Of a stretch of 60,619 nucleotides of DNA, positions 1-60,619 are shown one piece after another. The DNA is taken from the IMG/VR virus record IMGVR_UViG_3300045119_000430, positions 1 to 60,619 of that record; one strand, 5' to 3'. A program made the position numbers and the translations under genes. The notes under the pieces were generated by a model, which did not search any database, was not told the origin of the DNA, and saw only the letters and a program-made list of their open reading frames with translations. How positions within the stretch are numbered: position 1 is the stretch's first letter; each line of letters starts with the position of its first letter. The DNA is from a virus. Taxonomy: Duplodnaviria > Caudoviricetes.

Positions 1-127
1 GCGTTGATCTCGCCGTTCATCGCCCCCGCGAAGACCTGGGGCGGGGGCGGCAACGGACCTCGATCGATCGAAGAGCCGATGCGGACAGTGACCCCGTCGA
101 AGCGTGGTGAATTCGCGGTGATCGAAC
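1..127. repeat. 127-bp terminal direct repeat (identical to 60493-60619); circular assembly overlap
   Basis: Sequence gcgttgatct...gtgatcgaac occurs at both ends; an ORF reads through the join in frame. Confidence 0.97.
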
Positions 128-813
128 CGTTCATCGTCCGTCACGGCCACTACTCGACGATCACTGGCGCCGGCCTCCGCGAAGGTTGCGGCGCCGGCAC
201 CTTCCGCGGCCAGCCGCTCGGAACGCCCCTGGGGACCGTCTGCGCCACGAACGACAAGCACCTGGTCGCGCCCATCATCACGAAGCACTACGGCGGCGTC
301 GTTGGTCATGGCGTCGATCGCGCGCTCGGCACGGTGACGTCCAAGGATCACCACGCGGTGACCGCCGCGTTCATCACGAAGTTCTACAACACGACTACCG
401 GCGCGGCGCTCTCGGATCCGCTGCCGACCGTCACCGCCGGCGGCGGGCGCGGCGGTGGCCACCTCGCCGAGGTCCGCGCGCTGCTCGAGCGGTTCGCGGC
501 AGCGCCGACGTCGCAGAACCAAGACCTATTCGACCCGCTGCACACGGTGACCAGCAAGGCTCGCTTCGGCCTGGTCGTGGTTGGCGGCGAGACCTACCAG
601 ATCGCAGATATCGGGATGCGGATGCTCCAACCTCACGAGCTCTTCGCCGCCCAGGGCTTCCCGGGCGATTACGACATCACGCCCGAGTTCAACGGCAAGC
701 CGCTCACGAAGACGCTGCAGACCGAGCTCGCCGGTAACAGCGTCTGCCCCCAGGTCGCCGCGGCGCTGGTAGCCGCAAACCTAGGTGGCGCTGCGATCCA
801 GAGGGCGGCATGA
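1..813 (+). CDS. C5 cytosine DNA methyltransferase, C-terminal part (continues from 59623 across the join; ~560 aa total)
   Basis: Motifs IX/X MRMLQPHELFAAQGFP and LAGNSVCP; 290 codons from GTG 59623 join in frame to position 1. Confidence 0.93.
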   Translation, partial: ALISPFIAPAKTWGGGGNGPRSIEEPMRTVTPSKRGEFAVIEPFIVRHGHYSTITGAGLREGCGAGTFRGQPLGTPLGTVCATNDKHLVAPIITKHYGGVVGHGVDRALGTVTSKDHHAVTAAFITKFYNTTTGAALSDPLPTVTAGGGRGGGHLAEVRALLERFAAAPTSQNQDLFDPLHTVTSKARFGLVVVGGETYQIADIGMRMLQPHELFAAQGFPGDYDITPEFNGKPLTKTLQTELAGNSVCPQVAAALVAANLGGAAIQRAA

Positions 814-1298
814 CGGCGCCGGTCTTCAAGATCAAACGCCCTCCCGCGCATTGGGAGCGCATCGCCGGCCATCCCCAGCACGGACGCGAAGGGGTCGAGA
901 CCTGGGTCTATTCGGGCTTCACCGTCACCTCCCAGCTCGCCGGCATGGAGGCTCCAGACGGCTCCCACGACGTGATCCCGACGTGGCTCATGGTGGTGAG
1001 CCGCAGAGGCAAACGCGCCACCGACGACGACGTCAAGCGTGCTCTCCGCGCGTTCTCGATGGAGGAGGCGCTGGAGGACAATCACCACCCGGGCGTGGGG
1101 CGGGCGTTCTTCCTGCCGGTCGACCCGGGCCGCCGGCGAGACTGCGAGTGCAAGCTCGGCGAAGCATTGGTCACCGATCCAGACGGTTACCAGTGGAGCA
1201 ACGACACCGCCGGCGAGTGCCGAGGGTGCGAGTACGAACGAACGTACGGCAAGCCGTGCCCGATTCACAAAGCGCCCGCGGCAGAGGCAACCCCATGA
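810..1298 (+). CDS. hypothetical protein
   Basis: ATGA overlap with upstream stop; 162 aa, C-terminal Cys/His motif. Confidence 0.7.
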   Translation: MTAPVFKIKRPPAHWERIAGHPQHGREGVETWVYSGFTVTSQLAGMEAPDGSHDVIPTWLMVVSRRGKRATDDDVKRALRAFSMEEALEDNHHPGVGRAFFLPVDPGRRRDCECKLGEALVTDPDGYQWSNDTAGECRGCEYERTYGKPCPIHKAPAAEATP

Positions 1299-1517
1299 CC
1301 CGCACCACCCGAGAGACCGTGATGCTGGAGGCGCTGGAGCGCCCGATCAAACAGAAAAACCGCAAAGGAGATCGAATGAGGAACCGCAACAAGAAACAAT
1401 TCAATTCGGGGCGCCAGGGTGACGTGCGCGGCGAGGACTATGCCCCGGAGATCGAAACCTAAGATGGATGACCGGGAGATGGCGGCGGCTACCGGCAAGA
1501 GCGGGGAGGCGGCGTAG

Positions 1518-1993
1518 GTGGCCAGCGAGGAATATCGGCAGCTTCTTCGCGATCCACGCTGGCAGAGAATGCGCCTGAAGGTGATGGAACGCGATGGGTT
1601 CGCTTGCAAGGCGTGCTTGGCGGAAGACAAGACCCTAAACGTCCATCACAAGTTCTATCGCCGCGGTGCCAAGCCATGGGAGTACGACGAAAGCTCTTTG
1701 ATTACGTCTGCGAGGATTGTCATGCATGGATAACCAAAGAGAGGGCTGCCTTACAGATGTCAATTTCGGCATTCCCGGACGGGCTTATCCCGTTGCTCAG
1801 GGGATTCGCAGATGCCGTGACCGCCCTTGAGTCAGATGGCGTGCTCATGACCGACGAGCATGAGGTGAACCATTGTGTCGGTTCCGCTATGGCAGTGACC
1901 AGACCAAGCGAAGATTTGGTTGATGCGATCGTTAGTGCCCCGGGGTCGATAAACCTGAGGCAAATATCCCCATTCCGTAAGGGGATGGCGTGA
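1518..1993 (+). pseudogene. HNH endonuclease split by a 1-bp frameshift near 1706
   Basis: RDPRWQ..ERDGFACKAC..LNVHH..KPWEYDESSLIT in one frame; the expected CEDCH continues in the -1 frame. Confidence 0.75.
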
Positions 1994-2731
1994 ATGAAAT
2001 GCCCAGCCTGCGGATCGGAGAGCGGCGTGATTGATTCGCGTCTCATCGATGAAGGCCGCTGCGTGACGCGGCGACGGGGGTGCGAGTGCGGCGCCCGCTG
2101 GACCACCCATGAGCGCAAGGCAACGCCCGTGAAGATCGCAACGCTCTCTCCTTGGATGCAGAAACGCTGGGGCGCTAACCCACTAAATGCAGGCGATCGC
2201 CGACCCGAAAACCCACCGCATGCGGCCCCTTCGACCACAACATACAGTGGGTTAAATGACCCGACGATCACACCGCATTCAGTGGGTAAGTCGGAAAACC
2301 CACCAAATGCAGTGGTTCGTCATGATCTGTCTGATTCCGGATCCGATCCGAAGTCTTCTCCCGCTCTCTCAGATCCGGCTCTGAGTCAGGATCTTGGAGA
2401 TGATCGCGCGAGGCCAGCGAAGTCAGCGCCATTCGTCTATCCCGCTGCCTTTGAGGCGTTCTGGTCAGGGATCACGTCGCCGCGCAGCAAGGGCCTGAAG
2501 TCTGACGCTTTGCGCGCGTGGTCAAAGAAGGGCAAGCCCGCGGCGGAGATCCTGATCCCGAAGTGGGGTGAGTATCTCTCGCAGGTCGGCGAATACCCCA
2601 AGGACGTGTGCCGCTGGATCGCTGCCCGAGGCTGGGAAGAGGAATATGAGGCCGCCCCGGTCCGTAGGTCAAACGGGGCATCCGGCAATGTCGCAGTGCT
2701 TGGGAATTTCCTCAGGAAGGAATCGAAGTGA
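1994..2731 (+). CDS. putative replication initiator with N-terminal NrdR-like Zn ribbon
   Basis: MKCPACG..VIDSR..RRRGCECGARWTTHE N-terminus; C-terminal FEAFW..KSDALRAW..RWIAARGWEEE typical of phage initiators; internal repeats; helicase-loader-like gene follows. Confidence 0.75.
   Translation: MKCPACGSESGVIDSRLIDEGRCVTRRRGCECGARWTTHERKATPVKIATLSPWMQKRWGANPLNAGDRRPENPPHAAPSTTTYSGLNDPTITPHSVGKSENPPNAVVRHDLSDSGSDPKSSPALSDPALSQDLGDDRARPAKSAPFVYPAAFEAFWSGITSPRSKGLKSDALRAWSKKGKPAAEILIPKWGEYLSQVGEYPKDVCRWIAARGWEEEYEAAPVRRSNGASGNVAVLGNFLRKESK
2180..2315. repeat. five 16-bp iteron-like boxes (CAC-N3-AT-N3-G[TG]); candidate replication origin
   Basis: Boxes start at 2180, 2213, 2235, 2270, 2300 inside the initiator gene; GATC-rich tract follows. 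Confidence 0.7.
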
Positions 2732-3333
2732 CGAAGCGCGAATCGTTCGTGTCGGCGATGGCGATGTTGAGCGGGGCGTTCAGCCGAATCCTGACCGAGG
2801 AGGCCGTGGCGGCCTACTGGCTTGTCCTGGAGGCCATCCCAGCGCCCGACCTAGCCATCGCAACGAAGCGGGCGCTGGCGGAGTGCCGTTTCATGCCAAC
2901 CCCGGCCGAGCTGCTCGACCTGGCCGGCGCGGGCGGTGCGCGGGCGCTAGCCGCCGAGACGGCGGAGGCATGGGGTGCCGTGCGCAGCGCAATGGACCGA
3001 CACGACTACACCACGTCGGTGGACTTCGGGCCGCTCGTGAACGCCGTGGTGAGTAACCTCGGAGGCTGGCAGTTTCTATGCGGCCGGTCGCTGCGTGACC
3101 TCGTGTGGGACCGGAAAAAGTTCGAGGAGCTCTATGCGGCCTTCCGGGCGAAGCCGGTTGCCCAACTGCCCGCGGCCGAGCCCTGTCGGGGAGCATTCGG
3201 CGGTGCCCCAGTCCCGATCGCCATCGGCGGCAGGACGCCCCCAAAGATGATCGGCGGTGCCAGTGGCGTGATCGATGTCGTTCACCGGCTCGCCGAGGAG
3301 AAGGCGCGGCCACCGGGCGGAGACGTGCCATGA
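2728..3333 (+). CDS. DUF6475-like putative helicase loader/inhibitor
   Basis: CRFMPTPAEL, AEAWGAV, SVDF..LGGWQFLC motifs; position after initiator. Confidence 0.65.
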   Translation: MTKRESFVSAMAMLSGAFSRILTEEAVAAYWLVLEAIPAPDLAIATKRALAECRFMPTPAELLDLAGAGGARALAAETAEAWGAVRSAMDRHDYTTSVDFGPLVNAVVSNLGGWQFLCGRSLRDLVWDRKKFEELYAAFRAKPVAQLPAAEPCRGAFGGAPVPIAIGGRTPPKMIGGASGVIDVVHRLAEEKARPPGGDVP

Positions 3334-3698
3334 CCGCCGGCCTCTTCGACAAGTTACCTAAAGCCGAGCCGCGAGGACGGAGGGCTGATACTGCCCAACG
3401 TCCGTTGACCGGCGTGAGGGAAAGCGCAGCCGACACCACCGCTATCGGAGGGGCTCCATTTGGGGAGCCTCGCAGTACCGAGACACGGCGGAGCGCAGCC
3501 GGGGGAGAAGTTTCGGCCTCCCCGGCGAACGTCGGCATTTTCAGGATCACGCGGGAATGGTCGTCGTTCGCGTGGCTCTGCGAGGAGCATGCAACGGCGC
3601 GTCTCGCGGAGCGGTGGACGCTCGAGCGAAGCGGCGACGTCCGCGGGTTTCCATGCGACGACTGCGAGACGCGGCGTCAGGCGGGAGCCTCTCTATGA
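3330..3698 (+). CDS. hypothetical protein
   Basis: ATGA coupling; C-terminal CEEH/CDDC motif. Confidence 0.5.
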   Translation: MTAGLFDKLPKAEPRGRRADTAQRPLTGVRESAADTTAIGGAPFGEPRSTETRRSAAGGEVSASPANVGIFRITREWSSFAWLCEEHATARLAERWTLERSGDVRGFPCDDCETRRQAGASL

Positions 3699-4252
3699 GC
3701 CGCCGCATCGGCCCCCACTGCGCTCCCCCCATCGACCCAGGGCAGGTGGCGCTCGTGTTGAGAGAGGCGGTGAGGAGAGCGAGGGCGGACAGGTGGACGT
3801 TGCTCGAAGGGCTGGTGATGTCGGTGGTGGAACAGCTGGAGCAGGGCAAGCGGCCGGCGCTGCCCAGGGCGACGACGCAAAGGAGCGGTGACCCATGCGA
3901 GATGTGAGGCGGCGAATTGTGTTCGCGTGTCGCATGGACGCGAGCGGAATAATGCGGTGGCGGGCGTCGGTGTTCGACGAACCGTCGATCAAGGGCGATG
4001 AGGGAACGACAGCACGCGAAGCTATCGCCCTCCTGATTCGCGACAACCAAGAGTTCTTCGGCGTGTTTCTCGACCTCTGGGTGCACATGCCCGACGAGAC
4101 AACCCCGGGCGAAGGGACAGTGCTACTGTGACCCGCCTCCAAGCCTCCACCACCGTCCGCTTCTACCGCCCTCCTAGCCCCTGGGGTGATGTGGCTGTTG
4201 TTGCTGCGATCATCGGAGCGGCGTGGGTGGCTGCGAGGGGGCTGGGGTTTCT

Positions 4253-5026
4253 GTGAGCTACGACCTTCGCTTCGGGGACTGCCTCCACGCGGGTGGAATG
4301 CCGGCAATGGCGGATCGATCGGTGGACGTGGTGGTCACCGATCCTCCGTACTCCGAGCATGTCCATTCGAAGTCTCGGCGCGGGCTAACCGTCACGCATG
4401 TCGGTGGCGCCAAGGACGAGATCTCGGAACGCCGCGACCTCGGCTTCGATTCGATCGCCCAAGACCAGATGGAATCCGCCGCCGATCAGTTCGCCCGTCT
4501 CGCCCGCCGCTGGGTGCTCGTCTTCTGCGATGTGGAGTCCTCGCACCTCTGGCGTGGGGCGCTTGTCAGCGCGGGCCTCGAATACCTTCGCACTGCCGCG
4601 TGGCTGAAGCTCGGAGGCGCGCCGCAGTTCACTGGGGACCGGCCGGCGGTCGGCTTCGAGGCAATCGTTGTCGCGCACCAGCCGGGGAAGAAGTGCTGGA
4701 ACGGTGGCGGCAAGGCGGGGATCTACTCGGTGCCCACGGCCATCGACCGTAACCGCAGCGGACTCGACGCCCGCGTCCACACAACCCAGAAGCCCGTCGC
4801 CCTCATGGAGGCCTTGGTGCTGGACTTCACCGACCCGGGGGAGACGATCCTGGATCAGTTCGCAGGCAGCGGGACGACGGGCGTTGCGGCGCTGCGCCTT
4901 GGGCGGGGATTCATTGGCTTCGAGCGCGACGAGAAGTACCACGCCCTCGCCACAGAACGCCTCGTCAATACCCGGGCTCTTCCTGTCGGCTACCACGGCG
5001 CTGTCGCACAGGGGTCGCTGCTGTGA
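4253..5026 (+). CDS. beta-class N6A/N4C DNA methyltransferase
   Basis: TDPPY, HTTQKPVALM, ILDQFAGSGTT. Confidence 0.93.
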   Translation: MSYDLRFGDCLHAGGMPAMADRSVDVVVTDPPYSEHVHSKSRRGLTVTHVGGAKDEISERRDLGFDSIAQDQMESAADQFARLARRWVLVFCDVESSHLWRGALVSAGLEYLRTAAWLKLGGAPQFTGDRPAVGFEAIVVAHQPGKKCWNGGGKAGIYSVPTAIDRNRSGLDARVHTTQKPVALMEALVLDFTDPGETILDQFAGSGTTGVAALRLGRGFIGFERDEKYHALATERLVNTRALPVGYHGAVAQGSLL

Positions 5027-6135
5027 AGCACGCCGACATCCGCGTAGGCGATTGCTGCGATCTCATGCGCGAGATGCCGTCCGACTCGGTCAACTGCGTC
5101 GTTACCTCGCCGCCCTACTGGGGCCTTCGCGATTACGGCGTCGCGGGCCAGATCGGACTGGAGACAACGCCCGAAGAGTACGTGTCGAAGATGGTTGGCG
5201 TCTTCAGGGAGGTTCGCCGCGTGCTGCGGCCCGACGGTGTGCTCTGGCTGAACATCGGCGACTGCTATGCGACGGGCGCCGGCAAGGCGGGCGAATGCCC
5301 GGGCGGCGGTGAACAGGGCACACGCTGGCGCGGCGAGGCGAATCGAATCCGCGACGACAAGCGAGGATACCGAGGCGAGCGGCTGGCCAACGGCCGAGGG
5401 GACCAACCGGCCATCCTGAGGGTTAAGACGCGGGCGCTCCGCGACGGCTCTCACTGCGGGAAGCACACCGCGATCGCCGCCATCGGTCCAATGACCCAGC
5501 CGAACCGAATGCCGATCTCTGGCCTGAAGCCGAAGGACCTGGTGGGGATTCCATGGCGGATCGCCTTCGCCCTCCAGGCCGACGGGTGGTGGCTGCGCTC
5601 TGACGTGATCTGGTCCAAGCCTAACCCGATGCCCGAGTCGGTCCGCGACCGCCCGACGAAGGCTCATGAGTACCTGTTTCTCCTCACGAAGAGTCAGGAG
5701 TACTTCTACGACGACAAAGCGATCCGAGAGCCGATGGCAAAAGCAGGCATAGAGCGGCAACGATACAATCTAAATTATTCTCAGCGTGCTTACATTGAAT
5801 CAGGGTCGCCACAAACAGGCGGCCGACGCAATCCAGCCCCGGACAATAGATCACATCGTAACAAGCGGTCCGTGTGGACGGTGGCAACGGAGCCCTATGG
5901 CGGATCGCACTTCGCGACCTTCCCGAAGAAGCTAGTCGAGCCGTGCATCCTGGCTGGCTGTCCTGCGGGTGGCGTCGTGCTGGATCCGTTCGGCGGAAGC
6001 GGGACGGTCGGAGAGGTAGCGGAAGTACTCGGGCGGCAATGGATCCTGCTGGAGTTGAACCCAGCCTATGCCGAGCTGGCGCGGAAGCGGACGTCGCAAT
6101 GTGGGCTGTTCGTGCCGCAACCGGAGGTCGCATGA
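5023..6135 (+). CDS. beta-class N4C/N6A DNA methyltransferase
   Basis: VTSPPYW, HFATFP, VLDPFGGSGT. Confidence 0.94.
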   Translation: MKHADIRVGDCCDLMREMPSDSVNCVVTSPPYWGLRDYGVAGQIGLETTPEEYVSKMVGVFREVRRVLRPDGVLWLNIGDCYATGAGKAGECPGGGEQGTRWRGEANRIRDDKRGYRGERLANGRGDQPAILRVKTRALRDGSHCGKHTAIAAIGPMTQPNRMPISGLKPKDLVGIPWRIAFALQADGWWLRSDVIWSKPNPMPESVRDRPTKAHEYLFLLTKSQEYFYDDKAIREPMAKAGIERQRYNLNYSQRAYIESGSPQTGGRRNPAPDNRSHRNKRSVWTVATEPYGGSHFATFPKKLVEPCILAGCPAGGVVLDPFGGSGTVGEVAEVLGRQWILLELNPAYAELARKRTSQCGLFVPQPEVA

Positions 6136-6489
6136 GACGCGAAGAGCCCGAAGGCTATGCCCCCGCGGTGACCAACCCCGATCCTCGCCCGCAATCCCTC
6201 CCGATGTGCTCGTGCGGCGCCTTGATCCCGCCGTGGAGGCATCGTTGCATAGCATGCGAGTTGAGAGGATCGGCAGCGCGGATCAAGCGCCTTGGATTCG
6301 ACCCATTCGCGGAGGACGAATGAGCCGCCACTCCCCCGCAGTCAAGAAGCGCCGAGCCGCCTCCCGCAACGCCAGGAAGGCGGCAGCGAGGAGGACGTGG
6401 CCACCGGCAACGACGCCGACGCCAACCGAGTCCGACTATTTGAACTGGTTCGAATTTCAACGCACGCAACGAAACAGGGAGGGGACGAG

Positions 6490-7563
6490 ATGAGCAACGA
6501 ATCGACGGAAGGCATTGATCCGCAGCCAGCCCCGCGTCAGACGTGGGAACTGAACTGCGGCTGCAAGGTGGTCACCAGCGACAAGCCGCGGTCGGGATTC
6601 CCTGGCTGGTTCGATCTGGCTAGCAATGTTCCGTGCCCGCGAACGGCGGGATTTGTTCACGGCGGCTGGCACCCGAATCGGGAGATGTGGCCCGATGCCC
6701 GGCATTGCCTCGAAGCCTCCCCTCCCGCCGAGCCCCCTACCTGGAGAGGGATGAGGGTGGGGCAGAGGCTGGTGACGCCGAATGCCAGGTTCGAGTTAGA
6801 GGTACTCGCAGTTACCGCAAACAATCTCACAACCAAACGGGTGGACATCGGGCGGGTGGAAGACTGGACAAGGCCCAACGAATTCGTCGAATCCTGCCTC
6901 CTCGACGAGGAGGCGCCCCAGCCTCAGCAGCCCGACAGGAGCAAGTGCGAGACATGGTGCGGCGGGCAGTCCCCCTGGGGGCCCGGGCACGAGAAGGGCG
7001 TGATGGGGGGAGTGTTCGCGCACTGCGAAGCGGGGACTGACAGGACGGGCCCTCACTGGTGCTCGTTGGAGTGCCGCGACGCTCGCCTCCCTCCCATGGA
7101 GCAGGCCGCGGCCGCACCCGCCAGGGAGCCTCCGACGTTCAGGGGATCATTCAGGGCCATGGTCAACCAGGGCTTCGTGGTCGATCCGTTCTACCTCGGC
7201 ATCGATTACGCGCAGAAGCCAGCCCCCGCACCCCAAGTTGTACCCGCAGACCGTCCTATGTCGGCGCAGGCGGGAAACTCCGCGGAGAATCGACCGGCGA
7301 AGCATAAAGTCGCGGAGGCGTTGCTCGTGCTGTGCTCGCGCTGTGATCGCCATGACGCAACGGTGACTTTGCGGGTCGTCGGCAACGGGCGGTTGGACCG
7401 ACATTGGTGCGACGCCTGCTATCTGAAGCACGAGAGCTGGCTGGCAGCGAAGACGCGGGCCACTGGAACGCACCTCCCCGCCGACTACCGCCTCCCTCGC
7501 CCTGCCCCTCTCGCTGTCGATGAAACTGTGACCTGGGGACTGCTCCCCGAGGCGGGACGGTGA
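6490..7563 (+). CDS. multi-domain Cys-rich hypothetical protein
   Basis: RBS GGAGG and ATG 6490; several CxxC/CxC motifs. Confidence 0.6.
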   Translation: MSNESTEGIDPQPAPRQTWELNCGCKVVTSDKPRSGFPGWFDLASNVPCPRTAGFVHGGWHPNREMWPDARHCLEASPPAEPPTWRGMRVGQRLVTPNARFELEVLAVTANNLTTKRVDIGRVEDWTRPNEFVESCLLDEEAPQPQQPDRSKCETWCGGQSPWGPGHEKGVMGGVFAHCEAGTDRTGPHWCSLECRDARLPPMEQAAAAPAREPPTFRGSFRAMVNQGFVVDPFYLGIDYAQKPAPAPQVVPADRPMSAQAGNSAENRPAKHKVAEALLVLCSRCDRHDATVTLRVVGNGRLDRHWCDACYLKHESWLAAKTRATGTHLPADYRLPRPAPLAVDETVTWGLLPEAGR

Positions 7564-7832
7564 GACAGTCCCATCTAGCCGGCCTTCTGAAGGTGCTCCC
7601 GCACGTCGATGCCCCCGACTGCCCGAACAAGTGCGGCGGCGGCGACCAAGGGCTCGGGACCCCGATTCGCTCCGCCAGCGTCACCCGCTGGGAGGGTCCC
7701 GACGACGCCACTCTCCACTGCCCGTGCTGCGGCATCGGCTGGGCCGGCACGCCCGAAGACCTCGCTCGAGCGGAGGCCGGCTACGCCGCTTGGCTCGCCG
7801 AGATGAACCGCCGGCAAGCAACCACCCCCTAA
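7560..7832 (+). CDS. small Zn-finger-like hypothetical protein
   Basis: GTGA coupling; CPNKC..CPCC. Confidence 0.6.
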   Translation: MRQSHLAGLLKVLPHVDAPDCPNKCGGGDQGLGTPIRSASVTRWEGPDDATLHCPCCGIGWAGTPEDLARAEAGYAAWLAEMNRRQATTP

Positions 7833-7850
7833 CCAACCCCAGGAGACCCC

Positions 7851-8171
7851 ATGGACCGAACGACCGAGATACGAGAGCTGACCGACCGATTCACCCTCGC
7901 CCTGCACACCGCCATGGTGGACGAGATCGAGTCCCGACTCACCCGGGCCATGGACCAACTCGAGGCGGCCCCGGCGATTCGGGAGGCCGTCGGCATCGCC
8001 CCCAGGCGTCACCGCCGCAAGGCCCCGCCCCAGCTCTGCCCCGTCCCGAAGTGCCCCAACCGCGCCGCCCCAGCCTTCGGGATGCTCTGCTCCAAGCACA
8101 AGGACACGTCCAAGCGGGACGTAGCGAGGTATCGGGCGGCAAGGCGGGCGAGGAAGGCGGGCGAACGATGA
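7851..8171 (+). CDS. small basic protein, coiled-coil plus C-terminal CxxxxC..CxxH finger; putative DNA-binding protein
   Basis: RBS AGGAG; LCPVPKCPNRAAPAFGMLCSKH; Arg-rich tail. Confidence 0.6.
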   Translation: MDRTTEIRELTDRFTLALHTAMVDEIESRLTRAMDQLEAAPAIREAVGIAPRRHRRKAPPQLCPVPKCPNRAAPAFGMLCSKHKDTSKRDVARYRAARRARKAGER

Positions 8172-8731
8172 TCTTTCAGGCGGCCCCATGGGTCGTGGCA
8201 GTTGCCATGCTCGGGATCATCATTTGGCTGAGCTTCGAGTTGCGGCGGGCGGCGCGCCTCCAGCGAGCCGAGCCGCCGGTCGCGCGGCAGCCCGTCGTCA
8301 ACGACAACCTCCTCGGATGGGAGCCGGACATTGCCACGGTGATCGCGCTCGGCGCCGACCGGTTCATTGCGGTCGACACAGACGGCTGCCCCTGGCTGGC
8401 CGAGATGGACGTTGATGACGACGCGCTAATCCACTGGACGAAGCTCGATCGGCCTGAGATCTTCGGCAACGACGCGCAAGAGAAGCTTCTCGCACTCAAG
8501 AACGAACTGCGCCCGAAGATGGAGGCCGCTGGCTTCGACGAGTTCTCGATCTGGATCCGCAACGCGGCCAGCCCCGACACCGTCATCGGCATGGAGGCCA
8601 CCAAGGACGGCAGACCGTTCGAGTTCTCGCTTGAGACCACCGACATCGACGCCTTCGCGGTCCACGCCCGACGCGCTGTGGACTCAGCAACGATGGCGGC
8701 CACCCCACCTAAAGTGCCGGCGGACGCTTGA
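8168..8731 (+). CDS. membrane-anchored hypothetical protein
   Basis: N-terminal hydrophobic helix WVVAVAMLGIIIWL. Confidence 0.6.
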   Translation: MIFQAAPWVVAVAMLGIIIWLSFELRRAARLQRAEPPVARQPVVNDNLLGWEPDIATVIALGADRFIAVDTDGCPWLAEMDVDDDALIHWTKLDRPEIFGNDAQEKLLALKNELRPKMEAAGFDEFSIWIRNAASPDTVIGMEATKDGRPFEFSLETTDIDAFAVHARRAVDSATMAATPPKVPADA

Positions 8732-8984
8732 CCCAATCCCCTCCACTCTGCCCCCTCTGCTGGCGCGAACTGGTCGAGAGGTTTTGCTACGGCCACTTGC
8801 GCCACTACAGGTGCCCCGCGTGCCCGTCGGCAACCTGCTATTTCGTTGCGGCCGGGGCTGTTACGCCAGCGAGGTGCCGAGGGGAACTCGCAGCACCGAA
8901 GGGGACGGTTTGCGGGGGGTGCGGAGGGACTGGGCTGAGGCAGCCGAAGACGCGCAAGGCCAAGGCGAAGGAGGTAGATCCGGC

Positions 8985-9701
8985 ATGACGCCAGCCAAGC
9001 CGCGCAATTTGTGCCCGTGCGGAGCACGGTCGCGGTCTGCCCGGTCAAAGCGTTGCGCTCCGTGCCAGAGGCAGCATCGCAAGACGAAGCAACGTGTCTA
9101 CACGCAGAACCTCCGTGCCGCGTTCGTGGCATCTGGTCTCTGCTCCCAATGCGGGGCGCAGTGCGTGGAGGGTCGCAAGCGCTGCCAACGCTGCCTGGAT
9201 TACATGGCCAACTGGATCGCCGCGAGGTCCGAGCGGCGCATCGCCGCTGGCCTTTGCGGAATCTGCGGACTTGCTCCGCTGGTCCCGGGCCTCAGCGAGT
9301 GCGAAGCGTGCCGCGTGCGAATCAGGGCCGCAGTCGATCGGATCAGGAAAGGGAGGCTCTCACTCGGGCTCTGCGCCGCCTGCGCGAATGCGCCGGTGGC
9401 GGAAGGACGCAAGCAGTGCGCGGCTTGCCTTCGTCGAGAGGGCGTCCGCGATCGGCAGCGATCGAGGCGCCCGGAGCCATCACCGAAGACCGCCCCCGCG
9501 GAGTCTCTGCGCGAGGCCGCAGATCGATACTGCATGGCGCCTGCTCGGATGCTAACGCGCCTGCTTCGCGCGGGACTGGCCACCGACTCGAAGAGCGTCC
9601 GGCAGACGCGCTTCCCCTTCACCGAGGTTGATCGTGCGGTCGCGGCATTCGTCCCGAAGAAATGCGGCCGCCCGAAGACGGCGTGGAAGGAGTTCGCATG
9701 A
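8985..9701 (+). CDS. Cys-rich repeat (Zn-finger) protein
   Basis: RBS GGAGG; three GLCxxC...CxxC repeats. Confidence 0.65.
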   Translation: MTPAKPRNLCPCGARSRSARSKRCAPCQRQHRKTKQRVYTQNLRAAFVASGLCSQCGAQCVEGRKRCQRCLDYMANWIAARSERRIAAGLCGICGLAPLVPGLSECEACRVRIRAAVDRIRKGRLSLGLCAACANAPVAEGRKQCAACLRREGVRDRQRSRRPEPSPKTAPAESLREAADRYCMAPARMLTRLLRAGLATDSKSVRQTRFPFTEVDRAVAAFVPKKCGRPKTAWKEFA

Positions 9702-10351
9702 TCGCCGCCGCCCGCCACCTCCGCCTCGTCACCGACGACGACCTACCGCCGGCGATCCCGCTGCGGCCGGGGCAACAGCTGCTCGCGTTCGCCCTCAGGA
9801 TCGCGCCCCGCCAGCCCGGTCACCAGTGCCGATTCCCGCGGCCCAAGGCCCGGCAGCCCCGGCAATTCGACCTCCCGCTCACCGGCCCCCTTCGCCGCAC
9901 CCGTCGCTGGGTGCGCCCCAAGTCGATAGGCAACGACGCTCTTACCAAGTCGGAGCGAGCCAGCCTCGACGCCGACGCCCCCCGCCTGGCTGTCTTCTAC
10001 GAGACCCGACCCACTCTCCTGGGCGACTGCCTCCGACAGGGCTACCTGGTGGTGAGCCACGGGCCCTGCCTCCCCTGCCCCTGGGCCAGCTGCCGCCACC
10101 ACCTCCAGATCGAGGTCAAGGAGGCGACCGGCAACATGCTCAGGCCCACGATCAAGGAGAACTTCCCGGGCCGGGACTTCGACGAGCTTGAGGAGACGTG
10201 CTCCTTCCGCGGTCCCCTGCGCGGCGACGACGCCTCCCAGGAGCGGGTCGGGGAGCTGCTCAACATCACCATGCAGCGGGTCGACCAGATCGAGAAGGGC
10301 GGGTGCGCCAAGGCGAAGTGGCGGCGTGGTCCGCGGGGGTTCCGGTCCTGA
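9698..10351 (+). CDS. sigma-70 region-4-like HTH protein with Cys/His metal site; candidate late transcription regulator
   Basis: PCPWASCRHHL..ETCS..QERVGELLNITMQRVDQIE; directly upstream of terS; paralogue at 53734. Confidence 0.7.
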   Translation: MIAAARHLRLVTDDDLPPAIPLRPGQQLLAFALRIAPRQPGHQCRFPRPKARQPRQFDLPLTGPLRRTRRWVRPKSIGNDALTKSERASLDADAPRLAVFYETRPTLLGDCLRQGYLVVSHGPCLPCPWASCRHHLQIEVKEATGNMLRPTIKENFPGRDFDELEETCSFRGPLRGDDASQERVGELLNITMQRVDQIEKGGCAKAKWRRGPRGFRS

Positions 10352-10360
10352 GGCGCGGCG

Positions 10361-10402
10361 GGATATCCGATCTTTGAGGGGCCCGCTTTCGCGGCGGACA
10401 GT
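10361..10402 (+). promoter_or_regulatory. late promoter TTGAGG-N17-GACAGT with upstream GGATATCC palindrome (terS)
   Basis: -10 element ends 6 nt before GTG 10409. Confidence 0.65.
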
Positions 10403-10408
10403 GGATCT

Positions 10409-11008
10409 GTGCCGCAGAAGCTGACCCCACGCCAGGCGCGGTTCGTCGAGGAGTACCTCATCGACCTCAACGCCACCAAGGCCGCGGAGCGTGCGGGGTT
10501 CAGCGCCAAGACGGTCCACGTTCAGGGTCCGAGGTTGTTAGCAAATGTTAGGGTTGCCGAGGCCATCGCGGCGGCCAAGGAGAAGCGTCTAGCCCGGGTC
10601 GAGATCACCCAAGACAGGGTGCTCCGCGAGCTCGCCGCCCTGGCGTTCTCGAACCTGACTCACTTCGAGGTCGATGACTTCGGCAAGATCACGCTAGCGC
10701 CTGATGCCCCGACAAACGCCCATGCCGCCGTGTCGTCCATCAAGCACCGCATCACGAGAGACGAGGATGGCAACACGACCCGGGAAGTCGAGATCAAGCT
10801 CTGGGACAAGCCGAGCATGGTGAAGATCGCAGGCCGCCACACGAACACCCCCGGATTCTGGGACCGCATGGAGGTGTCGGGACCGGACGGCAAGCCGATC
10901 GAGATCCAGGAGCAGCGCGCAGCGGTCAACTCGAAGATGGAGGCCCTCTTCCGGGTGGCGGCGGCCAAGCGCGCAGAGATCGAGCCAGGGCCGAAGCCAG
11001 GGGAATAG
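10409..11008 (+). CDS. terS: terminase small subunit
   Basis: LTPRQARFVEEYLIDLNATKAAERAGFS..EIKLWDK. Confidence 0.93.
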   Translation: MPQKLTPRQARFVEEYLIDLNATKAAERAGFSAKTVHVQGPRLLANVRVAEAIAAAKEKRLARVEITQDRVLRELAALAFSNLTHFEVDDFGKITLAPDAPTNAHAAVSSIKHRITRDEDGNTTREVEIKLWDKPSMVKIAGRHTNTPGFWDRMEVSGPDGKPIEIQEQRAAVNSKMEALFRVAAAKRAEIEPGPKPGE

Positions 11009-11011
11009 CCG

Positions 11012-12388
11012 GTGGGCGTCCCTGCGGGGATAGAATTCCTGGCTCAGTTCGAATCCCTGGAGGCGTTCGACGCGCAGTTTGACACGGCCGATGAGGCAGC
11101 CGCCGCGCGCCGAGAGATCGCGGACGCCTGGCGCTGGGTCGCCCGCCCCGAGCAGCTCGAGCCCGCGAACGACAACCGAAGCCAGTGGCTTACATGGCTG
11201 ATCCTCGCCGGCCGAGGCTGGGGAAAGAGCCGCGTAGGCGCCGAGACGATCCTAAATTGGATCATCACGGGCCAATGCCGGCGGGTGGCCCTCGTCGCCC
11301 CGACATCGGCCGACGCTCGCGATGTCATGGTCGAGGGCGAGTCCGGGATCCTGGCTTGCTCGGAGCGCGCGCAGTTCCCGGGCCGGTACGAGCCGTCTAA
11401 GCGTCGGATCACGTGGCCGAACGGCGCGATCGCCACCCTGTACTCGGCCCAAGAGCCGGATCGTCTCCGCGGCCCCCAGCATGATGGGGCGTGGGCGGAC
11501 GAACTAGCCGCCTGGCACAACCCGCAGGCCGTCTGGGATCAGCTTCAATTTGGGCTGCGCCTAGGTCTTCACCCGCGGACTATCGTCACCACGACGCCCC
11601 GACCGCTGCCCATCATCAAGGCGCTGATCAAGGATCCTTCGGTCGCCATCACGAAGGGATCGACCTTCGACAATGCGCCCAACCTGGCAGCGTCGTTCCT
11701 GCGCGCCATCCGCAACGCCTACGAAGGTACACGCCTCGGCCGCCAAGAACTGAACGCCGAGATCCTGGACGACAACCCCGGCGCCCTCTGGCGGCAGGCG
11801 ATGATAGACGCCCTGCGCGTTCAGACAGCGCCGATGGAGATGCAGCGGATAGCCATCGCCATCGATCCTGCCGTCACCGCCAACGAGGACAGCGATCTCA
11901 CCGGCATGGTGTCGGGCGGCCGCGCGCCGTGCCGCATGCTACCGGCCTGCAAGGGGGAGGTTCACGCCTTCGTCTTCGACGATGAGTCGGGCATCTATAC
12001 CCCGTCCGAGTGGGCCAAGAAGGCCTGCACGACCTACCATGCCCGCCGAGCCGACCGGGTGATCGGCGAGGTTAACAACGGCGGTGACCTCGTGGAGGCC
12101 AATCTCCGCGCCAACGGAGACGCCACGGTCAGCTACCGGGCCGTCCACGCCTCCCGGGGAAAGATCATTCGAGCCGAGCCGATCGCCGCCCTCTACGAAC
12201 AGGGGAAGGTCCACCACGTCGGAACCCACGGCAAGCTCGAGGACGAGATGACCCAGTGGGACCCGCTCGCGGGGATGAGGAGTCCCAGCCGCATGGACGC
12301 CCTGGTCTGGCTGCTGACCGACCTGATGCTCGGGGAGGCCCGCGTCGGCGGCGCGCCCCGCGTACCGGGTGCTGGGCGCCGTATTTGA
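11012..12388 (+). CDS. terL: terminase large subunit
   Basis: Walker A AGRGWGKS, RGPQHDGAWADE, TTTP, nuclease IAIDPA..RMDALVW. Confidence 0.96.
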   Translation: MGVPAGIEFLAQFESLEAFDAQFDTADEAAAARREIADAWRWVARPEQLEPANDNRSQWLTWLILAGRGWGKSRVGAETILNWIITGQCRRVALVAPTSADARDVMVEGESGILACSERAQFPGRYEPSKRRITWPNGAIATLYSAQEPDRLRGPQHDGAWADELAAWHNPQAVWDQLQFGLRLGLHPRTIVTTTPRPLPIIKALIKDPSVAITKGSTFDNAPNLAASFLRAIRNAYEGTRLGRQELNAEILDDNPGALWRQAMIDALRVQTAPMEMQRIAIAIDPAVTANEDSDLTGMVSGGRAPCRMLPACKGEVHAFVFDDESGIYTPSEWAKKACTTYHARRADRVIGEVNNGGDLVEANLRANGDATVSYRAVHASRGKIIRAEPIAALYEQGKVHHVGTHGKLEDEMTQWDPLAGMRSPSRMDALVWLLTDLMLGEARVGGAPRVPGAGRRI

Positions 12389-12413
12389 GGGTAGGCGGGA
12401 TATCCCCCACGCT
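12385..12413 (+). promoter_or_regulatory. late promoter TTGAGG-N17-CACGCT with GGGATATCCC in the spacer (portal)
   Basis: 6 nt before in-frame GTG 12420. Confidence 0.65.
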
Positions 12414-12419
12414 CGCTCC

Positions 12420-14642
12420 GTGACCCCAGGAATGAAGGCGCGGGCGGCGACTCTTCGAACGCAGCTGCGCCAACTCCCAACGCAGAGCCTGATCGACCCC
12501 GACGACATCGGCGACATTATCGGGATCATGCGGCATCTCCGTCAGGGGACGCTGCGAGACGCCGCGCTTCTCTGCGACGCCATCGAGGGCGACGACCGCA
12601 TCAAGGCCGTGCAGGAGACGCGGGTAGGAAGTCTTCGGGCGACGTCGTTGAACGTGAAGCCGGCCGCCGACCGGTCATTGCTCGATTTGACCGATGGCGA
12701 AGAGCCGAAGCCCGACGCCGAACGGACGAAGCTCACGCAGCAACTGGCCCAGCAACTCGGCGGGGTCGACGACGTGCCGGGCGAGTGGGACCGCATCTTT
12801 CCTCCTGGCGTGATCGGCGACCTGTGTCGATGGGGGACTCTGCTGGGCATCGGCGTTGCCGAACAGATCTACCCGCAGTCCAAGCCGCCGTGGATACCTC
12901 GTCTGAAGATCTGGCACCCGCAGTTCATTCGTTGGGACTGGGCGCGCGACTGCTACCGCATCTTGACGGCGGATGGCGAGATCGATCTCCCTCGTCTCGA
13001 CGAGAACCCAAACGGCGACGGCCGCTGGCTGATGTGGTGCCCCTACGGCTACCGCGAGGGATTCAAGCGGGGGCTGATCCGCGCGATGGGCAAGCTCTAC
13101 GTGATGCGCCAGTGGGACGAGCGGGATTGGGCTCGCTGGAACGAGACCAAGGGACTCGGGATCGTCAAGGCGATCATGCCGATGACCGAGAACGAGGAGG
13201 TCGACCAGCAGTTCCTCAACGACATTTCGAATCGCGGCTCAGAGGCGGTGATCGCCGTCCGCAAGGGCGAAGAAGGCAACCAGTACGACATCGAGAACGT
13301 GTCCGACTCGGCCGGCGGCGAGGGATGGAAGTCGTTCCAGGAGTTCAAGCGGGCGCTCGACGTGGACATCGCAGTCCTCTGGCTCGGCCAGAACCTCACG
13401 ACCGAGAGCCCGTCGAACGGGTCGAGCTCCAAGTCGCTCGGCGAGGTCCAGCGCGCGACGAGCCTGGATCGCCTCAAGGTTGACGCTGGGATTGCGACCG
13501 CCGCCTACGACCAGGTGATCGTGCCGATGACGACCATGAACTACGGCGATCCGACGCTGGCCCCGCTGCCCGTCTACGTCACCGAGCCGCCGAAGGATCA
13601 ACTCGCCGAGGCGACGGCCATGAAGATGACCGGCGACGGCGTCACGGCTCTGAAAGGCGCTGGAATCCCGGTCGACGAGCGGGCGATCGGCGAAGACTTC
13701 GGCGTGCCGATGAAGACCGAAGAGCAAGCCGCCGCCGAGAAGGCCATCGCCGACGAGGAAGCCGCCGCGAAGATGCAGGCCCAGCGCGACCTCATGGGCC
13801 AGCAAAACGACACCCCGCCGAGCGCCGAGCAAGACCGGGCCAACCCGTCGGGCAAGGCAGCCCTGCGCGCAACGACGCCCGCGGCCTACCCACGCCGCAC
13901 CTTCGCTGGCCTTCCGGTCGCGATCGAGCACGCCGCCGGCACCACGCGAATCTGGCGCGACGCCGGCCCGAACGGTCAGACGATCGGCTCCACGAAGATG
14001 CTCCACGACTACGGGTTCATCGAGGGCCACATGGGGGCCGACGGCGAGGAGCTCGACGTCTACCTCGGGCCCGACGAGAACGCACCGAACGTCCACGTCA
14101 TCCACCAGAACAAGGCGCCCGACTACAAGTCCTACGACGAGGACAAGACGATGCTCGGCTTCGCCGGCGCCGACGAGGCCAAGGCCGCTTACATGGCTCA
14201 CCGGAACGACGGCGACCGGGCTATCCGCGGCATGTCGTCGATGCCTCTCGACCGCTTCAAGGCCAAGCTGAAGCGACGCACAGGGACCGGTCCGGTACGC
14301 GCCTCGGCGGTCGACGTGGACCGCACTACCGCAGCCCTGGTGGCCCTGGCGAGCAAGGCGGCGGTGAAGCCGCGCAAGGGGAAGGCATGCGACGCCGACC
14401 GCCTCACGGCCAACGCAACCCGCCTGGCGTCACGAGCGCTGGCGCCATACGTGACGGGCGTGCGCGGCCTGCTCGATGGCTTGGCGGACCACCCCGACCC
14501 GTTCGGTGAACTGAAAAAGCGCTTGGTCACCCACTACCGCAAGGCCGACCCGTCTCGGCTCGCAACGGTGGTGGAGCGCACGCGGGTGATGGCGCACATG
14601 GCCGGGCGGGCCGATGTCCACGCGGAGCACAGGTCGGCGTGA
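12420..14642 (+). CDS. Mu gp29-like (DUF935) portal protein with inserted inorganic-pyrophosphatase-like domain
   Basis: Follows terL; WLGQNLTTE..LGEVQ motif; insert DYGFIEG..GADGEELDVYLGP..YDEDKTMLGF at ~13902-14275. Confidence 0.85.
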   Translation: MTPGMKARAATLRTQLRQLPTQSLIDPDDIGDIIGIMRHLRQGTLRDAALLCDAIEGDDRIKAVQETRVGSLRATSLNVKPAADRSLLDLTDGEEPKPDAERTKLTQQLAQQLGGVDDVPGEWDRIFPPGVIGDLCRWGTLLGIGVAEQIYPQSKPPWIPRLKIWHPQFIRWDWARDCYRILTADGEIDLPRLDENPNGDGRWLMWCPYGYREGFKRGLIRAMGKLYVMRQWDERDWARWNETKGLGIVKAIMPMTENEEVDQQFLNDISNRGSEAVIAVRKGEEGNQYDIENVSDSAGGEGWKSFQEFKRALDVDIAVLWLGQNLTTESPSNGSSSKSLGEVQRATSLDRLKVDAGIATAAYDQVIVPMTTMNYGDPTLAPLPVYVTEPPKDQLAEATAMKMTGDGVTALKGAGIPVDERAIGEDFGVPMKTEEQAAAEKAIADEEAAAKMQAQRDLMGQQNDTPPSAEQDRANPSGKAALRATTPAAYPRRTFAGLPVAIEHAAGTTRIWRDAGPNGQTIGSTKMLHDYGFIEGHMGADGEELDVYLGPDENAPNVHVIHQNKAPDYKSYDEDKTMLGFAGADEAKAAYMAHRNDGDRAIRGMSSMPLDRFKAKLKRRTGTGPVRASAVDVDRTTAALVALASKAAVKPRKGKACDADRLTANATRLASRALAPYVTGVRGLLDGLADHPDPFGELKKRLVTHYRKADPSRLATVVERTRVMAHMAGRADVHAEHRSA

Positions 14643-14821
14643 CGATGCCCAAGAAGGGCGCTCCGAAGAGGCAGCTGACGGCCTACGTGCGAGCGGAACT
14701 GAAAGTCGGCTTGGCCGAGAGGGCCGCGCGGGAAGACCGCCCCGTGCGCGAATTGCTCGAGGAGGCCATCGATCGATTCCTGGCGCCGTCAGCCGAAGAG
14801 CCGGCGCCGAAGCGCGCGTAA
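14639..14821 (+). CDS. ribbon-helix-helix DNA-binding protein
   Basis: RQLTAYV strand plus ELKVGLAERAAREDRPVRELLEEAIDRFL helices. Confidence 0.7.
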   Translation: MTMPKKGAPKRQLTAYVRAELKVGLAERAAREDRPVRELLEEAIDRFLAPSAEEPAPKRA

Positions 14822-14990
14822 CATCGCCCGCACGCTGTCGCGAGGCGGACCCTCATCGATCTCGGCGGATATCCGGTTCTCGGCGCGCTTGGCGGTCATT
14901 TCATCGGCCAGGTCGTCACGGCCAAGCGACCGCCGCAGAAGGGCAGCGCGGTCTTGCTCGCGAATCGGATCGGTCGGCAAGTCGGCGAGC

Positions 14991-15308
14991 CTACCCCGGA
15001 CCAAGGGCGCGGAAAAGCACCGCTTCAGCGAAGGCCTCAGCCGCCGACCGCGGCGCGCCCCTGGCCATGGTCTCGGCGATGATGGCCCGGCGGATATCCG
15101 AGGTCTTCGCGGCCACGCCGGCCTGAAAGCCGAGGAGCCAATCGTCGACCGCCGACGGCTCGGCCCGGCCGGCGCTTACGTCGAGGAGGGCGGGATCGGT
15201 TGCGGTCTCTGGCGTCGACTCGCCGGCGATCTCGCGTTCGGGGACTACCCCGGGATCGTAGAGCGTCGGGGAGTCGTCGTCGAAGAATTCGCCATCGTCG
15301 TCCCCCAT
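14991..15308 (-). CDS. acidic hypothetical protein (reverse-strand cassette)
   Basis: RBS GGAG; 105-aa ORF. Confidence 0.5.
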   Translation of the reverse strand: MGDDDGEFFDDDSPTLYDPGVVPEREIAGESTPETATDPALLDVSAGRAEPSAVDDWLLGFQAGVAAKTSDIRRAIIAETMARGAPRSAAEAFAEAVLFRALGPG

Positions 15309-15330
15309 CTCCCACCCGGCCTGAGCCTTG

Positions 15331-15798
15331 TCAGCAGGGCTCGGCGCGCGGCGGCTCGCGGACGGTCACGCCGTTGAGCGACAGCCAGGCCCTGTACTCG
15401 CCAAGGCGCCAGTAGACCGGGGATCGGTCGGCCTGCAGGGAGTGCTTCGCGAGCCATTCCTTGCCGCGAGCGATCTTGACCGCGGCGAGCGGGTCAACCT
15501 GGGCTCCGGTGGCCTGCTTCTGCAAATCGGCGATCACCTGGGCGACCGCCGAATCGATCACGCCCGTGCAGAGACCCAAGCGCACGGCCAGATCTTCGAG
15601 GTCAGAAACGTAGGCATCGGGCGAGGCCTGGTCACCCAGCGCCGAGCTGACGAGGGCCAGGAGGTCGGGCGTGACTGTCGGCGCGCACTTCGTCACCGTG
15701 CTGGCCGCGGTGGCGCAGGACGACACGTAGGCGCCGAAAGACAGCAGGCAGACGGCGATGGAAACGGCGGCGATGAGGCGGGACAGGCTGACGCGCAT
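15331..15798 (-). CDS. putative lipoprotein/secreted protein
   Basis: RBS AGGAG; hydrophobic signal ending VSSC. Confidence 0.6.
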   Translation of the reverse strand: MRVSLSRLIAAVSIAVCLLSFGAYVSSCATAASTVTKCAPTVTPDLLALVSSALGDQASPDAYVSDLEDLAVRLGLCTGVIDSAVAQVIADLQKQATGAQVDPLAAVKIARGKEWLAKHSLQADRSPVYWRLGEYRAWLSLNGVTVREPPRAEPC

Positions 15799-15828
15799 GG
15801 GCGGTGCTCCTGGTTGGTTGGTGGCCCG

Positions 15829-15905
15829 AGCGTGAACCCGCAGTGCGGCGGGCTCAAAGATTTGGCGGGGCGAGAATTTGAGGGCCGAAACAGGACGCGG
15901 AGAGT
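15829..15905. promoter_or_regulatory. divergent promoter pair: minus-strand TTGAGC-N17-CACGCT (15857-15829) and plus-strand TTGAGG-N16-GAGAGT (15878-15905)
   Basis: Both match the recurring late-promoter motif and face divergent ORFs. Confidence 0.6.
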
Positions 15906-15954
15906 GGTCTCACTTCAGCCGCCTCGCGCGGCGTCCATCCAACAGGAGATCATC

Positions 15955-16446
15955 ATGGCGCGTCTGTACTCTCTCAATGCCGGCGGCCTCACGCTGGCCA
16001 ACCAGGCCGTCACGCTGGCCTTCCTGAACCCGGCGGCGGGCCCCTCCCCGCAGATCAGAATCAAGCGCGTCACCGTCGGCCAGTCCGGCTCGACGACCAG
16101 CGCGATGCAGCGGATCCAGCTGGTCACCCAGGTGACTGCGTTCCCGACGCTGACGTCGTCGACCCCCAAGACGATCACCCTCGGCGACCCGGCCTCGGCG
16201 ATCACCGGCGGCACCGCGGGCGCGGCCGGGACCTCGGGCGTGAACGCCTCGGCGGAAGGCGGCGGCACCAAGACCGTCCGCAAGGAGTCGACCTTCAACG
16301 TGCTCAACGGCTACGAGTGGATCGCCACCCCGGAAGACTTCATCAACCTCCAGGCGGGCAGCACGGCGGGCTTCGGCGTGTTTCTGCCGGTCGCCGCTTC
16401 CTCGCTGAGCAACTGGCAAGTCGAAGTCGTCTTCTCGGAGGACTAA
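15955..16446 (+). CDS. putative virion structural protein (beta-rich)
   Basis: RBS CAGGAG; Thr/Ala/Gly-rich; in morphogenesis region. Confidence 0.55.
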   Translation: MARLYSLNAGGLTLANQAVTLAFLNPAAGPSPQIRIKRVTVGQSGSTTSAMQRIQLVTQVTAFPTLTSSTPKTITLGDPASAITGGTAGAAGTSGVNASAEGGGTKTVRKESTFNVLNGYEWIATPEDFINLQAGSTAGFGVFLPVAASSLSNWQVEVVFSED

Positions 16447-16451
16447 CCGCC

Positions 16452-16724
16452 ATGCGCACCAAGTTTCGAGTCGATTTCACCTTCAACGGCGGGCAAAACA
16501 TCGTGCTCGCCCCGATCAAGGAGATCGCGGCCAAGACGGCATACGTCCCTGACATCAGGGCCGACGCGATCCTGTCGCCAGAGGTCCCCGCACCCGAGGA
16601 TAACGTCGCTTTCTTCGGTGCCTCGCCAGGCGGAGAGATCCGGTTGCTCATGGTGAGACCCGAGAACGCGAAGGAGTTCACCGAGGGGCGCGAGTTCTTC
16701 GTCGACTTCACGCCCGCTAGCTAG
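16452..16724 (+). CDS. conserved small phage hypothetical protein
   Basis: MRTKFRV..NVAFFGASPGGEI..EFFVDFTPA. Confidence 0.6.
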   Translation: MRTKFRVDFTFNGGQNIVLAPIKEIAAKTAYVPDIRADAILSPEVPAPEDNVAFFGASPGGEIRLLMVRPENAKEFTEGREFFVDFTPAS

Positions 16725-16733
16725 GAGCGCCCT

Positions 16734-17231
16734 TTGGCGCTCGTCGGTCCACCGGGGCTGCGGCCCCTCGTGATCACGCGCGTCGCCGAGATCAACGACG
16801 TTCTGCCGTTCTGGTTTCGCAACCCGGACGCGCGCGATTACGATCGCCTGCTCGCGCAGGACTATTTCCTGGTCACCGAGACCCCGCCGAACATCGGAGC
16901 CAGGATCCCGCGCCTCTACGATCTCGCGTTCGTCCTGAGCAACCTGCCGAACGCCGTCAACCAGCAGACGGAGATCGCGCTCGCGATCGCAAATGCACGG
17001 GCGTTGGCGAGGACAGCCGACCTGCAGGCTCAGCGAGACCTCCTGGCGGCGCTCTTCGCGCAGCTCGTGACCAGTTCAGTGATCGTCGACTGGATCAGCG
17101 TCACGCATCCCACGTTCGGGCGAGCCCCGATCCTGGAGTTGCGTGCTGGGAACGTCGCGGGCGTCGCCGCGGTCGTGCCGACGGCTGTGCCCCCGGTTCG
17201 CGGCGCCCAGGCGGGGAGCCAGGGGGCCTGA
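16734..17231 (+). CDS. hypothetical protein
   Basis: RBS AGGAG, TTG start. Confidence 0.55.
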   Translation: MALVGPPGLRPLVITRVAEINDVLPFWFRNPDARDYDRLLAQDYFLVTETPPNIGARIPRLYDLAFVLSNLPNAVNQQTEIALAIANARALARTADLQAQRDLLAALFAQLVTSSVIVDWISVTHPTFGRAPILELRAGNVAGVAAVVPTAVPPVRGAQAGSQGA

Positions 17232-17234
17232 TCC

Positions 17235-19163
17235 ATGGCGAGTTACGACTCACAGGACGGGACCTTCGGCGGGCGAAATGTCAACCCCGCCGATCGCATC
17301 GTCATCCCCGCCCACACGTTCACGAGCGGGATCGTATCGGGCGGGGCGTTCTTCAAGCGGATGGACGCTGGCCTCGATAACTTCGGCGGACGCCAACACC
17401 TCTTCACGGTCACCTCCAGCGGGACGATTACCAATGCGATCCGCGTCTTCCTGGATAACACCACCTTCGAGATCGACATCGAGATAGTCCAGGGCGGGTT
17501 CAACACGCCCTACAGCAGCGGTTCGCTGATCACGAATCTCACATGGTTCCATCTAGGCTGGTCGCATGGGACGAATTTCACCCTCATCCTGAACGGGACT
17601 CAGATCTTACAGACCTCGCCATCCAGCGAGGCCATTGACGGCGCGATTGTCATCGGCGGCTCAAACACCGACATCACCGGCGCGCTCGATACTGACGTCT
17701 TCTGCGGCCACATCTGCGCGGGGAAGATCTATTCGCGTGAACTGACGGCCGCGCAGTGGAACACCGAGCAGGCGACCCAACTTGCCCCAGTCAGCACGAC
17801 GAACATCTACGCCTACTACCGGATGCTCACGGGATCCGGTGCCGGCACCGACACGAGCGGCAACGGCAACAACGCCACAGTGGACGGCACCCCGCAGACC
17901 AGCGCGGACGAGCCGACGTTTGGAGGCGCAGCGTTCATCCCGTACACGTGGCCGCGCCCGGCCGTTTGGGCCATGGCGGATTCGTATGCCCAGCCCCGAC
18001 GGTTCATCGCGGCTGTGGCGCCCGTGCCGACTGTAACGCAGCCCGTGCCGCCGCGATCCATGACGACGTGGACGCTCGACCCCGGCCTCCAGCAACGACC
18101 GCCCACGCGCGTGCTCCCGCAGTCCATCCCCGTCGCACCACCGATCGCCATCCCGCCGACGCCATGGCGCTGGGCATGGGCCGACGTTCCGCCGCCGCTA
18201 CCACCGGTCGTGATCGCGACTTCTCTACCGTCTGGATCGGCCCCGCTGCCCCGGACGCCGCTCACGATCCCAGCATGGCCCGACACCCCTGGCCAGCCGC
18301 CGACCGTCAAGATCGCCACCCAACTGCCCTCGGGGTCGGCACCGCTTCCGCGCGCGGCACCCCAGTCCGCGGCGTGGCCTGACCCTCCCATCCAGCCGCC
18401 GAGCTCGAAGATCGCCGCCGTCCTGCAGGTGGTCGCAGCGTCGTTCGTCCCGGCCGCCCGCGCGCCGGCGCCGACGTGGCCAGACCAGCAGATCGCCCAG
18501 CTTCGCGCATGGCTCGCGGCATTCATCGCCGGTCCGCCAGCCGACGCACCGCCGCTGATATTCAGGCCGCGTCCCGGGCCATGGCCCGATCCAGACCCCG
18601 CGCCAGCGCGGCGACCCGGTATCATCCCGCCAGCGCCGACGGTAGACGCGCCCCCGCTGAACACGGGCCGCCAGCCGCTGGCATGGCCCGATGCGCAGAC
18701 CGCGCCGGCCCGCGGGACCAGCCTATCAGCCATCCTGCTCGACCTCTTCATCCCGCCACCGAGACAGCAGCCGCCGATCATGGATGCAGCGACGTCGATG
18801 CCAGCCGCGCGCGCTGGCGTGGCGCCTTTCTCATCCGCTAGCCAACCGCCGCCATCGCCGGTCCTTCAGCCATGGCTTGGCCGTTTCGTCGCCGATGCCG
18901 CGCGCCAGGCCGCGGTCCAGATCGCGGTCATCCTGACGCCGCCCCCTCTCCCGCCCGATGCACCACCGCTGCGCTCGCCTCGTACGGACGCATTGCGGCT
19001 GTGGGATGCCACGTTCGGCTGGATCGTGTCAGCGGCCCGCGCACTCACGCTTGCCAGGACGCCGGCCGCCGTTCCCCGCGTCTCTGTCGGCGGCGGCCCT
19101 GCCGCCTCGGCCGGTTCTGGAGGACCGACCTCAGCGGGCGGATCCTCTGGTCAGACCTCATGA
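17235..19163 (+). CDS. LamG/ConA-like domain plus Pro/Trp-rich repeat tail; putative fibre or adhesin
   Basis: WFHLGWS..LILNG..FCGHICAGKIYSRELT..DTSGNGNNAT; ~400 aa Pro-rich region with recurring WPD. Confidence 0.7.
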   Translation: MASYDSQDGTFGGRNVNPADRIVIPAHTFTSGIVSGGAFFKRMDAGLDNFGGRQHLFTVTSSGTITNAIRVFLDNTTFEIDIEIVQGGFNTPYSSGSLITNLTWFHLGWSHGTNFTLILNGTQILQTSPSSEAIDGAIVIGGSNTDITGALDTDVFCGHICAGKIYSRELTAAQWNTEQATQLAPVSTTNIYAYYRMLTGSGAGTDTSGNGNNATVDGTPQTSADEPTFGGAAFIPYTWPRPAVWAMADSYAQPRRFIAAVAPVPTVTQPVPPRSMTTWTLDPGLQQRPPTRVLPQSIPVAPPIAIPPTPWRWAWADVPPPLPPVVIATSLPSGSAPLPRTPLTIPAWPDTPGQPPTVKIATQLPSGSAPLPRAAPQSAAWPDPPIQPPSSKIAAVLQVVAASFVPAARAPAPTWPDQQIAQLRAWLAAFIAGPPADAPPLIFRPRPGPWPDPDPAPARRPGIIPPAPTVDAPPLNTGRQPLAWPDAQTAPARGTSLSAILLDLFIPPPRQQPPIMDAATSMPAARAGVAPFSSASQPPPSPVLQPWLGRFVADAARQAAVQIAVILTPPPLPPDAPPLRSPRTDALRLWDATFGWIVSAARALTLARTPAAVPRVSVGGGPAASAGSGGPTSAGGSSGQTS

Positions 19164-19486
19164 GCCCAGACATCTTTTTCGGCGAAGGCGATACCGCCCC
19201 GATCGTGACCAAGACGCTGATGGTCGGCGGCGTTCAGATCGACCTCACCGGCGCGACCGTGACCATCCGCTACCGCAGCAAGTTCTCTGCGCTCGACGCC
19301 GACACGGTGGCCGAGACGGTCACCATTGTCGGCGACCCGACCGCAGGCGGGATCGAGTGGCACGTTCAGGCGCCCGTTGTCGGCGGTGAGTACGACTTCT
19401 ACTGGCACGTCGTCCTCCAGTCGGGTGACCCGATCACGATCCCGAACGACCGCAAGGGCTGGATGCACGTCGAGCCGGCTCTCTGA
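19160..19486 (+). CDS. BppU-like beta-sandwich adaptor
   Basis: GDTAP..IDLTGATVTI..GEYDFYWHV..ITIPND. Confidence 0.55.
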   Translation: MSPDIFFGEGDTAPIVTKTLMVGGVQIDLTGATVTIRYRSKFSALDADTVAETVTIVGDPTAGGIEWHVQAPVVGGEYDFYWHVVLQSGDPITIPNDRKGWMHVEPAL

Positions 19487-20169
19487 TGGCGGCGACTGAC
19501 GACCCGGTGCAGTTCGAGGAGGCGATCCGCGCGCTGCGCAAGCGCGTCCCGATGACGGACGACGTCTATGACCAGCTGCTAGATAACGAGCGAGAGTTCG
19601 CGTTCACAGTCGCCGACGTCGCCCAACTCGACGTGGTGGCCGACGTCTATGAGGCGGTCGAGAGGGCCGTCCGCGACGGGACGACCTTCGATGACTTCGA
19701 GGCCGAGGTCGGTTCGCAGCTCTCCGACGACTGGGGCGGCGAGAACCCCGCGCGGCTGGAGACGATATTCAGGACCAATGTCATGGGCGCGCTGAACGCC
19801 GGGAGGTATGAGGCAGCCACCGCCCCGGCCGTTGCCGAAGACCGACCGTACTGGCGATTCGATGGCCCCGAGGACTCACGCAACGACGAGGAGACGTGCG
19901 GCCCCATCATGGACGCCAACGTCTGCCTACCGGCTGACCACGCCTGGTGGCAGACGCACTACCCACCTTTGCATTTTTCATGCAGGCATCGCGTCACGAC
20001 GCTGAGCAGAGATCAGGCGGAGAGCCAGGGGATCACGGACAACCCGCCCAACGTGCGCGCGATGCCGGGGTTCGGGGCGGCGCCGTCAGGCGGTGGCCGC
20101 GACTGGGCGCCAGCCCCGCGGGACTACCCCGCCCCGCTCGCGGCCGAGACGGATCAAGACACCGGCTAG
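19486..20169 (+). CDS. phage head morphogenesis protein (MuF/SPP1 gp7 family)
   Basis: AFTVA, RLETIFRTN, RPYWRF, WWQTHYPPLHFSCR. Confidence 0.9.
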   Translation: MAATDDPVQFEEAIRALRKRVPMTDDVYDQLLDNEREFAFTVADVAQLDVVADVYEAVERAVRDGTTFDDFEAEVGSQLSDDWGGENPARLETIFRTNVMGALNAGRYEAATAPAVAEDRPYWRFDGPEDSRNDEETCGPIMDANVCLPADHAWWQTHYPPLHFSCRHRVTTLSRDQAESQGITDNPPNVRAMPGFGAAPSGGGRDWAPAPRDYPAPLAAETDQDTG

Positions 20170-20172
20170 TTC

Positions 20173-20230
20173 GGGATATCCCATTTTCCGTCCGCCGATT
20201 ATTTGAGGGCAAAATCGGCACGCCGATTCT
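20173..20230 (+). promoter_or_regulatory. GGGATATCCC palindrome plus late promoter TTGAGG-N16-GATTCT (protease)
   Basis: 6 nt before GTG 20237. Confidence 0.62.
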
Positions 20231-20236
20231 GAGGGG

Positions 20237-21430
20237 GTGAAGCAAGCCTCCGTTGCCAGCATCCGATCTCGGATCACCGCCCTTGGCGCGGTCGCGACGG
20301 CATCGCCACTTGAGTTGGCGAACGAGCAGCCGCCAACCGAGTTCAGGATCTTCCGAGCCGGCGCGAACACGAGCGACAAAGGGACGTTCATCTTCGACGA
20401 CGATGCCGCCGAGGCAGTGATGTCGGCATACGCCAAGAAGGCGTCGACCCTCACGATGGACTACGAGCACCAGGCGCTCGCCGATCCACCGATCGAGGCG
20501 CCCGCGTCCTGTTACTCGTGGACGCCAGAAGTCCGCAACGGCGAGCTATGGGCGACCAATGTGAAGTGGACGCCGCGCGCGTCCGGCCTGATCGCCGCGC
20601 GCGAATATACCCGCTTCTCGCCGGCTTTCTTCCACGACCCGAAGACGATGCGCGTTCAGAAAATCCTGAACGTCGCTCTCACGAACGTTGAGGCCCTCGA
20701 CGGTATCGAGCCGCTCATGGCCGCGTCCGCAACCAGCCCCACAGGAGATCGACCCATGGCGAAGAAGATGCAATGCAAGGCGTGCCTCAAGGCGCTCAAG
20801 GCCCCGACCGACGACAACGACGGCGACGAGGTGATGTGCACCGCGTGCGGAGCGGCGCCGAAGATGCTGTCGATCGTGGGGCTGAAGGCGACCGCGACCG
20901 ATCACGAGCTCGTGACCGAGCTGTCGGCGATCGCTGGCTTCCGCACGCAGGCGCTCGCTCTCACTGGGCAGGCGTCCTTGCCGGCCGCGCTGGGCACGAT
21001 CGAAGGCTGGAAGAAGAAGGCCGACGGTTACGACGTGCTCGCCGCCGAGTCGGAGAAGGCTCAGGCGACCGCACTGCGCGCCGAGTTGACCACCGTGCTC
21101 GACAACGGCGCCAAGGAGGGCAAGGTTCCCGGCGTCGCTGGAATTGCCGGCACCGTCCGCGCCTCGCTCGAGAAGGGCGCCCTCGGCGTGGGCGGCGGCA
21201 AGCCGTCGCGTGAAGGCATCGAGTGGCTGACCGCGATCATTGCGGCGATGCCGAAGGTTGTCTCGACCGAAGGCGCCACGGCCCCGGTCGACGCCAATGG
21301 CGAGATCGTGACGCTGACCGCTGGCGATAAGGAACTGGCCAAGCGTCACGGCTGGAAGGAAGAGAACGTGCTCAAGGCCAAGAAGGAACGCGTCGCGCGC
21401 AATGCCGCGATGGCCGCCGGCACGGGCTAG
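20237..21430 (+). CDS. Mu gpI-like prohead protease/scaffold
   Basis: MDYEHQ, VKWTPRA, EYTRFSPAF, VALTN. Confidence 0.9.
   Translation: MKQASVASIRSRITALGAVATASPLELANEQPPTEFRIFRAGANTSDKGTFIFDDDAAEAVMSAYAKKASTLTMDYEHQALADPPIEAPASCYSWTPEVRNGELWATNVKWTPRASGLIAAREYTRFSPAFFHDPKTMRVQKILNVALTNVEALDGIEPLMAASATSPTGDRPMAKKMQCKACLKALKAPTDDNDGDEVMCTACGAAPKMLSIVGLKATATDHELVTELSAIAGFRTQALALTGQASLPAALGTIEGWKKKADGYDVLAAESEKAQATALRAELTTVLDNGAKEGKVPGVAGIAGTVRASLEKGALGVGGGKPSREGIEWLTAIIAAMPKVVSTEGATAPVDANGEIVTLTAGDKELAKRHGWKEENVLKAKKERVARNAAMAAGTG
20756..21430 (+). CDS. internal in-frame scaffold protein (Mu gpZ-like)
   Basis: RBS ACAGGAG and in-frame ATG after the protease domain. Confidence 0.65.
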   Translation: MAKKMQCKACLKALKAPTDDNDGDEVMCTACGAAPKMLSIVGLKATATDHELVTELSAIAGFRTQALALTGQASLPAALGTIEGWKKKADGYDVLAAESEKAQATALRAELTTVLDNGAKEGKVPGVAGIAGTVRASLEKGALGVGGGKPSREGIEWLTAIIAAMPKVVSTEGATAPVDANGEIVTLTAGDKELAKRHGWKEENVLKAKKERVARNAAMAAGTG

Positions 21431-21485
21431 TCGCCCGCCGAACTCCATTCCACACGACACCATCTGACCGAAAGGACACCACGTC

Positions 21486-22262
21486 ATGACTGCTCTCGCC
21501 GCTCCCCGGGCTCAATTCGAAAACATGGCGCCTCCGATCTTCGAGATCGGCCTCGGCGTGGCTGCGACCCAGGTCATCTACGGTGGCGCACTGGTCGCGA
21601 AGAACTCCAGCGGCTTCCTCGTCCCGGCGGCGGCCACGGCCGGTCTGCGCGTCGTCGGATGGGCCGAACTCGAGAACCACCCGAAGGTCGACACCACTGG
21701 CCTGGCCGACGGCGCGGTGAAGATCTCGGTCCGCATGGGCATCTTCCCGATGAAGATCGGAACCTCGACCGACGCGGTCACCGCAGCCGACGAGGGCAAC
21801 GACGTCTACGTGCTGGACGATCAGACGATCTCGCGCCTGCCCGGCGCTGGGCGGCCGATCGCTGGTCAGCTCTTTCTCGTCGAAACCGGCAAGGCGTGGG
21901 TCGGGATCGGCATCAACACGCCGAACCGTCGCACCGGTCAAGGCACGGCGTGGCAGGGCCCGGGATCGGTCGAGGCGGCCGTCGCGAGCGGCGCCGTGTC
22001 GGTCAACACCGAGATCACCACGCTCAATCTCGCCACCGGCGCGCAGGCGCTCACGCTGGCCAACGGCCTCTTCCTCGGCCAACGCAAGACGATCGTCGTC
22101 GTCCAGATCGCTGGCTCCCCGGTCGGCACACTGACCCCGGCGACCCCGAGCGGTTTCGCCACGGTGACCGCGCTCGGTGCTGTCGGTGACTCGGTCGAAT
22201 TGATCTGGGCCGGCGCGGGCGCTTGGTACTTGGCCAACAGCTTCGGTTGCACCTTCACCTAG
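21486..22262 (+). CDS. capsid decoration/cement protein
   Basis: IYGGALVA..VYVLDDQTI; between protease and major capsid gene. Confidence 0.7.
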   Translation: MTALAAPRAQFENMAPPIFEIGLGVAATQVIYGGALVAKNSSGFLVPAAATAGLRVVGWAELENHPKVDTTGLADGAVKISVRMGIFPMKIGTSTDAVTAADEGNDVYVLDDQTISRLPGAGRPIAGQLFLVETGKAWVGIGINTPNRRTGQGTAWQGPGSVEAAVASGAVSVNTEITTLNLATGAQALTLANGLFLGQRKTIVVVQIAGSPVGTLTPATPSGFATVTALGAVGDSVELIWAGAGAWYLANSFGCTFT

Positions 22263-22316
22263 GCCGCAACTCCTCAACCTCCATCGCCGTAACGACCAGC
22301 AAACAGGAGAACGAAC

Positions 22317-23285
22317 ATGGTGCCCTTTCAGCAACGACTGCTCGACGCCGACCTGGCGTTTTCGACCGCCTTCCTGGAGGGCGTCGAGTCCGTCAAGGAA
22401 GGGATCGATCTCGTCTACGAGTTCAAGACTCAGACGGTGTCGATGCCCGGCACAGAGGAGGTCGTGTTCGGCTTCCTGGCGGAGATGCCGCTCTTCCGCA
22501 AGTGGATCGGTGAGCGACGCCCGCAACGCCTGAGCACCGGGGAATACTCGGTCAAGCAGGGCGACTGGGAGTTCAGCTACGCGCTCAAGCGCAATGACGT
22601 GAAGTACGACAAGGTTGGCATCATCGCCAACACGCACTTCCGCTCGGCGGGCGTCGCGCAGAAGCGCTTTCCTTGCGATCTGATCACGCAGCTGCAGACC
22701 GACGGCAAGACTGCCACCTGCTACGACGGCCAGTTCTTCTACGACACCGATCACCCGGTCGGCTTCAATGGCGTCGGAACCACCACGTTCCAGAACCTAT
22801 GGACCTCGATGACGCTGAACGTGGCGAACGTGACCGCGCGCTACAAGTACATGACGCAGCTCAAGGATGCGAACGGCAAGCGCATGGGCATCCGGCCGAA
22901 CATCATCGAGTACGGCCCTGGTCAGTTCGACGCCATCCGCAACATCTTCGAGGCGGACATCATCTCCGAGGCCATCTCCAGCGCGGGCGTCTTCGGCGGC
23001 ACCTCCAACGTCGTGGGCGCTGCCCCGAAGAGCAACACCGCGATGCGCGGCTTGCTCATTCCGATCATGAACCCGGACCTCGAGGACTCCACCTGGTTCC
23101 TTCACGACACGCGCGTGATGAAGCCGTTCATGTACGTGGTCGAGACGCCGCCCACCGGGCTCATCTCGCGGGTCGACCCGCAGGACCCGCACGTGTGGCA
23201 GTGGAAGGAGTACCTCTACGGAGCCGAGGCCACGGCGGTGGGGGCTTACACGCTGCCTCACCTCTCCACCCGGTGTGAGGAGTAG
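22317..23285 (+). CDS. major capsid protein (Mu gpT-like)
   Basis: FRKWIGER, CYDGQFFYDTDHPV, WFLHDT..KPF..EYLYG. Confidence 0.93.
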   Translation: MVPFQQRLLDADLAFSTAFLEGVESVKEGIDLVYEFKTQTVSMPGTEEVVFGFLAEMPLFRKWIGERRPQRLSTGEYSVKQGDWEFSYALKRNDVKYDKVGIIANTHFRSAGVAQKRFPCDLITQLQTDGKTATCYDGQFFYDTDHPVGFNGVGTTTFQNLWTSMTLNVANVTARYKYMTQLKDANGKRMGIRPNIIEYGPGQFDAIRNIFEADIISEAISSAGVFGGTSNVVGAAPKSNTAMRGLLIPIMNPDLEDSTWFLHDTRVMKPFMYVVETPPTGLISRVDPQDPHVWQWKEYLYGAEATAVGAYTLPHLSTRCEE

Positions 23286-23288
23286 CCG

Positions 23289-23702
23289 ATGTTCGTGCAG
23301 ATTCGATGCTCGAACCCCGGCCACGGCGGCCGGTCGCGCGCGGGCCGGCGGTTCGAGAACGGTCAGACCTACCGCATGGAGGTCTTGGACCGCTCGCTGA
23401 GCAAGGCGGAGGCGGACGTCCACGGCAATGGACCGCTCGATGAGACCGGCTCATTGTCGATGGAGATCATCGATCGTGCTGGTCTCGATCGCGTCAAGGC
23501 CGACCCGACCATGTCTGTACTCGAGGGAGGAACCGTCGACTCGGGATTGTCGCAGGCGGCCTTCGACGAGATCAGAACGCAACTGCGTTTCGCGACCGAG
23601 CAACTGTCGGCGGCGAAGGTCCGGATCGCGGAGCTCGAGGCGCTGATCACCGATCCCGGCAAGACCGAAGACGAGAAACCGGGCGGCAAGACCAAGAAGT
23701 AG
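23289..23702 (+). CDS. hypothetical head-region protein
   Basis: RBS GAGGAG; synteny with Mu gp35 position. Confidence 0.55.
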   Translation: MFVQIRCSNPGHGGRSRAGRRFENGQTYRMEVLDRSLSKAEADVHGNGPLDETGSLSMEIIDRAGLDRVKADPTMSVLEGGTVDSGLSQAAFDEIRTQLRFATEQLSAAKVRIAELEALITDPGKTEDEKPGGKTKK

Positions 23703-23710
23703 GAGCCGGC

Positions 23711-24154
23711 GTGGCCCAGTACATCACGCTCGAGGAGTTGGCAGATCTCGGGCTGAGCCCGAAGGTCTTCATCAACCTCGATCGAACGAAGCGCCTCCAG
23801 GCGATCCAGTCGATGAGCGATCTCATCGACGGTTACCTGGGGCGCTTCACGTTGCCGCTCGTATCTTGGGGCAACGACATCAAGCAGTGCTGCGCCACGC
23901 TCGCCTCAATCCAGCTGATCAAGAACCTGGGAACGAACCCCGATGCCGCCGACCGCTACGACCATGACGAGGCGAAGTGGCTCGCGTGGCTGAAGATGGT
24001 CTCGCTGGGCACGGCCATTCCGCGCGTCGTGGATGGCTCGTCCGGGTCATCGACTGGCGTTACCGCGCCGCGCCCCATGGTCATCAGCGCGAGCCAGCGC
24101 GGGCTGTCCGTGCGCGGCACCATGCGCCAGCGGGGGCCGTTCCAGGGGAACTGA
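23711..24154 (+). CDS. head-tail adaptor (Mu gp36/DUF1320-like)
   Basis: YITLEEL..IDGYLGRFTLPL..WLKMVSLG. Confidence 0.8.
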   Translation: MAQYITLEELADLGLSPKVFINLDRTKRLQAIQSMSDLIDGYLGRFTLPLVSWGNDIKQCCATLASIQLIKNLGTNPDAADRYDHDEAKWLAWLKMVSLGTAIPRVVDGSSGSSTGVTAPRPMVISASQRGLSVRGTMRQRGPFQGN

Positions 24155-24762
24155 TGGCCGGCCTCCGTCAAACGAAGGGCATCTCACTCCCCGAGCTCCG
24201 AGATCGGATCGCGGGCCTGCGCGACCCCGCCTTCCGCGCGAAGCTCTCGCAGCTCCTCGGCGAGGAAGCGCGCACGCAGGTGGCCGACTCGTTCCGAGAG
24301 GAGCGCGACCCATACGGCAACAAGTGGGCGCCCCTCGCGCGCCCCCGCGCCCGGGACAAGAAAGGCACCATCGGCAAGATCTTGCAGGACACCGGCCGCA
24401 TGGCCGCTTCGGTTGCCGTCGCGCCGGCGCCGAACGGCTTCCGCATCGACATCCCGGTCAAGTACGCGCCCGTCCACCAGTACGGCGCCACGATCAAGCC
24501 GCATCAGCGCGGGAGCGGGATCATCATCCAGGACGCCCGCGGGCGCATCGTCGGCAAGCGCGGTCTCGCTCGAGCACTCAAGCGCGGCAGCCTGAAGGGC
24601 ATCAAGTCGCGCCGGTTCCACGCCTATCGCCACGGCGGGGCGGTGATCCCGCGGCGGCAGATGCTGCCCGAGAAAGACACCGGCGGCCTCGGTCCGATCT
24701 GGTCGGCGGCGTTCATCGCCGTCACGAACCGCGCCGTCGAGCGCCAGCTGCGGGGCCGGTGA
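24154..24762 (+). CDS. virion morphogenesis protein (Mu gpG/P2 gpS-like)
   Basis: DPYGNKWAPL, KILQDTGRM, YAPVHQYG, IPRRQML. Confidence 0.85.
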   Translation: MAGLRQTKGISLPELRDRIAGLRDPAFRAKLSQLLGEEARTQVADSFREERDPYGNKWAPLARPRARDKKGTIGKILQDTGRMAASVAVAPAPNGFRIDIPVKYAPVHQYGATIKPHQRGSGIIIQDARGRIVGKRGLARALKRGSLKGIKSRRFHAYRHGGAVIPRRQMLPEKDTGGLGPIWSAAFIAVTNRAVERQLRGR

Positions 24763-25247
24763 TGGGGATCGAGGCGGTACTGAAGGCCGTGGAGGCTGTC
24801 ATCACGTCGGCCTGCGGGAACGCTGGGGAATCGTGCCCGAACTTCGCTTTCGGGAGCGCGGAAGCCAACCGCCAGGAAGCTCCCCCGCGAATCGTCTGGG
24901 TGCCGATCGCGGCCCAGCGGAACACCAAGGACGTCACCCGCGGTCACCCGACGGAGCGGACTCTGTGGGGCCGCACCTGCACCATCCAGGCGCGCGTGTG
25001 GACCGAGACCTTCGACGGCGGCGAGAAGCTCGTGCGCCACATGATGGCCGCGTTGCAGGCGAAGTGGCCAGGCTCGGTCGAGTACATCGGCGAGGCGTGG
25101 GATCCCGAGGACGATCGCTCTTTCGGATTCCTCGATGTCGTCACGTTCACCGCCTCGATGCCACTGCGCGATGAGCCGCAGCGCACGGTCAAGCCCACGA
25201 GCGTTCCCATCGACGGCGCCTTCGTCCAACAGGAGATCGACTCATGA
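24762..25247 (+). CDS. putative tail terminator (Mu gp37 position)
   Basis: Synteny; PPRIVWVP motif. Confidence 0.55.
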   Translation: MGIEAVLKAVEAVITSACGNAGESCPNFAFGSAEANRQEAPPRIVWVPIAAQRNTKDVTRGHPTERTLWGRTCTIQARVWTETFDGGEKLVRHMMAALQAKWPGSVEYIGEAWDPEDDRSFGFLDVVTFTASMPLRDEPQRTVKPTSVPIDGAFVQQEIDS

Positions 25248-25495
25248 GCGAATTCGAAGAGACCGCCACCGCTCCCACACCGGCGCCCGCGCCGGTCAAC
25301 CAAGTCGAGCACTGGGCAACGCTCGCTGGCTTTCTCCCCGAGGTGATGCCGACGAAGCCGCCTTCGCGCAACCCCAACTGGTGGAAGTTCTCTGCGGCCA
25401 AGGCGCTCTACCGCTGGCCGATCGGCAAGGAGATGACACAGGCGCAGTTCGCGTCGGCGATCATCGACGCTGCGACTGGCGTGCAGCACGGCTGA
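25244..25495 (+). CDS. small hypothetical protein
   Basis: RBS CAGGAG. Confidence 0.55.
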   Translation: MSEFEETATAPTPAPAPVNQVEHWATLAGFLPEVMPTKPPSRNPNWWKFSAAKALYRWPIGKEMTQAQFASAIIDAATGVQHG

Positions 25496-26883
25496 TGCCT
25501 CTCCCCGGCACACAGATCACCGTCGTTGACGGGCAGCAGACGGGTACGGACCAGTACCCGATCCGTATCCCCATGTCGCGCGTGCCGTCCATCCCGACGA
25601 GTCCGCCGGGGAATCCGATTATGTGGTTCGATGCCCAGGACGTCGATGGCGCCGGCAACACGTCAATGGTCGACGGAGCTGCCGTTGCCACCTGGGTGAA
25701 CAAGGGTACGATCGGTTCGGCTGGAAATGCCGTCCAGCCAACCCCGTCCAAGCGGCCGATTTTCTCAGCATCCATCGATCCACCTCAGATCAGCAATAAG
25801 GCTGGCGTGATGTTCGACGGGGTAAATGACTGCCTCCGTTCGTCTCCCTTCACGCTGCAGGCGGGACCGTGGACGTTCGGGATGCTTTCCAGGATCGTTC
25901 CCAACGGCACGCAGGCGATGTTCGGAACGGCGACATCGACGACCTATGTACAGGGCACCAATTTTCACATGGGCGGCAGCATCGATGCCGCTACCGGCCT
26001 GGTGGTTGCCACAGATAGTGGGCAGTGGGAGGTTTACACCGGCGTCTACAATGGCGCGAGTACCGTTGCCAGGCTTCTGGGTCTGCAGGCAACGGTGGAC
26101 TCGGGAACATCGTCGGTCGACCGGGTATCAATAGGTGCCCTGGCCGCGCAGGAGCAGTGGTTCTTCAGCGGGCCGATCGTCGAACTAGTGATCTATGCCG
26201 GGGCAGGCCAGCCGACGCAGATCCAGATCGAGAACTACTTCGCCCAGAAGTACCGCATGAGCACGCGGATCATGTATTGCGGCGACTCCATCACGCAGGG
26301 GGTCGGTGGCGCTGGTCCTGAATTCGTCAGCCTTGGATGGCGCGGGCGGCTCTGGAACTCTTTCCCTCCATGGTCTCTGCGTCCGCTGGGCGGCCTGTCG
26401 GACGGAATCACGCCTCGGCCACAGCATGAGGGATTCGGCGGCCTTCGGATCGCTCAGATCGCGGCGACTATTGGCGGCGGCCTGTCATCGTTTCGCCCGA
26501 ACATCTGCACGTTCATGGGCGGAACGAACAATGCCACGGGCGGCGAAACGTCGAGCAGCATGCTGACAGACATCGCGGGAGCCGTAGACGCGTGCTTCGC
26601 GGCCGGATCGGTGACCCTGGTGCTCCTGGCTAGCCCGCCGCCCCGGAACGATGGCGACGTGGTTGCCCAGAACACGACGAGTGATTTCGCTGCCGGTCTC
26701 CCGGGAGTGGTCGCCGCGAAAACGGCGGCGGGGAAGCCATGTATCTACATCCCGGTGTTCGAGTCCTTGAACACGTCAGACATCCTGTCGTCCAACGTCC
26801 ACCCCAACGATCAGGGCTACGGGAAGATCGCGTCGCTGTTCGCGGCGGCGATCCAGCCTTACCTGACGTCCCCGCTTTCTTGA
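25495..26883 (+). CDS. LamG-like domain plus SGNH/GDSL hydrolase
   Basis: MWFDAQD..FDGVND..FSGPIVEL; GDSITQG, HEGFGG, GGTNN, VHPNDQGY. Confidence 0.82.
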   Translation: MPLPGTQITVVDGQQTGTDQYPIRIPMSRVPSIPTSPPGNPIMWFDAQDVDGAGNTSMVDGAAVATWVNKGTIGSAGNAVQPTPSKRPIFSASIDPPQISNKAGVMFDGVNDCLRSSPFTLQAGPWTFGMLSRIVPNGTQAMFGTATSTTYVQGTNFHMGGSIDAATGLVVATDSGQWEVYTGVYNGASTVARLLGLQATVDSGTSSVDRVSIGALAAQEQWFFSGPIVELVIYAGAGQPTQIQIENYFAQKYRMSTRIMYCGDSITQGVGGAGPEFVSLGWRGRLWNSFPPWSLRPLGGLSDGITPRPQHEGFGGLRIAQIAATIGGGLSSFRPNICTFMGGTNNATGGETSSSMLTDIAGAVDACFAAGSVTLVLLASPPPRNDGDVVAQNTTSDFAAGLPGVVAAKTAAGKPCIYIPVFESLNTSDILSSNVHPNDQGYGKIASLFAAAIQPYLTSPLS

Positions 26884-26907
26884 GGCCGAGCCACACCACT
26901 CCATCAT
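26880..26907 (+). promoter_or_regulatory. late promoter TTGAGG-N16-CATCAT (sheath)
   Basis: Motif match upstream of ATG 26923. Confidence 0.55.
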
Positions 26908-26922
26908 GACAGCGAGGCACAA

Positions 26923-28626
26923 ATGGCCCTTCCTGACGCGACTCTGACAATTCTCGACGGCGCCTTGGGGCAGCTGCCGGGGTCGAACGCCAACGTTTTC
27001 GTCAAGCTGGGGATCTGCTCTGCCGGCCTGCCGAACACGCTCTACTCGTTCACCGACACCACCTTGGCGCAACAGTCGCTCGGCCAGGGGCCGCTTGTTG
27101 AGGCGATGGCCGATACGCTCTCGGTGGCCGGCGGACCGGTTCTGGCGATGCCGCTCAACCCGACCACGGCGGGCACCGTTGGCGTGGTTGCGCACACCGG
27201 ACCTGGAAGCGGCACGGTCACGCCGAGCCGCGCGCCGGCGGTGAGCATCGCGATCAAGGTGACCACCGGCGGTGCTCTCGGTACGGCGGCAATCGCGATC
27301 AGCCTCAACGGCGGGTCCTACGCGGCCCCGGTGGTCTCCGTGGCTGGTTCCACGTGGGCATATTTGGTACCGGGGACCAACACCACGATCACGCTCGTCA
27401 CCGCGACCTACGTGCTCAACGACATCTACACCGTGGCCACCACGGGCGTGATCACGGTGGTCGGCACGGGTCCGTCCGGCAACATCACGCAGGTCTCTAG
27501 CCCGCTCGACGTCTACGACGTCCAGGTCGTCATCGCGGGTGCTGGCGGCCTCGGCGCTGGGATCTTCACCTATTCCCTCGACGGCGGGACGAACGTCAGT
27601 GCTCAGATCCTGATCCCTTCGGGCGCGGGCGTCTACGTCATTCCCGGGACTGGCGTGGTGCTCACCTTCGCTGGTTCGTTCACGCTCGCTGACCTCTATG
27701 AGTTTTTCACCACGACTGCCACGTTCGGCAACTCGGACGTCACCGCGGCCTTCACCGTGCTCCTGGCGTCTGCCCAGGAATGGGCGGGGGCTCACATCGT
27801 TGGCCCATCCGCGAACTCGGCCGGTTCGGCCTCTCTGGCGGCCACCGTCGATGCTCAGATGTCACTCGCCGAGACTGGCTTTCGCTACGTGTTCAGCGTG
27901 GTGGAATGCCCGACGTCGGAGAGCGATTCCACGATCTCCACCGCCTTCTCAACCTTCGTGTCCAAGCGCGTGGGCGTGGGCGTGGGAGACGCGTTCATGG
28001 TCAGCGCGATCTCAGGGCGCAGCCTTCGCCGGAACATCGCCATGGCCTACATGACCCGCCTGGCGGCGATTCGCCCCGCGGAACATCCCGGGTGGGTCGG
28101 CTCTCCGCAGGGGGCTCTCCGCAACATTGGCAGCGGCGTGATCAACGGCCAACGGGTGAGCCTGATCCGCGACGAAGGCAAGACGCCGTTCCTCGATGCG
28201 CAGCGCTTTGTCACCGCCCGCACTCACATCGGGGTGAGCGGCTTCTACATCACGCGCGGCAACATGATGGCGGCCGGCGGGTCCGACTTCTCGAGCGTCA
28301 TGAACCGCCGGGTCATGGACATGTCGTGCCGGATCGTTCGGTCGGCGGCGATCACGTTCTTGAACAAGGACTTGCTCATCGACAGCAAGGGTCACATCGC
28401 CACCGTCGAGGCCGAGCGAATCGATAGCTTCCTGACCCAGGAGCTCGTCGCCGGCGTGGTCAACACGAACAACGCCTCCTCGGCCACGGTCGACGTCAGC
28501 CGCACGGACAACATCCTGTCGACCAAGACCCTGAACATCAGCGTTCGCGTTACCCCGAAGGGCTACGCCGAGCAGCTCGTCATCACCATCGGATTCCTCA
28601 ACCCGGCGCTGGCGCTGGCTGCGTAA
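26923..28626 (+). CDS. contractile tail sheath (DUF2586-like)
   Basis: LGQGPLVE, TYSLDGG, GSDFSSVMNRRVMD, VTPKGYAEQL. Confidence 0.88.
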   Translation: MALPDATLTILDGALGQLPGSNANVFVKLGICSAGLPNTLYSFTDTTLAQQSLGQGPLVEAMADTLSVAGGPVLAMPLNPTTAGTVGVVAHTGPGSGTVTPSRAPAVSIAIKVTTGGALGTAAIAISLNGGSYAAPVVSVAGSTWAYLVPGTNTTITLVTATYVLNDIYTVATTGVITVVGTGPSGNITQVSSPLDVYDVQVVIAGAGGLGAGIFTYSLDGGTNVSAQILIPSGAGVYVIPGTGVVLTFAGSFTLADLYEFFTTTATFGNSDVTAAFTVLLASAQEWAGAHIVGPSANSAGSASLAATVDAQMSLAETGFRYVFSVVECPTSESDSTISTAFSTFVSKRVGVGVGDAFMVSAISGRSLRRNIAMAYMTRLAAIRPAEHPGWVGSPQGALRNIGSGVINGQRVSLIRDEGKTPFLDAQRFVTARTHIGVSGFYITRGNMMAAGGSDFSSVMNRRVMDMSCRIVRSAAITFLNKDLLIDSKGHIATVEAERIDSFLTQELVAGVVNTNNASSATVDVSRTDNILSTKTLNISVRVTPKGYAEQLVITIGFLNPALALAA

Positions 28627-28638
28627 GGAGATCGGTCC

Positions 28639-29118
28639 ATGCTCAATCCAGCACCGTTCGTTGACGTCAACGGGATCTTCGTCTCGCGCACCAGCTGCAC
28701 GATGAGCGTCGACAGCCTTCCCATCCGCCTCTTCAAGGGCGTCCACTGGAACAAGAAGCTCACGCGCGGCAAGACCTGGGGCAACCGGGTCACGCCTCGG
28801 GGGCGCGGGAGAGGGAAGTTCGAGCCGTCTGGCGACCTCGAGGTCTACATCGAGGACTGGACCATCATCCGGAACTTCCTCGCCGCCAAGAACCCGGCGC
28901 GCGGGTGGATGCTGAACAGCTTCACGCTGACGGTCACCGCGTTCGAGGAGGCGATCGGCGGTGCCTTCACCGTTCAGCTGGTGGGCTGCACAGTCTCCGA
29001 GGACGACAACTCCGTGAGCGACGGCGACGATCAGATCAGCCGCAAGCTCACGCTCGACGTCATGAACATCATAGAGGACGGCATCCCGGCGGTGCTGGAG
29101 AACACGGGTATCTTCTGA
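28639..29118 (+). CDS. tail tube protein
   Basis: Follows sheath; PRGRGRGKFEPSG. Confidence 0.78.
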   Translation: MLNPAPFVDVNGIFVSRTSCTMSVDSLPIRLFKGVHWNKKLTRGKTWGNRVTPRGRGRGKFEPSGDLEVYIEDWTIIRNFLAAKNPARGWMLNSFTLTVTAFEEAIGGAFTVQLVGCTVSEDDNSVSDGDDQISRKLTLDVMNIIEDGIPAVLENTGIF

Positions 29119-29129
29119 TCGGCGAGAAC

Positions 29130-29158
29130 TTGAGGCGGGATATCCCGGAGCCTAACGT
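29130..29158 (+). promoter_or_regulatory. late promoter TTGAGG-N17-TAACGT with GGGATATCCC in the spacer (tail chaperone)
   Basis: 6 nt before ATG 29165. Confidence 0.7.
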
Positions 29159-29164
29159 CGGTGC

Positions 29165-29676
29165 ATGCCAATCACCGCACCGATCATCCCGGAGTTGACC
29201 GACGAGACCAGGGCCGAACTGGCCAGCAAGTTGCCTGGTGTCGATCTTCAGATCGTCCGCGCCCAGAAGACGTCCTTCGTCGGCGTCATTCGTCCGGCCA
29301 CGGACGGCGAATGGAGCATCTTCCGTCGCACGCAGGTCGAGGACAAGGTGAAGGCGAACTTCATGCTGAGCGAGAGCTGCGTAGTCTGGCCGTACAAGGC
29401 CGACCGCGATGCGATCTTCGCTCGCTATCCCGCCCTGCGCGAGGTCTGCGTCGGCGAGATCTGCGAGATGGCCGGCGTGGAGGCGACGGCCACTCGGGAA
29501 AAACTGTAAAGGGATTCCGCGCGGCCAAGCGGGATCTCTTGAAATCGGCAGTGGCCTTGCGCGCTTTCATGCGCGACGAAAAGAGCGTCGAGGCCGACGT
29601 CGGTGCTCTGCTGGTTGCAGATGGTCTCCATTGTCTGCGAGTCGTTCGTCAGTTCCTGATCGGATCGAAGGAGTGA
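29165..29676 (+). CDS. tail assembly chaperone (29165-29509) with probable -1 frameshift extension to 29676
   Basis: GGGAAAAAC just before the stop; -1 frame open until 2 nt before the tape measure start. Confidence 0.7.
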
Positions 29677-29677
29677 C

Positions 29678-31450
29678 ATGTCCGAGGGGCTGAAATGGCT
29701 GCTCGAGCTCGACGGGAAGACGGAAGGCATCGACAAGATGCTGTCGACCATCGAGGATACGATCGCATCTTTGCCGAAGGCGACGGCGGCGACCAAAGAT
29801 CTGAACGCGTCGATCGAGAAGTCATCCAGCGCCGGCGAGAAGGCCGCGGCCGGTCACAAGAAACACAAGGCCGGGATCGAGGAGACCGAAGGCGCGCTCA
29901 AGCGCTTGGTCAACGCCGGGATTGGTCCCTTCATCGAGAAGGCGAAGCAGATCGCCGAGTTCGAGTTCATCCGCCGCGGCGTCGACAAGATCATCGAGGC
30001 GCCCGGTGAATTGATAGACAAGGTCAAGGAGCTTGGCGAAGAGGCTATCAAGGCAGCGGCCGGCGCCGAGCGCATGGACCTCTCATTCAAGCTGACGATC
30101 GGCCAGGAGGGAGCCGAGAAGGTACTCGGCTGGATTGACCGCATCGCCTCCAAGACCGAGTTCACCGATGATCAACTCAAGGGCTGGGCGAATGAGCTGC
30201 TCGTCGCGGGCGTGAAGGCTGGCGAGGTCGACAAGTTCCTCGCAGCTGGACTCGACGTGGCCGCCAAGAGTCCCGACAAGCTCGCCGGCATGGGCAACGC
30301 GATCGCTGCGCTGACACGTGCCCAGCTCACCGGCCGCGTCGAGGGACGAGCACTCCGAGGTCTGCGCATCGGCGTTGACGAGTTGCGGACACTGCCAGAA
30401 TTCAAGGGCCTCTCGGCCAAGGCACTCCACGAAAAGATGGAGCAGGGTTCGATCTCTAAGAACGATCTGCTCAGGCTCATCGCCGGGCCCGACAAGCAAC
30501 TCGGCGATCTAGGCCTTAAGGCCGGTGACACGCTCCAAGCGAAGCTGAAGAACCTGGAGACGCTCCCCGAGCAGTATTTTCAGCGCCTGGCAGAATCTCC
30601 GGCCTTCGAAAATCTGAAAGCCAAGCTCGGCGACGTCTTCGACGCACTCGATCCGGCGAGCCCGCGTGGGCAGAAGATTTTCGGATCCTTGGAGCGGATG
30701 TTCACGACGGTCGTTGACGAGGTGGCGAAGATCGACTTCGTCTCCGTTGCCGACACCTTGGAGCATCGGGTCTTGCCGGCGATCGAGAAGCTGTTCGGAT
30801 TCGCCGCCAAGACCGCCGACGTGCTCGGGACTATCGTCACCGGGGCCGGGTCTGCCCTGGGCTCTGCTCACGCCGTTACGTCGATGGCGGGCGTGACGAC
30901 CAAGACCGCCGAAGACACGAGCTTCATGAAGCGCGTGCTATCGCATCTACCCGGCGTCGGTTCGCTCGGCAAGTCGATCGGGTACCTCGACAAGGACACG
31001 CAGAAAGCTGGCGCTGCGATAGCTGAAGGGACTGCCGACGGAATGGCGGGCGGGATGTCCATGGTCTCGGATGCAGCATCGTCGATGGGTGACGCAGCGG
31101 TGGATGCGTTGCAGAGCAAGCTCGAGATCCATTCGCCGTCTAAGGTCTTCTTCGGGCTTGGCGAGGAGACTGGCGCCGGCTTCGCGGGCGGTGTTCGAAA
31201 GAGCGGGAGCGACGTGGACGATGCGATGGAAGCTGCCTTCCCGGTGCCGGGATTGCGGCCGGGGGCTTCGATCGGTGGCGGCGGAGGCTCATCGATCAGC
31301 GTCAGCCTGCCTTCCATTCAGGTCAACATGCATGGAGGCAGCGGCGACGCGCGCGAGGACGGAGAAGCAGCAGGGGAAGGCCTGGGCGGGGTTTTCCGTC
31401 GCGAGTTGCTGCGGGTGATGGAGCAGCTGCAGATCGAAGGGGGCGCCTGA
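29678..31450 (+). CDS. tail tape measure protein
   Basis: 590 aa helical Ala/Gly-rich; LEIHSPSKVF motif; position. Confidence 0.88.
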   Translation: MSEGLKWLLELDGKTEGIDKMLSTIEDTIASLPKATAATKDLNASIEKSSSAGEKAAAGHKKHKAGIEETEGALKRLVNAGIGPFIEKAKQIAEFEFIRRGVDKIIEAPGELIDKVKELGEEAIKAAAGAERMDLSFKLTIGQEGAEKVLGWIDRIASKTEFTDDQLKGWANELLVAGVKAGEVDKFLAAGLDVAAKSPDKLAGMGNAIAALTRAQLTGRVEGRALRGLRIGVDELRTLPEFKGLSAKALHEKMEQGSISKNDLLRLIAGPDKQLGDLGLKAGDTLQAKLKNLETLPEQYFQRLAESPAFENLKAKLGDVFDALDPASPRGQKIFGSLERMFTTVVDEVAKIDFVSVADTLEHRVLPAIEKLFGFAAKTADVLGTIVTGAGSALGSAHAVTSMAGVTTKTAEDTSFMKRVLSHLPGVGSLGKSIGYLDKDTQKAGAAIAEGTADGMAGGMSMVSDAASSMGDAAVDALQSKLEIHSPSKVFFGLGEETGAGFAGGVRKSGSDVDDAMEAAFPVPGLRPGASIGGGGGSSISVSLPSIQVNMHGGSGDAREDGEAAGEGLGGVFRRELLRVMEQLQIEGGA

Positions 31451-32091
31451 TGTCCGCCGCTGGACTCGCCGCACTCACGCCGATCGCCGCCCTCGGCGGA
31501 TCCATCGAGTTCTGGGGCAACGGCTCAGAGGAAGACCTCGACGGCGTGATCGCGAAACACCCGTGGGACGTGGCCTACCTAGCCAACATGGCTCTGCCCG
31601 GGATCTGCGAGGTCAAGATGGTCAGCGTCGCGCGCGTCGAGATCGACAAGAAAAAGCCGAAGGGCGTGAACTACGCGAGGGTCACGATCCTGGGCTACGA
31701 TCCCGGCACGTTCGACGTCTCGTGCAAGATATGGACTCGCGATCACTGGACCAAGCTTCAGCAGATCGTCCGCACGATCTGGAAGGGACCAACCGCCGAG
31801 CGCGGGGACCAGGCCTCGATCGCGGTACGCCATCCCATACTTCGGCTGGCGAAGGTGTATTCCGCGATCGTGGTCGGCTTCACGCCCGGGGTCCCGGGGC
31901 CAGAGGCGGGAACGATGGTCTTCACGTTCCACCTCCACGAGAACCCGCGGGCGCAGAACAAGAACGTGACGGCGTCTCCTGCCGGCTCGACAACCGTAGT
32001 CGATCCGCTCAGCCTCAGCGGCGGGTCGAGCAACGGACCGGCGCCGATGCCGAGCGCGGACAAGAACTTCATGTCTCCCGTCCCGAAGTGA
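31450..32091 (+). CDS. putative tail tube initiator/baseplate protein
   Basis: Synteny after tape measure. Confidence 0.55.
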   Translation: MSAAGLAALTPIAALGGSIEFWGNGSEEDLDGVIAKHPWDVAYLANMALPGICEVKMVSVARVEIDKKKPKGVNYARVTILGYDPGTFDVSCKIWTRDHWTKLQQIVRTIWKGPTAERGDQASIAVRHPILRLAKVYSAIVVGFTPGVPGPEAGTMVFTFHLHENPRAQNKNVTASPAGSTTVVDPLSLSGGSSNGPAPMPSADKNFMSPVPK

Positions 32092-32095
32092 CGCA

Positions 32096-32764
32096 GTGGC
32101 ACTCATCAACCTCAATGGCGCCGCGGTCCTGGACGGCAGCTCGCTCTACTTTTCCCGCACCGGCGCCTGGCATGCCGAGCTTCGCGTCGACACGCAAAGC
32201 GCGATCGGCGACGGCTGTGAGATCAACATCGCCGACGGGGCGCTCGTGCTTGAGGGTACGGCCGACCGGTCGGGTCTGTTCGCCGACACCGGCTTCGTGC
32301 GTGTCGTTGCTGGCGCGAATGGGCTCGGCACGACGGCCAAGCCCAAGCACTACGACGACCCGACGATTCGGGTCGTGCTTGCCGACCTCCTGGCGAACGC
32401 GGGCGAGGTCATCTCGTCGACCGCCGACGCCAGCATCCTGGGTCGTCACCTGACCGCGTGGACGACGACGGCGCGCCCGACGGGCCCCGTGGTCTCCCTG
32501 CTTGTGCAGCAGGCCCCAAACACGAGCTGGCGCATGCTCCCCGACGGAACGCTGTGGGTGGGGACAGAGTCCTGGCCAGACTCGGGTCTCGACCCAACGA
32601 CGTACCAGATTCTAGACGAGTTGCCGTCGGACGGGTCTGCCGACCTCGGGATGGACGCCCCCCTCCTGATCGCGGGGGTGTCGCTCGCCGGGCGGCATGT
32701 GTCGGCGGTGGAGCATCGGATCGACGGGCGGGGCGTGCGGGCGCGGGTGTGGTTCGAGCCCTGA
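32096..32764 (+). CDS. putative baseplate hub protein
   Basis: Synteny; GAWHAEL, WRMLPDGTLWVG. Confidence 0.6.
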   Translation: MALINLNGAAVLDGSSLYFSRTGAWHAELRVDTQSAIGDGCEINIADGALVLEGTADRSGLFADTGFVRVVAGANGLGTTAKPKHYDDPTIRVVLADLLANAGEVISSTADASILGRHLTAWTTTARPTGPVVSLLVQQAPNTSWRMLPDGTLWVGTESWPDSGLDPTTYQILDELPSDGSADLGMDAPLLIAGVSLAGRHVSAVEHRIDGRGVRARVWFEP

Positions 32765-32813
32765 ACGCGCGGCCAGCTTGCGGGCGGCCGGCGCCGGCGG
32801 GACGATGCGCCGC

Positions 32814-33176
32814 ATGCCGGACATCTGGGTCTGCAAGAACTGCCACCACGTCGGGCCCGGCGGGAGGCGAGGCGGGTCATCGCTGCCTGCCTGCCGGTCG
32901 TGTGGGCACAGCACGATCTTGCCGGTCGCGTCGCCCGTGGGGCTCGAGTTGGCGACGAGGCTGGGCGTCACGGAGCAACACCTGATGCGCGCGCAGTGGC
33001 TGGCCTACCCGACGAGCAACCGCATCGGGTGGACCATCTTCGGCGCGATAGGGTGCGCGGGCTCGGCGGCGGTCGGGTTCCCGACGTGGGCGGTCATCTG
33101 GGGTGCGATCGCGCTGGGGTTCGGCCTCTCCCTGATCGTCCACTTCACCCAGGAGCCGAAGCCGCCAGGCACCTGA
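32814..33176 (+). CDS. moron: Zn-ribbon plus two-TM membrane protein
   Basis: Own promoter TTGCGG-N17-GACGAT (32778-32806) 7 nt before ATG; CKNC..CRSC; two hydrophobic helices. Confidence 0.6.
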   Translation: MPDIWVCKNCHHVGPGGRRGGSSLPACRSCGHSTILPVASPVGLELATRLGVTEQHLMRAQWLAYPTSNRIGWTIFGAIGCAGSAAVGFPTWAVIWGAIALGFGLSLIVHFTQEPKPPGT

Positions 33177-33226
33177 ACTAACGCGCAGCATTGCAGGGCG
33201 TCACGAGTGCAGCCATCATGCGTGAC

Positions 33227-33940
33227 ATGGCCAAGGGACGCAGGACGGTGGAATTCGCGGGGCGGGCTCCCGGCAAGTCGTCAGGGCGCGGCCCGCGGCT
33301 CTGGGCCTATTCGTATTCTGACCTCGCCCATCTGCTCTCGACGACGGAGGACGCGCTGAGGGCTCGCGTGTCGCGCGGCTCCTTCTCTCCCGGCAATCTC
33401 GAGGAGGTGTGTCGGGCGTGGGCGTCGGCGCGCGGCCTGCTCGCGTGCGTAGCCCTAATACTCGTCGTCTCCGCGGGCTGCATGGATCTGGAGTCCAACC
33501 CCGATCAGGAGCTTCGGGGCGAGACTGGGGCTGGTGGCGCTGCGGAAGCCGATGCGGGGACATTGGGCGCTGGAGGTGCAGCGGGGGCGATGGCGGCTGG
33601 ATCCGGGGGCCGCAGCGCGGCCGGCGGGTCGGGATCGGGTGGCGCGGTCGCTCCCAGCGGCGGCGCGCCCGGCGATGGCGGTGCTGCATCCATGGGCGGC
33701 GAGACGGGGAGTGGCGGCGCCACGCAGGCCGGGGGTGCGGGCGGGACGAGCACGCTGGGCGAGCAGTGCAGCGACGCGAGCGTAGTCCTGGGATGCTTCA
33801 CGTCAGCCGGGTCGGCCGCCCTGCACAAAGACGGCAGGGCGTGCGCGCAATGCTACAACTCCGTCGGCTTCCTCCTCCCGGGATGCTACGCGGGAACGCC
33901 GCAGATGCTGTGCGTCTCGTCCTGCTCCGAGTGCTCGTAG
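33227..33940 (+). CDS. moron: HTH-like N-terminus, lipoprotein-type signal, Gly-rich linker, Cys-rich domain
   Basis: Own promoter TTGCAG-N17-CATCAT (33191-33219) 7 nt before ATG; YSYSDLAHLL..DALRARVSRG; LILVVSAGC. Confidence 0.6.
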   Translation: MAKGRRTVEFAGRAPGKSSGRGPRLWAYSYSDLAHLLSTTEDALRARVSRGSFSPGNLEEVCRAWASARGLLACVALILVVSAGCMDLESNPDQELRGETGAGGAAEADAGTLGAGGAAGAMAAGSGGRSAAGGSGSGGAVAPSGGAPGDGGAASMGGETGSGGATQAGGAGGTSTLGEQCSDASVVLGCFTSAGSAALHKDGRACAQCYNSVGFLLPGCYAGTPQMLCVSSCSECS

Positions 33941-33951
33941 TCCGCCGAAAC

Positions 33952-33979
33952 TTGGGATAGCCGACCGCCCACGTAACGT
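33952..33979 (+). promoter_or_regulatory. late promoter variant TTGGGA-N16-TAACGT (spike)
   Basis: 6 nt before GTG 33986. Confidence 0.6.
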
Positions 33980-33985
33980 GGGCTG

Positions 33986-34516
33986 GTGCTGGCCGATAGG
34001 CTGAAACGCGCGTTCGCCGCCGTCGCGCGCGCAGCTACGCCCGAAATCGACTACCTGACGACGTACCGCGCCCGCGTGGTCTCGCAGGACGCGAGCACGG
34101 GCAAGGTCGACGTGGTGCCCGACGATCCGCGGCTGCCGCAGACGGGCATGTCGAACCTGCGGCTCAAGCACGGGCTGCCGAACGTGATTGTCCGGATAGC
34201 CCCCGGGGCCTTCGTGCAGGTCGGGTGGGACAGCGGCAACCCGACGAAGCCGTATGCGGCGCTCTACGAAGACGGCGCCACGGTCATCAAGCTCGTCGTC
34301 GACGGGACGCAGATCTTCATCGGCGGTGAGACTGGGGCAGAGCCTGCGGCCAAGGCGGTCACATTGACCGCCTATCTCACGCAGTTGACTGGACTGCTGA
34401 TCTCGCACGTCCACTCTGGCGTCACCTCAGGCGGTGCGGTGAGCGGGCCGGCGCCGTCGCTGACTGCGATCGTACCGATCCCGAACTTCGCCGCAACCAA
34501 GGCCCAGGTCGCCTGA
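33986..34516 (+). CDS. baseplate spike (gpV-like)
   Basis: OB-fold-like N-terminus; C-terminal HVHSGVTSG. Confidence 0.8.
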   Translation: MLADRLKRAFAAVARAATPEIDYLTTYRARVVSQDASTGKVDVVPDDPRLPQTGMSNLRLKHGLPNVIVRIAPGAFVQVGWDSGNPTKPYAALYEDGATVIKLVVDGTQIFIGGETGAEPAAKAVTLTAYLTQLTGLLISHVHSGVTSGGAVSGPAPSLTAIVPIPNFAATKAQVA

Positions 34517-34917
34517 TGTCGACCCCTGATTTCGGCACCGACGTAGATGGGATCTACGACTGCTCGTCTGACTTCCATCTGGCGAGTGGTCCGCGCAATC
34601 TCGGCAACGCGCTCGGGCGAAGGCTCATCACGGAGCGCGGCGCACTCGGAGATGACGACCCCGAGTACGGTACGAACGTTCGCCGCTACCTCAACGCCGA
34701 GATGGACGCCACGACGACGGCGGCGCTTCACAGCGACGTGATCGCGGAGTGCGAAAAGGACGAGCGGGTGAAGTCGGCCAGCTGCGACAGTAGCTTCGTC
34801 TTCGAGACGCGAACACTGACGCTGTCCATCCTGGCGCAGACGGCCACTGGAGTTTTTCGGTTCGTGATTGCGTTGTCCGATCTGACCGTTTCGTTGCTCT
34901 CGGCGGGGGTCGCATGA
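34516..34917 (+). CDS. baseplate wedge/sheath initiator (gp46/W-like)
   Basis: RRLITERG..PEYG..DERV. Confidence 0.75.
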   Translation: MSTPDFGTDVDGIYDCSSDFHLASGPRNLGNALGRRLITERGALGDDDPEYGTNVRRYLNAEMDATTTAALHSDVIAECEKDERVKSASCDSSFVFETRTLTLSILAQTATGVFRFVIALSDLTVSLLSAGVA

Positions 34918-36356
34918 GCACGCCGAACCTTTCGGATCTGATCGCGGAGGTAAGCGTCGACCAGATCAAGCAGCGGCTCATTACGATCCTCCAGGGGCTC
35001 GGGCTTCCGGTGAACGACTGGTCGAGCGGAAGCTTTCCTCGGCAAGTCGTCCAGATGCAGTCACAGGCGCTGTCAGACCTCGTTGCCTCGGCACAACCGG
35101 AGATCATCAAGGGCGGCTTCCTCGACCTCGCCAATGATCAGTGGTTGCCGCTGAAGGCGTCTCAGGACTTCGATACCGAACAACTTAAGGCAACGTTCAC
35201 CGTCCAGCTGGTCACGCTGACGTGCGCGGGCGGCGCCGGGCCGTATACGATCGCGGCTGGCGATCTCGTCGCCGTCGCGCCGACGAACAACCGCTACCGC
35301 AACATCACCAGCGGGACGCTGACTTCGTCGGTGCCTCTGGTGCTGCAATTCCAGGCGGAATCACCCGGTGCCGCTTACAGCGATCCGTCGGGGTCGATCA
35401 ACAAACTCGTGACGACGCTGGCCGGCGTGACGATCTCGAATTCGGCGCCCGACTTCACCAACGTCGTGCAGGGACCGAGTGGCACGGGGACGATCGCTCC
35501 ATCGCGCACTGTGGGCGGAACCCCACCAACCCTAGCGGCCTTCCTGATTCGGATCGACGCGAGCGGCGTGATCGGTACGGGCGGATGGAGCTATTCCACA
35601 ACCGGCGGCCAGTCGTTCACAAGCGTCGGAGCGATCTCGTCGACCTTCGCTCTTCCCGGCGGCACGACGATCACGTTCACCAATGGCGCTGGAACGCCGA
35701 GCTTCATTGCCGGTGATTTCTTCAGCTTCGAGACGCCTGGGTCAGCGATCATCACACAGGGCCGTGACCTGGAGACGTCAGCTGCTCTGGTGGCCCGCTG
35801 CAAGGCACGGTGGACGTCGCTGTCCGACGTCCCGACCAACGACAAGATCACGCTCTGGGCTCTCGCCTCGAGCGATTCGATCAACCGCGTCCGCATTCGC
35901 GCCAGTTCGATCACGGCCGGACAGATCGACGTGTTCCTTGCCGGCCCCGGCGGAGGCGTGAGCGGGACGACCGTGAAGGCGGCCCAAGACTACATCCTCG
36001 CGCGACTTGGGATCTCCGAGAAGGTCAGTGTGCAATCGAGCACGGGCCTGGCGATACCGGTCAGCGGGACGGTGTTCGTGTCAGCGTCTCTCCTGGCGTC
36101 GTCGCAATCGAAGGCGCAACTCGCCTGGCAGCAGTATCTGTCCGGAAGCTCCATCGCGGACACGATCCGGCTCTCTCGCCTCGAGCAGATCCTGATGGAC
36201 GCGATGGCCGGCGATCACAACGCCGATCTCGGATCGGGCGGTTCGGCCATCGCGCTCACCGGCGGGACGCCGAACATCGTTCTCGCCGCCAATCAGGTGG
36301 CCGTACCGGACTCGGTATTTCTGTCGGTCGCGCTGACCTGGATCCCGGTGACCTGA
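34914..36356 (+). CDS. baseplate J-like protein
   Basis: FLDLANDQWL, QAESPGAAY, GRDLETSAALVAR, GQIDVFL. Confidence 0.85.
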   Translation: MSTPNLSDLIAEVSVDQIKQRLITILQGLGLPVNDWSSGSFPRQVVQMQSQALSDLVASAQPEIIKGGFLDLANDQWLPLKASQDFDTEQLKATFTVQLVTLTCAGGAGPYTIAAGDLVAVAPTNNRYRNITSGTLTSSVPLVLQFQAESPGAAYSDPSGSINKLVTTLAGVTISNSAPDFTNVVQGPSGTGTIAPSRTVGGTPPTLAAFLIRIDASGVIGTGGWSYSTTGGQSFTSVGAISSTFALPGGTTITFTNGAGTPSFIAGDFFSFETPGSAIITQGRDLETSAALVARCKARWTSLSDVPTNDKITLWALASSDSINRVRIRASSITAGQIDVFLAGPGGGVSGTTVKAAQDYILARLGISEKVSVQSSTGLAIPVSGTVFVSASLLASSQSKAQLAWQQYLSGSSIADTIRLSRLEQILMDAMAGDHNADLGSGGSAIALTGGTPNIVLAANQVAVPDSVFLSVALTWIPVT

Positions 36357-37396
36357 TGCCCTACTCAGACGTCCAGCTCCGCAACGCCCCTCCCTGGTTT
36401 CAGGGCACCGTCATGGGCGCGATGGTCACTGGGCTCGGCCAGTCGGCCGACGACTTCATCGAGCGCATTCGGGCCGGCGTTCTCGCTCGCTTCCCTTCGT
36501 TCGCTCCTGTCGATGCCCTGGCCTATAAGGGCAGCGAGCGGGTCATGGACCAAGGGCCCGCCGAGAGCAACCAGGCCTATGCCGAGCGGCTGCGTACGGC
36601 ATGGGATGCCTACCAGTTCTCTGGCTCACACGGCGCACTCCTGAGGCAGCTCGCGATCTTCGGCTTCACTGGCGCGTACATCGTCCAGGACAACGGGTGG
36701 TGGACGACGCTGGCGAAGACGCCGCCAGATTTCACGGTGAGGCTCGCTTTCACCGTATCGATCTCGTCGTGGGCCTTCGACGGCACGCACCTAACGGCCC
36801 CATCGAACGGAGCGACGAACGCAGACGGTGTGGCGGTGGCGCTGAACGATCTGGTGTTCGTGCCGCTGAATGCCGCCGTCTCGGACGGCGTTTACCGATG
36901 CTCGCAGGCCGGCGACGTTTCCCATCCCACGATCCTAACCCGTGCTACGGGATGGACGACTGGTCTGTCTTTGCCGCGCGGGACCGCCGTTCTCGTGACC
37001 AGCGGGGCAACGATGGCTAACAATCAGTTCGCGACACGATCGACCTTCACCGTCGGATCCATCACGCCTTTCTTCTATTTCGGCCTCCTCTCTGGCGGCG
37101 TCATCTTCGGCGCGACGAACGCCAATATCGAGCGCGGCCAGCCCGGCTGGTTCTTCGACGTCCGAGACGATCTGTGGAGCCGCTTCATGATCGTCTTCCC
37201 AGTCCATTTCGGGCCATCAGACGCTCAGGTGCAATCGATCAACGCGATGACCACTCGGTGGCGTCCGGCCTACGCCGATTACCTGGGCTTCGTCGAGATG
37301 AATTCTGGCGACCTGTGGGGTTGGCCGCCTGACCGAGCATGGGGAGGAGGAGGATCGTGGGGGGCAACGTCAACGTTCTATCCACCGCCACCGTAG
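36356..37396 (+). CDS. baseplate wedge (gp48/I-like) with inserted fibre-like domain
   Basis: DALAYKGSER..ESNQAYAERL; insert DLVFV..DGVY..LTRA. Confidence 0.65.
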   Translation: MPYSDVQLRNAPPWFQGTVMGAMVTGLGQSADDFIERIRAGVLARFPSFAPVDALAYKGSERVMDQGPAESNQAYAERLRTAWDAYQFSGSHGALLRQLAIFGFTGAYIVQDNGWWTTLAKTPPDFTVRLAFTVSISSWAFDGTHLTAPSNGATNADGVAVALNDLVFVPLNAAVSDGVYRCSQAGDVSHPTILTRATGWTTGLSLPRGTAVLVTSGATMANNQFATRSTFTVGSITPFFYFGLLSGGVIFGATNANIERGQPGWFFDVRDDLWSRFMIVFPVHFGPSDAQVQSINAMTTRWRPAYADYLGFVEMNSGDLWGWPPDRAWGGGGSWGATSTFYPPPP

Positions 37397-37405
37397 GAGA
37401 ATTAC

Positions 37406-38485
37406 GTGCCGAGCAATTATACAGGCAGTCCGACCGGCGTTCACTCGCCCGCTGCGGCGCCGGGATTCAACGTCGACCCGATCTTGCAGCTGCCGGCCGA
37501 TGGAGACTCGGCGAGCGCGGCGAGCATTGCGCAGGCTCACCAAGTTGCAGCCGACAATCTCTCGTTTCTCCTTAGGAAGTACGCGCTAAACGTCTTCGGC
37601 AACGGCAACATCGGAAACCTGACGCTGAACTCGCTCCTGTCGCTGAGCGGCGCTGACGTTCGCTATCAAGATCTGACCATCGGATCGGGCGGGATCCTGA
37701 GGACCAACGGGTGCGTGGTCTACGTCAACGGAACCTTGACCTTCTCCGGTGGCCACATGGAGGTCGACAACCCGGCCACCATCGCCGGTGGAAATGCCGT
37801 AACCAGCACGCCTGGCGCGGGAGGAGTCGGCGGCAACGCGAGTTCCACCGGAACGATCCTCGGCGGCAGTTCTGGCGGCGCCGGCGGTGCACCTGGCGCC
37901 AACGGGAGTGCCGCGCCCGGTGGCGTGATTGATTCCGTCGGTGGTTCCGGCGGAGCCGGCGGCGATCAGATCTCGTTCTTCGGCGGCGCAGCTGGCTCTT
38001 ACGTCGCGTGGGATACGACCAACTCGCCGAGCATTTTCAGCCTGATCTATAGCAACGGGGCGTGGGGGTTCGCGCGCTCTGGTTCGTCTGGAGCACGCGT
38101 CGGACGAATCCTCGGACTCCAGGGCGGCGCTGGTGGTGGCGGTGGCGCCGGCGGGCTCGGCGGAACGATCGCGGGCGGTGGCGGCGGCGCGGGCGGCGGT
38201 GTCGGAGTCCTGTTCGCTCGTCGCATCGTCTTCGACGCGACCAACAACCTTCGCGCGCCCGGTGGCGTCGGCGGAAACGCGGCAGTCGCTGCCGGCGGTT
38301 CGTGCGGTGGCGGCGGCGGTGGCGGCGGGTGCTGGAACGTGTACTACGGCACGACGAGTGGCGCTAGCCAGCTCGCGTCCGGGTGCGTGCCTGGCGGCGT
38401 CGGCGGCACTCTGGGCTCGTCGCCGGGGACCAACGGAGCCAACGGTTCGATCGGTAGCCTGTTCTTCAACCAGATGAACTTCTGA
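37406..38485 (+). CDS. Gly-rich tail fibre/receptor-binding protein
   Basis: RBS AGGAG; extensive GGxGG repeats; position. Confidence 0.7.
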   Translation: MPSNYTGSPTGVHSPAAAPGFNVDPILQLPADGDSASAASIAQAHQVAADNLSFLLRKYALNVFGNGNIGNLTLNSLLSLSGADVRYQDLTIGSGGILRTNGCVVYVNGTLTFSGGHMEVDNPATIAGGNAVTSTPGAGGVGGNASSTGTILGGSSGGAGGAPGANGSAAPGGVIDSVGGSGGAGGDQISFFGGAAGSYVAWDTTNSPSIFSLIYSNGAWGFARSGSSGARVGRILGLQGGAGGGGGAGGLGGTIAGGGGGAGGGVGVLFARRIVFDATNNLRAPGGVGGNAAVAAGGSCGGGGGGGGCWNVYYGTTSGASQLASGCVPGGVGGTLGSSPGTNGANGSIGSLFFNQMNF

Positions 38486-38817
38486 TGACCGAGTTCGGAC
38501 GCCATCTCGTCGACTTGTCCAGCGGAAGCCTGGATCGGCGAGTCGTGCGCGTGCAGCAGGCGATCCGGAATCCGATCTTCGCCAGCGCGCTTCATCGAGC
38601 GCTGGCCAGAGAAGAGCAGGAGGCGCCGATTACCGATCTCGATCACCTCCGCGGAATCGTTCGCTCGGTACTCGCGGCGGACTTTGGGCTCGACGTCGCT
38701 GGCGTGCTGCTCACGTTCGCGTGGGACGCGGAAACGAAACGCCTGGATGTCTGGTGCCGAACCGAAGCAACTCCCGAACAGGTTGCCGAGGCGGCGACCA
38801 ACGCAGGAACAACGTGA
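38485..38817 (+). CDS. hypothetical protein
   Basis: TGATG coupling. Confidence 0.55.
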   Translation: MTEFGRHLVDLSSGSLDRRVVRVQQAIRNPIFASALHRALAREEQEAPITDLDHLRGIVRSVLAADFGLDVAGVLLTFAWDAETKRLDVWCRTEATPEQVAEAATNAGTT

Positions 38818-39044
38818 AAACCACGGTCGCCATCGCCTTCTTCTTCGTCTCGCTCTTCGCCGCCTGCGCCGTCACGCCCGCGCCGCCGCGACCATTCGAG
38901 CCGTCGATCGGTCCGATCTATTGCTGCCGCGGTGGTCTCATCTGCAAGGCAGGCAGCACTGACAAGGCGGGCGACCTCCTCCCGACCGCCTTCTACGTCA
39001 ACGCCCATTGCCAAGCGAATCCAGGTCACTGCAGTTGCCCGTGA
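38814..39044 (+). CDS. small Cys-rich putative lipoprotein
   Basis: KTTVAIAFFFVSLFAAC lipobox. Confidence 0.55.
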   Translation: MKTTVAIAFFFVSLFAACAVTPAPPRPFEPSIGPIYCCRGGLICKAGSTDKAGDLLPTAFYVNAHCQANPGHCSCP

Positions 39045-39068
39045 AAACAGGTCAATGGCCGCAACCAA

Positions 39069-39572
39069 ATGAACCCCATCGACAGGAGTAACAGTGATGC
39101 GATCTCTATGGTCACGCCTGAAACGAATGTTTCGCCCGCCCGCGAATCCCTCGCCGAATACAAGCGCCGGCTCCGAGCGGTCGAAGACCTCATCGGACGC
39201 GTGGAGGGACGCATTGACGGGCTGGAGCGATCTGGCCGAATGGATGGAGCGCAATACCGGAGAATCATCGCCAGCACGGCGGCGCTTACGGACCGGGTCA
39301 TCCGCGCGAGCGTGATAGCTAAGGGCGAGCTCGAAGCTGAGAGCGACGGGGCTCGGCCGATGACCGGGTTCGAGATCGAGGCGTACCGCGAGCCGCAGCG
39401 AAAAAAGAGCACGACCGAACTCGTGCTGAGCCTCGTTGCCGCCGGCGGATTCGCCGGTCTCGTCGCGGCCGGCAAGCACTGGATCCCGGCGGTGTGGGGG
39501 ACGGTCTCGGGGATGGCGGCGGCGGGGGCGACGTGGTTCCTGCAGCGGCCGAGGCTGTGGAGGCGGCGCTAA
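39069..39572 (+). CDS. coiled-coil plus two-TM protein (holin/lysis candidate)
   Basis: Two C-terminal hydrophobic segments; end of late operon; start uncertain. Confidence 0.45.
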   Translation: MNPIDRSNSDAISMVTPETNVSPARESLAEYKRRLRAVEDLIGRVEGRIDGLERSGRMDGAQYRRIIASTAALTDRVIRASVIAKGELEAESDGARPMTGFEIEAYREPQRKKSTTELVLSLVAAGGFAGLVAAGKHWIPAVWGTVSGMAAAGATWFLQRPRLWRRR

Positions 39573-40069
39573 TTCGCGTACTGGGAATAGATCCGGGTTC
39601 CATTCGCCTCGGCTATGCGATCCTGGACGTCGCGCCGGGCCATCGCCTCAAGTACGTCGAGGCGGGTGTCATCACAGCCCCGTCCGCACATGACCACCAC
39701 GCGCGTCTCGTCGAGATCGGGCGTGACCTTGAGGCCGTGATCGCCGAGTTCACCCCCGACGTTGCGGCGGTCGAGGCGGGCTTCGTCCAGCATCTCAACG
39801 GCGCTCTCACGCTGGGGGCTTCGCGTGGCGTTGCCTGCTACGTCTGCGGGCGCGCGGGACTGGTGGTGACCGAATACGCGCCAAGCACGGTTAAGAAATG
39901 TGCTACAGGCAGCGGGAAGGCGTCCAAGGATGACGTTGCTCGCCTCGTCGCTCTGAGGTTGGGACTGACGCGATTGCCGGCGCCCGACGCGGCCGATGCG
40001 CTGGCGATTTGCATCTGCCGGGCCTCCGATCTCGTCGCGGGCTGGGTCGAGCGACCGCGGGCGGCCTAG
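39572..40069 (+). CDS. ruvC: Holliday junction resolvase RuvC
   Basis: RVLGIDPG, AVE, YAPSTVKK..TGSGKASK, DAADALAI; start possibly ATT 39572 or GTG 39557. Confidence 0.92.
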   Translation: MRVLGIDPGSIRLGYAILDVAPGHRLKYVEAGVITAPSAHDHHARLVEIGRDLEAVIAEFTPDVAAVEAGFVQHLNGALTLGASRGVACYVCGRAGLVVTEYAPSTVKKCATGSGKASKDDVARLVALRLGLTRLPAPDAADALAICICRASDLVAGWVERPRAA

Positions 40070-40275
40070 GCCGGCGCCGTCCTCTTGCGCACCTCTCGCC
40101 CCCTTGCCGCGTCCTCTCGCGCCAGCTCGCCGATCGTCATCCCCCTGACGGAGGCGTCGGCAGCAAGCTCAGCATGCTCTACGGCAGGCACACGGTAGGC
40201 CACCGTGCGGGACGGGGAGGTGATGGGGCGGCCGGCGCCGGCTCTGCGTCCGCCGTGGGTTTTGCGGCGCTTCAT
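40066..40275 (-). CDS. RHH-like DNA-binding protein with GGRRAGAGRP motif
   Basis: HGGRRAGAGRP..TVAYRV..GMTIGELARE. Confidence 0.6.
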   Translation of the reverse strand: MKRRKTHGGRRAGAGRPITSPSRTVAYRVPAVEHAELAADASVRGMTIGELAREDAARGREVRKRTAPA

Positions 40276-40676
40276 GGTCGCGACTCTCCGATATGCGACC
40301 GCCGGTTGTGCCCCAGGCGGCCGCAGGCTCCGCACTTGTTTTTCGGCGCCTTGCGCCGCTGCCGGTCCGCCTCGCTCACGAGGTCGCCACATTTCGCGCA
40401 TAGCCGCGCACCCACGCGGCGGTCGTAGAGATCCATCTGCCTCGATAGTCCGATCAGGCCGCGAAACGAGGAGCGCCGAATCTTGCGGCGCCCTCCCCCA
40501 TAGGGCATTACCTCGATCCCCGCTGCTTCGATATCGGCCACGACTCGATATGCGGTCCGCCAATTGACACCGGCGTGCTCAGCCACTTCCGCCATCGTGT
40601 GCCCGCCGCGTAGCAGATAGAGGACCACACGGAGCGCGGTCCTCACAAGCGCGCCGCGCCCGCCGTGGGCCGCCAC
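40272..40676 (-). CDS. HTH protein with C-terminal Zn finger
   Basis: TMAEVAEHAGVNWRTAYRVVADIEAAG; CAKC..CGAC..H. Confidence 0.65.
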   Translation of the reverse strand: MAAHGGRGALVRTALRVVLYLLRGGHTMAEVAEHAGVNWRTAYRVVADIEAAGIEVMPYGGGRRKIRRSSFRGLIGLSRQMDLYDRRVGARLCAKCGDLVSEADRQRRKAPKNKCGACGRLGHNRRSHIGESRP

Positions 40677-40924
40677 TACTGAGCCTCGGCGACCCGGCGC
40701 TCGGTGGCCACCTGCTCAGCCTCCTCGGCATCGGTCAGCTCGACGTAGAGCAGGGAGGCATCCTCGCGGCGCACCTCCTCGGCCTGCTCCACGGACAGCC
40801 CCTCGCGGCCCTGCGGATGCACCTCGCTGGCGTACTCGCAGATGCGCCCGTCGTAGTGGCCCATCAGGTCGCCCACCGTCGTGCCAGTCTCGGTCGCCCA
40901 GGTCAGCAGGTTGCGCTTGTTCAT
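40676..40924 (-). CDS. hypothetical protein
   Basis: RBS GAGGAG. Confidence 0.6.
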   Translation of the reverse strand: MNKRNLLTWATETGTTVGDLMGHYDGRICEYASEVHPQGREGLSVEQAEEVRREDASLLYVELTDAEEAEQVATERRVAEAQ

Positions 40925-40967
40925 CGCTCTCTCCTCGTCTCGGGTTGTCGTCGCGTCCACAGGAGAG

Positions 40968-41007
40968 AGACTAGCCGATGACTTGAATGTTGTAAACAAC
41001 AATCAAG
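40968..41007 (-). promoter_or_regulatory. sigma70-like promoter TTTACA-N17-TAGTCT overlapped by a 26-bp inverted repeat
   Basis: CTTGAATGTTGT-AA-ACAACAATCAAG (40982-41007), one mismatch, AT-rich island. Confidence 0.65.
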
Positions 41008-41204
41008 ATGAGTATGACGATTCGGACGCAGCGCGCTAAGACGGTCCCTACAGCCCGCCGCCCCTCACGCGCCCTGCCTTCTCCAGGCGCACCGCGCACG
41101 AGACGAAGGCCCAATCGTCAGTCCACGGTCCCTCGGCGCCGCAGTCACCTACGGGAGCATTGGGGCGCGATGGTGGACGTAGGGCCAGCCGTGCTCGTCG
41201 TGGG

Positions 41205-43404
41205 TCAGGGGCATGGGCTGCGTTGTTTGGCCGCTGCGGTCGGCTCCTCGCCTTCGCCGTAAACCCAACGGCGCGCCCATGCCTCAAGCCCGGGCCCGAT
41301 GCGCACCGGCAACTCGCCGTCACCAATGGACATAGCGTTCAGCGCCTCGGCGTTCTCTCGGGCGCGCTCCTCTCGGAGCCAGCGGCGGAGGGCGGATGTC
41401 TTCATCGCGGGACCGTCCGTATCTCCCATGACCCATCTGGTAGACCTGGATCGACGATGATGTTCGCGTCGTTCCAGAAGGCGCGCGCCTTCTGCTCCAG
41501 GCCGGGCGAGACAGCGATCGTGGCGCGCGACAGATCGACGGTTCCGACTTCCCTGGCCGGTCCTTTCGCCTGAGGCATCTCGGCGCCGTCGGTGCGGGCG
41601 AGGAAGGCGCTGACACGCGCATTGAATCGGCGTCCGTCGTGCTGGGCATAGGCCGACGGGTCTTTTAGCCACGCCATTGCTTCCTGTAGTAGCGCCACGG
41701 CTTCCTTGAGTTGGCGTTGCGCCTCGCGGGCGCTGGCAACGATGGCCCGCAAATAGGCCCGCTCGGCCGCCGTAACTGCCCGCTCGGGGACGTCCATAAT
41801 CGGCACGTCGTCGCTCATCGTCTCACCTCGTCGAGTCGGACGAGCAGATCGCGTTGGCGCTCGAACCACGGTCCGTCAGGGCCTTCTCCGGGAACTTCTC
41901 GCAACAACTCTGCGGCTTCGCTGACGGCGGCCTTCAGCACCGCGATCATCAGGATCGCCTCCGTGGCCAGCCCGGGGAGTCCGCCTTCGGGATCCATGTC
42001 GCCGTTACATCCAGGATGCATGGCCTCCGATAGGATCGCCTGCGCATGTCGGGCGCGCTTGTCGCTGGCCTGCGTCTCTTCCAGAGCGCTCATCGTCTCA
42101 CCTCCCTGTATGGAACCTCCCGCGGATGCGGGTGCTGGTCGTGTTCGCTCATGGGTGCGTCAGCAACAACGTTCCAGAGCAATTGGACGAATGCTTTCTT
42201 GCTTCGGTCGGATCTGCCCCGGAGGCTGAGCACGTGCATGACCAGTTCGCCGAGAACATCCGCATGGGCTGTTCGGTGTCGCGCGCCAGCGACTCAACGA
42301 CCCATAAGATACCGGGTCCGCAGCGCTCACAAAGCACTAGGCTCGGGCGCGTCCAGTTATGAGGCATATCGAATGCAGAGTTGCAGTCGACGCAGACCCA
42401 TCGTCGCGTCAGCGGTCCATGCCGACCCGGGCCGCGGGCAGCCAGATCACCCAGGGTCAGCGGCGCGATCGGTGGGCATGACGGCGTCAGCGCATCGACC
42501 TCGCGCATGGCCTCGAGGAGGATGGGGTCCATGTCGGGCGGGGAGAGTTGGCGAGGCGCAACGGGCGAGCGGCTCATCGCGTCCCCTTCCCTCCGTTGGA
42601 GGGCTGCGGGTCGGCCTGCGGTCCGTTCTGCGCGATGTGGAGGGCGTCGACCTCCCGCGTGCATTCGGCTACAACTCGCTTGGCTGCATCAAAGACCAGC
42701 CACACCATCTCCTGCCGATCGCTGTATCTAAGCTGTTGCCAATGCGATCGGATCGACCATGGTCCGGGGCTCGGCTGCGGCCGCGGTGGCACCGCCCGGA
42801 AGAACTCGCGCCGAAACAGATTGCGATCTTCGTCGTCAGCCACGTCCGCCTCCCTTACCTGTCGGCCCCGGGATCGCGTTCGCCGCCCGCACAATCTCGC
42901 GCACCGCATCTCCGAGAGGGTCACCGCGACCGTTGAGGATCTTTGAGACGGCCAAGACCTGGCCGCCCTTGTGGCCGCGCAGGATAATTTGCCGACCAAT
43001 CGGGTCGTCATCAGAGATAGAGATTCTCACGTGCCTGAGGCCCGCGTCATTGAGCTGAACGCGAATGAGAGCCTCGCCTGGCAACGAACCGTCACTGTCC
43101 CGCCAGCTCATCGTCCGCCTCCCCTTCGTTCTCGCTCAGCCTCGAACCTCCGCAGGGCCGCAATGCCGATGCGCACGTATCTCTCCACATGGGTGACGTA
43201 GACCTTGCTCGCCCCGGAGAGCGGGATCGGGCCGTCTGCCGGCAGGCCATGCCACCTGAGGTCTTCGCGGATCACCGCCTCTCGGACGGCGGCTATCGCT
43301 GCGTTGTCGGGCGATTCGTCCAGCCACGGCTGCAGACGGCGCGCGAAGTCCGCGTCGGTCTCGCCGTACTTCTGCTGGGGCATTGCTGATGCCTCGGTGC
43401 TCAT
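41205..43404 (-). CDS. leftward early operon of about seven small translationally coupled hypothetical ORFs
   Basis: ORFs 43108-43404, 42836-43111, 42574-42843, 42149-42577, 41815-42093, 41402-41818, 41205-41405 with RBSs and stop/start overlaps. Confidence 0.55.
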
Positions 43405-43610
43405 CGTCCGCCTCCCTTCTTTCCGTTCCCGTCGCGCTCGGGCCGCCTTTTCCCACGCGACGCCCGCCACTTCTCGACGGCGGACCAGGCCACCCGCCGC
43501 AGCCACGTCGTCAGATCGAGGTGCTCAGCGTCGGCGACCTCACGCCACGCGGCTAGCTCGTCTTCGGTGGATCTCATGTTCAGGCGCTTCTCTTTGTCGG
43601 CCACGTTCAC
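43401..43610 (-). CDS. ribbon-helix-helix (Arc/CopG-like) repressor candidate
   Basis: KRLNMR strand plus EDELAAWREVA..LTTWLRRVA; first gene of divergent unit. Confidence 0.72.
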   Translation of the reverse strand: MNVADKEKRLNMRSTEDELAAWREVADAEHLDLTTWLRRVAWSAVEKWRASRGKRRPERDGNGKKGGGR

Positions 43611-43613
43611 TAG

Positions 43614-43714
43614 GTACGCACGATGTACTCACGGTGTCAAGGCGGATGGGGGCGGAGAAAAAATGCTATGCCCTAAAAATAATCGTTGACCCGTGAGTAC
43701 GCTGTGAGTACAGT
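43614..43714. promoter_or_regulatory. divergent early promoters with four GTG(A/C)GTAC operator boxes
   Basis: Plus strand TTGACC-N17-TACAGT (43686-43714); minus strand TTGACA (43640-43635); boxes at 43693, 43704 (+) and 43625, 43614 (-). Confidence 0.75.
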
Positions 43715-43721
43715 CTTTCTC

Positions 43722-44258
43722 ATGGTCACGAACAAAGACACCGCCCCGGTCGCCATCATCGACCCTGTTTACGTCGAGTCCGAGTGCCGCACCTGCAGCG
43801 GCACCGGGTCTGTCGAGCACGCCGACGACTTCGACGGCGACGGCTCCCGGGTGTGCCGCCTCTGCGATGGTGACGGCTACGCCGAGTTGTGCCCCTGTGG
43901 TGACGCTCGCGTCCCGCTGGAGTTCATCCCGGACGCCGACGGGTGCCGCGAGTGCCTCCGCTGCACGGAGGATAGGGAGGCGTACGAGGCCAGGGAGGCG
44001 GCTCGGCTGCTGGATGGCGGTGGGGCTCACCCCGATGACGAGGCGCTCCCCGCGGAGGCGTTCACGTGCGCATGCGGGTCCGACAAGCCGGCCGACACCC
44101 AGGAGTGCGGGGACTGCGAGGGGGACAGGATTCGGAGGGCTCTCGACGCCGCTGCAGCCGAGGGACGACGACGGGGGCTGGTCGAGGCGGCGGAGGTCGA
44201 GGAGGTGACCACGGAGACGGATGTGAGTGACCTGGTGACGCGGAAGGCGGCTGCGTAG
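43722..44258 (+). CDS. Cys-rich Zn-finger protein (leaderless start)
   Basis: CxxCxGxG repeats; ATG 7 nt after the -10 element. Confidence 0.65.
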   Translation: MVTNKDTAPVAIIDPVYVESECRTCSGTGSVEHADDFDGDGSRVCRLCDGDGYAELCPCGDARVPLEFIPDADGCRECLRCTEDREAYEAREAARLLDGGGAHPDDEALPAEAFTCACGSDKPADTQECGDCEGDRIRRALDAAAAEGRRRGLVEAAEVEEVTTETDVSDLVTRKAAA

Positions 44259-44762
44259 GTGGTTGCCGATTCTCGTCCGCGCGTGCCCTACGTGGTCTCT
44301 CCCAGCGGGGATATCGCCATGGTCATCCTGGACCACGGCGAGACGCCGCCGTCGTTCATCACATATCAGCGGGCAGATGGCCGGATCGTTGGCGCGTACC
44401 TCGCCAAGTGCGGATGGACGTGCTGCGATACCAACACGCGCTGCTCTCTGCTGGCGCTCCATGACGGACCCTGCGTCGGCACGGTGGGCCAGTGATCAGC
44501 GCGGCCAAAATTACCGCACTGTGCCCGCAGCATCCGTACGGCGGGACGCACGTGTGCATGCAAGAGGAACGGCGCTGCGCGGTCTGCGGCTGCCCTCTCC
44601 AGGCGTACCCATGCCACCACTGCGGGCGATTCCTCACCGCGGCGCAAATGTATATGGTCGCGCAGGGAGAGAACCCGCGGTGCGATGAACTCGCAGCCGC
44701 GGCGGCTGTCAGTCTAGACGACCCAGATGAGACGACGCCATGAACGCAACCAAGGAGATCGC

Positions 44763-45086
44763 ATGAACTTCAAGACCATCAAGCAAGCGAGCGAGATCAA
44801 GCTGTCCGGGATCGTCGCCGAACTGGAGAAGAAGGACGGCATCATCGCCGGCGTCACGCTGCGCGATTCGGCCGGCGGGATGCTCGTCGTCAAGGTGAAC
44901 AACTACAGCGTCGAGGTGCTGGTTCCCGCGCCGCCGAAGTTGGTGCGCCGCTACCGGGTCCGCGGGGCCCTGGCGGATGTCCAGGTGGACGAGTTGTTCG
45001 AGCACGACTTCTCGGCGAAAGCCAGGATCACGGAGTTGGAGCTCGGCGCCAACGTCGAGCCCGAGAAGGTTCTCGTCGAGGAATAG
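44763..45086 (+). CDS. hypothetical protein
   Basis: RBS AAGGAG. Confidence 0.6.
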   Translation: MNFKTIKQASEIKLSGIVAELEKKDGIIAGVTLRDSAGGMLVVKVNNYSVEVLVPAPPKLVRRYRVRGALADVQVDELFEHDFSAKARITELELGANVEPEKVLVEE

Positions 45087-45404
45087 CCACCCAGACCCCA
45101 GGTAGACCGATAGGAGGAGAGACGACGATGGCGACAAAGCGACAGCTCGCAACCCACGTGCGGCTCGGCGCAGGCGCCTTATGCCGAACGGTTAGGCACA
45201 TGAAAGCTCTGCTGTTCTCGGACAATCCGACGTGCCGCCGTTGCCGCTTCTACCGCCTGGCGCCGGCGCTGGGACGAGAGGGAGCGCTGGAGCGGATGGC
45301 GACAGAGGACGCCGCCAAGCCCAAGTCCGAGTGAGATAGCGGCCCGCCCCCTCCTTGCCGGGAGGGAGCGAGGGATGGACAGTCAACGCAAGGAGAGATG
45401 ACCT

Positions 45405-46088
45405 ATGCCGAATCACGTGACCACAGTCTGTTACGCGTCCGGGACGCCCGAAGACGTCGAACGATTCAGGACGGCCCACTTCAGGGCCGCCGCTGGCGGC
45501 GATCTGGAGTTCGCCTTCGACACGATCATCCCGAAGCCCGATAGCATCAAGGCCACAGAATCAGGGTCGCAGGCCGACCTGGGTTTTTATGCGCTGACCG
45601 GTCTTTGTGGCTACCTCGGCATTCTGCCGCCGCCGGGATACTCCGGGCCGATGCGACACGAAGATCTTGCGGCGTGGCTGGAGAATAATCACCCGCATGT
45701 GCTTGCGAAAGGACGGGCCGCATTGGCAGCCTTCCGCGAGACCGGACATCGCGACTGGTACGAATGGTCTTGCGCGAACTGGGGCACGAAGTGGGGCGCC
45801 TATGATGTCGAATTACGGCCGTCGGAGGCGGGTTGGTTCTGCTTCAAGTTCAAGACCGCATGGTCGTTCCCTGAGCCCGTGTTCCGGAAGCTCGCATCGC
45901 TGCATCCCGGGATCGTCTTCAAGATCGTCTCTTTTGACGAAGGCTGGAACTTCGGTGCCGAGGGGGAGTTCAACGGCGCTGACGACTACCACACCGTGAG
46001 GCCGGGGACCGCCGATCTGTATCGGCGCGTCTACGGCAAGGATCCCGAGAAGGACGAGGACGAAGAGGAGACCGAAGCCGTCCACTGA
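45405..46088 (+). CDS. DUF1281/YubB ferredoxin-like family protein
   Basis: MPNHV, DWYEWSCANWGTKW, FKTAWSFPEP. Confidence 0.8.
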   Translation: MPNHVTTVCYASGTPEDVERFRTAHFRAAAGGDLEFAFDTIIPKPDSIKATESGSQADLGFYALTGLCGYLGILPPPGYSGPMRHEDLAAWLENNHPHVLAKGRAALAAFRETGHRDWYEWSCANWGTKWGAYDVELRPSEAGWFCFKFKTAWSFPEPVFRKLASLHPGIVFKIVSFDEGWNFGAEGEFNGADDYHTVRPGTADLYRRVYGKDPEKDEDEEETEAVH

Positions 46089-46218
46089 AAAAGTAACGCC
46101 CCGAGACGGTGGTTGCACACCGGCCCGGGGCCAGAGACCCGAGCCAGGTTGCCCTAGCTCCGCAGTCACCCACGCGGACGATAAGGCGACCGGCTCCCAA
46201 CCGTCAAGGAGCCAAGCC

Positions 46219-46728
46219 ATGTCCGAAGTCATCGTGCAGACGCATGCGGGCGAGCACCCGCTTCAGATCCTGTCCCTGGCCGTCAACCTGGCGGCCCAGC
46301 GCAACATCCCGGTCACCACGGGGCCCGACCCCGGGGTCATCTGCATCAGCATCCATGGGGCGGTCCGCTGGGCCCGGTCGCATGCGTCCGGCGGGGTGTC
46401 TCCGCTGGGGGCTGCCATCCTCGACCGCCAGCCCCAAGGCGGAAACCTCGACCGAGCCGAGGAGCAGGCCGTCGGGCAGTCGCGGTCCTGGTGCGAGGGA
46501 TTCACGCAGGGGTGTGCGGCGGGGGCGTTCGAGCGCACCAAGGCGGAGGGGCTCGCCGGCCAGCTCTACCGCGACGGGTGGATGCTGGGGGTGGAGTTCA
46601 GGTCCGCTCTGATCTGCGGCGTCTGCCCGACGCACAACGTGCGGCACCCGATGGCCGAACCGTGCCCCATCTGCGAGGAGACAGCGGCGGCCATCGAGCG
46701 CGACCGCCTCCCCGAGGCCGGAAAATGA
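46219..46728 (+). CDS. hypothetical protein
   Basis: RBS AAGGAG; C-terminal CPTH..CPIC. Confidence 0.6.
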   Translation: MSEVIVQTHAGEHPLQILSLAVNLAAQRNIPVTTGPDPGVICISIHGAVRWARSHASGGVSPLGAAILDRQPQGGNLDRAEEQAVGQSRSWCEGFTQGCAAGAFERTKAEGLAGQLYRDGWMLGVEFRSALICGVCPTHNVRHPMAEPCPICEETAAAIERDRLPEAGK

Positions 46729-47001
46729 GCTCCACCAGCGACGACACGCCCGGCCCCGCGCTGGTGGTGGACGAGCGGCGACGACGGCTGGTGATGCTCT
46801 CCGATCAGGAGGTCGCCGCGCTTGAGGCCCTCGTGGCCAAGTACCAACTCGGCGGCGTCCTGACGGCCCTGGCCTCGCTCTGCGAGCGTCGAATCCCGAT
46901 GCGGGGCGGGGCGGCCCGGGAGGCGTGGGAGACGTCCCTGGACGAGCTGCGGGACCTGATCGACTTCACGGCCCGCGGGATGATCGAGGACGGGCGCTGA
47001 C

Positions 47002-47586
47002 ATGGCCACCGACGACGAGAAGAGGCGGCGCCGCTACCCGCTGAGCATCCGAGACCTGACGGGGGAGGACGAGAAGAACCCGCCCTCGCGAATGGACCCG
47101 TGGGACCCTGGGGATTGGCTCGTCGCTGATGAGGACGAGGAGGAAGCCGCGGACAAAACACAGGTGGCCGACGTGACGTGGGGCTCGGACGCGGACGCGA
47201 CGCCGATGCCGGGACCGCTGCCCCAGCCGCCGCCGATCCCGAAGGCCGCCGCGCCCGTCCACATCCGCCAGACCACGGTCTCGGAGCCCCTCCCGTCCCT
47301 GCTCCGCGACCTGCGCACGCCCGCGAGCCTGCCCGTCGCCGGCAGCGGTCCGATCTATGAGCCAACGCCCACCGACGTGATCCCGCCGCGCCCGGTGAAG
47401 TACCCGACGTGGGAGCGGCTGCTGATTGCGGCGCTGTCGGCCGGCGCGACGTTCGCCGTTGCGATGTTCCTGATTGTATCCAGGCAGCGACTAGCGGGCG
47501 AGGCCGTCGATTTTCACCTCGCCCGCGAGGCCAGCATGGCCGTCGGCGCAATCATCGGCGGAGTCGTCTTCCGCCGTTACCGTTGA
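47002..47586 (+). CDS. two-TM membrane protein with acidic/Pro-rich N-terminus
   Basis: Two hydrophobic C-terminal helices. Confidence 0.55.
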   Translation: MATDDEKRRRRYPLSIRDLTGEDEKNPPSRMDPWDPGDWLVADEDEEEAADKTQVADVTWGSDADATPMPGPLPQPPPIPKAAAPVHIRQTTVSEPLPSLLRDLRTPASLPVAGSGPIYEPTPTDVIPPRPVKYPTWERLLIAALSAGATFAVAMFLIVSRQRLAGEAVDFHLAREASMAVGAIIGGVVFRRYR

Positions 47587-47660
47587 CGCATCTGCTACCA
47601 ACTGGATCGGTTGACTGCGGGTATCGACAGATTTGAAAAACTCGTGCATTAGGATTGACG

Positions 47661-47891
47661 ATGAAGTTAGCAATCAGCAAGCAACCGCTGTCAGTCGAGG
47701 CAACGACGCAACTCATCGCGCTCATCGACGAGATCGGCCAGGGCGCGGCGGCAACCCGGATCGGCGTCAGTCCGCACACCGTGCGCGTTGCCTGCGCGGG
47801 TGGGGCGATCATGGCGGGCTCGAGGTCGCTGATTGAGGCGGGGTTGGCGCGAGAGGCGAAGGCCGCTGCGGCGGCGGAAAGGGGAGCGTGA
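47661..47891 (+). CDS. small Cro-like HTH protein
   Basis: GQGAAATRIGVSPHTVRVACAG; TAGGAT upstream. Confidence 0.55.
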   Translation: MKLAISKQPLSVEATTQLIALIDEIGQGAAATRIGVSPHTVRVACAGGAIMAGSRSLIEAGLAREAKAAAAAERGA

Positions 47892-48097
47892 TGGCAACCA
47901 AGGAGAGGCCGAGCGGAGCGATTCGCCGCGGTGTGCTCGAAGGCATCGTCTGCGATCACAAGAAGAAGCTGATGCGCCTGCGGGCCAGGCGTCCGTCGGT
48001 GGAGACTGATGCGTGGATCGAGGCCAATGAAGCGTCCATGGCCGCGATCCTGGCGCGCCTTGGGTTGACGGACAGGGCCGGCTAATGCCCCACCCCC

Positions 48098-48334
48098 TTG
48101 CTCACCGTCCAGCCCGGTATCCCGGTGCCGGGCGCCGGCCAGGGCGGTCGCCCCGCAGACCCCCGCCGCGAGATGTACCGATCGATGAAGGTCGGCGAGT
48201 CGGTGCTTCTCCCCGACGACTACGCCAAGCAGCCCTACGGAGAGGTGACCTACGCGCAGCGGGCAGTGGGTGGCGGGGCGAAATTCACGATGCGCAAGAC
48301 GACCGAGGGATATCGGATCTGGAGGGTCTCATGA
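48098..48334 (+). CDS. small putative DNA-binding protein
   Basis: PGIPVP..MKVGESV..FTMRKTTEGYRIWRV. Confidence 0.6.
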   Translation: MLTVQPGIPVPGAGQGGRPADPRREMYRSMKVGESVLLPDDYAKQPYGEVTYAQRAVGGGAKFTMRKTTEGYRIWRVS

Positions 48335-48689
48335 GGCGAACGCCGACGAAGAAACCAACCGACTTGGCGGGGTTCATTGCGCGGGAACAGGAGCGGGCGT
48401 GGAACGCGCTGGAGCGGCACGGTCGCGAGCACAGGTGCGACATCGGAGACCAGTGCCCGCTTCGTCTGATGCTTCGGGACCTCTGGGCATCGTTCTACGA
48501 ACCGGGGATGAAATATATCCGCGTGCTTGATGCCCGCGAACTCGCTCTCCCGTCACTCCATCCCGAAGCCTACCGCCCAAGGTGGCGCCAACCCCTCATC
48601 CCGGCCCCGACGGCAACCCTCCCCGTCCAGGACGCCCCCCAGCAGCCGTTGGGGCCGGGATCTCTCGGCAACGAACAAAGGAGCACGTG

Positions 48690-49628
48690 ATGCCCCAGGA
48701 AGAGATCCAACTGGTCGACTACGAGACGCGGGAGCGGTGGCTTGCGGCGCGGTCGTCGGGAATCGGGGCGAGCGAATCGGCGGCGCTGTTCGACGCGTCT
48801 CCCTGGCACACGCTGATGAGCCTATGGGCGCTGAAGGTCGGAAAGGTCGATGGCGACCTAGGCGATGCGGAGTACCTCACGTGGGGAACGCTACTGGAGG
48901 AGCCGATCGCGAAGCGCTACGAACAGAAAACGGGGCGGCGCGTTTGGCAGGGCGGCCAGTTCGCGGTGGCGCAACACCCGTCGCTGCCGTTCATGCGCGC
49001 CACGCCAGATCGCTGGGTGATCGACGCGCCGGACAGAGGAACGCCCGGCCTACTGCAGATCAAGAACACCAACGCATTCCGCGGGCACGACTGGGACGAT
49101 GGGGTACCGCAGCACATCGAGATCCAGGTTCAGCATGAGATGGCGGTTACCGGCCGAGACTGGGCCTCTGTCGCGGTCCTCGTCGGTGGCTGCGAGTTTC
49201 GATCATTCGACGTCGAGCGCAATCCCGCGTTCATTGAGGAGCTTGAGGCCTCTTGCGCGTGGTTTTGGGACTTTGTCACGCGCCGCGAGCAACCGCCGAT
49301 CGACGGGTCGTTGCGCACCTTAGAAGCGCTGAAGCGGCTGCATCCGAAGGACTCGGGCGAACAGATCATGCTCCCCGAGGATGCGATCGGGTGGTTGGCG
49401 GCATTCGAGGCGGCAAAGGCTGACGCCAAGGCCGCCGAGGCGAACAAGACTGACGCGGAGAACCGGCTGCGAGACGCGATCGGAGACGCGAGCTACGCCC
49501 TTCTGCCCGACGGGCGGCGGCTGACGCTGCTGACGACGGAGCGCAAGGGCTACCAACCAAATTATGTGGATCCCACGACGTATCGGGTTCTTCGGCTCGA
49601 AGGGGCGAAGAAAGGAAAGCGACGATGA
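48690..49628 (+). CDS. YqaJ-like (lambda-exonuclease family) recombination exonuclease
   Basis: WLAARSSGIGASE, WGTLLEEPI, ATPDR, LQIKNT, QVQHEMAVTG. Confidence 0.92.
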   Translation: MPQEEIQLVDYETRERWLAARSSGIGASESAALFDASPWHTLMSLWALKVGKVDGDLGDAEYLTWGTLLEEPIAKRYEQKTGRRVWQGGQFAVAQHPSLPFMRATPDRWVIDAPDRGTPGLLQIKNTNAFRGHDWDDGVPQHIEIQVQHEMAVTGRDWASVAVLVGGCEFRSFDVERNPAFIEELEASCAWFWDFVTRREQPPIDGSLRTLEALKRLHPKDSGEQIMLPEDAIGWLAAFEAAKADAKAAEANKTDAENRLRDAIGDASYALLPDGRRLTLLTTERKGYQPNYVDPTTYRVLRLEGAKKGKRR

Positions 49629-50725
49629 GTGCTAATGACGGACAGGGAAAGATCATCACGGTCCCGGCTGGCAACGGCAGCGATGTCGCGCGGCCGACGC
49701 CGATCAACAACTTCCGCGATCTGCTCGAGAAGATGAAGCCGCAGATCGCGCTCGCGCTCCCTCGTCACGTCGACCCGTCACGGATGCTGCGGATCGTTCT
49801 GACGACGGTGCAGCGCACGCCGAAGTTGCTGGACTGCACGCGCGAGAGCTTGCTGGCGTGCATCGTCCAATGCGCGCAGCTCGGCCTCGAGCCCGACGGG
49901 TTGCTAGGACACGCCTACTTGATCCCATTCTGGAACAACAAAGAGAAGCGCCAGGAGTGTCAGTTGATCGTCGGGTACAAGGGGTTGCTCAAGCTCGCTC
50001 GCCAGTCAGGCGAGGTGTCGTCGATCTGCGCCCGCGTGGTGCATGAAAAAGACGAGTTCGACTACGAATATGGCCTCGAAGAGAAGCTCCGTCACCGCCC
50101 GAGCATGGAGGACGACCCGGGGCCGCTACAGTTCGCCTACGCGATCTTTTTTCTGAAGGACGGCTCCAAGCACTTCGAGGTGATGAGCTTCCGTGAGATC
50201 GAACGGATCCGCATGCGCTCCAAGGCAGCCGAGTACGGTCCGTGGTCCACCGATTACGAAGAGATGGCGAAGAAGACCGTGCTTCGGCGCGCGTCGAAGA
50301 TGTCGCCGGCGTCGATCGAAGATCGAATGGCCAAGGCGATCGCCATGGATGAACTGGCTGACGCCGGGCTTCCGCAGGGCCTCCCCGAACCGGAGGCGCC
50401 CGCGCCGGCCCCACAGCCGGAAGACAAGCCGCGTGAACTGCAACCCGAGAGGGAGACGGTCGATGATCTGGCCGCGAAGGCAAAGGCGAGACGCGAAGCC
50501 AACGCGCCGAAGCCCGCAGCCGCGCCCGCCCCGGCGGCTAAGCCGGCCGAGCCCGCCGACGCAATCAGCCCCGGGCCCGGCACCGCGAGCAAGCCCGCGC
50601 AGCGCACGCTGAGCATCCGCGTCGAGGGCGAGTCCGAAGAGGACCGCGCCGCCCGCGAGGCCGCCGCTCCTGGCCCTGACGAGTTCCCCGCCTCCCCGGC
50701 GTTCCGTCCGAAGGGAGGCGCGTGA
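49625..50725 (+). CDS. recT: RecT single-strand annealing recombinase
   Basis: AQLGLEP..GHAYLIPF, QLIVGYKGLLKLARQSG, PWSTDYEEMAKKTV. Confidence 0.94.
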   Translation: MSANDGQGKIITVPAGNGSDVARPTPINNFRDLLEKMKPQIALALPRHVDPSRMLRIVLTTVQRTPKLLDCTRESLLACIVQCAQLGLEPDGLLGHAYLIPFWNNKEKRQECQLIVGYKGLLKLARQSGEVSSICARVVHEKDEFDYEYGLEEKLRHRPSMEDDPGPLQFAYAIFFLKDGSKHFEVMSFREIERIRMRSKAAEYGPWSTDYEEMAKKTVLRRASKMSPASIEDRMAKAIAMDELADAGLPQGLPEPEAPAPAPQPEDKPRELQPERETVDDLAAKAKARREANAPKPAAAPAPAAKPAEPADAISPGPGTASKPAQRTLSIRVEGESEEDRAAREAAAPGPDEFPASPAFRPKGGA

Positions 50726-51153
50726 TGGGAGCGGCGTCGCTGAGCTATCAAGGCTACCTAGAGACCCAGACATGTGGAGCATGCGGGATTGAATTCGCTG
50801 CCCCGAAGAGCTTTTTCGACGAACGGCGGAAGGACCACAAGAAGAACTGGTATTGCCCCAACGGTCATGCCCGAATCTTCACGGGAGAGACCGAGGCGGA
50901 GCGACTGGCCCGCGAATTAGAAGCGGAGCGGAACGCGGCGGCACGATTGCGAGCTGACCTAGGAGCCAAGACGAAAAGCGTCATCGCTCTCCGTGGCCAA
51001 GTCACAAAGTCGCGTAAGCGCGCGGCGGCGGGCGTCTGCCCGTGCTGCAAGCGAACATTCAGGCAGCTCGCTGCTCACATGGGGATGAAACACCCGGACT
51101 ATGCAGCGCAAGACATCGGTTCTGGGGTACCGGCCGAGAAAGGGCGTGCGTGA
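50722..51153 (+). CDS. Zn-binding coiled-coil protein
   Basis: CGAC, YCPNGH, GVCPCCKRTF..HM..KHP. Confidence 0.65.
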   Translation: MMGAASLSYQGYLETQTCGACGIEFAAPKSFFDERRKDHKKNWYCPNGHARIFTGETEAERLARELEAERNAAARLRADLGAKTKSVIALRGQVTKSRKRAAAGVCPCCKRTFRQLAAHMGMKHPDYAAQDIGSGVPAEKGRA

Positions 51154-52122
51154 TGGAAACGACCATCTCTGGCGCCCAGGCGTTGCTTCTGCTCTTCGCC
51201 ATATTCGGCCTCGGTTTCTTTGTCGGGCGCGTGACACGAACCAAGGAGCGAGGCTGATCCATGAGAGCGATGAAGACACCACGGGAGGTGGCGCACGCTT
51301 TGGCGCATAGCCATACGCCGCACGGCTGCATGCCGCATGATGAGTTGGGCTGGTCGCACGGATGGCGTTGCGAGGAGTTGACCGACGGATTCATTGCCCG
51401 CGACGCCGAGCACGAAGCCGAGAAGGCCGCCCTACGTCAGCAGCTCGCGGCAGTGACGACCAAGCAGAAGGGAGCAGAAATCTATCAGGACTTCCTGATC
51501 AAGCGCTGCCGCAGTCTCGCTGAAGACGTAGAGAAGTCGGAGGCCAGCGGTCGCGAGGCGGGACGACGGGAGGCGTTCGGCGAGGCGGTGCGGGCCGTCG
51601 AAGACCCTGGCCTCTGCGAGCCGGCCGAACTGCGAGCCCATTTCCAAATCCTCGCCAGGGCGACGCAGCCAGCGCCCGCACCGACGTGCGGCCACGATCT
51701 GGCGAGCATCCAGGCCTACGCGCACGGCATGGGCCAGGAGGACGCGATCAGGAACGTAGTGCAATGGCTGAAGGGTGAGGCGTCTCTCGTCGAGAAGGAT
51801 CTTCAGGAGGCCATAGCGATTGCATTCGGAGTCGCCGGCAAACGAATCGAAGCGCTAGGAAAGGACCCCCGCTGATGCCCGCTCCCCACTCTCTCACCTG
51901 CCCCTGCCTCCGCTGCAACCAGCGACGCAAGCCGGCCGCTCCTGTAACCGGCGTCGGTGGGTTCGCGATCGCCAAGCCACGAGCGCCGCATGACTACGAC
52001 GGCTTGTCGACAAAGCCAGCGCCGAGCCCGAAGGGGCCGCCGACGTCGGTGCTGCTGGAGGACGCGAAGAAGCGGCGCCGCGAGCGCGAGGCCGAGGAAC
52101 GTGAGCGAGAGAGGGGCGGACG

Positions 52123-52818
52123 ATGAAGGAGCGACCAATATTGTTTAGCGCGCCCATGATTCGCGCCCTCCGCGAGGGGCGCAAGACGCAGACGCGGCGG
52201 ATACTCAAGGAGCAGACAGCCAGCGCCGTGCCGGGCCTCTACGTTGACCGCTACGCTAAGTCGGATCGCTGGGCGTTCTGGCTGCCCGACGGGAGGATGG
52301 ACGCGCCGCGGACGTTCGCCTGTCCATATGGTGAGCCTGGCGACCGACTCTGGACTCGCGAGGCGTGGAAGACTGCGCTCTCGATGGACAAGGAAAACGC
52401 GACACAGATCGGAGAGAGGGCCACCGATGCCGGATATAGCCGTCCGTGGGCACCGATAGAATACTCGGCAGATTGCGCGCGCTCCGATTGGAACGTCCAA
52501 GACTGGGGCGAGGCCGGCCGCCAACGGCACGCCCGGTTCATGCCCCGCTGGGCCTCCCGTGACCTCCTGGAGGTGACCGAGGTGCGTGCCCAGCGGGTGC
52601 AGGAGATCAGTGAGGAGGATGCCGAAGCAGAGGGCGTATCTGAACTAGACGGAGAGCTCGACGAGGTGGCCATTTGCGCCATGGCGAAGCGAATCGGCGG
52701 CTGCGCGACTGACGCTCGCGTGTGGTACGCGGTGCTTTGGAATCAGATCAAGGGCCCCGGTTCCTGGGAGAGCAACTCGTGGGTGTGGTGCGTGTCTTTC
52801 GCGAGGCTCGCGCCATGA
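52123..52818 (+). CDS. conserved phage protein (ASCH/PUA-like)
   Basis: MKERPILFSAPMIRALREGRKTQTRR, CPYGEPGDRLWTRE, FMPRWASR, SWESNSWVW. Confidence 0.8.
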   Translation: MKERPILFSAPMIRALREGRKTQTRRILKEQTASAVPGLYVDRYAKSDRWAFWLPDGRMDAPRTFACPYGEPGDRLWTREAWKTALSMDKENATQIGERATDAGYSRPWAPIEYSADCARSDWNVQDWGEAGRQRHARFMPRWASRDLLEVTEVRAQRVQEISEEDAEAEGVSELDGELDEVAICAMAKRIGGCATDARVWYAVLWNQIKGPGSWESNSWVWCVSFARLAP

Positions 52819-53309
52819 CCACCCTCGAACACCTCCAAGCCATGGCCCGCGACTGGGGCGGCGAGATTGTTCATGCCCCCCGGGCGTTCGGCGAGACCCC
52901 GGACATATTCGAGTCGTCGCGAGGAGATCGCATCTGGTACTGCCCGTTCGACAAGGGCTTTGCGATCGAATTCGATGACCGGAGGATCCTCACGCGGGAT
53001 GCAGCGCCGAACCTAGGCTCGCTGATTCACGAGATGGGGCATACGTTCGCCTGTGCGTCGGTCCCCAGCAAGAGCCGCGAGTTCGAGTTCTTCGGCTGGG
53101 AATACGTCGTTGCGCGCAAGGCCGGCTGCCTCGAAGAGTGGCTCGCTTCCAACGCGGAATACCGCTTGGAGACTCCGCCTAGCGATTTCGGCGCCATGTC
53201 GCCGACGGCTCAAAGCAGAGTGCTCGCTGAGCGCGTTGTCTTCGCCGGCCGCAACGGCCTGATCAAGGGCGGGGCCCCGGTCTGCGTGCGGAGGAGGAAG
53301 GCGCCGTGA
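52815..53309 (+). CDS. hypothetical protein with HExxH zincin-like motif
   Basis: LIHEMGH..E. Confidence 0.5.
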   Translation: MTTLEHLQAMARDWGGEIVHAPRAFGETPDIFESSRGDRIWYCPFDKGFAIEFDDRRILTRDAAPNLGSLIHEMGHTFACASVPSKSREFEFFGWEYVVARKAGCLEEWLASNAEYRLETPPSDFGAMSPTAQSRVLAERVVFAGRNGLIKGGAPVCVRRRKAP

Positions 53310-53737
53310 CCAGATCCCAGCTCGGCAACGCCTTGGCCATCGCGCTCTTCGCAACCATCGACAATCAAGGGAAATATGATCTGGATCAGGCCGGCGCAAC
53401 GTTCGCTCTCGCACTTGATCGTCTCGCTAAGCTCAGAAGAAAACGAGCCCGAGCCAAATCGATCCCCGATCCGCGCGACATCCGCTGGCGGTCAGTGGTC
53501 GAGCCGATCGCGGCCGAATATGGGCTCACGGTTGAAGAACTCCGCGCCCGACGGCGGAGCCCACACCTTGTTGTAGCCCGCAATGAAGCGATCTGGCGAC
53601 TGAGGCAATTGCAGCCGCCGATGAGCTATCCCGAGATCGCCAGGGCCGTGGGGCTGGCCAACCATACGTCGGCGCTCCATGGATTCAGGGTCTACGCCGC
53701 ACGTCTCGCCCGCGAGGCCGAGAATAAGGCCGCATGA
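53306..53737 (+). CDS. DnaA domain IV-like HTH protein
   Basis: YGLTVEELRARRRSPHLVVARNEAIWRL..SYPEIARAVGLANHTSALHG. Confidence 0.75.
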   Translation: MTRSQLGNALAIALFATIDNQGKYDLDQAGATFALALDRLAKLRRKRARAKSIPDPRDIRWRSVVEPIAAEYGLTVEELRARRRSPHLVVARNEAIWRLRQLQPPMSYPEIARAVGLANHTSALHGFRVYAARLAREAENKAA

Positions 53738-54276
53738 AGCCGCTCAACTCCGTCACCATCGCCAACCGCCGTCTCGGCCTCCTACGTCTCTACGAACGTA
53801 AGCGCATCGAGCAGGGGCTTCCGCCAGGCCCGATCGAGCGACCAGCGCCGACGACGCTGCCGAACAGCCGCCGCCTATCGGACGCCGAGATCGCCGCCGC
53901 CGTCGAGCCATTCCCGGATGTCGAGCGACCGAGAACGCGCGGAGAGTGCCGGGACGCCCCACGCCCTTGCCCGTGGTCATCCTGCAGGCATCACAACGCC
54001 TTCGAGGTCAGCCAGATCGGATCGCTCACTCCGGCGTTCCCTGGTGTCGAGCCATGGGAGATCCCCGAGACGTGTTCCCTCGATGCCGCAGACCGCGGGG
54101 GCATGACGCTCGAAGAGGTCGGCACCATACTGAACCTCACTCGCGAATGCATCCGCCAGACCGAAGATCGGGCGCTCCGCAAGATGAAGGCCGCCGGTGT
54201 CGACGTCCTAGGACCCCCGTCTGAGCACCCGATCGGGAACTACTGGAACACTGGCGGCGGCGACTCCCGCGACTGA
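53734..54276 (+). CDS. sigma-70 region-4-like HTH protein with Cys/His metal site
   Basis: RPRTRGEC..PCPWSSCRHH..ETCSLD..GMTLEEVGTILNLTRECIRQTE. Confidence 0.78.
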   Translation: MKPLNSVTIANRRLGLLRLYERKRIEQGLPPGPIERPAPTTLPNSRRLSDAEIAAAVEPFPDVERPRTRGECRDAPRPCPWSSCRHHNAFEVSQIGSLTPAFPGVEPWEIPETCSLDAADRGGMTLEEVGTILNLTRECIRQTEDRALRKMKAAGVDVLGPPSEHPIGNYWNTGGGDSRD

Positions 54277-54596
54277 CCCACATGAAGCGGCGGCGGGGGG
54301 TTGCTAAAACGGGCGGGAGAACACAGGGGGGCAGAATGGCGAACTTTATCGTCGAGCTACGCCGCGTCAACGGGCGCGTGGACGATCTGCAATCGCGCAT
54401 CGAGGACCTGGAGGAGATCGACACCGACGTGGCCGAGGCCCTCAGGCTACAAAACCAGGCGATCGGGTATCTCCAGAAGCTCGGAATCAATCACGAGAAA
54501 CGCATGGGGTCAGCCGAGGCTGCGATAGCCAGGATTCGGCGGCGCATCGGGCGCCCAGATCAAATGAAAATGCGACGAGTCAGACGCTCTCGGTAG

Positions 54597-54838
54597 CCCG
54601 GTTTCACCCGGTTTCGAAACCGGATCCAAATCTCGGATTTTGCGCCATTTCTGCCCCGCCGGCCGCGCTGGGTGGGATTTGTACGCCTGCAATTACGCGC
54701 ACATATCAATACAGTGGGGACACGTATTTAGGTCTTGTAACGAAGCTGTCAAGGGGCGACAACGAGCCACCGCAGGTTTCGTCGCGGTGAGGAAAGTTAC
54801 CAAATAGAACGGTCTTAATACTGGGGGGATGACCGGAA
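54597..54838. other. non-coding region next to integrase; candidate attP
   Basis: AT-richer; CCGGTTTC repeats and perfect palindrome CCGGTTTCGAAACCGG. Confidence 0.4.
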
Positions 54839-55804
54839 ATGCAGCAGCTGGAGTTGAGGGGGATCGCGGAAGGCAGGTTGAGAGAATCGATAATGTGGTT
54901 GCTGGCTCATGAGTGCGACGGGGTAAGGGAGGAGACCTTGTTGCGGGACTACCAGGTCCGGGCGGATTGGTGCTTGCGCACCTTCGGAGATTGCCGCCTC
55001 GTGGAGTTGTGTGGGCGCAACGGCTACGAATGGATGCGCAGGGTGATCGCATCGAACAAGTCGAGCGACGAGCGGATGAAAAACGTCTCGATTAAGAAGC
55101 GGCTCCAGTTCCTGATCCGCGTGCTCAAGGTAGCAGCGAATCGAGAGTTCATCGTCCGGTCATCAATTCCGGAACTGCCACAGATCGCGAACGACGGTGT
55201 GCCAAAAGAGGCGTTCCACACCTACGATCAGTACAGGCGATTTCGATCCGCCCTTCCGTCGGGGCGCCATCGCATCTACACCGACCTCGGCTGGTGGACC
55301 GGCATGCGACGAGAGGACTTGGAGTCCACGCTAAAAGAACAGGTTGACCCGTGGCGGCCGTTCGTCGATGAGGCCGGCAAGACGATCTCGGTCGGCTGCT
55401 TCTGGGTCAGAAACCATAAGCGGCGCGATTTCCAGTCCTACTGGATCCCGATGGAGGCTGAATTTAGGGCGTGTGTGAAGGAGTTTTACGAGCAGCACCC
55501 AATGGCAGATGGCGACCTGATCACGGGCAAATTCTCGAAGCCATCGCGCTGGATGGATCCTGCTTCGCAGCGATCTGGAACGCCGCGGATAACGCCGCAC
55601 TGCTGGCGCCGCTCCCGGCAGACCTACCTTGAGACTATCGGGGTTGCGCTGAGCGACATCATGTATGCCCTGGGTTCGGCCAGTGTGGCAGTGAGCAAGA
55701 GGCACTATCTGAAGCCAACGCCGTCTACCCTGAGACGATTGATTCCCAGGTCCGTACCGACGGAAGACGGGCTGCCAGACCTCCCCGAGATGGGCATGGC
55801 GTAA
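54839..55804 (+). CDS. int: tyrosine recombinase/integrase
   Basis: WWTGMRR, TPHCWRR, ALGS..RHY; the second His/Trp position is Ser. Confidence 0.85.
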   Translation: MQQLELRGIAEGRLRESIMWLLAHECDGVREETLLRDYQVRADWCLRTFGDCRLVELCGRNGYEWMRRVIASNKSSDERMKNVSIKKRLQFLIRVLKVAANREFIVRSSIPELPQIANDGVPKEAFHTYDQYRRFRSALPSGRHRIYTDLGWWTGMRREDLESTLKEQVDPWRPFVDEAGKTISVGCFWVRNHKRRDFQSYWIPMEAEFRACVKEFYEQHPMADGDLITGKFSKPSRWMDPASQRSGTPRITPHCWRRSRQTYLETIGVALSDIMYALGSASVAVSKRHYLKPTPSTLRRLIPRSVPTEDGLPDLPEMGMA

Positions 55805-55873
55805 AAATACGTGTTGACTATTTCGGCGCACTCTGGCTTTTCTCTTGATTGCCTACTCTCATGATTTACCGCT

Positions 55874-55991
55874 CGTCGATCAGCCAGGAATCCTCTTCAG
55901 CCCCGCGACCGAGGGTAGGCCATCGTGGAAACGCGGTGTCTTCGCGAGCCGAGCTGGAGGGGGGCCCTGGCCGGGCGACGCCCGTTTTTTT
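55874..55991 (+). ncRNA. candidate rod-shaped structured RNA ending in hairpin plus T7 tract
   Basis: Nested complementary blocks with G-U pairs and a GAAA tetraloop; terminator-like CGGGC-GAC-GCCCG-TTTTTTT. Confidence 0.5.
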
Positions 55992-56009
55992 ACAGTAGAG
56001 GAGAACCGC

Positions 56010-56384
56010 ATGCGTCCACGGCCTTCTAAGCCGCACGGCTCAAGTTTTCCAGCGGAGCCCCTGGCTCCCTCGCCTAACTGGATAAGGCACCGACCTTCTA
56101 AGTCGGCATCATCCGGGTTCGAGTCCCGGGGGAGCCACTGGCGAAAGTGGCGCCTCGTCGCCGCGCTCTTCGCGTTGGCTGGCATCGCAACGGCCTGCAC
56201 TTCGAGCACGGCCTTCGGACCATGCGTCGGCATCTCCGACGACCGCGACCCATCGCTCACCTACAAGGTCAGCGCCGGTAACATCTTCCTGGCGATCGTC
56301 TTCTCGGAGACGATCATCGTCCCGGTCGTCGTCATCGCTGACGAGGTGGCGTGCCCGGTCGGGCGGAAGGCGGTGTCCCCGTGA
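56010..56384 (+). CDS. putative lipoprotein; ORF spans the tRNA
   Basis: RBS AGAGGAG 6 nt before ATG; signal RLVAALFALAGIATAC; mature CTSSTAFGPCVG..ETIIVP..CPVG. Confidence 0.6.
   Translation: MRPRPSKPHGSSFPAEPLAPSPNWIRHRPSKSASSGFESRGSHWRKWRLVAALFALAGIATACTSSTAFGPCVGISDDRDPSLTYKVSAGNIFLAIVFSETIIVPVVVIADEVACPVGRKAVSP
56063..56137 (+). tRNA. tRNA-Arg (UCU), CCA not encoded
   Basis: Acceptor GGCTCCC/GGGAGCC, D-arm GCC..GGC, anticodon arm CCGAC-CTTCTAA-GTCGG, T-arm CCGGG-TTCGAGT-CCCGG. Confidence 0.92.
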
Positions 56385-56828
56385 CCCGCTGGCTCGTCCT
56401 CTGGTGCGGATTGGCCATGGCTGCCGCGGTCGCTGGGACCTTCCTGGCGTTCCTGATCGAGCGGCCCGATCTCCTTCGGCGGGCGGTCTCGCATGCGGTC
56501 CCGCGGGCTGACGGAGGTGTGCGGTGAGGCCATCGGTCGGCTCAGCGGTCACGCGCATCATGGCGGCGGTTCTGGGCGCCGGTGGCGCCGCCTTGGGCGC
56601 ATCGTCGATCACACGGCGGGGCGCGCCCTGGGGCCGCGGGAGCAACGGCGGTCAGCGGGACCTGATGTACGCGCTCCGTCACCGCAAGATGCGGGACTGG
56701 GAGGCGCTGCGGGCTCAGGCGGCGGCGCACCCGCTGGCCGAGAAGGCGCCGAAGGGCGCGCTCCGACTGATCCTTCGGCAGGCGCGCAACAAGGCCAAGA
56801 AGGCGCGGCAGCTCACGAGGAGGCCGCA

Positions 56829-57422
56829 ATGAGCGTCCTGGCTGGCGATGCGGCTCCATTCGAGGCGTTCCCCTCTATCCCGCGCCTGTTCCGCGAATGC
56901 TGGATTACGGAGAAGCTAGACGGAACAAACGCTCAGGTCTACGTCTCCGAATCGGGCGTAGTTCTGGCTGGTTCTCGTAGTCGTTGGATCACGCCCGAAA
57001 ACGACAACCATGGCTTCGCCCGCTGGGTTGTTGATCACGAGGACGAGTTGCGCCAGTTCGGTCCGGGGCGGCACTTCGGCGAATGGTGGGGCAGCGGGAT
57101 TCAGCGCGGGTATGGATTGAAGGAGAAGCGCTTTTCGCTTTTCAACACGGGCCGCTGGGGCGTCGAGCGCGACCACGTCAAGCACCCCGTCGACCGCCCG
57201 GCGTGCTGCGACGTCGTTCCGGTGCTCTATCGGGGCGCGTTCCTGACCACGGTGGCTGACAACGTTCTCGCGCGCCTCGACCGCGAGGGCAGCACGGCGG
57301 CGCCGGGATTCATGAAGCCCGAAGGCATCGTTGTCTACCTCCCGGCCGCTCACCAGACCTTCAAGGTCACGCTCGGCGGCGACGGGCACAAGACGGCGAA
57401 GCCAGCCGAGGTCGCGCTATGA
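56829..57422 (+). CDS. RNA ligase (Rnl2-like adenylyltransferase domain)
   Basis: ITEKLDGTN, FGEWWGSGIQ, FSLFN, VPVLYRG, PEGIVV. Confidence 0.85.
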   Translation: MSVLAGDAAPFEAFPSIPRLFRECWITEKLDGTNAQVYVSESGVVLAGSRSRWITPENDNHGFARWVVDHEDELRQFGPGRHFGEWWGSGIQRGYGLKEKRFSLFNTGRWGVERDHVKHPVDRPACCDVVPVLYRGAFLTTVADNVLARLDREGSTAAPGFMKPEGIVVYLPAAHQTFKVTLGGDGHKTAKPAEVAL

Positions 57423-57621
57423 CCTCCAACGATTTGACCAGCCGTCCCCGGCATGGTGCTGCGGGAGACCCCCAGACGGTGTCACCAATGGCGTGCGAAC
57501 CCTCTGAAGCACCGGGGCGGCTGGTCGATTACCTGAGGGGCGCGGGGTGGGTGTTGCTCGTGCCGGGGGTGACGGTCGGGGCATATCTCGCGGGGCATGC
57601 CTGCCGGCTGCTGGTGTCGCG

Positions 57622-58026
57622 GTGAGGCCCAATGCCCGCGCCCATGCCGTCGCCTTCGTCGAGGCGCTCGGCGTCGACCTGGACCTCGCCCACGTTGCCC
57701 GCGCCCTGGCCGCCTCCGCATCGGCCCTCCGCAGCGGGAACGAGATCGCTCGTCGCCGTGCCGAGACCGCCGCCCGAACAGTCTTCGCCGCAGTCGAAGC
57801 CGAAACGGGATACGGCCGCGACGAGATTACGAGCCGTTCTCGGTGCGCCGACATCTGCGCCGCCAGGGATGCGGTCATTGGGAGACTCGCAGACCTCGGG
57901 ATACCTCCTGGTGAGATTGCGTGCGTGGTGGGGATGACGGCGGATAGCGTGCGGAGGTCTGCGCGGCGGTATTTGGATCGAGGCGCGGCGGTGATTGAGG
58001 GCGCCGGGAAGCGGGCGGTGCGCTGA
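57622..58026 (+). CDS. second DnaA domain IV-like HTH protein
   Basis: EITSRSR..ICAARDAVI..GEIACVVG..SVRRS. Confidence 0.55.
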   Translation: MRPNARAHAVAFVEALGVDLDLAHVARALAASASALRSGNEIARRRAETAARTVFAAVEAETGYGRDEITSRSRCADICAARDAVIGRLADLGIPPGEIACVVGMTADSVRRSARRYLDRGAAVIEGAGKRAVR

Positions 58027-58301
58027 TGGGCGCCAAGGGCGGCAGTTCTCCCGTGCTCGCCATCGCGTGCCCGCAGTGCGCTGCGGAGCCCGGCGCGTAC
58101 TGCAAGAGGCCGAACGGCGAGACACAGGTCATCGCGCACAAGGTTCGCAAGATGGCGTTCTACACCTGCGCTTCCTGCGGCCATCAGGCGTATCACTGCC
58201 TGGCCGGCGGCTGTAACTACACCATGCCGGACGGCGAATGGTGCGAGTGCGAGGCCTTCGTTACTGGCGGTGAGGTTGTGTTGTTGCCGGTGCGCCCATG
58301 A
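58026..58301 (+). CDS. Zn-finger protein
   Basis: CPQCAAEPGAYC..H; CASCGH..HC..CECEAF. Confidence 0.6.
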   Translation: MGAKGGSSPVLAIACPQCAAEPGAYCKRPNGETQVIAHKVRKMAFYTCASCGHQAYHCLAGGCNYTMPDGEWCECEAFVTGGEVVLLPVRP

Positions 58302-58470
58302 TCCTCCGTGAGATCAACGCCCTCATCCCCTCAGCCCCAGGCCCCGGTTACGGCGGGTCGTGGATTGGGTGGTACCTGCGGGTCCTGCTTGGCGCGTGCT
58401 TCGGGTTGCCGGTTGCGCGGCGGATCGTGATCGGAGCGGTAGGCCCAGGGCACGATTACGAGGCCAGCCG

Positions 58471-59223
58471 GTGACCGCCTTCCCGAAGCCGGTGCGGCGA
58501 GAAAAGTCCGCTCGCCAGATGCGCGCCAAGCGCTGGATGGTTGTGCTCGGCCCGCCCGGCGGCGAGACGGGCTTCGTCGAACATCCGCGGAATCCTGGGA
58601 GCCCGGGTTGGGTCGGATCGAAGAGGGAGGCTCGGCAGTTGGCGCCGGCGGGCGGTCGCGTGATCGATGCCGATCTGTGGTCCGCGCGGACCGGGAAGCA
58701 CGTATTCGAGATCATGCAGCCGGGATCGACCTTGCGCGGCCAGTCGCCGAAGCGCGTCTCCATCCGCAAGCCCGATCGGCCATACCTGGCCTGGATTCAC
58801 ACGCAGGCTTGTTGCGTGACGGGCGTCTTCGGCGGGCCCGGCGTCAACATCGAGGCGAACCACGTGGGCCCGAAGCCTGGTCTCGCCATCAAGTGCTCTG
58901 ACCTCCTGACGATCCCCATGGAGCAGGAGATCCATCGCCAGTGGACCGACCACACCGGCCGCTTCAAGTCGTGGAGCCGAACCACGCGGCGCGAATGGGC
59001 CGACGCGCGGATCATCGAGCACCTCGATCGCTTCGCGTCCTGGGTTCCATGGCGCGTCGGTGAGCTGCGGAGCGAGCTGGCGACGTATGCCGGCGGCCTG
59101 ACCAACGACGAGGCCGAGATCGCCGCCGACCTGGGCAAGCAGATCGAAGAGTTCGAGATCTGCCTGGAGCGCGTCGGCGACATCCGCGCCGAGGTCATCG
59201 CTCGCATTCGGGAAGCTGCATGA
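58471..59223 (+). CDS. DUF968-like putative HNH-fold protein
   Basis: YLAWIHTQACCVTG..EANHV..KCSDLLTIPM..H. Confidence 0.6.
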   Translation: MTAFPKPVRREKSARQMRAKRWMVVLGPPGGETGFVEHPRNPGSPGWVGSKREARQLAPAGGRVIDADLWSARTGKHVFEIMQPGSTLRGQSPKRVSIRKPDRPYLAWIHTQACCVTGVFGGPGVNIEANHVGPKPGLAIKCSDLLTIPMEQEIHRQWTDHTGRFKSWSRTTRREWADARIIEHLDRFASWVPWRVGELRSELATYAGGLTNDEAEIAADLGKQIEEFEICLERVGDIRAEVIARIREAA

Positions 59224-59622
59224 AGAACCCGAAACGGACCCGGGCCGAGCGCGAGCGGCTGGGCCGTCAGTTCGCGGAATGGATGATGTTGCCGATCATC
59301 AGCCGAGCCGCGGGCGACGCCGGCCTTCAAGGCGATGCTCGCCTGTCGGCGGCGCTGGGCGAGATCGAGACGATCTCGGATCTCCATCACCTGCTCGGCA
59401 AGTCTCGGTGGCCACGCGCTCGGAGGTCCGCATGAACCACCGCCGATTCCATCCCCGCCGAGGTCAACCATTGCCACCGCGCATCGTTCAAGAGTACGGC
59501 GCCGACCAGGTCCGACACGCCCAGCTGCTCGACGCGCTCATGCGCCAGGGTCTAGGGCTGCACGATCTAACGGAGTTGATCGACCTTCGGGTCCGCACGG
59601 GCCGGGCACGGAGGGCGGCAAC

Positions 59623-60619
59623 GTGAGGTCACCGACCTTTCGCGGTTATCTCGCTGACAACGAGCTCGTCGTCGACAACTTCGCCGGCGGGGGTGGAGCG
59701 TCGACGGGGATCGAAGTCGGCCTCGGTGGCAATCGATCGCCCGACATCGCGATCAACCATTCGGCCGCCGCGATCGCGATGCATCGGGCGAACCATCCGA
59801 ACACCCACCACTTCTGCGAGGACATCTTCGACGTCGACCCGACCGAAGCGTGCGCCGGGCGTCCGGTCGGCCTGGCGTGGTTCTCGCCCGACTGCAAACA
59901 CTTCTCGAAGGCGAAGGGGACCGCGCCGCGCGACCAGGGGATCCGTGGCCTGGCCTGGGTGGTGATCCGCTGGGCGAAGGCGGTCAAGCCGCGCGTGATC
60001 TTCCTCGAGAACGTCGAGGAATTCGCCACCTGGGGGCCATTGGGCGACGACGGCCGGCCCGACCCGACGAAGCTCGGCGACACGTTCCGCGAATGGTTGG
60101 CGGCTTTGGTCGATTGCGGTTACCGCGTCGAGCACCGCCTGCTCGTCGCCGCCGATTACGGCACGCCGACCACGCGCAAACGGCTGTTTCTGATCGCCCG
60201 CTGCGACGGCGCGCCGATCGTCTGGCCCGACGCGACGCACGGACGAGGGCGCGCGACTCCGCACCGGCCAGCGTCAGAGATCATCGACTGGGCGCTTCCG
60301 TGCCCGTCGATCTTCTCGCGGAGCCGTCCGCTGGCGCCCGCGACGCTGAAGCGGATCGCGGCCGGGATTCGTCGGTACGTGATCGAGGCCGCTAACCCAT
60401 TCATCATGCCCGTGACCCATCAGGGGGGAGATCGCGGCAACGCGATCGGCGAACCGCTGCGCACGGTGACGGCGGCGCACCGGGGCGAGCTCGCGTTGAT
60501 CTCGCCGTTCATCGCCCCCGCGAAGACCTGGGGCGGGGGCGGCAACGGACCTCGATCGATCGAAGAGCCGATGCGGACAGTGACCCCGTCGAAGCGTGGT
60601 GAATTCGCGGTGATCGAAC
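59623..60619 (+). CDS. C5 cytosine DNA methyltransferase, N-terminal part (continues at position 128 onward via the overlap)
   Basis: VDNFAGGGGASTG (I), WFSPDCKHFSKAKG (IV), FLENVEEF (VI), TTRKRLFLIAR (VIII). Confidence 0.93.
   Translation, partial: MRSPTFRGYLADNELVVDNFAGGGGASTGIEVGLGGNRSPDIAINHSAAAIAMHRANHPNTHHFCEDIFDVDPTEACAGRPVGLAWFSPDCKHFSKAKGTAPRDQGIRGLAWVVIRWAKAVKPRVIFLENVEEFATWGPLGDDGRPDPTKLGDTFREWLAALVDCGYRVEHRLLVAADYGTPTTRKRLFLIARCDGAPIVWPDATHGRGRATPHRPASEIIDWALPCPSIFSRSRPLAPATLKRIAAGIRRYVIEAANPFIMPVTHQGGDRGNAIGEPLRTVTAAHRGELALISPFIAPAKTWGGGGNGPRSIEEPMRTVTPSKRGEFAVIE
60493..60619. repeat. 127-bp terminal direct repeat (copy of 1-127)
   Basis: Exact identity to window start. Confidence 0.97.

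Follow-up and report, generated by a model that had tools for sequence, protein, structure and literature searches.

A putative phage replication origin of NrdR-box-like iterons within the gene of an initiator carrying an NrdR-type zinc ribbon

That the origin of bacteriophage lambda lies inside its initiator gene is textbook knowledge. The Dam and SeqA proteins are gammaproteobacterial. SeqA binding and methylation control firing at GATC-dense origins of the type of Escherichia coli oriC and Vibrio cholerae oriI and oriII (PMC2865523, partial text). NrdR, which represses RNR operons, reads bases C4 and G13 through its residues D15 and R17 (PMC9110341, partial text). Paired NrdR boxes are separated by spacers of 15-16 bp, with 14-18 or 24-27 bp being tolerated, and four NrdR proteins accepted 14-18 bp in vitro (PMC12051234, partial text); box 2 of E. 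coli nrdAB is functional in spite of its central AG (PMC12176259, partial text). Here we analyse a phage initiator gene that encodes a zinc ribbon of the NrdR type and contains five NrdR-box-like repeats.

The initiator gene and its domains

The window, i.e. the whole 60,619-bp stretch of DNA that was analysed, is the complete genome of a temperate phage with a G+C content of 65.9%. The best matches of its TerL show only ~52% identity and are scattered over Brevundimonas, Microcystis and other phages, and genome contigs gave a single match to the initiator family, a 27% match to the C-domain in a Leptospirillum MAG. The phage carries three methyltransferase genes. No RNR gene was found anywhere in the phage, no ATP-cone was found in the initiator or elsewhere in the phage, and DnaB_C had no match across the whole genome. 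The coding features relevant to this study are the following.

1994..2731, plus strand: initiator gene, 245 aa (ORF list; Pfam, PHROG and AF2 model)
1994..2116, plus strand: Zn-ribbon domain, residues 1-41, with C3, C6, C30 and C32, and with D14, R16, R26-R28, R35 and E40 (AF2, Foldseek and alignment)
2435..2638, plus strand: C-terminal helical domain, residues 148-215 (pLDDT 93-98; IMG/VR and BFVD matches)
2728..3333, plus strand: downstream gene, 201 aa, DUF6475, candidate helicase loader (PF20081, E 5.7e-8; phrog_10105; AF2 pLDDT 91)

The initiator consists of an NrdR-type Zn ribbon followed by a disordered linker and a helical C-domain. In the AF2 model, the ribbon has a pLDDT above 90, and the linker (approximately residues 60-145) falls to near 50 between the two confident domains. 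The Zn ribbon named in the preliminary description was recovered at the N-terminus, as one of the NrdR type, from sequence and from fold alike. Residues 1-40 match PF22811 with E 2.8e-13 (50 bits against a cut-off of 27.2); the NrdR family TIGR00244 (COG1327) is matched over residues 1-42 only, scoring 34.9 bits where the cut-off is 124.65, and E. coli NrdR chains are matched at the sequence level with E 1.1e-4. Foldseek aligned the ribbon with NrdR from E. coli and S. coelicolor at an rmsd of 1.1-1.4 Å over 43-46 columns with 46-51% identity, and VIA gave Z 5.4 and an rmsd of 1.2 Å over 43 residues against solved NrdR. Residues D14, R16, R26-28, R35 and E40 align with D15, R17, R27-29, R37 and E42 of NrdR, to which base reading, backbone contacts and dimer formation are ascribed (PMC9110341 and PMC12176259, partial texts); among them, R26, R28 and E40 correspond to R27, R29 and E42 of the NrdR dimer interface. 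On the other hand, the second zinc knuckle is CxC (C30, C32) instead of the CxxC of NrdR, and two backbone arginines of NrdR are replaced (R12 by G11, R26 by T25). A complex prediction with two copies of residues 1-50, based on a 26-row alignment, scored 0.39 against a mark of 0.42, with controls at 0.00, and is uninformative on dimerisation either way. The phage protein has no ATP-cone, and therefore lacks nucleotide sensing and the tetramer that the ATP-cone mediates.

The C-domain has 508 related stretches in IMG/VR, and is common to many phage initiators with other N-terminal domains. The initiator itself has weak matches to phrog_270 (E 3.4e-4; labelled 'replication initiation protein') and to phrog_9327 (E 7e-4; labelled 'primosomal protein'), these labels being annotations. 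Among 26 relatives, phrog_270 was matched by 21 (best E 1.5e-21), phrog_9327 by 17 (3e-21) and phrog_9474 by five (7.5e-21). BFVD matches of the C-domain include a 'RepA-like replication initiator' (E 4e-4) as well as DUF1376 and 'replisome organizer' proteins; the DUF1376 and replisome-organizer families gave no match in the Pfam scan of the initiator at E up to 0.1. Against the PDB, only weak helical matches were obtained for this domain (G39P, Z 4.5; DnaD-like, Z 3.3). The initiator family comprises 271 representative proteins at E up to 1e-3, full-length and single-domain matches being pooled, and PF22811 is present in 22 of the 26 aligned members.

The GTG start of the DUF6475 gene overlaps the TGA stop of the initiator gene, and the same gene follows the initiator in L008 and L009, two homologous loci whose initiators share ~53% and 50% protein identity with that of the window. 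Residues 3-64 of the DUF6475 protein superpose on the SPP1 helicase loader G39P with Z 7.4 and an rmsd of 1.9 Å over 61 residues, a middling Z for a helical domain. The top Foldseek row was lambda P bound to DnaB, at a non-significant E of 0.39.

The box array, its homologues and the GATC cluster

The five 16-bp repeats, here called boxes, occupy codons 63-108 of ORF 1994-2731 and are followed by a cluster of GATC sites. Matches to the NrdR consensus and ranks by a position weight matrix (PWM) of E. coli boxes are given for each box.

2180..2195, no strand: box 1, CCACTAAATGCAGGCG, with a degenerate right arm (consensus 9/16; PWM rank 10 of 60,604; aligns with box 1 of L008 and L009)
2213..2228, no strand: box 2, CCACCGCATGCGGCCC, with a degenerate right arm (consensus 6/16; PWM rank 4,537 of 60,604; its L008 and L009 counterparts are full dyads)
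2235..2250, no strand: box 3, CCACAACATACAGTGG, a full dyad (consensus 12/16; PWM rank 2 of 60,604)
2270..2285, no strand: box 4, ACACCGCATTCAGTGG (consensus 10/16; PWM rank 111 of 60,604)
2300..2315, no strand: box 5, CCACCAAATGCAGTGG, a full dyad (consensus 10/16; PWM rank 24 of 60,604)
2321..2405, no strand: GATC cluster of six sites with lowered G+C, candidate unwinding and/or methylation-controlled element (window counts, G+C and codon use)

The preliminary description had placed five 16-mers at 2180, 2213, 2235, 2270 and 2300, with start-to-start spacings of 33, 22, 35 and 30 bp and a 12/16 consensus match of box 3; positions and spacings proved to be exact, and the match was borne out. 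Its reading of the repeats as iterons inside an initiator gene also stands, the repeats being real iteron-like DNA elements and the gene product belonging to a phage initiator family.

The boxes are elements at the level of the DNA, as they are read in two frames, lie in a region of lowered GC3 and keep their order in two homologues. The frame of box 3, derived from the coordinates, differs from that of boxes 1, 2, 4 and 5, so that box 3 encodes TTTYSG whereas the other window boxes encode NPxxA. GC3 in the linker is 0.46 and, in its GATC part, 0.39, compared with 0.74 and 0.75 in the two domains and with at least 0.72 in the called genes of the phage genome. The pattern CCAC...AT.CAG occurs three times in the 60,619 bp, each time in the box array, while three of the five genomic occurrences of AACCCAC fall there and the boxes account for five of the 15 occurrences of.CAC...AT...G... 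in the genome. A central AT is found in all five window boxes.

Besides the window, DNA of the Zn-ribbon subfamily was represented by L008, L009 and L025, the first two being close to one another. The boxes, when sought in these homologous genes, were found to be conserved in L008 and L009, where five boxes appear in the order of the window, spaced 33/22/33/23, and are again followed by a GATC cluster. The spacers are thus 17, 6, 19 and 14 bp in the window, and 17, 6, 17 and 7 bp in L008 and L009. Across the 15 boxes (five from each of these three loci), C2, A3, C4, A8, C11 and G13 are invariant, and the right arm is degenerate in four, namely box 1 of all three loci and box 2 of the window. 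L025, the one further gene with both the Zn ribbon and the C-domain that scans by subgroup yielded, is without the D-S-R motif and contains no CAC-N10-GTG, carrying CAACC repeats instead; this one contrasting case suggests that motif and site may covary.

Likeness to NrdR boxes was evaluated with the consensus quoted in the preliminary description, which we calibrated against boxes drawn from the E. coli genome, and with an independent PWM derived from six E. coli boxes. It should be noted that the quoted consensus string was not found in the literature text searched, in which logos sit in figures and supplements. Among the 60,604 16-mers scanned with the consensus, 12/16 was reached by box 3 alone, and at least 10/16 was reached at 17 positions, four of them in the box region. 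By the PWM, the boxes ranked 2, 10, 24, 111 and 4,537 of 60,604 in the window, 1, 2, 4, 4 and 9 of 4,425 in L008, and 1, 2, 4, 5 and 8 of 7,104 in L009. Against the genome background, the boxes are among the best NrdR-like sites by both measures. In NrdR boxes, the A/T-rich core has a central AT at which the DNA kinks; such a core was not found here, and T9 is present in eight of the 15 boxes.

The suggestion that domain and site were co-opted together is plausible in the light of these comparisons. The invariance of C4 and G13 in 15/15 boxes, the retention of the D and R residues and the conservation of the boxes make it a reasonable one, although the A/T-rich core has been lost (C7, C11). 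The resemblance to NrdR boxes would then stem from the homology between the NrdR DNA-binding domain and the domain by which the phage boxes are read.

Five GATC sites had been reported after the boxes; the cluster is indeed present, but the sites are six (starting at 2324, 2340, 2345, 2372, 2390 and 2402, i.e. six in 79 bp). An 85-bp window with six GATC is unique to this cluster genome-wide, and windows with at least five form two clusters, the background being 0.81 per 85 bp. The G+C content of 2316-2400 is 52.9%, compared with 65.9% for the genome, which places it in the bottom 2% of 85-bp windows, although it is not AT-rich in absolute terms. All seven Asp codons of the GATC part are GAT, as opposed to 250 of 877 (28.5%) genome-wide. 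In L008, L009 and L025, too, a comparable cluster comes after the repeats. That such clusters mark the C-domain family in general was considered and rejected: just four of 81 loci were GATC-rich (top 5% of their own 200-bp windows), and these were the three Zn-ribbon loci and L029.

A model of the probable origin and alternative readings

We consider it likely that 2180-2405 is the replication origin of the phage, situated within the linker-coding DNA of its own initiator and read by the NrdR-type ribbon. According to this model, the Zn ribbon, probably as a dimer, would bind each 16-bp dyad (consensus CCAC-NN-CA-NN-CAGTGG), and D14 and R16 would read the C4 and G13 base pairs as D15 and R17 do in NrdR. 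With boxes spaced by about two or three helical turns (22 or 33 bp), the bound proteins would share one face of the DNA and could assemble into an O-some-like complex. The GATC-dense stretch of lower G+C may be the site of DNA opening, or its methylation state may govern firing. Finally, the helical C-domain and the translationally coupled DUF6475 protein would recruit the replicative helicase of the host, the phage encoding none of its own. GC skew gave no origin signal in the phage genome. The DnaA box TTATCCACA is absent genome-wide at up to one mismatch, and at two mismatches it occurs 36 times compared with 51 in shuffles; therefore, a DnaA-dependent origin is not indicated.

The preliminary description had proposed that the dATP/ATP-sensing NrdR of the host might also bind the boxes and so gate phage replication, and that the phage protein might act on host nrd operators; an action of the phage ribbon on NrdR itself would belong to the same reading. 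Such cross-talk, which we regard as unlikely, would agree with the boxes being the top NrdR-like sequences of the genome and with the retention of the dimer-interface residues R26, R28 and E40. The spacer between boxes 1 and 2, which is 17 bp in all three loci and thus within the 14-18 bp tolerated by NrdR (PMC12051234, partial text), also fits; however, these two boxes make up the weakest pair of the window (9/16 and 6/16), and box 3, the best one, is separated from its neighbours by 6 and 19 bp, outside the tolerated ranges. The functional nrdAB box 2 of E. coli (PMC12176259, partial text) reaches just 10/16 by the quoted consensus, which is in favour of the reading. Against it, the PWM scores of the boxes range from -7.7 to 13.5, compared with 16.8-21.9 for those of E. 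coli (the latter being self-scores and somewhat inflated), C is found at position 11 in 15/15 boxes and at position 7 in 13/15, positions at which T prevails among the six boxes of E. coli (5/6 and 4/6), and the phage has neither an RNR gene nor an ATP-cone. A wider form of the idea, to which we give little credence, is that phages exapted the NrdR ribbon twice over: the origin-reader and stand-alone ribbons would pair or compete with host NrdR, de-repressing the RNR of the host in the course of infection, while dATP-loaded host NrdR would occupy the origin boxes and tie initiation to the dNTP pool. Pairing or competition is conceivable because the dimer interface and the base-reading residues are kept.

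The boxes might instead be transcriptional operators for an NrdR-like repressor or activator that controls early transcription from sites within its own gene, the origin being elsewhere. NrdR is itself a repressor (PMC9110341, partial text). Free-standing Zn ribbons resembling that of NrdR, encoded by ORFs of 50-116 aa, are common in viral contigs; BFVD labels them as transcriptional regulators, and two of these ORFs are preceded, at -33 or -90 from the start, by an NrdR-like box with a match of 11/16. In the window, however, the ribbon forms one protein with a C-domain of the phage initiator families, which is widely combined with other DNA-binding N-termini, and five phased dyads and a low-G+C GATC cluster within the linker-coding DNA, with a loader-like gene after them, form the layout of an origin. 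Moreover, no promoter-like site was found on the plus strand between 1200 and 3500, the single match being on the minus strand (2672-2643), and the operator reading appears improbable to us. It is less probable still that the repeats arise from the repetitive, Pro-rich peptide of the linker, their likeness to NrdR boxes being due to chance. Linkers are indeed Pro-rich and repetitive across the family, and boxes 1, 2 and 5 encode similar peptides (NPLNAG, NPPHAA and NPPNAV), but the frame is different, and the peptides are unrelated, for box 3 of the window and boxes 3 and 4 of L008. GC3 drops to 0.39-0.46 compared with at least 0.72 in called genes, GATC arises from both GAT-C and GGA-TCC codon contexts, a 12/16 match is found at one of 60,604 16-mers, which is box 3, and between loci the box arms are conserved while the centres and the surrounding linker vary.

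Comparison with known systems

The local density of GATC is shared with E. coli oriC and with oriI and oriII of V. cholerae, the last of which also has iterons (PMC2865523, partial text); the phage, for its part, has 66% G+C. With SPP1 G38P/G39P and with the replisome organizer and DUF1376 initiators, the likeness consists of the BFVD matches of the C-domain and of the Z of 7.4 between the N-domain of the downstream protein and G39P; it is weak, with E from 1e-4 to 1e-2 and, helical domains being compared, Z below 8.

The Zn ribbon is homologous to that of NrdR (PF22811, 46-51% identity, rmsd ~1.2 Å). The phage protein retains the D and R that read the bases, R37, E42 and, of the RRRR motif, three Arg out of four; it differs from NrdR in having no ATP-cone and in its second knuckle (CxC). 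The phage boxes are, like those of NrdR, 16-bp dyads with CAC/GTG arms, C4 and G13 being invariant in the phage; at positions 7 and 11, however, the T of NrdR boxes gives way to C, at positions 1 and 16 their A/T gives way to G/C, and the core of the phage boxes is not A/T-rich. In addition, five of them are found within a coding region of a phage without an RNR gene, compared with a pair at an RNR promoter.

In the literature searched, no link between NrdR and phage origins was found, and an initiator that reads its origin by an NrdR DNA-binding module is not described there. If the model is correct, the locus would be a natural case of a transcription-factor domain and its operator core being reused together for replication, and initiators with an NrdR ribbon would define a protein family. 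A ribbon free of the ATP-cone, together with 15 natural site variants, offers a handle on how NrdR ribbons read sequence, and the idea, a speculative one, that phage replication is linked to the sensing of dNTPs by the host becomes directly testable.

The locus had been put forward as the best candidate for an undescribed system. We would not use this term; its architecture is that of the lambdoid origins. As in ori-lambda within gene O, inverted-repeat iterons lie in the middle of the initiator gene, and additional repeats add residues to a part of the protein that does not bind DNA (PMC7466680, partial text). A more easily melted region flanks the lambda repeats, and its candidate counterpart here has 53% G+C with six GATC and no classical AT-rich tract; a loader-like gene lies directly downstream in both. 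The number of boxes is five, each of 16 bp, compared with four iterons in lambda and six in Stx phages (PMC7466680, partial text). As to the initiator, no lambda O family is among its Pfam matches at E up to 0.1, and its DNA-binding domain is a 41-residue Zn ribbon of the NrdR type.

The initiator gene and its product

The initiator ORF (1994-2731) encodes 245 aa. The TGA of the upstream ORF (1604-1993) directly abuts its ATG (GTGAATG), and its own TGA overlaps the GTG start of the downstream gene. The 129-aa upstream ORF is overlapped, in another frame, by an HNH-endonuclease-like ORF (1518-1733; phrog_119, E 3.6e-10); because GC3 is low in 1300-2000, gene calls there are uncertain.

Residues 1-40 of the initiator score 50 bits with Pfam Zn_ribbon_NrdR (cut-off 27.2; E 2.8e-13) and also match, by sequence, E. 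coli NrdR chains (E 1.1e-4). The AlphaFold2 model, calculated from a 26-sequence alignment, comprises the ribbon (pLDDT >90), a linker (about 60-145, pLDDT near 50) and, at 148-215, a helical C-domain modelled with confidence. The ribbon can be superposed on solved NrdR structures with an rmsd of 1.1-1.4 Å (46-51% identity; Z 5.4). The protein is not an NrdR, because the ATP-cone is absent from it (and from the whole phage) and its TIGR00244 score of 34.9 bits is far under the cut-off of 124.65.

The C-domain of the window protein weakly matches phrog_270 'replication initiation protein' (E 3.4e-4) and phrog_9327 'primosomal protein' (E 7e-4), which are also matched by 21 of the 26 aligned relatives (best E 1.5e-21) and by 17 of them (best E 3e-21), respectively; PF22811 is present in 22/26. 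Among the structure matches in BFVD are DUF1376 proteins, 'replisome organizer' proteins and a 'RepA-like replication initiator' (E 4e-4). In an exhaustive representative search, 271 proteins matched at E up to 1e-3, some over full length and others in a single domain; several near full-length matches (220-260 aa) are among the best 150. The C-domain alone is abundant in IMG/VR (508 related stretches), where other N-terminal domains are fused to it. Such a modular build is to be expected if an origin-binding module is joined to a replisome-recruiting one.

Boxes and GATC cluster within the gene

The five 16-mers listed in the preliminary description (2180, 2213, 2235, 2270 and 2300; spacing 33/22/35/30 bp) are all present at those positions. 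The pattern CCAC...AT.CAG occurs three times in the genome, always in the box region, and five of the 15 occurrences of.CAC...AT...G... are the boxes; the repeats are far from chance. Box starts lie in codon phase 0 for boxes 1, 2, 4 and 5 and in phase 1 for box 3, so that the same DNA word is read as NP(L/P)xA in some boxes but as TTTYSG in box 3. In the homologous gene of metagenome contig L008, boxes 3 and 4 are likewise off-phase relative to the others. GC3 is 0.46 in the iteron part and 0.39 in the GATC part of the gene, 0.74 and 0.75 in the folded domains, and at least 0.72 in the 75 genes called by composition. The 230 bp at 2176-2405 (53.9% G+C) fall in the lowest 0.4% of windows of that size. 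The repeats belong to the DNA and do not reflect a repeated peptide.

The GATC cluster described after the boxes is real, but it holds six sites (2324-2402) rather than five. Six in 85 bp is unique in the genome, against a background of 599 sites, or 0.81 per 85 bp. All seven Asp codons in this part are GAT, compared with 250/877 (28.5%) in called genes, and one GATC comes from GGA-TCC. The genome-wide 599 is itself about three times the composition-based expectation (roughly 190, by our own arithmetic), and the phage has three DNA methyltransferase genes. Four DnaA-box-like 9-mers with two mismatches, of 36 in the genome, fall within 1725-2289 (565 bp); no 9-mer with fewer mismatches occurs in the genome, and the genome-wide count is under the shuffle mean.

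Conservation of the boxes in homologous genes had been suggested as a check, and five were found at the same relative places in both L008 and a second metagenome contig, L009 (spacing 33/22/33/23), whose initiators are about 53% and about 50% identical to that of the window. GATC clusters follow the boxes in both. The L009 homologue (2863-3593) is frameshifted after about residue 155, with boxes and GATC cluster intact; either misassembly or decay of this copy could explain the frameshift. In the DNA alignment of the three loci the box arms are kept, and the box centres and surrounding linker are variable. Positions 2, 3, 4, 8, 11 and 13 (C, A, C, A, C, G) are invariant in 15/15 boxes, position 12 is A and position 16 is G in 14/15 each, and position 7 is C in 13/15, giving the consensus CCAC-NN-CA-NN-CAGTGG with half-site CCACTG.

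A more distant locus, L025, encodes a ribbon without the D-S-R motif (the residues around D14/R16) and has no match to CAC-N10-GTG. At 2150-2320, CAACC repeats at 10-14 bp replace the 16-bp dyads and are followed by nine GATC in 76 bp, which fits an iteron change going together with the change in ribbon residues. The Zn-ribbon subfamily comparison covers the window and three loci (L008, L009, L025); the repeats-then-GATC layout is thus common to the window and 3/3 of the others. Across the wider C-domain family, a GATC cluster in the top 5% of a locus's own windows was found in just 4/81 loci (these three and L029).

Likeness to NrdR boxes and to the host regulator

Box 3 does match the NrdR consensus quoted in the preliminary description (acaCwAtATaTwGtgt) at 12/16, the only such score among 60,604 16-mers; boxes 1-5 score 9, 6, 12, 10 and 10, and four of the 17 genome positions with at least 10/16 lie in the box region. 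A text search, which does not reach logos in figures or supplements, found the consensus string in no paper, so we calibrated on E. coli boxes, placed and paired upstream of nrdAB, nrdHIEF and nrdDG as described in PMC12176259. These score 10-14/16 against the quoted consensus, the functional nrdAB box 2 (central AG) scoring 10/16. A PWM from the six E. coli boxes, independent of that consensus, places four window boxes at ranks 2-111 of the genome background, but box 2 at 4,537.

Ranks of boxes 1-5 by the E. coli PWM
Window: 10, 4,537, 2, 111, 24 (of 60,604 16-mers)
L008: 9, 4, 4, 1, 2 (of 4,425 16-mers)
L009: 8, 5, 4, 1, 2 (of 7,104 16-mers)

The phage-type boxes score -7.7 to 13.5, well under the E. 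coli boxes (16.8-21.9, which are self-scores).

In the S. coelicolor NrdR-DNA structure, specificity is reported to come from D15, R17 and, in each box, two G:C pairs that are highly conserved and lie 9 bp from each other, with backbone contacts by R12, R26-29 and R37 (PMC9110341); the E. coli ribbon dimer is described as stabilised by R27, R29 and the counterpart of phage E40 (PMC12176259). The phage protein retains D14, R16, R26-28, R35 and E40, and C4 and G13, which match the conserved G:C pairs, are invariant in 15/15 boxes. In contrast, the ribbon lacks equivalents of NrdR R12 and R26 and has CxC as second knuckle, and the boxes have C at positions 7 and 11 where NrdR boxes have T, C/G ends, and T9 in just 8/15. 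In our reading, the boxes keep the arms and geometry of an NrdR operator, not its A/T-rich core.

It had also been proposed that host NrdR might bind these boxes. Boxes 1 and 2 are separated by a conserved 17 bp, inside the range that NrdR proteins are reported to tolerate (PMC12051234), but this pair is the weakest in the window, and the strongest box has its neighbours at 6 and 19 bp. We regard such cross-talk as quite improbable. Viral contigs (L002-L006, L010, L014-L023) often carry short NrdR-like Zn-ribbon ORFs that stand alone (50-153 aa, in some cases with an HTH-like tail); these may regulate phage genes or modulate host NrdR. In two of them with the D-S-R motif, an NrdR-like box (11/16) lies just upstream of the start, at -33 in L006 and at -90 in L015.

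A putative phage origin and its relation to known systems

The source virus is a temperate tailed phage, and its record is complete (60,619 bp, direct terminal repeats, 65.9% G+C).

Features of the phage genome
2728-3333, DUF6475 gene (phrog_10105), directly after the initiator; AlphaFold-type model confident, pLDDT 91
4223-6135, two N6/N4 methyltransferases (4223-5026 and 5023-6135)
10409-14642, small and large terminase, portal
48582-50725, RecE/RecT
54839-55804, integrase
56063-56138, tRNA-Arg
59335-60618 and 1-813, C5 DNA methyltransferase, spanning the record ends

Its closest TerL matches (~52% identity at best) are scattered among phages of several phyla. Upstream of the integrase gene, 53734-54276 encodes a small protein in which Pfam finds Sigma-70 region 4 (E 2.5e-8).

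The top structural match of the DUF6475 N-domain is the SPP1 helicase loader G39P (Z 7.4, rmsd 1.9 Å, 61/67 residues; 1.4 Z over the next row), which suggests a candidate function for this domain of unknown function. The top Foldseek row is DnaB-bound lambda P, at a non-significant E of 0.39. In L008 and L009, too, DUF6475 is the next gene after the initiator, and the phage has no DnaB-type helicase. An initiator and loader pair recruiting the host helicase has moderate support.

In the mechanism we propose, ribbon dimers would bind the five dyads, whose spacings near 22 and 33 bp would set them on one helix face. The bound complex might strain the adjoining lower-G+C, GATC-rich stretch and cause opening, and the C-domain and DUF6475 would then load the host helicase. 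The GATC cluster may also tie firing to methylation state, as described for oriC and Vibrio origins (PMC2865523).

All results on the window initiator, its boxes and its putative origin are computational. Automatic annotation already labels some phage proteins 'NrdR-like N-terminal domain-containing'. Our literature search found the term 'NrdR-like' in no paper and, among the papers listed, none linking NrdR ribbons to phage origins. In function, the system resembles the lambdoid-type origin inside the initiator gene, as described in PMC7466680; it would differ in that the origin-binding domain of the window initiator is predicted to be an NrdR ribbon.

Follow-up and report, generated by a model that had tools for sequence, protein, structure and literature searches.

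Does an intact tRNA gene that lies in frame within the open reading frame (ORF) of a small lipoprotein form part of one dual-purpose unit, or have two neighbouring genes run together? The question is raised by a locus at 56010-56384 in a virus record of 60,619 bases, the whole of which was analysed and is referred to below as the window. We examined the tRNA, the open frame around it, the lipoprotein family and the upstream integrase region.

The window represents the whole virus record, which has direct terminal repeats, a rating of 100% complete and a GC content of ca. 65%. Its two ends overlap exactly over 127 nt, which suggests a circular short-read assembly. The genome encodes a T4-type large terminase, a Mu-type portal, a tail-sheath-like DUF2586 protein, a baseplate J protein, a tape measure protein and RecT, and we read it as a temperate tailed phage from soil with a contractile tail (myovirus). 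An identity as an actinophage was considered and rejected, because the top cultured relatives of the terminase, which are phages of Microcystis and Brevundimonas, are only 52% identical and the nearest Atlas clusters of the integrase are spread over several phyla. Elsewhere in the genome, the portal protein (12369-14642) bears a C-terminal inorganic pyrophosphatase-like domain (PF18823, E = 1.4e-28), a sigma-70 region-4 protein (53734-54276) is encoded ca. 560 nt upstream of the integrase, and an ORF for a C-5 cytosine DNA methylase (PF00145) at 59335-60618 reaches the window end, while another frame is open from base 1 (1-813).

A Logan contig from run X1, which probably represents the source sample, served as an independent assembly of the locus and showed 0 differences over 55500-57000 at a depth of 7.5. 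A second soil sample, X2, likewise gave 0 differences over 56215-56497 and 56523-56971, with a coverage that excludes the tRNA junction (none at 55500-56214). No match to 55800-56600 was obtained with blastn against 50,697 phage records, no integrase detectable as a close relative was found in IMG/VR, and the exact 22-mer of the tRNA 3' end is absent from IMG/VR. A look for RNA runs that contain the stretch likewise gave none. The elements from the integrase to the tRNA are as follows, with the basis of each given in brackets.

54839-55804, + strand: tyrosine integrase, 321 aa as listed, with the Atlas record starting at residue 19 (PHROG, ESM Atlas)
55841-55866, + strand: two direct 10-nt repeats, TCTCTTGATT and TCTCATGATT (k = 10 scan, one mismatch allowed)
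55972-55991, + strand: terminator-like hairpin (55972-55984) with a run of seven T behind it (55985-55991), the whole ending 6 nt upstream of the ribosome-binding site (RBS)
55998-56012, + strand: Shine-Dalgarno (SD) sequence GAGGAG (55998-56003), 6-nt spacer and ATG (56010-56012) (sequence, SD + start scan)
56004-56062, + strand: decayed 3' part of a tRNA-Arg(UCU), from D-loop to discriminator, which holds ATG 56010 (alignment)
56019-56033, + strand: anticodon-stem-loop-like hairpin CGGC / CTTCTAA / GCCG, candidate attP common core
56063-56137, + strand: tRNA-Arg(UCU) with a canonical cloverleaf and discriminator A, CCA not encoded
56134-56151, + strand: perfect 6-bp hairpin GCCACT-GGCGAA-AGTGGC (sequence, present in the MFE fold)

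ARAGORN identified a single tRNA in the whole window, Arg(tct) at 56063-56138 on the + strand, and the Rfam model RF00005 matched over its full length (model positions 1-71) with 56.1 bits as compared to a gathering score of 29 (E = 3.2e-11). All stems are Watson-Crick paired (acceptor 7 bp, D 4 bp, anticodon 5 bp, T 5 bp), the T-loop reads TTCGAGT, and the length of 75 nt is a multiple of three. The preliminary description of this locus had named an intact tRNA-Arg(UCU) at 56063-56137, and both programs agree with it as a predicted gene. AGA accounts for 31 of the 1116 Arg codons in the gene-like ORFs of the window.

The frame of ATG 56010 contains no stop codon between 55818, directly after a stop at 55815-55817, and the stop at 56382-56384. 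Before the lipobox Cys codon (56196-56198), the only in-frame ATG, GTG or TTG codons are TTG 55845, ATG 56010 and TTG 56175, of which the last lies within the hydrophobic core of the signal peptide, so that a start there leaves no lipobox-type signal peptide. The anatomy that had been described at the outset was borne out in every part: a strong RBS (GAGGAG at 55998-56003 with a 6-nt spacer) precedes ATG 56010 upstream of the tRNA, a single frame runs from this ATG through the cloverleaf to 56384, and there is no in-frame ATG, GTG or TTG from the end of the tRNA to the signal-peptide core, inside which the next one, TTG 56175, is located.

Such continuity can also arise by chance. Since only one of the three frames through the tRNA is free of stops, the chance of an open frame is 1/3. 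A scan of both strands of the 60.6-kb window for AGGAG or GGAGG followed by 4-9 nt and a start codon recovered 102 sites, 75 of them with no gene-like ORF after the start. This sets the background to at most 0.00062 per nt per strand, and an in-frame SD and start within 145-294 nt upstream is therefore expected with a likelihood of ~0.03-0.06. We estimate the joint chance of an open frame and an in-frame SD + ATG at ~0.01-0.02, a low value, yet one that has to be reckoned with when the feature comes from a large scan. It is also low enough (~1-2%) to leave room for selection for read-through, which counts against an accident. As for expression signals, one terminator-like site was found as compared to 0.8 expected in shuffled sequences, and a crude scan identified no sigma-70 promoter between the terminator-like hairpin and the RBS. 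The RBS is paired with 56042-56048 in the MFE fold, and the fold of 55965-56200 is no more stable than those of shuffled sequences (z = -1.0).

Downstream of the tRNA, the ORF consists of the following segments.

56139-56198, + strand: signal-peptide part with WRKWR, a hydrophobic core and the lipobox IATAC, Cys codon at 56196-56198 (lipobox match, GC3)
56147-56150, + strand: GTGG, with GTG 56147-56149 one base out of frame and TGG 56148-56150 in frame (alignment)
56175-56177, + strand: TTG, the start of the database gene call P0001 (69 aa), which truncates the signal peptide and has no SD
56199-56384, + strand: mature small phage lipoprotein and stop codon (homology, GC3, profile search)

The lipoprotein is 65% identical to the database protein P0002 (E = 3.7e-22) and 53-59% identical to its homologues at the nearest phage loci (L002, L003, L007). 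A profile search against 1.84 billion representatives recovered 810 cluster representatives of the family at E <= 0.001. We also collected loci for the family by homologue searches with the residues from 56139 onwards, which gave 3 viral, 2 genomic and 24 metagenomic loci. One of these (L008) is on the same contig as L003 and was counted once, and two loci beside RNA ligase genes (L031, L039) were added, resulting in 30 distinct loci with GC contents of 28 to 63%. Judged by these homologies, the lipoprotein family is real and widespread in phages. No such family is present in Pfam or PHROG, and the AlphaFold model of the protein (mean pLDDT 76.4) had no match in BFVD at E <= 0.001. Its Atlas neighbours are solely unnamed viral clusters; a match to YceK/YidQ at 0.81 is below the trusted level and was not retained.

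At the family position, a canonical start codon is found in all 30 distinct loci (29 ATG and, in L006, one GTG), and a short signal peptide of the MKK type comes after it. In an alignment of 22 sequences, the Met of each of the 21 homologues falls on TGG 56148-56150 of the window, 10 nt after the tRNA. Lipobox signal peptides follow a PROSITE-like pattern, [LIVMFWSTAG](2)-[LIVMFYSTAGCQ]-[AGS]-C with six uncharged residues before it, with the Cys within residues 15-35 of the start and K or R among the first seven residues. The window sequence LFALAGIATAC matches this pattern, as do all of the 21 homologues, in which the Cys is found at residues 16-23; this Cys is invariant in the alignment. Counted from ATG 56010, the Cys of the window is residue 63 and falls outside the range of 15-35. 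Only from the family position, where there is no start codon, does it fall within that range, as residue 17. The mature part conserves every invariant position of the family, including C..G...YK...N...F.ETIIVP...CP. The preliminary description had also considered that the lipoprotein might be a start-less pseudogene; the family start position reads TGG, and the mature part is intact with all conserved positions kept. The hairpin at 56134-56151 spans from the 3' end of the tRNA acceptor to the position of the lost start, and the extra G behind the out-of-frame GTG 56147 is a base of its stem.

It had further been proposed that the overlap be sought in related phages. A tRNA was found in or against the gene at none of the 30 distinct homologous loci. 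The nearest case is a tRNA-His / tRNA-Arg(tct) pair upstream of one family member (L025, 2017-2298), encoded on the opposite (-) strand at 1158-1317, at a distance of ca. 700 nt. This tRNA-Arg(tct) is not closely related to that of the window, and we treated it as a coincidence rather than as a parallel case. Among the best 150 of the 810 cluster representatives, 10 have a match that starts more than 20 residues into the protein; the family start corresponds to Met in 6 of these and to Val or Leu in 4, which is consistent with over-long gene calls, to judge from the protein sequences on their own. One protein of 388 aa (P0028) ends in a member of the family and contains VVGSNPAAP and VVGSIPAAP, which are in-frame readings of a tRNA T arm (GGTTCGAAT/ATTCC). 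Going by the amino acids alone, the gene call is probably too long and runs through two tRNA genes that precede the family member.

If the segment upstream of the family start were an old part of the gene, it would be expected to look like one. The fraction of codons with G or C in the third position (GC3) was 9/17 for 56010-56062 (from the ATG through the tRNA fragment), 17/25 for the codons within the tRNA, 17/20 for the signal-peptide part and 55/61 for the mature part, as compared to 76% to 87% for other phage genes. Coding-type GC3 values set in only at the 3' end of the tRNA. Residues 1-64, with the 43-residue extension included, are common to no protein of 68-217 residues among 5.8 billion. 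Taken together, these two results are good evidence for a gene that, over the long term, has started downstream of the tRNA. Against a recent use of ATG 56010 they are weak evidence, because the tRNA sequence constrains itself.

The lipoprotein gene is tied to the next two genes by GTGA start/stop overlaps, and the genes downstream are as follows.

56381-56527, + strand: 48-aa hydrophobic protein with a GTG start overlapping the lipoprotein stop (GTGA) (weak match to phrog_3487, E = 0.0059)
56524-56832, + strand: 102-aa protein with no family assigned, with an SD and a GTG start overlapping the preceding stop (ORF list, SD scan)
56829-57422, + strand: RNA ligase, 197 aa (PF09414, E = 1.8e-15; phrog_548, E = 1e-30)

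The two most similar RNA ligases in IMG/VR, with 66% and 64% identity (L039, 3986-4788, and L031, 3974-5308), have a member of the lipoprotein family just downstream, and in L039 the ligase and lipoprotein genes overlap, start to stop. This pairing was seen at only 2 of the 80 ligase loci examined.

The reason for the presence of the tRNA may lie on its upstream side. The segment 56004-56062 is colinear with the 3' 62 nt of the intact tRNA (56076-56137), with 40 identical positions in the 66 columns of a global alignment, a score that was reached by none of 5000 shuffled sequences and by none of 2044 other segments of the window. The likeness extends 5 nt beyond the 3' ends (GGAGCC-C-CTGGC versus GGAGCC-A-CTGGC). 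Rfam did not call the fragment as a tRNA at E <= 1. The T arm is lost, and the anticodon stem-loop is the best preserved and only intact part: its hairpin CGGC-CTTCTAA-GCCG is identical to CGAC-CTTCTAA-GTCG of the tRNA at 13 of 15 positions, the two differences represent one compensating pair (A-T to G-C), and the UCU anticodon loop is present in both copies. The 9-mer CCTTCTAAG at 56022-56030 recurs without change at 56094-56102, within the tRNA. Taken alone, the 15-nt hairpin match is modestly unusual, being reached by 20 of 2000 shuffled sequences and 17 of 822 window segments. ATG 56010 is aligned with ATA of the tRNA D-loop.

Directly upstream, the integrase matches phrog_1 (integrase, E = 1e-16) and phrog_216 (E = 2e-08), and PF00589 is found on its feature and structure neighbours in the ESM Atlas; hmmscan against Pfam gave nothing at E <= 0.01. 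The gene is followed by an AT-richer spacer (GC 0.43-0.57), the terminator-like hairpin, the RBS, the decayed fragment and the intact tRNA, in this order. The two 10-nt repeats in the spacer are possible arm-type integrase sites, which we give as a lead only. An 18-nt near-palindromic repeat with 83% identity between its copies was observed at 55722-55739 (the 3' end of the integrase gene) and at 56297-56314 (the IVFSETII motif, in the most conserved part of the lipoprotein) and is probably due to chance.

A similar arrangement has been described for tRNA-dependent lysogeny in the actinobacteriophages Fionnbharth, LeBron, Gaia and others (Guerrero-Bustamante and Hatfull, mBio 2024, PMC10865867). 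As described there, a tyrosine integrase joins attP to a host tRNA gene via a core of 8-17 bp; this leaves the host tRNA unrestored, and the loss is made good by a phage-encoded tRNA of matching isotype, which in Gaia is located downstream of int. Cores in the anticodon loop are described there as common in mycobacteriophages, and the strategy is suggested to be perhaps widespread. The window resembles these phages, on the phage side alone, in having a tyrosine integrase, a short tRNA-derived candidate core near int and a phage tRNA close by. It differs from the tRNA-dependent cases in Table 2 of PMC10865867, which include only Lys-TTT, Ile2-CAT and Leu-CAA, in that the isotype is Arg-UCU. It also differs from the phages described there in having a 59-nt colinear relic and a tRNA that abuts an ORF, and in that it is not necessarily an actinophage. 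By analogy with these phages, the 9-mer at 56022-56030 is a candidate attP core, and we infer that integrase, fragment and intact tRNA make up an attP region with a complementing phage tRNA. Two results speak against this reading: no prophage copy was found, and the search of IMG/VR gave no close relatives of the integrase.

In contrast, classical attP cores carry the 3' half of the host tRNA (Islander database, PMC4383910) and rebuild it, with lengths of 43 bp in Boilgate and 44 bp in Omega (PMC10865867). The window shares with these a 3' tRNA fragment beside a tyrosine integrase gene and differs in that the T arm is lost and an intact tRNA follows the fragment. Moreover, ARAGORN called the intact control as a tRNA but, at three thresholds, found none in a proxy junction of an intact 5' half and the 3' part of the fragment, in which the phage's own tRNA was used in place of that of the host. 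The phage-side fit to tRNA-dependent lysogeny consists of the 9-bp identity in the anticodon loop, the decay of the T arm and the failure of the proxy junction to be called as a tRNA; the identity of the host target would follow by inference from the phage tRNA. The phage would then use the short core to recombine within the anticodon loop of a host tRNA-Arg(UCU) gene, and because the fragment appears unable to rebuild the host tRNA, the phage tRNA of the same isotype would compensate.

We propose that two separate genes probably adjoin in the window, that the lipoprotein has lost its start, and that the nesting is a by-product, an accidental continuity of frame. The anatomy, the family start position, the absent coding signature of the extension and its absent conservation are all directly observed. 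The start would have been lost by a one-base insertion or by a change from TTG to TGG, and the tRNA would be stop-free in the lipoprotein frame by chance, with the result that the ORF reaches back to the SD and ATG in the decayed fragment. As the decayed fragment and the integrase adjoin, the tRNA has an ordinary reason for its presence.

The upstream half of this proposal could be replaced by a simpler one, in which the tRNA is an ordinary phage tRNA that supplies AGA decoding or evades a tRNA-targeting defence, while the fragment is a meaningless partial tandem duplication with no role in integration. The 31 AGA codons give a UCU tRNA some use, an RNA ligase is encoded three genes downstream, and attB is not known. 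Against this, the tRNA is the sole one of the genome, it is placed directly after the integrase with a 3'-type fragment between the two, which is the place of the attP core in the phages of PMC10865867, and the fragment retains the anticodon hairpin rather than the T arm. We consider this reading possible but unlikely, and it would leave the lipoprotein part of our proposal as it is. That part would change if the protein still started near the family position, from a near-cognate codon, by a +1 shift from GTG 56147, or because a one-base error or a minority variant underlies the sequence. GTG 56147 lies one base out of frame right beside the family start column; with GTG followed by CGC at this position the product would begin M-R-LVAALFALAGIATAC, and with one G fewer the signal peptide would have its Cys at residue 17, as compared to residues 16-23 in the homologues. 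On the other hand, two assemblies agree with 0 differences at a depth of 7.5 (the 127-nt overlap suggests a short-read assembly), no recognisable slippery site was seen, the SD-like GGGGGAG is distant, with its end 12 nt upstream of the GTG, and 56139-56174 contains no in-frame ATG, GTG or TTG. Such a non-standard start is in our view improbable.

If the lipoprotein is still made as a lipoprotein from a canonical codon, its start would be ATG 56010, which ribosomes would be expected to use if a transcript carries it. We give such salvage translation a little under an even chance. The likelihood of only ~0.03-0.06 for an SD + ATG by chance, the GTGA overlaps and the mature part, which is intact and identical in X2, speak in its favour, and continued use fits better than decay because the start codon is the sole lesion, the body is intact and the gene is present in a second sample. 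Speaking against it are the terminator-like hairpin that ends 6 nt before the RBS with no promoter between, the paired RBS in the MFE fold and the atypical length of the signal peptide, with the Cys at residue 63. A crossover at 56022-56030 would in addition part ATG 56010 from the lipoprotein gene in a lysogen. If this ATG is used, maturation of the tRNA, by RNase P and at the 3' end, would cut it off from the body of the ORF. Somewhat further below even, and still a serious prospect, we place a relic that is silent or gives a truncated product from TTG 56175. An evolved dual-use transcript, in which translation from ATG 56010 is set against tRNA processing as a sensor of translation capacity, was the reading offered in the preliminary description. 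Its anatomical premise, that no canonical start other than ATG 56010 preserves the signal peptide, was found to be correct, and the SD and ATG, the open frame, the 75-nt tRNA with its length in multiples of three and the intact lipoprotein body can be cited in its favour. The switch itself gained no support: the family start is located directly after the tRNA, no coding signature is seen upstream of 56139, a tRNA in the gene occurs at 0 of 30 distinct loci, the extension is common to no database protein, and the integrase context explains the presence of the tRNA. Nor did the blastn (50,697 phage records) and IMG/VR searches recover close phage relatives that would show persistence. We regard an evolved switch as very improbable, and count its share within that of salvage translation.

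Under salvage translation, the extension need not harm the protein. Signal peptidase II cuts lipoproteins from their leader, and here it would remove a leader of 62 residues, including the 43 residues from fragment and tRNA; because the whole leader would be cut off, the mature protein would bear no cost from the tRNA-coded peptide. A signal peptide of 62 residues is not absurd, since signal peptides of 50-60 residues, which are removed, exist in autotransporters with N-terminal extensions. Those extensions are conserved, unlike the one in the window, which is a translated tRNA with no homologue. In a more specific form, only the unintegrated genome would give rise to the lipoprotein, through ribosomes that translate across the tRNA, each transcript yielding either tRNA or lipoprotein. 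The start would lie beyond the attP crossover and the tRNA, the tRNA-coded peptide would be discarded with the signal peptide, and integration would silence the lipoprotein and put the tRNA under the host tRNA promoter. We see this as something of a long shot. A bolder form still, in which the excised tRNA leaves a leader with a 3'-OH and a trailer with a 5'-phosphate that are rejoined in frame by the phage RNA ligase, is extremely improbable.

Known systems offer partial parallels. The thrU-tyrU-glyT-thrT-tufB operon of E. coli yields a tRNA-mRNA co-transcript in which the ORF starts after the tRNA. As in this operon, tRNA and protein gene are on the same strand in the window with almost no spacer, and tRNA processing would release the mRNA; unlike in the operon, no canonical start is left after the tRNA. 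In the integration-dependent immunity of mycobacteriophages and in the integrase gene of SSV1, a gene spans attP and integration changes or splits its product. The spanning ORF of the window is putative and, unlike in these systems, would have a whole tRNA between start codon and body (integration-dependent immunity is named in PMC4929511). The Patience phage paper (PMC4324244) was set aside as not relevant, as its pertinent sections concern ORFs embedded in genes rather than tRNAs. Word searches of open-access full texts, which were not exhaustive, recovered no ORF translated through an intact tRNA gene in a bacterium or phage, and the salvage reading, if true, would be new. If ATG 56010 is used, this would be the first intact tRNA gene of a bacterium or phage to be translated within a protein precursor, so far as open-access text shows, and the expression of the lipoprotein would be tied to the integration state. 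For annotation, the locus serves as a warning, as the database call takes the first start after the tRNA (TTG 56175) and yields a product that lacks the signal peptide. For the biology of the phage, the locus represents a candidate for tRNA-dependent lysogeny in which Arg-UCU would be a new isotype, and the phage, an uncultured myovirus from soil, may infect hosts outside the Actinobacteria.
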